NCBI GenBank assembly: GCA_951406725.2
Contig: OX597822.1
Location: forward strand, 45,446,001 to 45,510,000
Origin: Octopus vulgaris
Lineage: Eukaryota
Direction of reading: 5' to 3'
Length of the DNA: 64,000 bases
The notes under the pieces: model-generated
Told to the model about the DNA's origin: nothing
The model's database searches: none
The model's input: the letters and a program-made list of their open reading frames with translations, nothing else
In this document: positions 1 through 64,000 of the stretch, in pieces
Layout: every line of letters begins with the position of its first letter
How positions within the stretch are numbered: position 1 is the stretch's first letter
Program-made: the position numbers and the translations under genes

Positions 1-325
1 TCCAACACCATAAATACTACCCCACAGCCATCACACCCACCATCACCAACATCACCATCAATACAAAAATGATATTAGCAACCGCCGGGTTACAGAACCA
101 CACCAGATCTCATGCACACACACACGCGCGCGTACAAATTACATACACATGCAAAAGCACATACGTATAAACATACATACACACACATATACACACACAT
201 ATAAAAATCATACACGCACACACACATACAAAAGAACACACCTATTAACACACCTGTACACACACATACAAAAAACACACACACATTCAAAAATACACAC
301 ATATAAACATACATATTCACACATA

Positions 326-732
326 CTCTCTTTTCTCATTTTACTTGTTTCAGTCATTTGACTGCGGCCATGCTGGAGCACCACCTTTAATCGAGCAACT
401 CGACCCCGGGACTTATTCTTTGTAAGCCCAGTACTTATTCTATCGGTCTCTTTTTACCGAACCGCTAAGTGACGGGGACATAAACACACCAGCATCGGTT
501 GTCAAGCAATGCTAGGGGGACAAACACAGACACACAAACACACACAAACATACATATATATATACATATATACGACGGGCTTCTTTCAGTTTCCGCCTAC
601 CAAATCCACTCACAAGGCTTTGTTCGGCCCGAGGCTATAGTAGAAGACATTTGCCCAAGGTGCCACGCACTGGGACTGAACCCGGAACCATGTGGTTGGT
701 AAACAAGCTACTTACCACATAGCCACTCCTGC
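326..732 (-). mobile_element. SINE family A (tRNA-derived head, CORE-like motif, central CA/TA microsatellite), full length
   Basis: Minus strand begins GCAGGAGTGGCTATGTGG (A box) ... GGTTCAGTCC (B box), then CCTTGGGCAAAT (CORE-like); the same body recurs about 20 times in the window. Confidence 0.9.
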
Positions 733-1372
733 ATACAAAAGCACGCATACAAAAGCACACACGTACAAAAAATATACACACATACATACAAAAGCACACA
801 CACATATAAACATACTTATAAACACATACACACAGATAAACACATACAAAAACATACACAAATACAAAAGCACGCACGTATAAACATATATATATATACA
901 CATACACACACATACAAAAGATATATTCACACGCATACAAAACCACACCCGTATAAACATACACATACACACATACACACACATACAAAAGCACACATGT
1001 ATAAACATACATATACATACATACACACGGGCGCACATACAAATACACTCAGATAAACATACGCACACATACACACACGCATATTAACAATCGGATTTAC
1101 GAAAGACACACACATATAAACATACATACATAAGCACACACACACACACACAATCACACAGACACACAAATACAAACATACATAAACAGAGATAAACATG
1201 CACACACATACGTACACACATATATACACACATGCCTACTAACAATCACACACTGAGGCACACATACAAACACACGCACATAAACATACACACAGATATG
1301 CACACGCCGGCATACATATGCATATTAATACACACACAAAGGCATGCATACATAAACATACACACATACACT
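733..1372. repeat. Degenerate (CA)n/(CATA)n microsatellite field
   Basis: Visible low-complexity CA/TA repeats. Confidence 0.9.
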
Positions 1373-1378
1373 ACGGTA

Positions 1379-1734
1379 CTCCGTCGGTTACGACGACGAG
1401 GGTTCCAGTTGATCCGATCAACGGAACAGCCTGTTCGTGAAATTAACGTGCAAGTGGCTGAGCACTCCACAGACACGTCTACCCTTAACGTACTGCTCAG
1501 GGAGATTCAGCGATGACACAGTGTGTGACAAGGCTGGCCCTTTGAAATACAGGGACAAAAGAAACAGGAAGAAAGAGTGAGAGAAACTTGTGGTGAATCA
1601 CCCGCTGCCGGAGCCTCGTGGAGCTTTAGGTGTTTTCGCTCAATAAACACTCAAAACGCCTGGTCTGGGAATCGAAATTTTGTGATCCTATGACCGCGAG
1701 CCCGCTGCCCTAATCACTGGCCCATTGTGCCTTC
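1379..1734 (-). mobile_element. SINE family B (tRNA-derived head)
   Basis: Minus head GAAGGCACAATGGGCCAGTGATTAGGGCAGCGG...TTCGATTCCCAGACC; conserved tail TTAAGGGTA..CGTGTCTGTGGAGTGCTCAGCC. Confidence 0.85.
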
Positions 1735-1742
1735 ATAAGGAG

Positions 1743-2108
1743 CATTCCGTCGGTTACGATGACGAGGGTCCCTGTTGATCCGATCAACGGAACAGCCTGC
1801 TCGTGAAATTAACGTGCAAATAGCTGAGCACCCCACAGACACGTGTACCCTTAACGTAGTTCACGGGGAGATTCAGCGTAACACAGAGTGTGACAAGGTT
1901 GGTCCCTTTGAAATACAGGTACAACAGAAACAAGAAGAAAGAGTGAGTGGTGAAAGACTACAGCAGGGTTCACCACCACCCCCTGCTTGAGCCTCGTGGA
2001 GCTTTGGGTGTTTTCGCTCAATAAACACTCAACGCCCGGTCTGGGAATCGAAATTGTGATCCTATGACCGCGAGTTCGCTGCCCTAACCACTGGGCCATT
2101 GCGCTACC
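1743..2108 (-). mobile_element. SINE family B, second tandem copy
   Basis: Aligns along its length with 1379-1734 and 6779-7157. Confidence 0.85.
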
Positions 2109-2310
2109 ACTCACACACACATACACATAATATACACTCACACATACACACACAGCAACACCGCCACCGCCGCCTCCTCCACCAATCGCTGGACTATTAT
2201 AGCCACACGTAATCACCGGCAAAATTTACACCGTTAGAAAACAAGGAAAAAAAACGAAGAAAACTAAAGAATATAAAGTCTTCTCCCTACAAACACACAC
2301 ACACACACAA

Positions 2311-2356
<46 letters not shown>

Positions 2357-2627
2357 CGAAACAAATCCTTCTTCCCCTCCACTTTCTGCCAGTATGCTCA
2401 GTGAGAGAAACTATTTCTTTCGATAATTACGAATTGTCTGGATGACTGACGATGAAGCTAGGCAAATGGGAAGCGTCAGGAATAGGGATGTGTGCGGGGC
2501 CCCTTATCTTCGTTGCGTCATCTAATAAATATTTAACACCTCTTTTCTCCCATTTCATGGCCTGCCCTTGGTGCTGCCGTTGTTACTGTTGTTGTTGTCC
2601 TGGATTTGATGGGTGATTAACTAGCAG

Positions 2628-2786
2628 ATGTCAATAGTGGTGGTGGTGGTGGTGTTAATGATGATGGGGTGGACGGTGGTAGTGGTGTTAGTAGTGATGA
2701 TAATAATGATAATGATGATGATTATGATGATGATAATGGTAGTGGTGGTGGTGGTGGTGGTGGTGGTGATGACAATGATGATAATA

Positions 2787-2833
<47 letters not shown>

Positions 2834-2933
2834 GGTGGTGTTAATGATGATGAGGAGGACGGTGGTAGTGGTGTTAGTGGTGATGATAATGATGATAATG
2901 ATGATAATGATGATGATGATGATGATGATGATA

Positions 2934-2969
<36 letters not shown>

Positions 2970-3266
2970 GTAGTGGTAGTGGTGGTGGTGATAGTTATGG
3001 TGGCAACAGTGGTTAGTGATGATGATGATGATGATGATGATGGTAGTGGTAAGGGTGGGGTGGGGTGGTAGGGGTGGTGATGTGAATGATGAGAAGGACG
3101 GTGGTGGTGGTGATGGTGGTGGTAATGATAATGATGATGATGGTGCTGCTGCTGCCGATATTAATGATGATGAGGAGGACGGTGGTGGTGGTGGTGGTGG
3201 TGGTGTCAGTGGTCGTAGTAATTATGATGAAGCTGATGGTGATGATGATGACGATGAAGGTGGTGA

Positions 3267-3300
<34 letters not shown>

Positions 3301-3474
3301 GGTGGTGGTGGCTGTCGTCTTCGTCGTTGTGGTGATGATGAGGATAATGACGATGGTGATGGTAGTGGTAGCGGCGGTGGCGATGGTGACGTTGACATTT
3401 CATTCATTTGTCGTTTTCTGTTTGCTTTGGTGTCTTCTGCTTTCCTTCTTGTTCTCTGAATTGATGGCTAGACG

Positions 3475-3505
<31 letters not shown>

Positions 3506-3530
3506 GGAGGAGGAGGAGGAGGAGGAGGTG
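2628..3530. repeat. Compound (GAT)n/(GGT)n/(GAG)n trinucleotide microsatellite
   Basis: Direct inspection. Confidence 0.9.
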
Positions 3531-3669
3531 GATGACCTTACTGATGTTGGTGGTGTTATTCTATGTCCTACCACGCCGCCGTCTCCCTCTTCGTACACAT
3601 TACATACACGCGGGCATACATACAAGCATACACACACACATACACATATATAAAGACACTCATATGTAT

Positions 3670-4580
3670 TTCTTCCTCCTCCTTTTCGGCCTCTCGCTCA
3701 TTTTCTTACTCCTCCCCCCCCCTGTCTCTTTTCCTCCTCATCCTCATCTGCCTCCGTCTCTTTTCCCCATCATCCTGTCTCTTTTCCTCCTCATCCTTCT
3801 CCTCCTCTGTCTCTCTTCCTCCTCTTCATCTGTCTCTTTTCCTCCTCCTCCTCCTCTCCCTCCGTCTCTTTTCCTCCTCATCCTCATCTTCCTCCGTCTC
3901 TTTTCCCCCATCATCCTCTGTCTCTTTTCCTTCTCATCCACATCCTCCTACGCCTCTTTTCCTCCTCATCCTTCTCCTCCTCTGTCTCTCTTCCTCCGTC
4001 TCTTTTCCCCATCATCCTCTGTCTCTTTTCCTCCTCATCCTCATCCTCCTACGCCTCTTTTCCTCCTCATCCTTCTCCTCCTCTGTCTCTCTTCCTCCCC
4101 TTCATCTGTCTCTTTTCCTCCTCCTCTCCCTCCGTCTCTTTTCCTCCTCATCCCCATCTTCCTCCGTCTCTTTTCCCCCATCATCCTCTGTCTCTTTTCC
4201 TTCTCATCCACATCCTCCTACGCCTCTTTTCCTCCTCATCCTTCTCCTCCTCTGTCTCTCTTCCTCCGTCTCTTTTCCCCATCATCCTCTGTCTCTTTTC
4301 CTCCTCATCCTCATCCTCCTACGCCTCTTTTCCTCCTCATCCTTCTCCTCCTCTGTCTCTCTCCCTCCCCTTCATCTGTCTCTTTTCCTCCTCCTCCTCC
4401 TCCTCCCCCTCCGTCTCTTTTCCTCCTCATCCCCATCTTCCTCCGTCTCTTTTCCCCATCATCCTCTGTCTCTTTTCCTCCTACGCCTCTTTTCCTCCTC
4501 ATCCTTCTCCTCCTCTGTCTCTCTTCCTCTTCTTCATCTGTCTCTTTTCCTCCTCCTCCTCTGTCTCTTTTCTTCCTTCT
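3670..4580. repeat. Pyrimidine-rich minisatellite with ~270 bp higher-order period
   Basis: Built from GTCTCTTTTCCTCCTCATCC-like modules; TTTTCCCCCATCATCCTCTG recurs at 3901 and 4171. Confidence 0.85.
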
Positions 4581-4915
4581 TCGCCTCCACTACAGTTTTA
4601 TACTTGCTTGTTCTCATCGTTGTTTCTTTGTTATTTTCCTTTTGTTTTTGGTGATTTTGTAATTCATTGCGTTTTCTTTTATATTTCGTTTTTTTTTCTA
4701 ATCTTTTATTTATTTCTGTGGTTGTCTTGCTTTTGTTGATACATTTATATACATACATACATACACGCGTACACACATGCAGACATACACACATACACAC
4801 ACACACATATATATATGCGTGTATGTATGAATGTATATGAAGTGTATGTATGTATGTATATAAGAATGAATTATATATATATATATATGTATGTATGTAT
4901 GTATGTGTGTGTGTG

Positions 4916-4972
<57 letters not shown>

Positions 4973-5039
4973 GTTTGTGAAATGCGTGGGGAGCGTGTAG
5001 ATATATGTATATGTGTGTGTGTGAGTGTGTGTGTGTGTG

Positions 5040-5133
<94 letters not shown>

Positions 5134-5649
5134 GTGTTGTTTATATATATATTGTTCTTTGCCTTCATTTGACTAAGTGGGTTTTCTGTTAATGATTCTA
5201 GCGCGGCGCAAACGACCGTGAAACACAGAAGCAGATTTAATCGCTTCGGAAAACACAACAGAACGTTTTGTTTTTGTGTCTTGTTTTTGTTTGTTTTTTT
5301 AAATCAAAAATAAAACAAATGAAATCTCAAAAACCAAAAACAAAGAAATAATACACGACAAAAGGACAAACGGAAATGAAAATAAGAAGAATTAAATAGA
5401 ATCCTACCCTGCCCATCCCCAACACCACCCCAAAAATTTGTAAGAAGAAGAAAGAAATTCGTGAGAAGTATAAATAAATATATATGTAAATATTTAAATG
5501 AATAGATAAAGGGTAACGTGGTCCGCGCCCCACCTCGCAGCACGTACGTGCCACTACGATTTTCTTTAATTAAACTCTGCCATCTATCTGCTTAGACCTA
5601 CGATATATAGCAACTACGCCAACATCAACAACAACAACAACAACAAGTC

Positions 5650-5819
5650 TGGAGGCGCAATGGCCCAGTGATTAGGGCAGCGGACTCGCGGTCGTAAGAA
5701 CGCGGTTTCGATTCCCAGACCGGTCATTGTGAGTGTTTATTGTCGACCTCGGTAGAGAGCTCGAAGAAATATCACTAAGCATTTCGCCTGGCGTGCAAAA
5801 GATTCTTCCGGCTCGCTGC

Positions 5820-5857
<38 letters not shown>

Positions 5858-6002
5858 TAATAATAATCCTTTCTACTCTAGATACGAGGCCTGAAATTTT
5901 GGTGGCGGGCGTTAGTCTACTACATCGACCCCAGTACGCAACTAGTACTTAGTTTATCAACACCGAAAGGCTGAAAGGCAAAGTCCACTGCGGCGGAATT
6001 TT
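5650..6002. mobile_element. SINE B head (+) fused to MetaSINE-type family C fragments (-) separated by (TAA)n
   Basis: GGAGGCGCAATGGCCCAGTG head at 5651; family C pieces at ~5742-5820 and ~5868-6002. Confidence 0.75.
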
Positions 6003-6009
6003 ACATCTG

Positions 6010-6500
6010 CTCGATTGAATCATATTTCTTTGTCTTTTGACTTTCCTAACATTATCCATTTCCGTGTCTTCCCAGCTTAATAAATTCCATCAAATGATTT
6101 ATACTGAATTTCATTTGCAGTAATGAGCTCAGATGTTTAAACATTACATTTATGTTCAATGATTTGAAATTGTGACAATGTAAGCTCATATATTAATACT
6201 AACCATCAAAAGAATGAGCGGCTTACAGACCGCTTTTCATATATGCCTTTAACTCATCAATAACCATTAATCTATCCTCAGCGTGCTTCGTAATCGCAAC
6301 ACCACCGTTCCAGAATATCCTTGCCCAAAATTCTTAATAGGTTTCCTCCATAACTTTTGGCATAATCTCTCCTCATGTTGTATATTTTACTTCCTTCAGT
6401 ACATCTTTAAAAGATATCAAACTAGACGACATTTTGGTTTTAAACCCTTGACCTCGTCATCAGCACATCCCGCCATAAAAGCTCACCTGTGTGGTCTGCT
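6010..6500 (-). mobile_element. Possible highly decayed R4/Dong-like LINE fragment (pre-RT region)
   Basis: Minus frame gives IMPKVMEETY*EFWARIFW, resembling the 'P..EE...FW..IW' motif of this clade; many stops. Confidence 0.3.
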
Positions 6501-6593
6501 GATCTACAGGTGAAAGGCTCAAGTCATTCACGAAGGCTTTTTTGACTTTAAAATTCTTCGTTACCAGATATTTTTAAAGTTTATTACAGATGG

Positions 6594-6765
6594 GTGCAGG
6601 CGTAGCTGTATGGTAAGTAGCTTGCTTCCCAACCACATGGTTCCGGGTTCAGTCCTACTACGACGCACCTCGGGCAAGTGGTTTCTACTATAGCCTCGAG
6701 CTGACTAAAGCTTTGTGAGTGGATTTGGTAGACGGAAACTGAAAGCACGTCGTATATATATGTGT
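6594..6765 (+). mobile_element. SINE A 5' half
   Basis: A box, B box and CORE-like CCTCGGGCAAGT; ends in the central microsatellite. Confidence 0.85.
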
Positions 6766-6778
6766 GGGGGGGGGGTGA

Positions 6779-7157
6779 CTGGCATTCCGTTGGTTACGAC
6801 GACGAGTGTTCCAGTTGATCCGATTAACAGAACAGCCCGCTCGTGAAATTAACGTGCAAGTGGCTGAGCACTCCACAGAAGGTGTACCCCTAAGGTAGTT
6901 CTCGGGGTGATTCAGCGTGACAGAGAGCGTGACAAAGCTGGCCCTTTGAAATACAGGTACTACAGAAACAGTAAGAAAGAGTGAGAGAAAGTTGTGGTGA
7001 AAGAGTACAGCAGGGTTCACCACCACCCCCTGACGGAGCTTCGTGGAGCTTTAGGTGTTTTCGCTCAATAAACACTCACAATACTCGGTCTGGGAATCGA
7101 AACAGTGATCCTAAGACCGCGAGACCGCAGCCCTAACCACTGAGCCATTGCGCCTCC
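6779..7157 (-). mobile_element. SINE family B, full length
   Basis: Aligns with the copies at 1379 and 1743. Confidence 0.88.
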
Positions 7158-7451
7158 GAAATAATAAATAAATGCGCTCTTTTAAAGCCTAGCCCGGCTC
7201 ATGGGCCCGTTTTTCCGGTTTCAATGGCGTATGTATTCCCCAGCTTAAAGAGTAGAGCACTCCAACCGGATATTGGAGGGGTGTGAGTTCGATCCTCATG
7301 GCTAAGGATTTTATCCTTTATATATACTGTTCAGTATTTACGTGTTGAACAAAAATATCTTCCTACTTGTTCAATATATATATATATATATATATATTGA
7401 TATATAAATTCAATGAAATGAAAATCAAAAACGTTTACAAACTCGGCTCAT

Positions 7452-7525
7452 CATATACTGCAGTTTCGTCTTTTTTTTAGCAGAAAAATATAATTTATCT
7501 GCCAAGGCTAGACTCTTCAGTAAGC
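7452..7525 (-). ncRNA. Minimal type I hammerhead ribozyme motif (canonical core)
   Basis: CUGAAGA-GUC..GAC-GAAAC-UGCA-GUA; stem III palindrome ACUGCAGU; stem I short (2-3 bp). Confidence 0.65.
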
Positions 7526-7682
7526 AGCGAACAGAGAGGATGCCGGTATAAGGTCTACGAGTAAATATATATATATATATATATATATATTCCTGCTTCC
7601 ATATTTCCTGAGCGCCTATTAATAATAATACTGTAATTGTTCCACTGTTGTTGTTTTTTTGTTTTCCCGTTTGGATTAAAAT

Positions 7683-7733
<51 letters not shown>

Positions 7734-7737
<4 letters not shown>

Positions 7738-8100
7738 TCTGTTGTGTCTGGGGAGAGTCATTTTCTTTTTGTGCCTTATAATGCAACACACTCACCGGTA
7801 AAATTTCCACTTATTTCTTATTTTTATTTTCCTAAAATTTTCGTTGCGTGTTGCAACCTTTTCAATAGTCTTGACTCTGTCCGTTATGTACATTGTGTTC
7901 CCTTTTGTTTGTTTGTGCGCATGTGTGTGGATCAGTGTGTGTGTGTGTGTGTGTGTGTGTCAAGACTATTGAAAAGGTTGCAAGACGCAACGAAAATTTT
8001 AGGGAAATAAAAATAAGAAATAAGTGGAAATTTTACCGGTGAGTGTGTTACATTATAAGGCACAAAAAGTAAATGACTCTCCCCAGACACAACAGAATAT
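7734..8100. repeat. Inverted repeat with ~140 bp arms (7734-7875 / 7959-8100), Penelope pLTR-like, with a U3-A8 hammerhead-like motif in each arm
   Basis: Arms are near-identical reverse complements; CUA-UUGAAAA-G-GUUGC..GCAAC-GAAAAUUU-UAG. Confidence 0.8.
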
Positions 8101-8164
8101 GCTTCAACACACGAACTCATATAAAGAATCTTGCAAACCAAATCCAAAAATGAAATGGATATAT

Positions 8165-8412
8165 ATATGTGTGTGTGTGTATATGTGTGTGTGTGTGCGC
8201 GTGTGTGTGTGTGCGTGTGTGTGTGTGTGTGTTTGTGTGTCTGTTTTTGACAACCGATGTTGGTATGTTAACGTCTCTGTAACTTAGCAATTCGGCAAAA
8301 GAAACCGATAGAATAAGTACTAGATTAAGCCCGTGGGTCGATTAGTTCGACTAAAGGCGGTGCTCCAACATAGTCGCAGTCAAATGACTGAAAGAAGTAA
8401 TAGAATAAAAGA
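8165..8412 (+). mobile_element. SINE A 3' half
   Basis: TTGACAACCGATGTTGGT...CAGTCAAATGACTGAAA tail. Confidence 0.85.
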
Positions 8413-8571
8413 ATACACATGCCTGTTACTTACGTGTAAGAAAGTCTTTTCTATCGTTAGTGACGTAGTCACTGACTTTGTTGAGTTGTGCGCCATCTTT
8501 GGAACGAATTGCCAGGTAACTTCAATGTAAGAATCATTTTTGATATAGCTACTTTACTGACAGTGTTAAAC

Positions 8572-8826
8572 CAGTGATCCTCAGCAATTTTTAGCCTATA
8601 GACCCCTTAATTCCTATTTTACTCGTGTGGGCTCTCATAGCCATCCGATGTTTAAAAAACGCTATTATATTTTTATAACTAAATATTATTAAGAATTGTG
8701 TTTAAAAAAACTGCTAAAATATTTTGTGTATTGTAGAAATAAAGCCAACATATTGTCCATAAATTTTAACAACAAAATCTTAGAGGGACCCCCAAAGGTC
8801 ATGTGAACCCCGTTTGAGAAACTCTG
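8572..8826. mobile_element. hAT (Charlie-like) MITE with perfect 8-bp TSD
   Basis: Ends CAGTGATCCTCAG / TTGAGAAACTCTG; TGTTAAAC at both 8564-8571 and 8827-8834. Confidence 0.85.
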
Positions 8827-9354
8827 TGTTAAACAGTACAATAAGTGCATCCCAAACTAATATTATTGAAAGGAGAATTTCCATTAGTAAGATACCATTT
8901 TAATGCCTTCAGGCCATAAGTATACATATCCGCTAATGTTGCTATATATATACTGTCGGATATAAATGGCTATGCATTTGATAAAGTGTTTCCAGGTTAC
9001 TTGTTGATAATGTGAGATTTAGATTATTTGAATTTTGTACTCTTTTACGAGGTTACCTTGTTATAGTTATTGTTGTTGACGTTGATGTTGTTTATCCTCC
9101 AAGTCATTCCTGATTCGAACAAACTTATCGCTAAAGAGCCTTCTAGCCGTGACCATCCTATTTTCTTCTTACAACAGTGACAATGTTGCATCGCCTTCCA
9201 TATCCGCCATTATCCAACCCAGTAAAGGTTCTACAATGAACTATTTATCTGAATGACTAAATTAACCATCATCGCCACCACTACCACCACCACCACCACC
9301 ACTAGCATAGCTATCACTCCCTCCTTTTATCTATTTATCTTTCTCTCTTTTTCA

Positions 9355-9432
<78 letters not shown>

Positions 9433-9827
9433 TTGAATGTTATTTTTTAAAATACCACTTATCCAGTATGCTGTTGAATGTGTCTTCATCATATTTTTAC
9501 GTTACCTGCTTAGAATTTTACCTGAAGACGGTAAATTCATGATATAATCTATGAATCTATTAATAAAGTCCTACAGAAACAGTTGTAAAATTGAAACCCT
9601 ATCTATGTTCTTTTGTGTACCTACGCCTCACTTAGAATCAGCCCAGAGTCAGATCTACAGTATAAACCGGATTCGGTACTTACATACCTACAGAATCCCA
9701 TCAATACATGATTCCTTCATGGTTGTTTTACTTCACTGCAAACCCTTTATTATTCTACCTACCCATCTCTGGCTCCCTACGTTTTGATGCGCCTAGAGTC
9801 TAATAAATCCTATAACTATTCTAATTA

Positions 9828-9912
<85 letters not shown>

Positions 9913-9914
<2 letters not shown>

Positions 9915-10230
9915 GGTGGTTGTGTCCTCCTTATGTAGAGTTTGACCACCTCTTGTACCTTAGCACTATCATGGCATCTGATGTGGCTTTTTAAACCAGA
10001 CAATATTCTGAAAAGACACCCACATAGATTGTGCCTCTGATTTGGACCACCAAGACCTACAGATAAGTTCTGCTCTTTGTGGATCCTAAAATGTCTTTTG
10101 AAGCCTCCGTTGGATTTGCAAACCTTCCGGCATACACTGCATTCAAAGCTGTTCACAGATAAAAATATAGGCAGAATAGTTGGCAGAGGTTCGTTTTCCA
10201 TGCGTTCTTCATGAAACTTTGCATACATGT
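9913..10230 (-). mobile_element. 3' end of an RTE-like LINE encoding two C2H2-type zinc fingers
   Basis: FECSVCRKVCKSNGGFKRHFRIH and a degenerate second finger LCGCLFRILSGLKSHIRCH; no TGEKP linker; runs into a (TA)n tail like the RTE end at 31650. Confidence 0.6.
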
Positions 10231-10461
10231 TAAACTAACATCCAGTTCAATTATAGGGTAATTGGATTTCAATAAAAATCTATAATAAATTTATCTGCAT
10301 GAAATGGTGAACAAGAGTATTCTGTCTAATGAGAGTCCGATTTTAATGAATGCATTTCACTCCACATGTATTACACGCGCTGCTAATAGTTTCATGTACA
10401 TGATAAGTACGTTTATCAGGCGCTGATATTTTTATGAAACCAACAAGTTTTAAAATATATA

Positions 10462-10655
10462 CAGGAATGGCTGCGAGGTAAGTAGCTTGCTTACCGGCCA
10501 CATTGTTCTGGGTTCAGTTCTACTGCGTGGCACCTAGAGCAAGTGTCTCCTACTATAGCCTCAGGCCGACCAAAGCATTGTGAGTGGATTTGGCAGACAG
10601 AAACTGAAAGAAGCCTGTCGTATATATATACATGTATATATATACACGTATATAT

Positions 10656-10744
<89 letters not shown>

Positions 10745-10821
10745 ATATATATATATATACATACATATATATATACATGTATATATATATATATACATAT
10801 ATATATACATATATATACATG

Positions 10822-10879
<58 letters not shown>

Positions 10880-11159
10880 TAGGGAGATGTACTCGCATAG
10901 CAAGTAATTTGATCTGAGATCGTGTGTTGGTATACATATATATATATATATGTATATGTTTGTGTGTCTGTGTTTGTCGCCCCAACATCGCTTGACAACT
11001 GATGCTAGTGTGTTTAAGTCCCCGTAACTTAGCGGTTCGGCAAAAGAGACCGACAGAATAAGAACTAGGTTTACAAAGAATAAGTCCTCGGGTCTATTTC
11101 CTTGACTAATGGTGGTGTTGCAGCATGGCCACAGTCACATGACTGAAACAAGTAAAAGA

Positions 11160-11163
<4 letters not shown>
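10462..11163 (+). mobile_element. SINE A with expanded central microsatellite and a 50-bp foreign insert
   Basis: Head and tail intact; insert 10881-10930 matches 19048-19095. Confidence 0.88.
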
Positions 11164-11244
<81 letters not shown>

Positions 11245-11680
11245 CATGCATATCTATGTATTTAAATACATATGGGTGTATGTATATAATACACTAACAC
11301 ACACATGTGTCTGTGTGTATAAATATATACGCGCCGCATTCATGTGTATGTGTGGGTGTTTGTGTGTGTGTGTGTGTTTGTGTGTTGTCCGCATTCTTTT
11401 GGATACTTCACTTCCCCTTAAATCATGTTTCTCTCCCTCTCTCTTCCTTCTTTCTATCACTCTCTCTTTCCTTCTTTTGTCATTTGTGTATGTGTGTGTG
11501 GTTCCTAACATTCATCTTCAGCTTCTACACCATTACAAACAACTTCTGCTGCTGCTGCTACTACTATTGTTACCTCCGATGTTGTTGCTGCCGCCGACAC
11601 CACCACCTCTACTACTACTACTACTTGTTTCTTCATTCTTCATTTATTGTTGTTCCCCTGCCCTCGTCATTCCTGTTCCT

Positions 11681-11965
11681 GAACTACACAACCAATTTCA
11701 TTCAAATTTTACACATGCCTTACTTTAGAGTCCAGGGAGTGTCATAGGCAAAAAAAATTTTAACTTCTTGCCTAGGTCGAGCCCACAGCAATATCATATC
11801 TTCTCCACTATGAATCCCTAAAACTTCAGAACTACACAACCAATTTCATTCAAATTTTACACATGTTTTATTTAGGATGCATGTAGTGTCATGGGCAAAA
11901 AACTTCTAACTTCTAACTTCTTGCCTAGGGTGAGCCCACAACAATATCATATCTTCTCCACTATT
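11681..11965 (+). repeat. Two diverged ~149-bp direct repeats, probably the interior of a Helitron-like element
   Basis: GAACTACACAACCAATTTCATTCAAATTTTACACATG at 11681 and ~11830; ACTAGT near 12140. Confidence 0.6.
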
Positions 11966-12459
11966 TCAGTATTACGTGTTAAAAGTGAAACAAAAACATC
12001 TCTCTATTGTAATGTCAGATACTTTCACTTTAATACTAAAACTATTAAAGTCAAACCATTATATAAGAGGGATGAACCATTAACAGTGGACATCCATTTT
12101 GCTAGAAGAAGATCCGCTATGGTCTTATATGCTACACCACTAGTTTTCAGTTCATATTAATCAAATTAATATTCATTTTCTCACCTTTATTATTTTAAAT
12201 TTAAATTTAAACCCAGGACCATGTGTTTTGGAATGAAGTTTGTTACCACACAGCCGCACCTGCACCTATGTATGTATGTGTGTATGTGTATGTGTGTGTG
12301 TATAGCTGTATATGTATACATTTATTTCTATACATATAGATATATATGTATACATGTATATGTGTAGATATATATAGATGTACATGTAATATATACACAT
12401 ATATATTCACATATATACATATATACATATATAGACCCTTACACACATACACATACACA

Positions 12460-12622
12460 CAGGTGCCGGTGTGGCTGTGTGGTAACAAACTTCGTTCCAA
12501 AACACGTGGTCCTCAGTTTAGCCCCACTGTGTAGTGACTTGGCATGAGTCTTCTGCTATAGCCTCAGACCAACCAAAGCCTTGTCAGTGGATTTTGTAGA
12601 CAGAAACTGAAAGAAATCAATC

Positions 12623-12625
<3 letters not shown>
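12460..12625 (+). mobile_element. SINE A 5' half (diverged)
   Basis: GTGGCTGTGTGGTAAC head, then body up to the microsatellite. Confidence 0.75.
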
Positions 12626-12649
<24 letters not shown>

Positions 12650-12657
<8 letters not shown>

Positions 12658-13206
12658 AATGTAAGTCCGTGTGTTAGTCTTTGTGGATGATGAATCCTAC
12701 ATTGGGAGTGGTAACGTCTAGGGTACTGTAGCTGACTGCTTATTGTGATCATTCGTCTTTTGGTTTCCTGTAGCTTTGCTCTCTTTTACAAACCCAGTGA
12801 ACATATATTTCCTATTTCAAAGAAATTCAAACAATAGATATAAGACCCAAGTAAAAAAGATTCTCAACAATTCAACTTCTCTAATTGGCATTAAGATGCC
12901 CACCCCCAACAGGGGCCTTAACTCTCACATTTTAGAGCTCTATGACCTTCATTTTTCAGGAGCAAAATCTTTTTAACAGGTTCAATAAGACTGGAATTTT
13001 GGAATAATCGCATAGAAATCAGTAGTATGGGATATATGTGGCACGATTACAATTTTTGAGAGGTGTGCAAAGAGGGAAATAACCCTCATCTGCAATTTTG
13101 ATGAATTTTCGAAACATAGATATTCCAGTTCATTAGAGAAAATATAACAGAAAAATCTAATTCTTCAATTGTATGTAACACGGGCAACGCCGGATATTTC
13201 TGCTAG
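12650..13206 (+). mobile_element. Non-autonomous Helitron
   Basis: 3' end CGGGCAACGCCGGATATTTCTGCTAG|T (hairpin plus CTAG), like the ends in the 27.3-28.5 kb array; 5' boundary uncertain. Confidence 0.65.
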
Positions 13207-13227
13207 TATGTATATATATATATATAT

Positions 13228-13267
<40 letters not shown>

Positions 13268-13270
<3 letters not shown>

Positions 13271-13788
13271 TTTATAAAAAAGAAGTTTGAAAACACCACT
13301 ATATAAGATAAATTTTAATTTTCTTAGAAATTTTACATGTTTCGGTTCTTCTTGAAAAAACGAACCTTATCAAAAATATTTTAAAAAGTTAAGTGTAATA
13401 AAAAAGTTCATAATTGTTTCTTACTGGTCTCAACAGAATCCACGTGGTGGTTTTTTGTGGGGAGTAAACATAATAGCTGTCTTATGTGTTCGAATCCGAC
13501 TAAGGTAATGGTCAGTGGCTGAAATCAGTAAGAAACAATGATGAACTTTTTTATTACACTTAACTTTAAATTTACAGCTATTATGCTTACTCCCCACAAA
13601 AAACCACCACGTGGATTCTGTTGAGACCAGTAAGAAACAATTATGAACTTTTTTTATTACCCTTAACTTTTTAAAATATTTTTGATAAGGTTCGTTTTTT
13701 CAAGAAGGACCGAAACATGTAAAATTTCTAAGAAAATTAAAATTTATCTTATATAGTGGCGTTTTCAAACTTCTTTTTTTATAAATAT
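13268..13788. repeat. Long inverted repeat (~213-bp arms, 13268-13480 / 13574-13788) with a U3-A8 hammerhead motif in each arm
   Basis: Arms differ at only a few sites; AUUU-UUGAUAA-GGUUC..GRACC-GAAAC-AU-GUA-AAAU. Confidence 0.85.
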
Positions 13789-13817
13789 ATACCCACTCGT
13801 ATACTACCTACACTTAT

Positions 13818-13885
<68 letters not shown>

Positions 13886-13889
<4 letters not shown>

Positions 13890-14451
13890 GTCGTCTAGAA
13901 AGTTCGTGCCGATTTATAGCAGCTTACCTTTCGACTTATTTTAGATCATGATTGAGTCCATAAAATAGGATTTGACTACACCTCCCTTTAGAGCACAGTT
14001 TAAGCTATCTTTTCGTGGAAGAAGGTTTATGTTCCTATAGCCTGTGTTAATTCTGTAACCCTTTAAAATGGAAGATAAGAAAGTTCATTTTCGGCACTTG
14101 ATGCTTTGGGAACCAGACAAAAATTGCTGCAGCTCGGCTGGGATGTGTTACCCCACCTTTCATATTCACCAGATATTGCTCCTTCGGATTTTCACTTATT
14201 CAGGTCTCTGCAGAATAATCTTAATGGTAAAAATTTCAATTCCTTGGATGACGTAAAAAGATACCTTGATAAATTCTTTGCCTTGAAACCACCTCAGTTC
14301 TGGGAAGATGGTATTTTCAAGTTAAAGGAAAGATGGAGACGCATTGTGCAACCAAGTGGTTCATATTTGGTTGATTAAAAATGTAATGGCAAGTATTTAT
14401 TGACCTTTTTCTTTCATTTAAAAATCGGCACGAACTTTCCGGACAACCCAA
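13886..14451 (+). mobile_element. Internally deleted mariner transposon (566 bp)
   Basis: 30-bp TIRs (26/30 match), TA on both sides; N-terminal MEDKKVHFRHLMLWE joined out of frame to C-terminal WDVLPHLSYSPDIAPSDFHLFRSLQNNL...RWRRIVQPSGSYLVD*. Confidence 0.93.
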
Positions 14452-14462
14452 TATACATATAT

Positions 14463-14529
<67 letters not shown>

Positions 14530-14655
14530 TGTATATTTATTCTATCCAGTTACATATCAGTATAGTGGTCATTTGCAAACTCCAACTTTCATTTCTCCTT
14601 AGCCCTCACGTCACACAGTTGTTAATGTTTATTTCAGTTGGGTCACGCCCTTCCA

Positions 14656-14711
<56 letters not shown>

Positions 14712-16000
14712 TAACATACATACATATGAATGTATATATCGGATTTATACAGTTCAGCAAGTGACCACGTCTGAGGCCACGTGATTAAAATCCAAATAGC
14801 TTTATCGTTGAAGAACCGTTTTAATCGCATAAGAAAACTATTTTCTCTGCTTTTCCTTCATTTCTCGAGCTGCCAAAATTTCGCTGACCTTTGACACAGT
14901 TCCAATATAATATCATAATGATAACTACTGCAGCTAACGAAGAGACCTCTATTTAGTTTGGCCATCTGCTAGAAATAGGTGCTATAGTACTCTCCACTCT
15001 CACAACTTGTCTTCGCTAATGTTTGTCCTAAATACATATCGCCTGAGAGAAAGAATTGTTGGTCGTGGTTGGAGCGCTTATAATCATAGGTCTGTTCAAT
15101 TAGTGCTGACCTGCAGCTAAACCAAGAACAACAACAAGAATGGCAATAACAACAACAACAACGCATCAATGCCTTCACAGCGGTTTTTTTTTTTTTTGTT
15201 TCTTTACTTTTTTCGTTTCGCTAATGAGTTCCATTCTAGGTTTTTGTCCATTTACTAAATCTGTAGATGTTAGTAGCCTCGAGGCTGTGACAATTGGGTG
15301 TTGTGGCGAAGGAGCGGCGGTGTAAGGAGGTACGTAATTGGAGTTGTGTGCTCTGAAGTGATATCGATGAAGATGGCGGCGGCGGCGGTGGTTGTGTGGT
15401 GGTGGTGGTGGTGGTGGGTGGTAATGCTAGCATACTGTGGACGTGTTGATGCGTGATAAGGTGATAGTGAAGCAGAGGAATGCTGAGGCGTGGGGAGGTG
15501 TGTGAAGGTGATTTGATCTACGTAGTTTTACAGAGGCAGGTGGTGTGAGGGTGGCGGTGGTGGTTGTCGTGGTTGTCGTAGTGGTAGTAGTGGTGGTAGT
15601 GTGATGTGATGGCGCCTGATATGGACGTGATGGTAAACTGGAGAGGTACGAACGTGTACGGCAGTAGCGCATAGAAGTGTATAAAGGTAGCGAGGTGGAG
15701 AAGCGTTCGATTTCAGACAACACACACACACACACGTAATACATAACGCACATACATACATATATACATACAGGTGTCCCAAAAATGTATGCTGCCCACA
15801 GTGGATGATTATGAAGTCAGTGTATGTAAATATATATATATACGCATGGATATATAAATATATATATATGCATGTATGCATGTATATATATATGTATATG
15901 TATTTGTGAATATGTATGTATATATACATATGTATATATATATGTATATATATATGTATATGTATTTGTGAATATGTATGTATATATACATATGTATATA

Positions 16001-16037
<37 letters not shown>

Positions 16038-16272
16038 CTATATATATATAATTATATAATTATATATATACATATATATATATATGTATATATATATGTA
16101 CATACACATATATATATATATATGTTTATATACACACACATAAAAGCATAAATTTCACATATAGTCCAGCATTTCACTGTGCTCTACAGCTGTTTCAATG
16201 CCACAAACCTTAATTAGTTACATAAAGACATAATTCATTTAATAGTGATACGTTATCCATTCATCTGGATGC

Positions 16273-16329
<57 letters not shown>

Positions 16330-16330
<1 letters not shown>

Positions 16331-16746
16331 TTTTTACTCTCTCTCTTTTACTCTTTTACTTATTTCATTCATTTGACTGCGGCCATGCTGGAGCACCGCC
16401 TTTAGTCGATGAAATCGACCCCAGGACTTATTCTTTGTAAGCTTAGTACTTATTGTATCGGTCACTTTTACCGAACCGCTAACTTACGGGGACGTAAACA
16501 CACCAGCATCGGTTGTCAAGCGATGTTGGTCGGACAAACACAGCACACAAACATACACACATATACATACACATATATATATATATAGATATACGACGGG
16601 CTTCTTTCAGTTTCCGTCTACCAAATCCACTCACAAGGGTTTGGTCGGCCCGAGGCTATAGTAGAAGACACTTGCCTAAGGTGCCACGCAGTGGGACTAA
16701 ACCCAGAACCATGAGGTTGGTAAACAAGCAACATACAACACAGCCA
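16330..16746 (-). mobile_element. SINE A, near full length
   Basis: Aligns with 326-732. Confidence 0.9.
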
Positions 16747-16855
16747 ATATATATATAGTTAATCCAAACAAGAAAGCACAAAAAAACACAACAACGCGAG
16801 GACGTGGAACAAATATAGTATTATTGGACACTCAGGAAAGAAGGAAAGAAGGAGG

Positions 16856-16890
16856 GTTTAACGTTTCGAGCGGAGCTCTTCGTCGGAAAC
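16856..16890 (-). ncRNA. Degenerate minimal hammerhead motif (U4C)
   Basis: GUUU-CCGACGA-A-GAGC-UCC-GCUC-GAAACGU-U-AAAC; a paralog lies at 19444-19478 (+). Confidence 0.5.
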
Positions 16891-17162
16891 ATAGGAGAAG
16901 GAAAGATCCAGAGAAGGGAAGACAGAGGGAAAAAATTGCCAAGGTCGAAGATGCTTAACTAGCTGTCGATTCACTTCATGCTACATATGTGTCAATATCA
17001 TGGCCACATATTTGTATGTTATGCGTTGCATTATTTTTGTTATTTCAATATGCTTTATTGCTATTAGATAGCCCTGAAAGATTCATCAGTATTCATCTGG
17101 TCTACCAAACCTGGTGGAGTGCTACTGAGCTGATAACAGGGATCGCGATCGTTCACATCTTC

Positions 17163-17219
<57 letters not shown>

Positions 17220-17264
17220 AAACAAGTCAAAATAGAAAATGCTAAAATAATTTTATAAAGAAAA

Positions 17265-17308
17265 TTTCAGTACCGGTTTCGGTCATTTTGAGACCTTTTC
17301 AACTGTAA
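17265..17308 (-). ncRNA. Minimal hammerhead motif with U3-A8 core
   Basis: UUACAG-UUGAAAA-GGUC-UCAAAAU-GACC-GAAAC-CG-GUA-CUGAAA; all three stems form. Confidence 0.65.
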
Positions 17309-17864
17309 CGATTAAATAATTAAATTTAGAAAAATTAGAAGAAAAGTTTTTTTAAAGGAATATTTGTATAGTGTTCAAATATAAGTGGCATTCTGCCTTT
17401 CTCTGTCTCCCTTAGTTGCACTTGTGTGTTCGAATCAGTGGTGACTCCGACACTCAGGATTTTCGGGTGTAGCCCGAGTATAAATTTAATAAAGTGAACG
17501 TGTATTTGCAAACTGATTTAATTTCTGCCAACACTGACTTCAAGTATGTAATTGCAGCCAATAACTCGATCTCCTTTTATCGAGCCTGGTCACAGTTTAT
17601 TTATTTTTGTTCAGCGTCTGGCAGTCGTCTTAGAGGTGCCCTGTGTCAGAAAATATCATTTGTAGCTGACGTTCTCTCGACATTGTTCACACGCGCCTGA
17701 CTCGGGCTCAGAAGTTACAGCCCGAGTTGTTATCTATAATCGTAAAAATCAGAAGTAATTCAAATTCGATGTTTTCTTGAAACAATAAATTTCTAATGAG
17801 ATTAGGATTTAAATTCTAATCTATGAAAAGTTTCCGTTCTACAATATTCATAAATGAACATTCC

Positions 17865-18000
17865 GCCGACGTCGACTTTGACTTTGCCTTTCATCATTTC
17901 GGGGTCGATAAATTAAGTATCAGTTGCGTACTGGGGTCGATCTAATCCTCTGGCCCCTGTCTCCCTTCCACAAAAGTTGTGCCTAGAGCAGAAAAGAATA
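17865..18000 (+). mobile_element. MetaSINE-type family C, 3' part
   Basis: GACTTTGCCTTTCATCATTTCGGGGTCGATAAATTAAGTA (Meta-domain-like). Confidence 0.75.
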
Positions 18001-18019
18001 TTCTTAAAGGAACGAAAAA

Positions 18020-18290
18020 TTATCCAGTAACTCGAGCTCACACAAACGAGCCTGGTAGGTATAAAGGACCGGCATTTCTTGTCAAGAGTACAGGTGACAG
18101 TCAGATCGCTGATGTTTGTTGTACAACCTACTGTCGTTATTTCTTTGCTGTTATCCAGTAACTCGGGTTAATACGAACGAGCTTGGTATGTGTAAAAGAC
18201 TAAATGGCATCTCTTGTCAAGAGTACAGGCGACAATCATATCGCTGATGTTTGTTGTGTATTCTGGTGTCATTATGTGATTGCTGTTATT
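18020..18290 (+). repeat. Two diverged tandem copies of a ~131-bp unit
   Basis: TTATCCAGTAACTCG and TCTTGTCAAGAGTACAGG each recur once at about this spacing. Confidence 0.8.
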
Positions 18291-18492
18291 CTGTTCGTCT
18301 GTGTGTAAAGATCAGTTGTGTTTTGCAGAGTTGCTTTATTTTAGCCTTAACTTAGAAATGGAGAAAGACGTAGTGATAGATAAAAAAAATAATAAACCAT
18401 TGGGGGGCTAGAGATAAAGCGGGAAAATGTGAAATTCTTCGAACAGGTATGTGTCTTATGCGAAATCTGTGACGCACATGACATGGAGTCAC

Positions 18493-18549
<57 letters not shown>

Positions 18550-18720
18550 CATCCTTGGCTTTGTTATCTCATTCTGTCTAATATGTACATGCATGACAAT
18601 ACAAGACCCACATTAGACTCCTGACACGTATCATTATCGAACCAAGAGTTTTACTACAGTCTGTCCATAGCACTTACTTAGCGTTACCTGACACTCTTTG
18701 GGTCTTCTAGATACCAATAC

Positions 18721-18772
<52 letters not shown>

Positions 18773-18777
<5 letters not shown>

Positions 18778-19013
18778 AAAATAAGACAAGGTACAAAAAG
18801 GTTCAAAATGATAAAATAATTTTATCATGAAGAACATTTTAGTACTGGTTTCAGTCTTTGCTACTTTTTCAACTTGGAGCAAAGCATGAAAAACAATTAA
18901 ATTGTGGGAAAATCAAATTGAATTAAGTTGAAAAAGTTGCAAAAACAGAAAACGGTAATAAAATGTTCTTCATGATAAAATTATTTTGGCATTTTCTACC
19001 TTGTCTTATTTTC

Positions 19014-19016
<3 letters not shown>
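18773..19016. repeat. Diverged inverted repeat (~95-bp arms) with decayed U3-A8 hammerhead motifs
   Basis: 18773-18875 versus 18924-19016; minus arm reads AG-UUGAAAA-AGU..ACU-GAAAC-CA-GUA-CU. Confidence 0.7.
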
Positions 19017-19051
<35 letters not shown>

Positions 19052-19102
19052 AGATGTACTCGCATAGCAAGTAATTTGATCTGAGATCGTGTGCTGAAAC
19101 GA

Positions 19103-19382
<280 letters not shown>

Positions 19383-20199
19383 CCACATATGAATTGTTGG
19401 CGATTTTCTTCCTCCGTCTTCCTTTTCTATTGTACTTTCTTCTGTTTCTGAAAAAGAGCTCTGCTCGAAACGTTAAATCATCTTTCTTTCCTTCCCTGGG
19501 CGTCTGCTAATACTTTACATGTATCACGTCCTGGCATTGTTGTTTTTTTTGTGGGGGTGGATTTACTATATATATATATATATATATATATAGCACAGCT
19601 TTGAATTTTTTAATCCAACAAATCGGTCCCCGTATTTTTTTTAAAATCCTGATACTTATTCTTAGATGTTTGTTTATAAAACTGTTCTTACATTCCAAAA
19701 GCTATTATTTGGCGTTCAAAAGAAAACGAACGTATTTTTCTCTCGTGGATCGTTTAGCTCAGTGGTACAGATCGCTCATCTGCAATTTGACAGATAAAGA
19801 CTTCGAGTCTCTGCAGCGTGTTGGTGACCACTTTCTTTTTCCGACTGTAAGGGTATTTTACACGATCCTCTAGGCTGTTTTCACGCCTATTCTCTTGCGT
19901 TCGAAATTTCCTTCATTTCTGAAAGACTTATTCAATCAGTGTGTCTTGCCCAACCGCTAGGTTATGAAAACGTAAACTCACCAACACCGGTCGTCAATCG
20001 GTGATGGGGAACAAACACAGACACAAAGGCACATATATGTGTGTATGTGTGTGTGAGAAGTTGGAGGTGGTGGTGGTGGTGGTGGTTGGGGTTAATTCAC
20101 ACATTCAAATAAACACCTCATTGTAGAACTTTTTCAACCAAACTTGGATAACGGCGAATATAGAAGTCGATGCAACGTAGCCACTGATTATAAGACAAA

Positions 20200-20322
20200 A
20201 TTACGTTAAGGGTACGCGTGTCTGTGGAGTACTCAACCACTTTCACGCTAAATGCAAGAGCTGGCTGTTTCGTTGATTGGATCAACTGGAACCCTCGTCG
20301 TCGTAACCGACGGAATGCCAGT
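20200..20322 (+). mobile_element. SINE B 3' tail fragment
   Basis: TTAAGGGTACGCGTGTCTGTGGAGTAC...CGTCGTAACCGACGGAATG. Confidence 0.8.
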
Positions 20323-20632
20323 CTTTGATTTGTTGTTTGCTGTGAAAGTCACAGAAGAGTTAAACACGACGTCGGCCACCAAGGGTCGAATGCAGAACCA
20401 TGAAGTTGCTGCAGTAAGGTATTTCTATTCCAGTACTTTACAGATTCTACCTGCCCCACCACTACCACCACCACCGCCACCTTTCGGCCGAATGTTGTAT
20501 TAATAGCAGCAGTTTTTCTCATCGATATTTCTCTGACCTTCTCTATAAATGCTATATCAAAGTAGATTTATCATCCGTTAAGTAGAGATATCTCACAGAC
20601 CGTTCCTAAAGACGAGGTAAATATATCTACAG

Positions 20633-20668
<36 letters not shown>

Positions 20669-20785
20669 ATATGCGTGTGTGTATGTGTGTTCATATACAC
20701 ATACACATACACATGTATATATATATATACATATACACATGTATATATATACATATGCACAAGTATATATATACATATACACATG

Positions 20786-20851
<66 letters not shown>

Positions 20852-21187
20852 TTCAATAACATCAAGAAGTTCTTGATATGTCTGTGACGTGTGGTCGACT
20901 GTGTGTGTATATGTGTACCCAGATGTATATATGTGTGTGTGTGTGTGCACGCGTTTGTCTACAACACAGAGATACAAACTCTACGGGCGGACACACACAC
21001 GTACGCATAGACATATATGCATATATACATGTGTATGTAGTGTATTTATATACGTGTACCTATATACATATATATGTGCATATATAAGGGTATGCATGTG
21101 TGTGTGTGTGTGTGGATATATATATATACGTATATACATGCATACACACACATACATATATATGTGTATGTGTGTGTATGTGTGTGT

Positions 21188-21246
<59 letters not shown>

Positions 21247-21619
21247 TGTGAATGTATATAAATCGATGGTAAATCTGTTAATATCACATTGTTGCATATC
21301 GATATCAAACAACTCGTGTCTATATCGATCCATGCAATGAATACTGTTGAAGAATACGATAGTTCTGTATTCCAGGCCAATAAACGTCTCTCACGGACGA
21401 TAAAACACTTCGTTGCCGAACCAAAATCACTCACTTCTCAAAATACTGCACAGACTCTTCTGCCTTCCTTCCTTCTTTCCTTCTTTCCCTCCTTCCTTTC
21501 TTCCTCTCCTTTTTTTTTTTGTCTTTCTATGTTTCTTTATTTTGTTTTCGTCTTTTGTTTTTCTTTTCATTTCAGTTCTTGTTTAGTGATTTGTTTCATG
21601 TTGTGGCTACTACTGCTGC

Positions 21620-22545
<926 letters not shown>

Positions 22546-22707
22546 AGAGGAAGCAGAGGCAGAGATGTTGTTGTTGCTGTTGGCAACCACATCGTCATCC
22601 TCTTCTATTTGTACTTCCTGCTCCTTTGCTGCACCTCACTTCCGCTTTCCAAACGTTTCGCCTTGTTTTCTGTTGATGTTCCTTTTTTTTCTTTTAAGTA
22701 GGATCTG

Positions 22708-22844
22708 AACTTTATTTCATCGACCCCCGAAGAGATGGAACTCAAAGTCGATTTCGGTGGAATTTGAACTCAGAACGTAAGGACGGACGAAATGCCGCTA
22801 AGCATTTTGTTCGGCATGCTAGCGATTATGCCAACACGCCGTCT

Positions 22845-22886
<42 letters not shown>

Positions 22887-23025
22887 CTTTTCAACTATAG
22901 ACACCAGGCCTGAAATTTTGGGGGGAGGAGACGAGTCGATTACATCAACCCCAGTGTGTTACTGGTACTTAATTTATCGACCCTGAAAGGATGAAAAGCA
23001 AAGTCGAACCCGGCGGAATTTAAAC
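22708..23025 (-). mobile_element. Two tandem family C (MetaSINE-type) fragments joined by (TAA)n
   Basis: Head at 22708-22845 and tail at 22886-23025. Confidence 0.78.
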
Positions 23026-23026
23026 A

Positions 23027-23147
<121 letters not shown>

Positions 23148-23161
23148 TTAATAATAATAAT

Positions 23162-24863
23162 AGGACACTCTATGAATAAATGGCAAACAGTGCTACAGCT
23201 CCAACAAAAGAGGGACTCGTGAAAACCAAAGCCATCCCCATTAGAAGAGGAATATTCCTGGGAGATACGCTCTCTCCACTCCTTTTCTGCTTGGCACTGT
23301 CACCTCTATCTGATATGCTAAATAGAACTGAATGCGGATATAAATGTCACGGCAAAACGACCAGCCACCTTTTATATATGGATGACCTAAAACTATACGC
23401 TACAAATGACAAACGGCTGGAAACACTACTAAAGACAGTTCATGGATTCACCAAAGAAATAGATATGAAATTTGGATTAGAAAAATGCGCCAAAGAAGAA
23501 AAGAAGAAAACTAGTTAAGAGTAGCAACATCACACTAGATAAAGCCAATGAAATAAGAGAATTAGACCAAAGCCAAACTTTAAAATATTTAGGAATCCAT
23601 GAAATAGATAAGATGCAACACACACAAATGAAAGAGAAAATAAAGAAAGAATACTATAGTCGAGTTAGATCAATACTAAACACAGAGCTCAATGCCAAAA
23701 ACAAGATAATAGGTATTAACACTTCAGCCGTCCCAGTTATAAGTTACAGCTACAATATCCTTAACTGGACGCTAAATGAACTAACCAAAATAGACAGGAA
23801 AACAAGAAAAATAATGATAGGATCTAAGATGCATCACCCAAAATCTGACATAGAAGAAGAAGAAGAAGAAGAAGAAGAAGAAGAAGAAGAAGAAGAAGAA
23901 GAAGAAGAAGAAGAAGAAGAAGAAGAAGAAGAAACAAAAGCTATAAAGCAAATGAAATCAAAACTAAAACTAGAACAGCAACGGACCATGATAAAACGAT
24001 GGCAAGAAAAGCCCCTTCATGGCAAGTACTGGACTAAACTAAATGCAAAAGAAATAGACAAAGAAAAATCCCAGCAGTGGTTGAGAAGCTCGGGACTCAA
24101 AGCGGAGACAGAGGGATGTTTAATTGCAGCACAAGACCAAAGCCTCCCCACCAGAAATTATCAAAAACATGTAATGAAAAGAAATATAACAAGTAACTGC
24201 AGAATATGTGGAGATGGACAAGAAACAATAAATCATATTATCTCTGGCTGCCCAGTCCTGGCAAAGAAGGAATATTTTCACAGACACGACAGAGTTGGGA
24301 CCTACATACACTGGAAGCTATGCCAACATTATGGAATAACAACAGAAAAAAGATGGTATAGGCACACACTAGAAAAGGTCACGGAAAACGAGAAAGCAAC
24401 CATACTCTGGGATATGCCAATACACACAGATAGAGAAGTTAAGGCCAACAGACCAGATATAGTTGTCAGAGATCATGAAGAAAAAAATGCTTTCTAATTG
24501 ATGTATCAATACCAGCAGATGACAACGTGTCTCTAAAAGAAATGGAGAAACTTTCAAAATACAAAGACCTGGAAATAGAGGTAAATAGAATGTGGAATCT
24601 AAAATCAGAAACAATTCCTATCATAGTAGGTGCATATGGCATGATAAAAAATATTCAGACAAATACATAACAAAAACACCAGGACTTCCAAACACATATA
24701 ACATACAGAAAATTGCACTACTAGGTACTGCACACATCCTACGCAGAACACTTTCAATACAGTAACCGTCAGAGCATCACAACAAATCACAGCACATACC
24801 CAAGGCACACAGAGCTGCGCTCGGCAGTGAAGTGAAAGCACGTTATAAAAATAAAACTACTGA
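23162..24863 (+). mobile_element. 5'-truncated R4/Dong-clade (RLE-type) non-LTR retrotransposon; pseudogenized RT, CCHC and restriction-like endonuclease
   Basis: RRGIFLGDTLSPLLF and HLLYMDDLKLY (RT); CRICGDGQETINHIISGC (CCHC); RHD; NRPDIVVRD..LIDVSIP..K..KYKDL (RLE); stop at 24763-24765; flanked by (TAA)n on both sides. Confidence 0.93.
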
Positions 24864-24890
24864 ATGATGATGATGATGATGATGATGATG

Positions 24891-24990
<100 letters not shown>

Positions 24991-25004
24991 TGATGATGAT
25001 GATA

Positions 25005-25475
25005 ACAATGTATGTATATTGATTGAGGTGAGCATACCCTATGACCATAACATTTTGGCAAAAAAAGTTGATAAACTCAGAAAATTTAAAGATTTGCTAA
25101 TCGAAATCGAAAAGATGTTGCATCTCAAGACGGTTACAATACCAGTGATTGTAGGAGCACTTGGGAATGATCACAAAAGGAACTGAAAATTATTTAAGAA
25201 TGATCCCTGGCTTACCATCCATGCAGGAGGTGCAAAAGATTGTCTTAACTGGTACGTGACACGTACTGAGAAGAACATTGTCACTGTGAATTTTGTTTGC
25301 TCTCACCACTTTTATTTTCTTTGTATTTTTTTCCTTTTTCTTTCTGTTGTTCTTCTCCTTTTCCTCTATCACATGACTGTGTAAATGAACAATCTGGTGT
25401 GATAATTTTAATGGTCTACCAACGTATACAGTGTCAGGAAGACACTCGGCAAGAAATGGAAACAGAATTGAAACA
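25005..25475 (+). mobile_element. Second R4/Dong-like 3' fragment (different subfamily)
   Basis: LIEVSIPYDHNILAKKVDKLRKFKDLLIEIEKMLHLKTVTIPVIVGALG...LRRTLSL*, followed by (TAA)n. Confidence 0.85.
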
Positions 25476-25554
25476 TAATAATAATAATAATCACAATGAT
25501 AATAATAATAATAATAATAATTAATTCTTTTTATTGGCCACAATAGTAATAATG

Positions 25555-25631
<77 letters not shown>

Positions 25632-25789
25632 TTCTCCCGCCGAAGACGACGTATGAGCGTTCCGCTTTTGCCGAACGAGCTGCACAAATGATTTGTTTGT
25701 ATGGATCAAATGTTCGTGCCGTACATTAGGTCGATCTCTCCATCAAATCGACGTTGTCTGAATAGGTGCACGGTGTAACACGCGGCAGG

Positions 25790-25893
25790 TGTTGAAGTGT
25801 TTTACTCAAGAATACAACACACTACCAGGTCTAGGAATTGAAATCATAATCGCTAGATCGTGGGCGCAACATCCTAACCACTAAGCCATACGC
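25790..25893 (-). mobile_element. tRNA-derived SINE head fragment (family B related)
   Basis: Minus GCGTATGGCTTAGTGGTTAGG...TTCAATTCC...CTTGAGTAAAACACTT. Confidence 0.65.
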
Positions 25894-25894
25894 A

Positions 25895-26510
25895 GGGAAA
25901 CCAAAAAACCAAATGAAGTTAAAGATCAGAAAAAAGAACAAAAGTTATCTAACTGGCAAGAGAAGGCTTTGCATGGTAGATTCCTAAAGATAGTTGCAGC
26001 AAATAATGTGACATAATTATGGTTGCAGAAAGGAAGGCTGAAAGGCGAAGCAGAAAGTTTGTTAGCAGCAGCAGGAGATCAAGCATTAAGGACTAATTGG
26101 GTAAAAAGCAAGATAAACAAAAGTCAAGTAGATTGCCAATGTAGGCTATGCAAATCAAAAGAGGAAAGTGTTACTTATAGTAAGTGAATGTAGCATGCTG
26201 GCACTGAAAAAATACAAAAAAGACATGACAATCTAGGGAGAGTAATCCACTGGAAGCTTCGTAGAAATGGTATGAACATGAACCTAGACGGACGGAGTAA
26301 TAGAAGCTAGAAGGGCAGATTTAGTGGTAGTAGATAAAGGGAATAGAAAGTGGGAGATAACTGACTTTACAGTCGCAAATGATGAAAAAGTTAATGAGAG
26401 GTATAGAGAATATAGCAAAGTGCCAGGACCTAGCCGTTTAATTACAGAGACTATGGAAAGTGCGGGAAAAGTATGATAGCAACAACAATAGCAGCAAAAA
26501 CAATAGGTGC
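25895..26510 (+). mobile_element. Third, older R4/Dong-like fragment
   Basis: WQEKALHGRFLK..WLQKGRLKGEAESLLAAAGDQALRTN..CRLCKSKEESV..RHDNLGRVIHWKL; frameshifted. Confidence 0.85.
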
Positions 26511-27213
26511 AAGTCAGTGAGCACAGTCAGGTCCTCTTCCACTAAATCGAGGCACGATGTTTCTGAAACAGTTTATCTGTGATTAAGGTGAATCGGTGAA
26601 TCATACCTAAGTCGTTCGATTGACTAATGTGGGCCATATGTCAGTCAAAAGTAGAGCTCAACAATTGTAACAGCTACAATAGAACAAAGATATTACGCCA
26701 ATCACATGACTTTTAAAATCACAGTCCATATTCTTGGGATGATTACAGAATTTCAAAACATGTTTTTCAAACTCCATATAACTGCCGTTCCTTCCCCACC
26801 AAATACACAGAGAAATAACCATTCGTTTGACCTTCATACTGATAAAAAGAGAAAAACATCCGTCTGTGGTTCATCCACTAATGTTATAACGCCTGCTGAA
26901 ATGAATCAACGATGATGATCAACCGGATGCCTACGGATACTACGAACTATATTGTTATCAACTAAAAATATGGAATGTGATCTTAAGTTACGTGATCGGT
27001 GGAAACGCGCGTGACGATGCATTAAATGTTTATAAATTACATCCTAGGATTATTGTTATTATTATAAGTAGCCTACATTATATCGGTTTAGCATTATGCA
27101 ACCTCGAAAAACTGGCTCACTAGTCAGCATCGGTTGACGGTCGCCGATATAATGGAATAGGAGCTTTATTTGCATATTCAAATCGTTACCATAGACAAAT
27201 TTAATATACATAT

Positions 27214-27289
<76 letters not shown>

Positions 27290-27352
27290 ATATATATACA
27301 CAAATATATATATATATACATATATATATATACACAAATATATATATATATA

Positions 27353-28488
27353 TCTCTCTATATAAACGGCAGTTTGTCTGTGCGTGTTTCTGTGTGTCTG
27401 TTTTCTCGTACCCTCACTCTGACCACGGCTTTCAACCGATTCTGATGAAACTTGACACACACATAGCCCAATGTCATAATTCAAAACTAACGCAGCGAAA
27501 ATTTTGAAAAGTTCCCCCAGTTCTGAAAAAATCGATAAATTCGACATGGGGTCGAGAATGAGAAACCCAAACCACAGACCGTCTAGGGGACGCAACTCCA
27601 CCTGTTTTAACTCTCAAAAAAAATTTACCATCATTTTTTTCCATTTTTTTGCTATTTTTTGGCTATAACTCTCTAAAAATGCTTTATAGTTATTTCCCTT
27701 ACAAACCTGAGCAACGCCGGGCGATACTGCTATCTCTCTCTATATAAACGGCAGTTTGTCTGTGCGTGTTTCTGTGTGTCTGTTTTCTCGTACCCTCACT
27801 CTGACCACGGCTTTCAACCGATTCTGATGAAACTTGACACACACATAGCCCAATGTCATAATTCAAAACTAACGCAGCGAAAATTTTGAAAAGTTCCCCC
27901 AGTTCTGAAAAAAAATCGATAAATTCGACATGGGGTCGAGAATGAGAAACCCAAACCACAGACCGTCTAGGGGACGCAACTCCACCTGTTTTAACTCTCA
28001 AAAAAAATTTACCATCATTTTTTTCCATTTTTTTGCTATTTTTTGGCTATAACTCTCTAAAAATGCTTTATAGTTATTTCCCTTACAAACCTGAGCAACG
28101 CCGGGCGATACTGCTATCTCTCTCTATATAAACGGCAGTTTGTCTGTGCGTGTTTCTGTGTGTCTGTTTTCTCGTACCCTCACTCTGACCACGGCTTTCA
28201 ACCGATTCTGATGAAACTTGACACACACATAGCCCAATGTCATAATTCAAAACTAACGCAGCGAAAATTTTGAAAAGTTCCCCCAGTTCTGAAAAAAATC
28301 GATAAATTCGACATGGGGTCGAGAATGAGAAACCCAAACCACAGACCGTCTAGGGGACGCAACTCCACCTGTTTTAACTCAAAAAAAATTTACCGTCATT
28401 TTTTTTCTATTTTTTGGCTATAACTCTCTAAAAATGCTTTATAGTTATTTCCCTTACAAACCTGAGCAACGCCGGGCGATACTGCTAG
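27353..28488 (+). mobile_element. Head-to-tail trimer of a ~380-bp non-autonomous Helitron
   Basis: Units 27353-27732, 27733-28116 and 28117-28488; 5' TC, 3' CCTGAGCAACGCCGGG hairpin plus CTAG; inserted between A and T, no TSD. Confidence 0.88.
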
Positions 28489-28509
28489 TACATATATATA
28501 TATACACAA

Positions 28510-28541
<32 letters not shown>

Positions 28542-28691
28542 TCAAATATATATATATATACATATATATATATACACAAATATATATATATATACATATA
28601 TATATATATTCAAATATATATATATATACATATATATTTATATATATATAAGTATATATATAAAATACAAATACATATATACGAATATATA

Positions 28692-28737
<46 letters not shown>

Positions 28738-28801
28738 CGCAAGCTACTTACCACACAGCCACTCCTGCGTCTATGTATATATATATATATATATATATTG
28801 C

Positions 28802-28853
<52 letters not shown>

Positions 28854-28879
28854 GCAATATATATATATATATATACATG

Positions 28880-28935
<56 letters not shown>

Positions 28936-28938
28936 GCA

Positions 28939-28967
<29 letters not shown>

Positions 28968-28969
<2 letters not shown>

Positions 28970-29375
28970 GACGCAGGAGTAGCTGTGTGGTAAGTAGCTT
29001 GCGCTTACCAACCATTTGGTTCCGGGTTCAGTCCCACTGCGTGGCACCTTGGGCAAGCGTCTTCTACTATAGCTTCGGGCCAACCAAAGGCTTGTGAGTG
29101 GATTTGGTAGAGGGAAACTGAAAGACGCCTGTCGTATTTATACGTGTGTATGTGTGTCTGTCTGTCTGTCTGTCCCCGCAACCATCGTTTGACAGCCGAT
29201 GTTGGTGTATTTACGTCCCCGTAACTTAGCGGTTCTGCACAAGAGACCGATAGAATAAGTACCAGGCTTACAAAGAATAAGTACCTGGGTCAATTTGTTC
29301 GACTAAAAAGGCGGTGCTCCAGCATGATCGCAGTCAAAATGACTGAAACAAATAGAAGAATAAAAAAAGAATAAA
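28968..29375 (+). mobile_element. SINE A, full length
   Basis: Head, CORE-like motif and tail all present. Confidence 0.9.
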
Positions 29376-29562
29376 GGAATACATACATGTGATTGAATAT
29401 TCCATGTCTTAACATGGATCTCCTTGGAACAATGTAAACTTCTATTCAATCAAGATATCCTTGGTCTGAAGAGTAGCCAGCGGTATACGCCTCGCTTGGA
29501 TATTTGCCACTTCCGAGGTTCCGCTCTCAATGAACCATATGTAACCCGGATATTATCTACTC

Positions 29563-29622
<60 letters not shown>

Positions 29623-29643
29623 CACACACATACACACACACAC

Positions 29644-29694
<51 letters not shown>

Positions 29695-30148
29695 CCCTTT
29701 AACAATTCAAAATATTGGCTTTTATTCCTCTTAATTCTACCTCACTTCATCTATTTATCGTTACTTTCCATAAATAAGGCTTTATTTATTTAGATCCAAT
29801 GTGCATTTTCGCTTTTTTCTTCTTACTTTCCCCATATATCTACCACGTGTAGTTTATTTTTCTCTTTGAGACCTATTCCTATTGTGCATGTGTGTGTTCT
29901 AGTATATAATTATAATTAATGGCGCTGAGGTAACAACCCCAATACGCCTGGGGAGAACCATTTTAGAGAGGTTTGAAGACATTTAAAATCTACTTCAGAC
30001 GTATTCGTGTTGTCCCTTCAGCGACCTTAATTATAATTATATATTTATGATTATGCACTGAAATAAATATTAATTTTACCGATATTGTAGTTATAACACG
30101 CTGGCCGCTGATAAAAATCATTTTAATGATTATATTCACAATTTATAC

Positions 30149-30253
<105 letters not shown>

Positions 30254-30529
30254 TGCATCCATCTACTGTTTCCGTAACCATCCCTTTTTACACACTCTAT
30301 CGGTTAATTGTGAACACTACAACATTTACGTGATTCCGATCTCCTAGAAACAGCTGTTGAGTTAAAGATTTATGCTTTCAACCTTCAGTTTTCTGTATTT
30401 TTCATACTTCGTGTAAATTTACTTCTCAATATGTGTGTGTGTGTGTTTATATGTGTGTGTGTATACGTATATATATATATAAATATATATAGATACAATA
30501 ATATAAATAATAAATAGATATGCATACAT

Positions 30530-30588
<59 letters not shown>

Positions 30589-30761
30589 CATATATACATA
30601 TGCATATATGGGTACAGGACGTCACCAACAGTAAACAACATGAGATACGAAAACAAATGAGTTCAATACGTAAACAACGAGAGAAACAAATGGAAAACTG
30701 GACAACATAGAGAACGGCCTTGCATCAGTTGTCGCTTGTCTATCTACTCCTCACTTTCGAA

Positions 30762-30818
<57 letters not shown>

Positions 30819-30985
30819 TATATACATATATATATACATATATATATACATATATATATACATATATATACATATGTATTATAAATATATATATACATGC
30901 TTCTAGATAAGTGTTTATCGACTGAATATTTTCAGTATTCTGTATATCCCTGAATATATCTACATGTGTATATGTATCTATGTAC

Positions 30986-31021
<36 letters not shown>

Positions 31022-31347
31022 CCTAATGATGTTATTTGTATAATTTGAGAGAGAGGGTGTGTGTTAATTAGAGGAAGTTATATCCTCATTAGATATTATA
31101 TAATCCAAGGTATTCCAATGGTTAACCTTTATCATATAATGCGAAAGTCATTGGTATATGTTAGGAGTTATTGAAATTACATATTGTCTATATTACATTG
31201 AGGGAAAAAAGAAAATAGAGAAATAATGGATGTATAATTTATTTGTACGTTATGAAATGATGAAAATTTCTTTTAAAAAGCAAAACAGTGTAAATAAAGT
31301 GATTGCAAGTTGTAAAGCTCAAAAATTAAAATGAAATGAAATAAAAG

Positions 31348-31461
31348 AACCTACATATATGTTTCAGTCCTCTCACCTAGCTGATCTGGATTCCTAAGCA
31401 TTTAGTTAAATGCTAAGAAACGTATGTTTTAACTTTATGGTGGTTGGACTTCTTCAGGGTT
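31348..31461 (-). ncRNA. Minimal type I hammerhead ribozyme (canonical core)
   Basis: AACC-CUGAAGA-AGUCC..(75 nt)..GGACU-GAAAC-AUAUAU-GUA-GGUU. Confidence 0.75.
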
Positions 31462-31649
31462 AATTATGAACTCATTGAACTTAGGAGATCATTTTTATTT
31501 TGAAGGATGCATATAGAGTATTAGTGAGTTAAAGAATTTAAAAGCTATATATATAGTAAGTGTATCTAATTGACGGGTTCTATATGTTCATGAATATGCC
31601 ATATACTAGGGATTAGAAATCATAGATAGATATAGATATATATATATAT

Positions 31650-32279
31650 GATGGCCGTCCATTGCTGACCTTCAGGAACATTGTGCTCTCTAGGACTAAC
31701 TTATATTTTACATTTGCGACTCCGTTGGTGGTTAATGAGCCCTGCTCTTGACAAGCATACACGACTGCAAACGTTGCAAACCAAACTTACCCCATTCCCT
31801 ACACCAGCAGTGCGCCTTCGAGCAGCACGCTTAAGTTCTTCATGCAGAATTCGTGCTCTCTGAAAACTGTCGATTCCATCCTTAACTTGCTTCCTCTATG
31901 GCGATGACAGACATTTCTCTCACTGTCAGTCTCCTGCATATCACAGGTCTTTAATGAGGACTTGACACAGTCCTTAAATCGCAGCGTTCGTTTCTGCTGG
32001 GGGGGGTCTCTTTCCGTTCACAAGTTCTCCATATAGCACCTGCGTAGGGATCCTGCTGTCCTTCATTCTAATAAGATGTCCAGTCCAACGTAACCGGTAC
32101 TTGTGCACCATCGCCTCAATACTCAAGATATCAGCTGCCCTCAGAAGCTGAGTTCCTGGAGATTTTTATGGTCCAGCCAACATTCAGAATGTCTGAGACA
32201 TCTCTGATGAAATGAATAAATGAGTGATGTCAGTACACATGCGTATATATATGTGTATATATATGTATATATATATGTA

Positions 32280-32315
<36 letters not shown>

Positions 32316-32520
32316 TGTATATACATATATACACACTTTATTTGTGGGATAACAAGGCAAGCGTGCCGTATGGAAGTGCTGGTACTCGTCTCCCAACGTG
32401 GAGACAAGTGCCAGCACTTCCCTGTAACAAGTTTAAGCAATTGTAAAGATCCGTTTAGATGAAAGAATTGGTAGCTTTCTGAATCCACGAATAAGAAATA
32501 TTTATCTACCAATGTTGTGT
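31650..32520 (-). mobile_element. RTE-clade LINE 3' fragment interrupted by a microsatellite
   Basis: ACVLTSLIY..FHQRCLR; SIEAMVHKYRLRWTGHLIRMKDSRIPTQVLYGEL; RFKDCVKSSLK; terminal finger remnant CLSRAGLINHQRS. Confidence 0.85.
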
Positions 32521-32528
32521 TGAGCATT

Positions 32529-32567
<39 letters not shown>

Positions 32568-32908
32568 AGCCTGGACCGATGAAAGGTGATGTTGTCGTCC
32601 AAGAGATTTATACATAGAAACGAAGAGGCAGTAAATGTTTTAAGCGAAACATTTTGAGCGACGACAATCAAAGGATGTGGCGAATACGGCCCTCATTATG
32701 AAGGAATATGAAACAATGAAAGGAAATGTATGCAAAACAGCTCTGCTGAATACTAGGTCTTCTGCTAAGACGAAAAGAGACAAGAAGAAGAAGAAGAAGA
32801 AGAAGAAGAAATAACAGCAACAGTAACAGCAGTCATAAATCATGTGTCCGAGGAAGTTAAAAAAACAAAAGAAAGAAAAGACTTACGTAGAAGAGAGAGG
32901 GGGAGAGG

Positions 32909-32950
<42 letters not shown>

Positions 32951-33104
32951 CAGAAAATAGTTTTAAATTATATAAAACATGAATTTATTTTTCTTCTCAC
33001 AAGATACATTAAAGCGTCTAGATTTCAATAAGAAAATGCCAGATACAAACAACCAGATCTACTTTCAAACACGCACACACACACACACAAACACAAACAT
33101 ATCC

Positions 33105-33151
<47 letters not shown>

Positions 33152-33157
33152 TATATG

Positions 33158-33213
<56 letters not shown>

Positions 33214-33527
33214 GTGTGTGTATTTGGTTCATATTTAAGTTTACATCTGGTAAGTGCATTAGAATATAACCAGCAATAACTGCATGCATAGAATAGAACG
33301 CCATTGTGTGCTGAATGTGTGTGTGTGTGTGTGTAATCCGCTGCATGCGCGTAAACGTACGCGTTTCATAAAATTTAATGTACTTCTGCATGCACTTACA
33401 TACACATATATATATATATACACAAATATTTATGTTTTTATATATATGTATGAACCCATATAGAATATATATATATATATATATACATAAGCATCTATAT
33501 ATGTAAATATACATAGGTATATATATG

Positions 33528-33585
<58 letters not shown>

Positions 33586-33690
33586 TACATACATATATAT
33601 ATATCTGTATATATATATATATGTGCATGCATATATATATGTATATATATATATATGTATGTATATATATATGTATATAAACGCATATGT

Positions 33691-33725
<35 letters not shown>

Positions 33726-34290
33726 AATTTTTATATATATAGATGTATATATATATGAATTTATATATATATATATATATGTGTATTTATATATGTATGT
33801 GTATTTATATGCATATATATATATATATATATACACTCACACGTAGATATGCATGTGTGTGTGCGTGCTTATTTTTGTGTTTTCCATTAATTTAGACTGT
33901 TGAGTTTGATATTCAAACCTGTCATTTAATAGGCATATATACGTATGTCATATATATATATATATTCGGCCACACGCACACACATATATACGAGTGCGTT
34001 TGTGTGAACGCGTGTAAGTGACAGAAAAGAAAATATCTATGCTGTGATACGTGTATGTACAGACTTGAAATTGAATAATACCTATGTCTACAAGAATATG
34101 TTTACAGGTGTGCATGCGTTGAATATAGATGCATTAATACGTGTATAGATATGTATATGTATATATATATATATATGTGTGTGTGTGTATGTATGTGTGT
34201 CTGTATATGTATGTGTATAAATATATATATATGTGTGTGTGTGTATAGTATATAAGTATGTATATATATTAAATTTTATGTATATATATG

Positions 34291-34331
<41 letters not shown>

Positions 34332-34332
34332 G

Positions 34333-34382
<50 letters not shown>

Positions 34383-34449
34383 GTAAGTATATATGTATAT
34401 TAAATTTTATATATATATGTATATACAAATATATATATATACATGTATG

Positions 34450-34522
<73 letters not shown>

Positions 34523-34597
34523 GCGTTTTTCGTCGTATACGAGCTTTTACAACGTTTTCTACTTTTGTTATTGCGATAAATCTATTTATGAGAAAAT

Positions 34598-34818
34598 GTC
34601 GGAAGCGAATTTCAAAATGGCGTTTCATTCAAGTTTGTTGCTTCGGTTGTTTTTGGTGCTGTTTTTATTCTTGTTGTGCATCATTTGTTGTCCTTGTTGT
34701 TGTTGTTGTTGTTGTTGTATTGTTTTTGTGTCGTGTTTATAGTTATGTTTGTTGTTTGTATGCTTTCGATCTTTGTACTTGTAGAAATTGTCAACCGGTG
34801 CGCGGGCGGGCGGGCGTA
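34598..34818. promoter_or_regulatory. Candidate promoter-like motif cluster (ETS, YY1, GC boxes)
   Basis: CGGAAG at ~34600, CAAAATGGCG at 34613-34622, GGGCGGGCGGGCG at 34804-34816, in a CpG-retaining unique island. Confidence 0.35.
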
Positions 34819-35178
34819 TGAGTGGGTAGATAGTTGGGAAAGAGAGAGGCGGAGAGGGAGACAGAGAGAGAGAAGAAGGGTAAAATGAGTGGAGAATAGA
34901 TGAGATGTTGAGAGGGTTAGTGAGAGGAGAGGGAAAAAGGAGGAAACGGAGAAGAGTGAAAAAGAGTGGTAGTGAGAGTATTGGGTGGATAAAGTGGATA
35001 AAGGGTGGACGATTTCGTCTAACCAAATGGAGATGGTGCTGATGATGATGACGGTGATAATGACGATGAGGAGGGGGAAGAGGAAGTGGATGTAAATGTA
35101 TGTAATATTGATGATCAGGTGGAGGAGAGAAGAAGCGGTAGCGTTATAGAAACGGGGTGTTGTGAAAACGGAGACAGA

Positions 35179-35601
35179 GTAGCGGCGGCGGCATAGCGGC
35201 AGCGGCGGCGGCGTAGCGGCATGGCAGTGGCGGCGTAGCAGCATAGCGTCGGCGTAGCGGCGTAGCGCGTAGCGGCGCAGCGTCGGCGTAGCGGCGGCGT
35301 AGCGGCGGCGTAGCGGCGGCGTAGCGGCGGCGTAGCGGCGGCGTAGCGGCGGCGTAGCGGCGGCGTAGCGGCATAGCGTCGGTGTAGCGGCGTAGCGGCG
35401 TTGCGACGTAGCGGCGTAGCGACGTAGCGGCGTAGCGACGTAGCGGCGTAGCGACGTAGCGGCGTAGCGACGTAGCGGCGTAGCGACGTAGCGGCGTAGC
35501 GACGTAGCGGTGGCGTAGCGGTGGTGGCGTAGTGGCGATGGCATATCAGTAGCGGCGTGGCGGTGGTGGCGTAGCGGCAGCGGCGGCGGTGGCGTAGCGG
35601 C
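35179..35601. repeat. GC/CpG-rich minisatellite (11-mer GGCGTAGCGGC and 16-mer GACGTAGCGGCGTAGC)
   Basis: Direct inspection. Confidence 0.9.
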
Positions 35602-35679
35602 AAGATGGTGGTGATGTTAGTGCTGATGACGTGCTTAATGAGAAACGTGCAATGAGAAATTGATGCGAAATAAAACGGG

Positions 35680-35756
35680 CAATATAAAGATAGTTATATA
35701 GCAACACGGATCAAGCCAATGGACCAATGGGAATGCAGTAAGTCAATGACGTCAAG
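35680..35756. promoter_or_regulatory. Candidate regulatory cluster: two CCAAT boxes and a full CRE
   Basis: CCAAT at 35716 and 35724; TGACGTCA at 35747-35754. Confidence 0.3.
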
Positions 35757-35850
35757 ATCAAGTCAGAAGCGAATTAAGTTAGCCCAGTGACCATGATGGT
35801 ATTCGTATACGGTGGAATTAGTGTTGTTGTTGCTACTGCTGCTGCTGCTA

Positions 35851-35882
<32 letters not shown>

Positions 35883-36054
35883 GCTACTGCCGCTGCTACT
35901 GCTGCTGCTATTGCTGCTGCTGCTGCTACTACTGCTACTGCCTCTGCTGCTGCTGCTGCTGCTGTAGTTGTTATTGCAAAGCCGTAAGTCAACACACAAC
36001 GAGCAGGCATAGCATCAAACGCGTTCCAATTCTACCCACCTCGACTTTAGCTTA

Positions 36055-36226
36055 TATTTGTTTCAGTGATTGGATTGCGACCATGTTGGAGCATCGCCTT
36101 GAAGGGTTAATCGAAAAGACTCAAGCCCAGTATTTATTTTTTCAGCCTGCTACTTATTCTATCGGGCCCTTTCTGGCCAAACCGTTCAGTTACGGGGACG
36201 AAAATGAGCCAAGCACTGGAAAGGAA

Positions 36227-36230
<4 letters not shown>
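36055..36230 (-). mobile_element. SINE A 3' half (diverged)
   Basis: Similarity to the family A tail. Confidence 0.7.
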
Positions 36231-36282
<52 letters not shown>

Positions 36283-36291
<9 letters not shown>

Positions 36292-36500
36292 CGCTTAAAA
36301 GTTCCTGGTTTTGAATAAAAGAAAATAAAGGCGGATCAGTTAATTATTTTACTTAACATATCCCCTTCTCAGATTCACACACATATTGCAGCGCTCCTTC
36401 AGTTTTTATAACCCCTGTAGAAAGAACTCGGAAGGTTGAGCCTGCAACCAGGCCTATAGTGACACCCTTAAAGCCAGGAGCTTTTCAGCACCGCAATGTG
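36283..36500. mobile_element. Mariner-type MITE (~220 bp)
   Basis: CGAGGGGGACGCTTAAAAGTTCCTGGTT versus AAGCCAGGAGCTTTTCAGCACC (imperfect TIRs). Confidence 0.6.
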
Positions 36501-36529
36501 TAGATATATGTGTGTGTGTGTGCGCGCGC

Positions 36530-36944
36530 GCAGGGTGGCTGTGTGGAAAGAAGCTTCCTTCCCAGCCTCACGGTTCTGTGTTCAGTCTCACTGCGTGGCA
36601 CCTTGGGCAAGTGTTTTTTTTTTTCTATAGCCTCGTAGTGGATTTGGTAGACGGAAATCTGAAAGAAGCCCGTAGTATATGTATGTGTGTGTGTGTGTGT
36701 CTATTATGTATGTATGTATGTATGTATGTGTTTGTTGCTTGTGTCTGCGTTTGTCCTCCTTCATCGCTTGACAACCGATGTTGGTGCGTTTACGCCCCCG
36801 TCACTTAGCGGTTCGGCAAAAAAAGACTGATAAAATAAGTATTGAGCTTACAAAGAATAAGTTCTGGGGTCGATTTATTCGATTAAAGGTGGTGCTCCAG
36901 CATGGCCGCATTCAAATGACTGAAACAAGTAAAGGAATAAAAGA

Positions 36945-36945
<1 letters not shown>
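36530..36945 (+). mobile_element. SINE A
   Basis: Head, CCTTGGGCAAGT motif and tail. Confidence 0.88.
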
Positions 36946-37017
<72 letters not shown>

Positions 37018-37334
37018 CAGAGAGACAGAGACAGAGAGAGACAGAGACAGAGAGAGACAGAGACAGAGAGAGACAGAGAGGGAGAGAGAGAGGGGGGACA
37101 GACAGAGACAGACCGACATACACACATACATACATGCATGCATGCATACATACATACATACATACATACATACATACATACATACATCAAATTCACTCAC
37201 AAAGCATTAATCGGACTGGAGCTATAATGGAAGGCACTTTCGTCGGTGCAGCGCGCAGGGACTGAACTAGCAAACATGTTGTTGGAAAGCAAACGTCTTA
37301 ACTCACAGCCATGCCATGCGGATAATATTCGCAA

Positions 37335-38340
37335 CAAATATATTTTGAAATTGTGGTACAGGGCCAAGAGTTCCAGTGGGGAAGTGTTGGTCGATTACAC
37401 CGACACCAGTATTTGACTGATACTTTATTTCATCGAGCCCGATAGAATAGAAGACGAAGTTGGCCTCAGCGAGATTTTAACTGAAAACGTAAAGACACGC
37501 AAAATATAATACAACGCATTTTGCCGACGCTCTAACAAGTGCGCCAATTCATCTTAATATTAATATTTACTAGTGTTAAGGCGGCGAGCTGGCAGAAACG
37601 TTAGCACGCCGGGCGAAATGCGCAGTCGTGATTCATCTGCCGTTACGTTCTGAGTTCAAATTCCGCCGAGGTCGACTTCGCTTTTCATCCTTTCGGGAGT
37701 CGATAAATTAAGTACCAGTTACGCACTGGGGTCGATGTAATCGACTTAATCCGTTTGTCTGTCCTTGTTTGTCCCCTCTATGTTTAGCCCCTTGTGGGTA
37801 GTAAAGAAATAGGTATTTCGTCTGCCGCTACGTTCTGAGTTCAAATTCCGCCGAGGTCGACTTTGCCTTTCATCCTTTCGAAGTCAATAACATAAGTACC
37901 AGTTACGCACTGGGGTTCGATATAATCGACTTAATCCGTTTGTCTGTCCTTGTTTGATGTCCCCTCTGTGTGTAGCCCCTTGTGGGCAGTAAAGAAATAG
38001 AAATAGGTATTTCATCTGTCTTTATGTTCTGAGTTCAAATTCCTTTGAGGTTGACTTTGCCTTTCATCCTTCCGAAGTTACTAAAATAATTACCAGTGAA
38101 ACACTGGGGTCGGTGTAATCAACTTGCCTATAGTAGAGACAGTGAGCTGGCAGAATCGTTAGCATGCCGGACTAAATCGTCCGGCTTTACGTTCTGTGTT
38201 CAAATGCCACCGTTCTGTGTTCAAATGCTTTCGTTGTTTGGTAAAATAATCACCAGTTAAGCACTGGAGTCGAGATTATCGACTTATCTCCTCCCCCAAA
38301 ATTGCTGGCCTTGTGCCAAAATTTGAAATCACCATTTATT
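37335..38340. mobile_element. MetaSINE-type family C cluster: one old minus copy, then about four tandem plus units
   Basis: Head AAGGCGGCGAGCTGGCAGAAACGTTAGC at 37578; GTTCTGAGTTCAAATTCC...GACTTTGCCTTTCATCCTTTCG repeated at ~37648, ~37832, ~38027 and ~38191. Confidence 0.85.
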
Positions 38341-38443
38341 GGTGTTATCTTTACTCCCAATTTTGTGCTTCTGCGGGTGTATGTGTGTGTGCATTCATGT
38401 ATATGTAGGGATGTATCTGCGTACATCTATGCATACATTTATA

Positions 38444-38494
<51 letters not shown>

Positions 38495-38536
38495 CACGTG
38501 TGTATGGTGGAGTAGGAGGGTAAACGTCGATGGAAA

Positions 38537-38581
38537 GGGTTGCTGAAGAGGTCACAGATGTGTGACGAAAGATTTCCAAAC
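38537..38581 (+). ncRNA. Minimal type I hammerhead motif (canonical core plus 1-nt insertion)
   Basis: GGGUUG-CUGAAGA-G-GUCACA-GAUG-UGUGAC-GAAA-GAU-UUC-CAAAC. Confidence 0.6.
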
Positions 38582-38687
38582 AATGAACATAAATCAAAAT
38601 AAGAACAATAAAAAAAGGTTGAAGAACGAATATTATATAGCGTGTCTGTTTATTTGGCAAAAAAATTACCATTCTGTAATATAACAA

Positions 38688-38723
<36 letters not shown>

Positions 38724-39048
38724 TGTATGTTTGTATGTATGTATGTATGTATGTAGGTACGTATAAATCGCCATTTCCTGTCAAGGATAATGTACCAACA
38801 ACGCCGCCAACACCAACGATATCATTACATGATCGCCATCACCACCGCCGCCACCACAACTAGGACGGAACAAAATGGCCGATATATCCCCACGAGGGGA
38901 TTTTGCTTCTAATTTACCCTCAGATTTATTTATTAGGCTCTATTAATATTCGAAAATCTCCTATAACATTGATCGTCTGCCCATTATTCCCGCCATTGTT
39001 AGAACACATTAAATGGCTGAAACTATACTTTCACCAAACAATTCATTT

Positions 39049-39101
<53 letters not shown>

Positions 39102-39235
39102 TGAGTGTCTGTGTATCTGTGTGTGTGCTTGAGTGTGTGTGTGTATACACCTACATTTGTATGTCTATGCATGTGCTTATGTCTGTATTTGTATATGCAT
39201 ATACATCATATACATGTGTGTGTGAATATATTATT

Positions 39236-39279
<44 letters not shown>

Positions 39280-39560
39280 AATATATATATATATATATAC
39301 ATACATACGTATGCATACATATATGCATGTATATGCACACATACATATATGTATAAATAAACGTATATGCATATATGTACATATATGTTTGTGTATGTGT
39401 AAATATACATACATACTTATACACGGCCACTCGCACACACACCATGCATATACACACGCATGTATCTACATCACTTCCTAACTTATATATGAATATATGT
39501 ATGTGTATATATATATAATGCATATACATATATATATATGTGTGTGTGTGTGTGTATGCT

Positions 39561-39616
<56 letters not shown>

Positions 39617-39855
39617 TATACATTTATATATATATATACACTTATACATATATACACATCTATATACATATATATATATACATGTATATACATATAAAAA
39701 ATCTATATGTACATAGACATATATATGTATACGTATATATTTATATATATATATATATATACATACATACATATATATACATTTATACATATATATACAC
39801 ATCTATATACATATATATATATACATGTATATACATATAAAAACATATGTACATA

Positions 39856-39917
<62 letters not shown>

Positions 39918-39931
39918 CATATATACATATG

Positions 39932-39965
<34 letters not shown>

Positions 39966-40563
39966 TGTATGTATTTTCTGAACAGCTTAACACCTGATCA
40001 TGTGATAATGCCATTTCCGATTTTTGTTGTCCTTCTTTTCGTTGCTCTTATCGATGCCGTTCTTCTTAATATGAATATGTGTGTATGCGTGTGTGTGAGA
40101 GGTGAATGTAAATTTTTTATTATTATTTTTATAGACAAGGTATATCGATATCCTCTCGGAGGAGGGGACGATTATTCCCATTCTTACGAGTGGCGTGATG
40201 ATTTTCATTGTTTTTCTCCTTCTTGTGGCCTCGTTTCAATGCTTTACGTCCTTCGGTTTCCTATATTATTTTAGCGTTTGTTTTCGAATTTTCATGAAGA
40301 TTTGATTTTATTTATGCTGTTGTGATTTTCAACAATTTTTTTTTCGATGAGGTGAAATTATTTTTTACGTATTTATTTATTTATTTATTTATTTATATTT
40401 TTATTTCTTTATTTATTTATTCATATACTTCTTGTTTTGAATTGTTTAAAAGACTTTTATTTTTCATCTTAGTCCTAATAAGGTAAATTTTCGCTAACTA
40501 TCGTGTTGCTGCCTGGCCACAAAGAATCCTACAACAGGGATGTCGTATGTGTATATATGCTAA

Positions 40564-40605
<42 letters not shown>

Positions 40606-40609
40606 AAGT

Positions 40610-41010
40610 GGCGCAAGAATGGTTGTGTGGTAAGTAGCTTGCTGACCAACCACATGGTTCCGGGTTCAGTCCCACTGCGTGGCACACTTGGGGAAGTGTC
40701 TTCTACTGCTATAGCCTCGGGCCGACCAAAGCCTTGTGAGTGGATTTGGTAAACGGAAACTGAAAGAAGTCTGTTGTATATATATATCTATGTATATGTT
40801 TGTGTGTCTGTGTTTGTCCGCCCAACATCGCTTGACAAACGATGCTGGTGTGTTTACGTCCCCGTCACTTAACGGTTCGACAAAAAAGACCGATAGAATA
40901 AGTACTAGGCTTACTAGTCCTGGGGTCGATTTGCTCATATTATATATAAAGGCGGTGCACCAGCATGGCCGCAGTCAAATGACTAAAACAAAGAAAAGAA
41001 AATAAAAGAT
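40610..41010 (+). mobile_element. SINE A, full length; tail duplicated in inverted orientation
   Basis: Head at 40610; palindrome spans 40937-41096. Confidence 0.9.
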
Positions 41011-41084
41011 ATATATATATATATCTTTTATTTTCTTTTCTTTGTTTTAGTCATTTGACTGCGGCAATGCTGGTGCACCGCCTT

Positions 41085-41125
<41 letters not shown>

Positions 41126-42011
41126 AGTAATTGAATGAATTATCTTATTAAGGATAATTCGAAAGATAACCGATACCTGGGTAGCAAATTCACATCAGAA
41201 AGAACACGGTTGAAGCTACGTCCCTAGGGCATAGACTACGTGTCTTCGTGCGGAGAACAATAACACTACGTTCAAGCTCGAATGGTCCATTTTGTCGGTG
41301 TCCTTCCCGTTTGATAAAGGCAGAAAATTTTGTGGCATCTGTAATTCCGAACTTTTTCATATTTTGTTCGCCAAAGGCCCTTTAATAAACACAATCGTCG
41401 AAAGATCCTACAGGTGTTTACACTGGAAAAGACACACCTTTCACTCATATAAATAGTGACTAATATAGATAACCCCTCGATTTCCCAAAAAAAATTTTTC
41501 CTATATTTCACCCCAATAGTCAAAAAGATTTTCTTATATTCCCAATTACTACTATCCATTCTTGCGTTGCCTCTGACCTCGCCCGATTCTTTCTCCCTTT
41601 CGCTATCTACTTTCCTTTCTCTACAGTAAACATAATCGAACACACAGACACAGATCTTTCACCTCACAGCTGTCAGTTTTCTGACATCTACCCATCCACA
41701 AACACAATCACGCATTCAGACACACTCATACACACATTAAGACAGTTATATACAGTCACACACATAGGCACTCATTCACAAAAGAAATCATTTAAACCCA
41801 CCATTCTTTTGACCTGCACTCTCTCACCTTACCATTCTTATGCCTCCCTCCTCCTACTTCGTTTGAAAACTTGAACCTTTAGAAACTTCTAGATTCTTCT
41901 ACATTAAGCCACTCTGACGTCACTCATTATAAAGAGACACTCATTATCGCCATGGGCTCCTTGAGAGCGGTCAGCTAAAAGTTTTTTGTGCATTTTGATG
42001 TCGACATAAGT

Positions 42012-42108
42012 TCCTTGATTTTCCTGATGAGAAATCTGCATAATGTACTCCTTATTCCTTCGGAATTAGGAATATGCAGCCTTCGAAACATATGTCGAGA
42101 ATAAAGGA
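42012..42108 (+). ncRNA. Intact minimal type I hammerhead ribozyme (Penelope-type)
   Basis: Stem I 11/12 bp (UCCUUgAUUUUC / GAGAAUaAAGGA); CUGAUGA at 42024-42030; stem II GAA/UUC plus CUGCAUA/UAUGCAG; GAAAC-AUAU-GUC; predicted cleavage after 42096. Confidence 0.85.
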
Positions 42109-42145
42109 TATTTGTTAACTAGCCGTTCAACTCCATTCTTTCATA

Positions 42146-42218
<73 letters not shown>

Positions 42219-42220
<2 letters not shown>

Positions 42221-42372
42221 AGGGTAAGTCAAAAAGTAATGCCATTTTGTTTAGGACAGGTATAATTTCCAATACAGGAACATGTATCATACATCAAGAT
42301 GAAGCTGGTTCGCTGTGGTTCACGTCCCTACTTCTCAACCGTGTCACCGTTTCTCTCAATAGCATTCTGTCT
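42219..42372 (-). mobile_element. Mariner 3' end (transposase C-terminus plus TIR)
   Basis: Minus frame QNAIERNGDTVEK*; terminal TA-GGAGGGTAAGTCAAAAAGTAATGCC. Confidence 0.7.
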
Positions 42373-42464
42373 CTAATATATCCACCCTGAAACTATCCTA
42401 TTTTGCCCCACCCAACTTCCAATCTATCATAGCAGCCTCTCTCTCTCTATATATATATATATAA

Positions 42465-42654
42465 GTGCAGGAGTGGCTGTGAGGTAAGTAGCTTGCTTAC
42501 CAACCAAATGGTTCCGTCATGGGTTCAGTCCCACTGCGTGGTATCTTGGGCAAGTGTCTTCTTCTATAGCCTCGGCCCGACCAAAGCCTTGTGAGAGGAT
42601 TTGGTAGACGGAAACTGAATGAAGCCCGTCGTATATATGTATATATATATATAT

Positions 42655-42700
<46 letters not shown>
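42465..42700 (+). mobile_element. SINE A 5' half
   Basis: Head and body up to the microsatellite. Confidence 0.85.
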
Positions 42701-42711
<11 letters not shown>

Positions 42712-42851
42712 TATATATATATGTATATATATATATATATCCATTCTTTTTTCTTTCTATCTGTCTATCTTTCTTTTTCTTTGACACTATTTCTTTTTCT
42801 TTTTCTCTCTCTCTCTTTCTCTCGCTCTATTTATCTATCTATCTATCTATC

Positions 42852-42932
<81 letters not shown>

Positions 42933-43439
42933 GGCTACCTTGCTATCTCTCTATCTCGCTTTCATTCCCCCTCCTTCCCCCGTTCCCTTTGAGAAAAGCA
43001 TGTCATATGATCGCCATATTTCGTTTTCTTTGAACTCATTCATTTTCTCAAGTTCTGCTTATATTCAAGAAATATATTCTTTTGTTACATACACCGCTTA
43101 TACTTCCGTTAAAACGAGACAAGTTATTTGCTATTTATTTTTTTATTATTCTTGTTGCAGTTCTTGTTGTTGCTGTTGTCTTTCAGTTTACAACTAATAA
43201 GGAAACCACATCAGTGTATTCTGCCATTTATATGTGTGTAATTGTGCGAATGCATATTTATAATATACACATACATTCATAGGTAAATGCACAAACGGAA
43301 AGCAAAAGACGCGTAATAAATGCACAGACGAATAGAAAATATATATTCAGTGCAAAAACGGACGGAAAACAGACACAGAAAGTCCTTGGTTCTTCATTAA
43401 TTATCAACCAGATAGGTATTACTCAGTTTCACACTATTA

Positions 43440-43505
43440 ACATACATACATTACATACATACATACATTACATACATACATACATTACATATATACATAC
43501 ATACA

Positions 43506-43536
<31 letters not shown>

Positions 43537-44150
43537 CATTACATACATTACATACATACATACATTACATATATACATACATTACATACATTCATACATT
43601 ACATACATACATACATTACACAAATACATACATTACATACATACATTACATACATACATACATTAAAAACATGCATACACTACATATATACATACATTAC
43701 ATACATACATTACATACATACATATATACATACATACATACATTACATATATACATACATTACATACATACATTACATACATACATTACATACATACATA
43801 CATACATACATACTTATATACATACATTACATACATACATTACATACATACATTACATACATACATTACATACATACATTACATATATACATACATACAT
43901 TACATATATACATACATACATACATACATTAGATGCATGCATATATTATATACATACACACACATACATACATTACATACATACATACATTAAAAACATA
44001 CATACACTACATACATACATACATTAAAAACATACATACATTACATACATATATTACATACATACATTACATACATACATACATACATTACATACATACA
44101 TTACATACATTACATACATATATTACATACATACATACATACATTACATA
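43440..44150. repeat. (TACA)n/(TTACATACA)n satellite field; continues at 44590-44860
   Basis: Direct inspection. Confidence 0.9.
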
Positions 44151-44151
44151 C

Positions 44152-44351
44152 TCTTTTACTCTTTTACTTGTTTCAGTCATTTGACTGTGGCCATGCTGGA
44201 GCACCGCCTTTAGTCGAGCAAATCGACCCCGGGACTTATTCTTTGTAAGCCCAGTACTTATTCTATCGGTCTCTTTTGCCGAACCGCTAAGTTACGGGGA
44301 CGTAAACACACAAGTATCGGTTGTCAAGCAATGCTAGGGGGACAAACACAG

Positions 44352-44386
<35 letters not shown>

Positions 44387-44590
44387 CATATATACGACAG
44401 GCTTCTTTCAGTTTCCGTCTACCAAATCCACTCACAAGGCATTGGTCGGCCCGGGGCTATAGCAGAAGACACTTGCCCAAGATGCCACGCAGTGGGACTG
44501 AACCCGAAACCATGTGGTTGGTTAGCAAGCTACTTACCACACAGCCGCTCCTGCACCTTATATACATACCACACAGCCACTCCTGCGCCT
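44152..44590 (-). mobile_element. SINE A, full length with duplicated head
   Basis: TACCACACAGCC(G/A)CTCCTGC occurs twice between 44535 and 44590. Confidence 0.9.
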
Positions 44591-44818
44591 TTATACATAT
44601 ATACATACATTACATACATACATACATAACATACATACATACATTAAAAACATACATACATTACATACATACATTACATACATACATACATACATTACAT
44701 ACATACATACATTAAACACATACATACATACATTACATGCATACATACATACATTACATACATACATTACATACATACATTACATACATACATTACATAC
44801 ATACATTACATACATACA

Positions 44819-44849
<31 letters not shown>

Positions 44850-44869
44850 CATACATACATTCTCGTTCT

Positions 44870-45066
44870 TGTGTGGTAATAAACTTGCTTCCCAACCACA
44901 TGGTCCCGTGTCCAATCCCACTGCATGGCACTTTGGGCAAGTGTCTTCTACTGTAGCCTCGGGCCAACCAAAGCCTTGTGACTGGATTTGGTAGACGGAA
45001 ACTGAAAGAAGTCTGTCGTATATGTATAAATATATGTCTTTATGTGTGTCTGTGTCTGTGTGTGTG

Positions 45067-45097
<31 letters not shown>

Positions 45098-45295
45098 TCC
45101 CCCACCATTCCTTGACAACCGATGTTGGTGCACTGACGCCCCCGTAACATAACGGTTCAGCAAAAATACCGATAGAATAAGTACTACACTTACAAAGAAT
45201 AAGTACTGGGATCGATTTCTTCAACTAAAAGCCCTTTAAGGTGATGCTCCAGCATGGCTGCAGTCCATTGACTGAAACAAGTAAAAGAATAAAAG
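44870..45295 (+). mobile_element. SINE A
   Basis: Family alignment. Confidence 0.88.
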
Positions 45296-45302
45296 ATATA
45301 TA

Positions 45303-45350
<48 letters not shown>

Positions 45351-45354
45351 AATA

Positions 45355-45385
<31 letters not shown>

Positions 45386-45474
45386 ATATAAATAATATAT
45401 ATATATATATATATGCATATATACATACATATATGTACATACTGACATATATATGTATATACATATGCATATAT

Positions 45475-46201
45475 GTGTACAGGACGTCACAAACATGAAA
45501 CACGAAAACATGAAATCCGAAATACGAAAAACAAAATGAAATACGAAGACAAGCTTTTTTACGAACAACGAAACAAATGGAAAACAAGACAAGTTACATA
45601 AATAACGACCCTTCATCAGTTGTCGGCTGTCCATCTACTCCACATTTCGAGCAATTCACGACAATATGTGCTTTCGGAAAACAGTCGTTCCCACAACCAA
45701 AATAAAATTTGGAATTTTGCGGGGGATCAAAATTGGTAAGAAAAAAAGGATAGTGAAAGAAATAGTGTAGGCTGCTAAGCCAGACGGGGTAAGGTGGCGA
45801 ACGTTGAAGAACATTCTTTGTCAAGAATACGTCTTGTCTACGCAACAGACCGGAAGAAATAAAAGATGAACACGTATACGAAAAAGGATGGACGATGGTC
45901 ACGTGTGAGCAACGAGAGAGTAAAGGATGAAGAGGGAGATAGAGAGGAGGACAGATTAAAAAAAACGGTGAAGGGAGACAAAAAAAAATTGGAGAAAGGA
46001 TATGGTTCAAATCTAAGCTATGTCCTGTGAATGCACATCTGATTTTTACAGTATTCCAATTCCGTATGCAGAAGTTGTACTTATGTGGATAAGCATAAGA
46101 GTTGAAAATTCTTGAAATATTATTTGCAGAACAATTATATATCAAAACAGGAGATTGAGAAAAATTGGTGAATAAAGAATACCCAAATATTTTCACAATA
46201 T

Positions 46202-46205
<4 letters not shown>
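45475..46205 (-). mobile_element. Unclassified repeat, possibly a Penelope-like remnant; its end is related to 30612-30770
   Basis: GTACAGGACGTCAC and CATCAGTTGTCG.CTGTC.ATCTACTCC shared with 30.6-30.8 kb; CUGAUGA on the minus strand without a completing GAAA. Confidence 0.4.
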
Positions 46206-46272
<67 letters not shown>

Positions 46273-46317
46273 CGCATTCAAAGCCAGTGAACAGCAATTA
46301 ACGAAACAGGTATCACT

Positions 46318-46520
46318 TTGAATCCCTTTAACAATTCAAAATAATGACTTTTATTCCTCTTAATTTTACCTCAGTTCATCTAATTGCATATATTTATCGT
46401 TACTTTTTATAAAAAAAGCCTTTATTTTTTATATTCAATGTGCATTTTCGCTTTCTCCTTACTTTCCCTCTGTATCTACCATGTATATAGCTTATTTTTC
46501 TCTTTGAAAACCCATTTCTA
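46318..46520 (+). repeat. Dispersed AT-rich repeat; other copies at 29692-29880 and 48137-48272
   Basis: AATCCCTTTAACAATTCAAAATA start shared by all three. Confidence 0.8.
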
Positions 46521-46562
46521 TCATATATATAGAAAGAGAGCGGGGGAGAGAGAGGGAAAGAA

Positions 46563-46692
<130 letters not shown>

Positions 46693-47232
46693 CATATATA
46701 TACACAAATATATGTAATATACTTACATGTATATATACATATAAGCATGAATACGTGCAGACACATACATGCATGCACAGAGATACGTGCACTCACAAAT
46801 ACATACATGCACACATACACGCGTGCATGCACACACGCACATACATACATATTTACATAGATACATACATACGTACATAATTACATAAACGTACATATTC
46901 TTTCTCCGATTCTGTTCTCACCTTTCCAAATGTAATTAGGAAAGCATGAAGGTTAATTTAAATTCCAATTAACAATGTGAGTTATTACTGGTGGCCTCCA
47001 TGTACTTCATTTGTTAACACCTCAGATTTTATTAGGATCAATACTAAACACTATTCATTTGTAAATATGGATATCATAATCAGCGACGTAACACTCTGCC
47101 CCCTCCCTCTCACACACTCTCTCTTTTTTTCTCCCTCTTTCTTTCTTCCTTTGTCTCTCTCTTATATTTATTTACTGATGGAGAGGCTTCCAATGTAATA
47201 TTCTGAAACCATTTCTTATCACATATGCACAT

Positions 47233-47406
47233 AGGCGCAGGAGTGGCTGTGTGGTAATGGGCTTGCTTACCAATCTCATGGTTCCGGGTTCCTTCCTACT
47301 GCGTGGCAACTTGGGCAAGTGTCTTCTGCTATAGCCTCGGGCCGACCAAAGCCTTGTGAGTGGATTTGGTAGACGGAAACTGAAAGAAGCCCGTCGTATA
47401 TATGTG

Positions 47407-47458
<52 letters not shown>

Positions 47459-47986
47459 TGTGTCTGTGTTTGCCCCCCCCCTCTCCAGCATCGCTTGACA
47501 ACTGATGGTGGTGTGTTTACGACATCGTAACTTAGCAGTTCGTCAAAAGAGACCGATAGAATAAGCACTAGGCTTCCAAGAAATAAGTCTTGGGGTCGAT
47601 TTGATTGACTAAAAGCGGTGCTCCAGCATGGCCGCAGTCAAATGACTGAAACAATTAAGAGAGTAAAAGAGTATAGGAGCAGGCGTGGCTGCGTGGTAAG
47701 TAACTTACTTCCCAACTACATGGTTCCGGGTTCAGTCCCACTGCATGGAACTTTGGGCAAGTGTCTCCTCCTATAGCCTCGGGCCAACCATAACCTTGTG
47801 ACTGGATTTGGTAGGCGGAAACTGAAAGGAGCCCGATGTACATGTATATGTATATATTTATTTATGTGCGCGTGTGTGTCTTTGTGTCTGTGTTTGTCCC
47901 CGCCACAATCGCTTGACAACCGATGTTGATGTCTTTACGTCCCCGTAACTTAGCGGTTCGGCAAAAAGACAACGATACAATAAGCA
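47233..47986 (+). mobile_element. Two tandem SINE A copies (second is 3'-interrupted)
   Basis: Heads at 47233 and ~47676. Confidence 0.88.
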
Positions 47987-47987
47987 C

Positions 47988-48103
47988 GGGCATATGGCGT
48001 AGTGGTTAAGAGCGCGGGCTACTAACAGCAAACAAGATGAGGACACATACCCATTCAATGTAAATAATGTACATAATTCCTCATCTCTTAAATATAGAAC
48101 TGT
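47988..48103 (+). mobile_element. Internally deleted tRNA-headed element sharing its tail with the hammerhead-bearing repeat at 63.3 kb
   Basis: GGGCATATGGCGTAGTGGTTAAGAGCGCGGGCTACTAAC joined to AAACAAGATGAGG...AATGTAAATAATGTACATAATTCCTCATCTC. Confidence 0.7.
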
Positions 48104-49099
48104 AACGACCTCACGGTCGTAACAGTTCCATATCAGTTTGAATCCCTTTAACAATTCAAAATAATGACTTTTATTCCTCTTAATTTTACCTCAGTTCATC
48201 TAATTGCATATATTTATCGTTACTTTTCATTAAAAAAAAGCCTTTATTTTTTATATTCAATGTGCATTTTCATTTAACAGATTTTTATTACTGCACATTT
48301 GCGTTGATCTTTTACAAATAATAACAGCAATAATTCCATACTAGGAAAGACATATTGCTTAAGGCTTACAACAAGCTTACTTATATAACAATCTGTGGCT
48401 TGCCGGTTACAACTAGAAAATATTTGCGCTATATTCGTGGCAACGAAAATTCCTGTCGACTATCTGCTATTTATCTCAGCTGGGTGGAGGTGGTAATAAT
48501 GGAGATGACGTGCAGCTGCCTCAGAGTTCTGCGATTACCGCCAAAAACGGCCTTTTTCTCGGACACAATGAGAAAATTCTAGAAAATCGAATCACGCGAT
48601 GCTTAACGCTGAGTGGATGTTTAATAGACCGATCGCGTGAAACTACTGTGGTTTGGCCGTGATGTTGTTCAGCTACATAGTAATACGGTTTCGGATCACC
48701 GTCACATTCTCTTCGTTCTCTCAACTTCACTCCGCCACCTTCTACTCATCTATTCTATACTCCACTCCAACGTACCCCACTTCACTCCACTACACAACAC
48801 GCGTTACACTACTCAACTTCACACTTTTATTTTACACTAAATTCTACTCCACTTCACACCTTTACTTTCTCCTTCACCTCCTTACACTCAAGCATCTTCC
48901 TAGCTGCTCTACCAGCTAGAAATAACAGCCAGATCCTCCTGGAATCATACCCTGCGTCTTAGAAGAAAAAATGCGTTGGAGGTTGTGCAATACACTGGAG
49001 GATAGGCGATGGATGTAAAGTCAACCAAAGGAAGGAGGAGATTTCTTTCCTACTTTCTTACACTTCACTAACAATGCTAATGTCGTGAAATAGTGGCTC

Positions 49100-49720
49100 A
49101 GACGTGGCTGTGTGGGTAAGAAGATTGCTTCTTAGCTATGTGGTCTTGGGTTCAGTCCCACTGCGCGGCACCCTGGGTAAGTATCTTCTACAGTAACCCC
49201 GGGCTGACTAAAATTTTGTGAGTGGATTTGGTGAGCGAAAAATGAAAGACACCCATTGCGCGCGCGCGCGTGCGTGTGTTTGCGCTTTGTCGCCTAACAC
49301 CACTTAAAAACCGGTGGTGATTTGTTTACGCCCCCGTAAGTTAGCGATTCGGTAAAAAGTGGCGGACAGAATAAGTGCCAACCTCTGAAAATAAATAATT
49401 AGTAAGGTGAATCTGTTCTACTAGAAACGCTCGAGGAGGTGCCCCAGCATGGCCGCAGTCCAATGATTGAAACAAGTAAAAGAAACACGGTGAGCTGGCA
49501 GAAACGTTAGCACGTCGGGCGAAATGCTTAGCGGTATTTCGTCTGCCATTACGTTCTGAGTTCAAACTCCGCCGAGGTCGACTTTGCCTTTCATCCTTTC
49601 GGGGGTCAATTAAATAAGTACCAGTTAGGCACTGGGGTAGATGTAATCGACTTAATCCGTCTGTCTGTCCTTGTTTGTCCCCTCTATGTTTAGCCCCTTG
49701 TGGGCAATAAAGAAATATGA
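49100..49720 (+). mobile_element. Diverged SINE A followed by a family C (MetaSINE-type) copy
   Basis: Family A at 49100-49485; family C at 49486-49718. Confidence 0.82.
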
Positions 49721-50327
49721 AACTAGTAAAAGATAAACGATAAAAGGACTGTGGTACAGTGTTTCCTGCAGATGATCAAAGAAGGGATGGTCGTGGTGGG
49801 ATGTTTTTTGATAATAGATTTGCCCGAAAACTAAACAACTAAAACAACAACAACAACATCAGGATGTTACATGATTATACTAAACTACACTCATTCCCCC
49901 TCCACTCCACTCCACTCCATCAAGTTACACTTCACTCCCCCGCACTACACTAAACACCACATTACCCCCACTCCAATAAGCATCAGAGCACTAAACTCTC
50001 ATCCACTTTCTCTATCTCTTATCTCCTCCTCTTCCTTTACCCCTACCTCTAACCCCAATGATAGCCCCACCTGCAGCCTTCCCCTTCCGCTTGTCACTTT
50101 ATCGATTGTTTAAAAATAACCGTTGTCAACCAGAGTCCAGTTGCGATGCGGATGTGAAACGGTGGAAACGATGGAAGGGTTAGGAGACGCATATCGGGAA
50201 CGGGGTGGACTGACGAAGCACGTTATAATGAAACTGCGTACCTACCCTACTTCTCCATGACCCCTAGTCGGCCCTCGCCAACATCCAACACCCACCTTCT
50301 GCTCTACTATACCGCACTCAACCATCA

Positions 50328-50358
<31 letters not shown>

Positions 50359-50887
50359 GCTCTCTCTCTCTCTCAACACATCCACACATACACAGACACT
50401 TGGTGCAAACAAACAACAAACAAACGAACGGAACCCAGACACATAAAGAGAGAAAAATAAGAAGTGAGGCACAGTGAGACAATGGAAAGAACGTGAGGAG
50501 GAAAAAGTAAGACGAAATCAATACAACAAAACTAAAGGTAGAAACAAACAAGTTTTTCCTTCACGTCAGTTTATTAAATATTTTAGCACGGAATTCCTTC
50601 AACGCGAAACTTTTAATTTAGATCTAAATTACTGATATTGTCACACGCGCACACATATACACCACATAAACACTGAAGCATGTTTGTATGTATGTATATG
50701 TACGTATGTATGTATGTATGTATGTATGTATGTATGTATGTATGTATGTATGTATGTATGTATATGTACGTATGTATGTACGTATGTATGTACGTATGTA
50801 TGCATGTATGTGATGTGCGTATATACGTATGTATGAACGAGTGTATGCACGTATATTTGAACTTCTGTATGTACGCGTACAACCACA

Positions 50888-50945
<58 letters not shown>

Positions 50946-50973
50946 TGTGGATGTTCGCATACTTACACTGTAT

Positions 50974-51025
<52 letters not shown>

Positions 51026-51268
51026 ATATGTATATATATACATACACACACACACATATATATATTGATAAATGCGCATGCATTAGTATGCATATACATG
51101 CATATGTATATGTGTGTGTGTGTATACATATATGTATATAGAAAGATACACCCACAGACGCACACACCAACGCTCATATATGTATATACAAGTAAATCCA
51201 AACATACATACATACATACATACATACATGCAAAGAAAAAGAATGCTTATATAATTATATAGAGATAA

Positions 51269-51331
<63 letters not shown>

Positions 51332-51513
51332 GTAATGTATGTGTATCTGTGTTCATGCTTGGGTATCCGTGTGTATGAGTGGAGAGGGGAAAATCAGTTA
51401 TGGGAGTGGGGAGGCGATATTTTTCATTAAAGAAACAACAGCAACAACAACAACCAGACCAATGACAGTAATAACAGTAGACTTGCACTAACAACCATTG
51501 CACTAGTGACAGC

Positions 51514-52370
<857 letters not shown>

Positions 52371-52630
52371 GTTGTTGTTGAAGTTGCTGTTGTACAGGTT
52401 GGTGTTTTTCGTTTCCATGGTAACTATCATTGTTATTAATAATGTGTCGGTGCTGCTGCACGGCTGCTGCTGCTGTTGCTTTGTAATTACTAGTTTTAAT
52501 TGAATCAAATAGAGTAATTGAAAGTCCGTTCAGCAACAACCACCTCCCACCATCAAACACGACCACCACCACTACTTCTACAACTACTACTAATACTACC
52601 ACCAACGCGATCACTACAGCTACATTATAC

Positions 52631-52694
<64 letters not shown>

Positions 52695-53084
52695 ATGTAT
52701 GTATATACATATGTGTATATATATTTATATATATATATACACATATATATATATGTATACACTTATAAACAAACATACACATACATATATACAAATATGC
52801 ATGCATATACATATATATTCTCACATCCACATGTACATGCATGTACGTACGTACGCACCAGCATACATACATTTAACTCCTCTCGCCTTTAATTCAAATT
52901 TCACGAATATTCGATCAATCAAACGGCCATATTGGCATGTCAGGGAAAACATTTTTTTGCCCAAGAGGGTACCGAGACCTCGCTGTTTCATTAGTTAATA
53001 TAATGTATATGAATTTTATGTTCGACATGGGCGTGCAGTGGTTATGTTTGCCGCTGTCAGCTATGTGTCTCTGAAAAACACAAA

Positions 53085-53375
53085 AAGATGGGGGTAAGTC
53101 AATTATATAAGGACCAAGTGCTTAATTGCTTCTTATTTTAACGATCCTGAAAGGTTGAAAGGTAAAGTCAACCTCGGCGGAATTTGAACTCAGAACGTAA
53201 AGATGGTGAAATGCCGCTAAGCATTTTGCCCGGTGAGCTAATAATAATGCCGGCTCGCTACCTTATACGAATATTTTGTATTCCTTTCTACTATAGGGAC
53301 AAGGCCTGAAATTTTGGTGGGGCCGGGGTTCGTCGAGTACTGACCCGAGTGTTCAACTAGTACTTATTCTATTAC
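53085..53375 (-). mobile_element. Family C (MetaSINE-type) fragments
   Basis: GGCGGAATTTGAACTCAGAACGTAAAG and CCTTTCTACTATAGG motifs. Confidence 0.75.
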
Positions 53376-53432
53376 CTCCTAAGAATCCTCGTTTGCTTGA
53401 TGAGTTGGTGCATACACAGAAAGAACAGAACC

Positions 53433-53917
53433 ACCGCGTGCTCAACCAATGATTCTTATGGCCCTTGGGAGTCCCTGTAAGATTTTGTTGTTAAAATATA
53501 GGGGCAATAAATTGCTTACATCTCTACAACATACAAAATATTTAAACTATTTTTCATACAATTCCTAAAAATATTGAATTTAAAACATTGTGTGGTTATG
53601 AAGGTCCATCCGAATAAAATAGGAACAAAAGGGACACTACTTACATACTGGGATCCCGCTTAAATACAGAGGTCCTGATGCATCTACGTAACGATATGTT
53701 TTTACAGTGCACACTCGTTAGAGTTAGTTTTAGGGTTAGGATTAATGTTAGTTAGGATTAGGGTAAGGGTTAGTGAGAGTTAGGATTAGGGTTAGTTAGG
53801 GTTAGGGTTAGAGTTAGTTTTTAGGGTTACGGTTATGTAGATGCGTCGGGACACCTGTATTTAAGTAGTACTATAAAAGGGTCCCAGAGATAAAAGAAAT
53901 ATGGTTAAGAATTACTG
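53433..53917. mobile_element. hAT MITE (same family as 8572-8826, opposite orientation) containing a nested TIR element with TTAGGG-like repeats
   Basis: TAAGATTTTGTTGTTAAAAT is the reverse complement of ~8763-8782; nested IR arms at 53659-53692 and 53832-53865. Confidence 0.7.
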
Positions 53918-53993
53918 TACTTGAGGAACTCTTAATTTCATTATTCAATCATTATCGCTGTATGACCGCTCTAATCTCCTAACAGACTGATTA

Positions 53994-54520
53994 CTACAGC
54001 AAATCAATAACTCCATCTCTTCTAATACACCTTGCTCTTCCAACACAGAATATTATGAAACTGAACGAAGTTTCTGTGAAATGGTTTTCTCTAGAAAACC
54101 AGTGGTCTGAGAGTTGCAGTTCTTTAGCAACACGCGCAGTCTGACCTTCAGGACTCTCTGTACGATGTACATTCCAACAACAGATGCTATTTTTCACACT
54201 TTCAGAATAAAATTTTGTGTTAAGTCTTTGTTCAATCACGCTTTTGATGAACCGCCGTTAGTCACAACAAACAAATAAGTGAACAATTTTTAGTGCACCT
54301 TTTCTGGCACCTTCCCACACAGAGAGTGACTGGGTGAGCAGTGCTCTCTTAAACAGGAATACTCAGACACAGGTAACTCCACCGAAGCAATTTCTGTCCA
54401 TAAAAATATGACAGTGGCGTTAGGATACGTTTCCTGCCGCTTTGTGTGTAAATTCGTAGCAGCGATCCTCCAATTGATTAAGTCTGTACAAGTCGCCACT
54501 CTTCCATTGCCACAGGACTT
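53994..54520 (-). mobile_element. Decayed 5' part of an RTE-like LINE (APE endonuclease N-terminus)
   Basis: ICCWNV..PEGQTARVAKEL..IFCVGRA..RRDGV resembles the RTE motif WNVRTL..PERRTALVAREL..FWSG..R.AGV. Confidence 0.55.
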
Positions 54521-54777
54521 TGATAGAAATACAAGATGAACCAGATAAAATGAATCATTGGATTAAAGTAGAGGTTCTCAAACTTTTTGGGCCACTGCCC
54601 CCCCCCCCCCCTGGCCACATAATACCGCCAGCGCCCCCACCCCTATTTTTATGTATAGATAAATATTTTATTGTCGGCAGCATTCGTCCTATTTTTCTGG
54701 ACTGCCATGTTAACTTGGCGATAACTATTAATACCCAGTACTGCTGCTGTAGTCTCCTTTAAAGAAATTTAGAAATA

Positions 54778-55480
54778 ATAATCCTTTCTACTATGGGCAC
54801 AAGGCCTGAAATTTTGAGGGAGGGGGCCAGTTGATTAGATCAACTCCAGTACACAACTGGTACTTAATTTATCGATCCAGAAAGGATGAAAAGCAAAGTT
54901 GACCTCGGCGGAATTTGAACTCAGAACGTAAAGACAGACGAAATACCTGTTTCTTTAGTACCCTCAAGGGGTTAAACACAGAGAGGACAAAACAAGGACA
55001 GACAAACGGATTAAGTCGATTATATCGACGCCAGTGCGTAACTGGTACTTATTTAATCGACCCCGAAAGAATGAAAGGCAAAGTATGTATATGTATATGT
55101 AAGGCGGCGAGCTGGCAGAAACGTTAGCACGCCGGGCGAAATGATTAGCAGTATTTCGTCTGCCGCTACGTTCTGAGTTCAAATTCCGCCGAGGTCGACT
55201 TTACCTTTCATCCTTTCGGGATCGATTAAATAAGTACCGGTTACACACTGGGGTCGATATAATCGACTTAATCCGTTTGTCTGTCCTTGTTTGTCCTCTC
55301 TGTGTTTAGCCCCTTGTGGGCAGTAAAGAAATAGGAAACGTTATCACGCCGAGTGATTTTGCCTTTCATCCTTTCGAGGTCGATAAATTAAGTACCAGTT
55401 GCGTACTGGGATCGATCTAATCGACTGTCCCCCCAAAAAAAAAATGTCGGGCTTTAAGCCTAGAGTAGTAAAGAATATCA
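54778..55480. mobile_element. Family C cluster: two minus units head-to-head with two plus units
   Basis: Minus units at 54778-55085; plus units from head AAGGCGGCGAGCTGGCAG at 55101. Confidence 0.85.
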
Positions 55481-55954
55481 GTGGCCTAATACATATTGAA
55501 GTCAACGATCATTTAATAAGATATGTTATATAAGCTGATAACTCGTTTTATGTTGTGATATTTGAACAAACTTTCAATAATTTTCGATGTAATGTTTTTA
55601 CTTGTACTTCTCTGTAATAATAATCGTTTTGAGACAAAAACTCTGACACACATATATATATATGGGAACGTTTTGTTAAGGTGTAGGCGAAACATCACTT
55701 TAATAAGATAGTAAATACAAGCAAGAGTTATTTTTCAAACGAATATAAATTCATGAATATTTTAGAATATAATTGAAACACACAGGGATGTAATTTAGTC
55801 AGAAATATTATTACAAAAGGATTAATGGTTTTGTTGCATCATGCTGAACTTAATAAAGAGAAACAAGTCAAGTTGTACACAAAAATTTATAAATAACACA
55901 GCACTTTACGAAAGTTAGTAGAGGCGATCTCCTCGGCAAGAACATAGTTGTAAA

Positions 55955-56584
55955 CCTGGTACTTATTCTATCGGTCATTTTTGCCCAACCGCTAAGTTAC
56001 AAAGACGTAAACGCATCGACACCGGTTTTCAAATGAGGTGAGGGTAAACGCACACACACACACACACACACACACAGATTTTTTTATTCTTTTATTCTTT
56101 TACTTGGTTCAGTCATTTGACTGCGGCCATACTGGAGCACCGCCTTTAGTCGAACAAATCGACCCCAGGACTTATTCTTTGTAAGCCTAGTGCTTATTCT
56201 ATCGGTCGCTTTTGCCGAACAGCTAATTTTCGAGGACGTAAACGCACCAGCATCGGTTGTCAAGCAATGTTGTGGAGACAAACACAGACACACAAACATA
56301 TACACACACACACACATATTTATCGACCCCGAAAGGATGAAAGGCAAAGTCGACCTCGACAGAATTTGAACTCTGAGCGTAAAGACAGACGAAGTAACAT
56401 ATATACATATTATATATTCTTTTCTACTCTAAGCGCAAGGCACGAAATTCTGAGGGAAGGGAGCTAGTCGATTAGATTGACCTCAGTACACAACTGGTAC
56501 TTAATTTATCAACCCCGAAAGGATAAAAAGCAATGTCGACCTCGGTGGAATTTGAACTCAGAATGTAAAGACAGATGAAATAAC

Positions 56585-56585
<1 letters not shown>
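55955..56585 (-). mobile_element. Two SINE A 3' halves followed by family C fragments
   Basis: Family motif matches. Confidence 0.8.
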
Positions 56586-56636
<51 letters not shown>

Positions 56637-56778
56637 ATAATAATAATGGGTAAAATTAATTAATCAATTAATAATTAATAATTTTACCAAGTAGTTCGGT
56701 ATGTTAAAAGAACCATTATCGGTAAACTTATACAAAAATTGTTATAATCATAAACATAATTATAATTAGGGCTTAGCA

Positions 56779-57718
<940 letters not shown>

Positions 57719-58889
57719 GTGTGTGTGGACGCAAGTATCGTTGAATAATTAAAACGTTCGCTTCGCAATAATAGCGTCCCGGTTTCAATTCCGTTGCGTG
57801 TCATCTTGGTAAGAGTTATTTTTCACAGAAGCGTAGCAAGAGGATTTGGTTGTACAGTTAAGAAGCTCGCTTAGCAACCACGAGGGTTGGGAATCAGCTC
57901 CACAGCGCGGCATCTTGCGCAAGTCGATTCAAAGTAAAAGAACTCAGAAAGTTGGCCGTCCTACCAGGCCTTTCGGGATACACTTGGTGCCAGGAACTTT
58001 CTTCGAGTTACGTCTTTTTTTTTCTAAGAATTTAAAGGAAAACTAAACATCAACTTCAGTCAGTCTTAGCAAGTATGTTTAACCCAATTTCTTTAATTCC
58101 TACTAGTGGCTAACATAGATGGGGACAACACAATCTGAGGTCAGATATACGAATGATTTTACAATAAAATAACGATTAAAAATTGACAAATTGTATTTAA
58201 CGAATGGACGAGACGAATTCAACACAAAAGACACAACAAATGGAGTGGTGTTTGGGTTTAGCTCCGACCCTACGACCCCCAACCATCACTGATATCTTTT
58301 GGGACACATTATGGCTTATTCACTCGGCTAAAACCACTCGCAACACTCGTGCTACATATTTCCATCTTTCGTTAAACATTTCCTCTGACAGACACCTCCT
58401 CTCAAGTCCTATTTTTCTTAGCAAGCATATTTAACCGATAAAACGCTGGGATTTGCATTTACATAGCATGGACTGCTGAGCTCATTTTATGAAAAGGAGA
58501 CTACCATGCACACATAAAAAACAAAAAATAGTTAAAATATCTTCTTAGTATATAATGGTGGCAAGTTTTACATCATCTGAAAAGTCATTAGTTGAACTAT
58601 TAGTCCTCTTTCAATCAAACGCCCATAAATTAAACACATCTGGGCCACGATCGTGGCCTGTGGAACTGTGCCTGACGGCCACGATCGTGGTTCGTCGCGC
58701 TTTGTATGTTAAAAGCGGGATTTCTTTAATGAAATACGTGAAAACCAATACTAAAGCGGAAACCAAATAAAATACATGTGAAAATATATGCAATATATTT
58801 ATTAAAACAATATATAAGCTAATGAAATTTTTTAAGATGTTTTTTTATTACGTTACGTCATCTTGCAACCAATTTACCGATGTGAGTTC

Positions 58890-59315
58890 AGATGTGGCTG
58901 TGTGGTAAGAAGCTTACTTCCCAGCCACATTGTTCCGGGTTCAATCCCACTGTGGAACGTTGGGCAAGTATCTTCTGCTACAGCTTCGGGTTGACCAAAG
59001 CCTCAGGTCGACTAATGCCTTGTGAGTGGATTTGGTAGACGGAAACTCGAGGAAACCCGGTGTAGATGGATGGATGGATGGTTGAGTGGGTGTGTCTGTG
59101 ACTCTGTATCTGGTTTTGTACAAACGCACACCGCTTGACAACCGGTGTTTCAGTGTTTACGTCTCTGTAATTTAGCAGTTCGGCAAAGGTGGGCGATAGA
59201 ATAAGTACCTGGCTCTAAAAACAATTAAGTACTGGGGTCGATTCGTATGACTAAAATTCTTCTGGCGGTACTCCAGCATGGCCGCAGTCTAACTACTGAA
59301 ACAAACATAAGGTAA
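58890..59315 (+). mobile_element. SINE A (diverged)
   Basis: Family alignment. Confidence 0.82.
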
Positions 59316-59365
59316 AAGATATATGCGTGTGTGTGTTTGCGCGCACGCACATATGTATGCATGTA

Positions 59366-60439
<1,074 letters not shown>

Positions 60440-60584
60440 CACAGAACAAAGTCATAACCGCTGAAATCGCCTCGGCTGATATACCCGTTTTATGAATGCT
60501 ATCCGTTTTGGGATCGTCTTCGGGTAAATGTTAAGTTTAAAACGAAATTGCTTCCAGTAAAAAAGTTTTCTTTCAATTTGTCGC

Positions 60585-60616
60585 TCCGCGCCTGCGTTCA
60601 AAATTTCAAGATGGCG
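60585..60616 (+). promoter_or_regulatory. Housekeeping-type promoter/start motifs (NRF1-like GCGCCTGCG; YY1/Kozak CAAGATGGCG)
   Basis: CGCGCCTGCG at 60587-60596 and CAAGATGGCG at 60607-60616 in a unique CpG-retaining island. Confidence 0.55.
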
Positions 60617-60632
60617 TTATTAGTTCATCGCG
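60611..60632 (+). CDS. Probable first coding exon (MALLVHR, phase 1) of an unidentified gene continuing to the right
   Basis: ATG in strong context AAGATGG, followed after 22 nt by a consensus donor G|GTGAGT (60633-60638) and T-rich intron-like sequence. Confidence 0.55.
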
Positions 60633-61017
60633 GTGAGTCTCGTTAGTTTTCAAAAGTGTTTAGTCTTCGATATCCATAATCTTTTATTTAATTCCTTCAC
60701 TTTGCTTCAATATTCGACAAGAACTGTATGTATAACACTTAGAATAATATTATTTTTGTTTTTTGTTTTAAATATATTCTAGAGACTAACGTTGTTGCTT
60801 TTATTAATTTTTATTATTTTTGTCTGTTTTAAGTAATGAAATCACATTCGTCTCTCTTTCATCTTTTAATGTTCTTTAATGTTGCGTTTATTTACCATTT
60901 GAAGACTATAAGTTAGCGTGACATATATATATGCGTGTACAGAAATATCTATACGTGTGTGTACATATATATCTATATATATATATATATATTCGTATAC
61001 AAAAATATCTATACGTG

Positions 61018-61051
<34 letters not shown>

Positions 61052-61717
61052 GCTCTCTATGCGTGTACAAAAATATCTATACGTATGTGTGTGTACATAT
61101 ATAAAAATTTATATATTTTATGAGTGGCTGGTATAAACATGATGCCGGAATATATTTCTGTCTATATATTTGTATATTTGTCGAATATATTTTATCTCGG
61201 TTAATCTTATTGTAACAGTTGTAATAAGGAGTGGCGAGGGAGAAGTTTAAATTCATTTTTTATTTTCATCACTTATTCTTTTATATTTTTTCTTGTATTA
61301 ATTATTTTTGTCTTAGTGTTTTTCAGTGGATATAACAAATATCTTGTTCTTGTTTTCCTTTCATTTCTTTTTTTCTGCATCTGTATAAATTAACTAGGAT
61401 TTAAGGCGACCGTGTGTGTGTAGAGCGGGGTTCGGTAAAATGTCTTACAACATGTATATTTGCGTGTATACGTACATCTTGGAAGTATACATTAAATGTA
61501 TTTAAGTGTATGAGATATATGTGTGTGCCAATCAAAAGTGAGCAAAGTCATACTATTTATACACTATTATACAACGAAGAATAATCTTGATGTTTTTAAG
61601 TGTAATAGTATGTATGTATGTGTGTATGCATGTTGATGTGTGAAGTATATTTTTGTATGATATGCATTTAGAATATCTGAGCATAACAAAAGTATATGCT
61701 AAATTATTATATATGTA

Positions 61718-62034
61718 GTGAAGGTGCATGGCTTAATGGTTAAGGTAGTCGTGAGTTCAATTCCCGGTGACGTGTTGTGCCCTTGAGCAAGACACTTTAT
61801 TTCACGTCGCTCCAGTCCACTCAGCTGGCAGCAAAAGTGAGTTATGCCCGTATTTCAAAAGACCAGCTGAATTCCTCTTCCCCGCACATGCCTGCCCATC
61901 CCAACCCCGAGAACTACATTAAGGGTACACGTGTCTGTGGAGTGCTCAGCCACTTCCACGTTAATTTCACGAGAAGACTGTTCCATTGATAGGGCCAACT
62001 GGAGCGCTCGTCGTCGTAACCGACGGAATGCCAG
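61718..62034 (+). mobile_element. CORE-type SINE with family B tail
   Basis: TGGCTTAATGG / GAGTTCAATTCC head, CCTTGAGCAAGACACTT, family B tail. Confidence 0.82.
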
Positions 62035-62490
62035 TTTATATCCGTATGTATATAAGTATGTTTGCGTACGTGAGTGAAACATACACGCACACTATATGTG
62101 TGCGTATATATATATAACAGTTGAAGTTAATATAGAATTCGATAGTGAGACAAAAATACATGAACCGAAGACCAATGTAATCCATATAATTTATCTTCAT
62201 TAGCCGTTCTTGTTTAGTTCCAAGTCAACCCTGATGCAGCACACCTACGATCGAAGATGCTGCAGCTTTGGCCATCCTGTCATTATCTCGAGTTATGTGT
62301 GTCAAAGACTACGTGATTCAAAACGTTCTCTTCGATGGTAAGAGTGTAATTTGTGGGACACATGGCTGGTATTTCTAGCTAAACAAGCCCCCACGTCGAT
62401 CTGTGACAACGTGGTCCGTACCAAAAGATTTCGCACCAAGGAAGTCTTTCCCCACCCCACCCCACCAGCATCTTTACATAAAATATAAAT

Positions 62491-62665
62491 CAGAGGTACT
62501 CGACCGCGGCTCCCATGGCATCATGCGACCCTGAAGCATCCTTCTAGCGGCCCTCGACGGTCTCCCCTCTATAAATATTCGTTTTCCTTTCATTGGTTTT
62601 ACGTCTTTTGGTGGGTCCTCTGAAAAAAAAATTGGCCTAGATATTTAAAAGGTTAAAAACCGCTG
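62491..62665. mobile_element. hAT MITE (175 bp)
   Basis: CAGAGGTACTCGACC / GGTTAAAAACCGCTG ends; flanks ATATAAAT / GTCTAAAT (6/8 TSD match). Confidence 0.6.
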
Positions 62666-62705
62666 GTCTAAATTGATATTAAATTGACATGGATCTTATA
62701 CATAT

Positions 62706-63016
62706 GAGGGTGCATGGCCTGGTGATTATGGTGTTGAATTGGGTTCGATTCCCAGCTCAGGCAGCGCGCTTTGTCCTTGAGCAAGTCACTTTATTTCTCA
62801 TTACTCCAGTCCGCTCAACTAGCAAAAATGAGCTGTACCTGTAATTCAAAGGGCCAGCCTTGTAACAATGTGTCATGCTGAATCTCCCTGAGAACTACTT
62901 TAAGGGCTCACGTGTCTGTGGAGTGCTCAGCCACTTGCATGTTACTGTCTTAAGCAGGCTGTTCCGTCGATCGTAGTAACTGGAACCCTCGTCGGTGCAA
63001 CCGACGAGGTGCCAGC
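62706..63016 (+). mobile_element. CORE-type SINE with family B tail
   Basis: GGTTCGATTCC B box, CCTTGAGCAAGTCACTT, family B tail. Confidence 0.82.
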
Positions 63017-63287
63017 TTTATTCTAAATATAGATTGATCGATCGATTACGGCCGACCCTGCACATGTATGTGTAGACATGTAAAATTTATAAGGAACTGT
63101 TGCTCCAGTATCCATGTCTTGCTTCTCTACGCAGCTGACGCTTATTCAAGGGAAAAGCTGCCGACTTAGGCCGATACTTATAGCGTAGCCTGTGGGAGGG
63201 GAGCAGTATTCCAGCCAAGAACTGGGTTGTATCTATATGAGTATGTTTTTGTGTTCGTTTCCCACTACCGCTTAACAGCGTTGATAT

Positions 63288-63530
63288 TTCCATTATTTAC
63301 ATTTGACGGATGTTTGCCCTCATCTTGTTTAACACGACGTTTCGGCTGATATACCCTTCAGCCTTCACCAGGTGTCTTGGAGAAATTTCGAACCTGGGTT
63401 CTCATTCCTAAGGTATTTTTCGATGTTATTATTATTCAGGTCACTGCCTGGAATCGAACTCGGATATTTGAGGACAAATATCCGTAAAATGTAAATAATG
63501 TACATAATTCCTCATCTCATAAATATAGAA
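63288..63530 (-). mobile_element. B-box plus hammerhead-bearing repeat with inverted terminal duplication, nested in a decayed SINE A
   Basis: Minus: GAGTTCGATTCC (63450-63461) ... GACAC-CUGGUGA-A-GGCUGA..UCAGCC-GAAACGUC-GUGUU (63331-63376); tail 63291-63322 is inverted at 63469-63500. Confidence 0.75.
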
Positions 63531-64000
63531 AGGTATTGGTATATTTATGGCCCCGTAACGTAAAGGTTCGACAAAAGCGAACGATAGAATAAGTACTAGA
63601 CTTAAAAACTAAGTAGGGGTCGTTTTGTTAATCTAAAACCCCTTCAAGAAGGTACTCCAGAATGACCGCAGTCAAATAACTGAAACCAGTTAAAAATACA
63701 TAATTGTGAAAATAATTGTGGGAGAGAGATGAGAGCAAGCTGGACGTAGAGATGTTTATTATAATTTATATTTATATTTTGTATGATATCGTTCGCCATA
63801 TTATCGAGATGGATGGAACCGACAGAACATCGGACGAAATGCCTTGCCTTTTTCAGCTACGTTTCGTTACGTTCTCGGTTCAAATCCGCCCGAGGTCGCG
63901 CTGGCCTTTTTATCCGAGTTCTGTAAAACATTCTAATCAAGACCTGGGTCGTCATGACCGAATATACATACATCACCCAATCCCCTCTTTAAAAAAAAAA

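Follow-up and report, generated by a model that had tools for sequence, protein, structure and literature searches.

Penelope-like elements (PLEs) are known to carry hammerhead ribozymes, tails and inverted arms, as described in the accessible text of PMC4209133, PMC8557442 and PMC11167929. In the Anolis element Poseidon PAc, the ORF overlaps the hammerhead and the tail is bounded by two reverse transcriptase (RT) start sites; in Anolis Poseidon it is mainly the uncleaved RNA that serves as substrate, and internal RT initiation has been seen in vitro (PMC11167929, in the parts available). Hammerheads are also found in short repeats such as Sm-alpha and Sj-alpha of Schistosoma, which are tRNA-derived and apparently transcribed by Pol III (PMC2770079 and PMC6765202, partial text), and in the metazoan non-LTR retrozymes, which are PLE-derived repeats (PMC7761336 and bioRxiv 10.64898/2026.07.22.740005, likewise in part). 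A small-RNA-derived Pol III promoter inside a terminal repeat is known from the TRIMp3 elements Cassandra, Helenus and Ajax, and the accessible part of PMC10886601 argues that their autonomous partners must use Pol II.

The window analysed here, a stretch of 64,000 nt from the genome of Octopus vulgaris, holds two copies of a repeat family that touches on all of these systems. The initial annotation had described one of them as a tRNA-headed SINE carrying a Penelope-type hammerhead. It is almost certainly a 5'-truncated, folded-back copy of the terminal repeat (pLTR) of a Penelope/Poseidon-type element, and we consider it moderately probable that the tRNA-derived segment of this repeat acted as a Pol III promoter. 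Its parts, followed by those of the second copy, are listed below; positions with a sign are counted from the first base (+1) of the tRNA head.

63285 to 63330, minus strand: tail of the main arm, as far as the first of two 3' end sites (ORF nt ~117-129)
63331 to 63376, minus strand: minimal type I hammerhead with a palindromic ACGU stem III and, in this copy, an A6G change
63403 to 63405, minus strand: ATG opening the family's 835-codon RT + GIY-YIG ORF, 29 nt 5' of hammerhead stem I
63425 to 63436, minus strand: (AAT)n spacer, of variable length across the family and a site of later insertions
63437 to 63464, minus strand: 3' remnant (~+48 to +75) of the tRNA-derived head, with the B box
63461 to 63450, minus strand: B box, GAGTTCGATTCC, as read in the sequence
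63461 to 63484, minus strand: 10-bp perfect hairpin in the sequence, probably the fold-back junction
63469 to 63530, plus strand: inverted arm, a full Penelope tail (+213 to ~+277)
47985 to 48103, plus strand: second copy, starting at -3/+1 of the tRNA head and carrying a full tail
47995 to 48005, plus strand: intact A box of the second copy, TGGCGTAGTGG

All coordinates given initially hold, and the sequence does show a B box ~75 nt upstream of a complete hammerhead with an A6G change. On the minus strand the hammerhead begins 74 nt beyond the B box; its stem I is GACAC/GTGTT and its stem II GGCTGA/TCAGCC, followed by GAAA, CG and TC, and its core reads CTGGTGA with one extra A. Across both strands of the 64 kb, a structural descriptor found three hammerhead-like sites, namely this copy and two of another family. 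Among the best 150 of 365 Rfam matches there was no hammerhead or tRNA model; those listed are microRNA models on simple repeats. The window copy is without an A box because it is 5'-truncated at ~+48 of the head. The tail had been reported to recur in inverted orientation at the other end, as it indeed does: this arm extends to the second 3' end site, matches the second copy's tail (copy at 47988-48103) at 90% identity, and appears to be linked to the head remnant by fold-back through a 4-nt TCCG microhomology. By eye, the flanks of this one copy show no target-site duplication. The second copy had been read as an A-box head attached to the same tail, and we find the two joined through an internal deletion from +39 to +197, with loss of the B box and the hammerhead. 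A short palindrome (48092-48133) directly follows its tail. Both family copies border (63537-63600 and 47926-47987) on one end of a further repeat, which is itself abundant and matches the window around a dozen times.

The window also contains a second hammerhead repeat, at 16780-16960 (minus strand) and ~19400-19560 (plus strand), which is ~200 nt long, T-rich and lies within (TA)n. It is younger, with 1,393 candidates of which the best are 96-99% identical, and the copies examined have the core CCGACGA. No tRNA head was seen in it and no common ORF lies within 1.5 kb in 30 loci; it is likely the end of another PLE.

A search of the 2.8-Gb genome (G000) with a query reaching from the B box to the tail returned 3,775 candidates, of which 40 were scored. 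Inspection by eye of 29 other fetched copies found an A box in 23, a partial one in three and none in three. The tail is reached within 450 nt in 22 of the 30 head-anchored copies, which bears out the initial proposal that head, hammerhead and tail form one unit and led us to reject head and hammerhead as independent adjacent repeats. Breaks at (AAT)n were likewise rejected as a repeat boundary: they are at least partly later insertions, the head resuming upstream across them in 5 of 21 such ends. Several loci (L151/L192, L144, L150, L156, L170, L171 and L174) have RT-coding LINE fragments, presumably Dong/R4-like, and another repeat inside the pLTR (AAT)n, splitting head from hammerhead; L151/L192 (G000:C1:54917280-54919743) is one copy divided by ~2.1 kb of RT-coding LINE.

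The hammerhead goes beyond chance, since a 32-nt pattern of it has 2,794 exact genomic matches as against 0 for the reversed control. This pattern is matched exactly by 21 of the 120 hammerheads taken without selection, and by 11 of 78 where sampling bias is smallest, from which we estimate ~16,000-20,000 hammerhead arms; the family's median non-CpG divergence is ~5%. The family hammerhead fits the minimal type I, with a bulged base before a long stem II and a palindromic short stem III. Its core is canonical, CUGANGA being intact in 85 of 120 distinct hammerheads and the complete core in 58; the majority reads CUGAUGA and the sole common variant is N7 (T in 89, A in 28), which in hammerheads is a free position. 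The GUC site named in the initial annotation is present in this copy and private to it: the family triplet is GUU, the base at the putative cut being T in 100 of the 120 and C in five.

The head's best matches are tRNA-Arg among the 30 genomic tRNA genes compared, which span 6 isotypes. Octopus is said to have tRNA-derived SINEs, OK, OR1 and OR2, credited to Ohshima and Okada (1994), and OR1 and OR2 are reportedly tRNA-Arg-related. By description, these resemble our family as tRNA-derived octopus repeats. We take the A and B boxes of the head to agree with the type 2 promoter consensus. Its cloverleaf is decayed, the acceptor and T stems being mispaired by inspection, and ARAGORN called no tRNA in it at default settings. 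OR2 has been termed a CORE SINE (accessible part of PMC4758252). As in SINEs, copies have a tRNA-related head with both boxes at their 5' end; their 3' ends are PLE tail sites with no A-tail. Mobilisation by LINE machinery was rejected for want of a LINE-type tail, and the initial suggestion of Penelope machinery stands, because tail, inverted arms and hammerhead are all PLE features.

An important aspect of the family is that the unit belongs to a coding element. Several copies run upstream into coding sequence, and a search with this sequence gave 2,707 candidates; in 39 of the best 40, the unit or part of it lies right behind the endonuclease region. Seven of the 40 endonuclease-bearing copies (L033, L034, L036, L043, L044, L049 and L052, in a larger duplicated block on contig C31) are duplicates of one insertion, so that the independent count is 33 of 34. 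Copies chosen by the ORF start show pLTR-ORF-pLTR layouts, and the majority sequence modelled from 28 copies is a unit of 2,660 nt (2.66 kb) with one 835-codon ORF. This ORF, with 1,793 homologues, has in order a DKG motif, an RT (RVT_1, E 1e-9) and a GIY-YIG-type domain, with no Zn-finger linker by inspection. The GIY-YIG call comes from motif inspection (VYSIPCSCG..YKGET) and from PF01541 in at least 3 of the 120 homologues listed; Pfam gave no GIY-YIG match on natural copies. A Zn-finger-like linker between RT and endonuclease is present in Neptune and Nematis (PMC8557442, in part), and the domain layout without it, as in the Penelope/Poseidon clade, would place the family there.

In the unit, the ORF stop is followed after ~30 nt by the tRNA head with A and B boxes, (AAT)n, the ATG, the hammerhead and the tail. 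Relative to +1, the stop lies at ~-30, the ATG at +124 and the hammerhead at +153, the predicted cut comes after +193, and the tail ends at +245 and +277. The ORF opens 5' of the hammerhead and continues through it, the tail is the ORF start, and the hammerhead-encoded peptide is retained in the distant relatives P0003 (474 of 829 residues identical), P0124 and P0149. The 3' ends form two clusters ~33 nt apart, at ORF nt 117-129 (45 of 91) and nt 151-165 (37 of 91), and an inverted arm adjoins 56 of the 91. Contigs of four DNA-like sequencing runs, which carry the labels of four organisms, cover ORF end, head, hammerhead and tail, with the junction from ORF end to head bridged by listed contigs in at least three of the four. 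A single ORF with RT and C-terminal GIY-YIG, a pLTR hammerhead, the pLTR-ORF-pLTR layout, inverted arms and tail are together the traits of an endonuclease-bearing (EN+) PLE, and it is near certain that head, hammerhead and tail together constitute the pLTR of a coding Penelope-type element. No intact ORF was seen among 139 RT matches, the longest open frame having 569 codons, and the family now looks inactive. A metagenome scan for relatives with DNA context gave 60 pattern hits, none confirmed.

With Poseidon PAc, in the available account of it, the octopus element has in common the single RT and C-terminal GIY-YIG ORF, the minimal pLTR hammerhead overlapping the ORF start, and a tail of 30-40 nt that arises from two RT start sites located 110-165 nt inside the ORF. 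Copies that are truncated at the 5' end or bear an inverted arm are likewise common in both. The octopus element differs in that its pLTR opens with a tRNA-derived A/B-box head at whose +1 5' ends pile up. Likewise judged from partial texts, Sm-alpha and Sj-alpha are also tRNA-derived hammerhead repeats, with tens of thousands of copies in Schistosoma; they are non-coding and often tandem, and their cleaved monomers lose the promoter, whereas the octopus unit is a coding element's terminal repeat, mostly single or inverted, whose copies keep the head. The retrozymes, so far as their accessible descriptions go, resemble our short copies in that they are hammerhead repeats with no coding capacity, are related to the pLTRs of PLEs and presumably rely on PLE enzymes, but are defined by tandem arrays and circular RNAs, and in our family a second hammerhead on the same strand within 600 nt was found in 2 of 91 loci. 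One locus (L018:1354-2403) is a retrozyme-like head-to-tail array of a 239-240-nt head-hammerhead-tail unit that could form hammerhead dimers. TRIMp3 elements, as covered in the accessible text of PMC10886601, share the small-RNA-derived promoter inside a terminal repeat, but are of the LTR class and non-autonomous, while the octopus head sits in a coding element's own repeat.

This leads us to the status of the short copies. The initial annotation had proposed a separate non-autonomous SINE sharing a tail with an autonomous Penelope element; the shared tail was confirmed, being that element's ORF start, although sharing covers the whole unit including the tRNA head, and the idea of a SINE sharing the tail only found no support. 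Among 79 short and 55 ORF-linked copies, all common variants occur in both and there is no diagnostic site; the tree, of 103 rows, is star-like and has one supported clade of three purely short copies. Because these variants are common to both, the short copies do not qualify as a distinct family, as a SINE distinct from its autonomous partner with only a common 3' tail would be. They do seem to work like SINEs, being short, non-coding, bearers of a candidate promoter and apparently moved by another's protein, and they may have seeded secondary amplification.

A SINE mobilised by Penelope with masters of its own, which recombined into or came to share sequence with the coding element, is in our view quite unlikely. 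Short copies are indeed the larger class (of 75 mapped ends, 15 extend beyond -21), both boxes are present in each full short copy, and the 239-240-nt unit forms the tandem array at L018. Moreover, a stretch of 16 nt just 5' of the head looks like a degraded version of it in inverted orientation (P 0.025), which would fit a fold-back event that fused a head-first RNA to the end of the ORF. Against this, short and ORF-linked copies differ at no diagnostic site and a single supported clade is purely short, and the lower divergence of short copies (0.047 as against 0.054 for ORF-linked ones) is confounded by how copies were picked. The unit is also present in 33 of 34 independent endonuclease copies, so that no headless partner was seen.

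The 5' ends of copies bear most directly on where the RNAs began. Of 92 hammerhead-anchored hits, 91 were mapped; we censored the 16 that end in the (AAT)n zone, which leaves 75. The copies sampled lie in the first ~100 Mb of one contig and were picked by exact-match patterns. The 11 nt from -6 to +4 hold 23 of these 75 ends, a density of 0.063 per nt, where the ORF side has 0.0027 and the downstream pLTR (+104 to +158) 0.0035, and hence a ~20-fold pile at +1. Head-anchored copies start at -6 to +3 in 21 of 30 cases, and among non-inverted copies extending to +5, 10 of 15 end at -7 to +5. No pile lies at the putative hammerhead cut site and the 46 mapped ORF-start copies (1 of 47 was unmapped) show no wall at +194; the cut was thus rejected as the 5' boundary of copies. 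A tRNA-type promoter would start transcripts 7-14 nt before the A box. A Pol III promoter role of the head is likely because most short copies begin right at the tRNA segment, and on balance we think that the template RNAs would have begun at ~-7 to +1 by Pol III.

A similar end pattern could arise without Pol III if a tRNA-SINE fragment had been caught once in the Penelope 3' UTR and the element had kept its Pol II or read-through mode, a history that strikes us as somewhat unlikely. The peak at +1 would then be a hairpin effect, through RT stalling and cDNA fold-back, and the short copies ordinary truncation products, which we find about equally doubtful. A hairpin, one of the two strongest of the unit, is indeed predicted from -19 to +18, and self-complementarity at +1 is in the top 0.5% of unit positions. 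Among 115 head arms that reach +5, 22 have a perfect fold-back at +1, 25 continue into the natural upstream sequence and 68 into other sequence; in the run contigs, loose ends lie ~7 nt before +1 and read as inverted head in three of four runs. Since the tail hairpin likewise collects 5' ends, more weakly than +1 (6 of 46 at +232 to +242), structure alone does raise end density, and variants common to short and ORF-linked copies, together with the passive look of the RNA reads described below, would suit truncation as well. Stalling, however, is expected at the 3' foot of the hairpin (~+18) and not at its loop, and the zone around +18 has only 0.008 ends per nt. The peak at +1 is also about four times the density at the tail hairpin (~0.017, a hand estimate), and 68 of the 115 arms stop at +1 with no perfect fold-back, as do 10 of 15 non-inverted copies.

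That RNase P cut long Pol II transcripts at the tRNA-like segment, giving 5' ends at +1 without Pol III, is highly improbable. While +1 is the commonest single end position (8 of 30 head-anchored copies, 5 of 75 hammerhead-anchored ends), the cloverleaf is decayed and escaped ARAGORN at default settings, and many ends retain 2-7 bases upstream of +1, which a cut there would remove.

A further question is whether the upstream-pLTR tRNA promoter drove a 2.9-kb, terminator-free, uncapped RNA through the ORF. What speaks for it are a sense strand of 2,660 nt with no TTTT (expected 2.9-4.7, P 0.004-0.025) and two to three ORF-start copies (L343, L375, L109) that begin at -1/+4. TTTT is at its expected frequency in 18 other ORFs of the loci (52 against 46.9) and in two other PLE families of the same genome (98 against 96.7 and 72 against 80.1). 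The gap is nonetheless weak because GGGG is also missing (0 against 3.3 expected), Markov-1 and Markov-2 nulls weaken P to 0.08 and 0.23, and the PLE controls amount to two families. Few copies with the ORF start reach back to the head, five of 46 extending beyond the (AAT)n zone, which speaks against a Pol III start for such copies. We regard it as unlikely that the whole coding element relied on Pol III, and no less unlikely that, transcribed in this way throughout, it would also have been its own SINE factory.

One PLE family that served as a control (L271-L300, e.g. G000:C19:14372084 and C22:44551709) is young: its open frames are up to 1,312 codons long, many of its copies are almost identical, and inverted pairs are common. 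Another, diverse PLE group (L301-L330), with a GLYRDD motif and open frames to 934 codons, we take to be Naiad-like. Cephalopod Naiads have been described as remnants only (PMC8557442, in part), a view that these long frames may contradict.

RNA-seq was examined on one copy (L061), in ~6% of each of three runs. Both read directions are equal, and 71-76% of reads continue into dissimilar flanking sequence. Starts do not pile up at +1 of this copy, whose head is diverged and whose (AAT)n part was skipped, for which reason depth over the head is not interpretable. The reads at this locus look passive.

Taken together, the following route would account for the copies. Pol III would start RNAs at about -7 to +1, and the element's RT/endonuclease would bind the tail and begin reverse transcription inside it, as Anolis Poseidon does in vitro. 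Initiation at the first tail of an RNA starting at +1 would thus yield exactly head-hammerhead-tail short copies, SINE-like and 245-280 nt long, and each, by keeping its own promoter, could seed further copies. Initiation at the downstream tail would give 5'-truncated copies bearing the ORF, and the inverted arm would be added by template switching once copying nears its end. For cleavage the hammerhead would need to dimerise or to be assisted by protein, and it would not set the ends of copies.

Hammerhead SINEs with a tRNA part are already known in Schistosoma Sm-alpha, and a tRNA head inside the pLTR of a coding PLE was not found in the open papers searched. The accessible portions of PMC11167929, PMC8557442 and PMC4209133 do not describe such a head, the only tRNA mentioned there being Sec-tRNA, and the main text of bioRxiv 10.64898/2026.07.22.740005, so far as available, mentions no tRNA, promoter or Pol III. 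Hammerheads are not mentioned in the available part of PMC13282606, and those of PMC6962438, PMC4758252 and PMC3531059 contain nothing on this family. What is new here is the ~20-fold pile of 5' ends at the tRNA +1, the intact A and B boxes within a decayed cloverleaf and, as weaker evidence, the lack of TTTT.

The family touches on two open points, namely where Penelope RNAs start and whether Penelope has SINE-like passengers, and thousands of natural 5' ends in the genome mark a likely RNA start at a candidate tRNA promoter inside a terminal repeat. Repeat annotation would file such copies as SINEs or tRNA pseudogenes. If the ORF were also made by Pol III, this would run against the published expectation that an autonomous partner depends on Pol II. 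If our reading is true, a promoter captured upstream of the tail, together with internal RT initiation, would amount to the birth of a SINE in one step: the pLTR would become a self-renewing short element, a Penelope counterpart of Cassandra and Helenus, and could be a model for the origin of Sm-alpha-like repeats.
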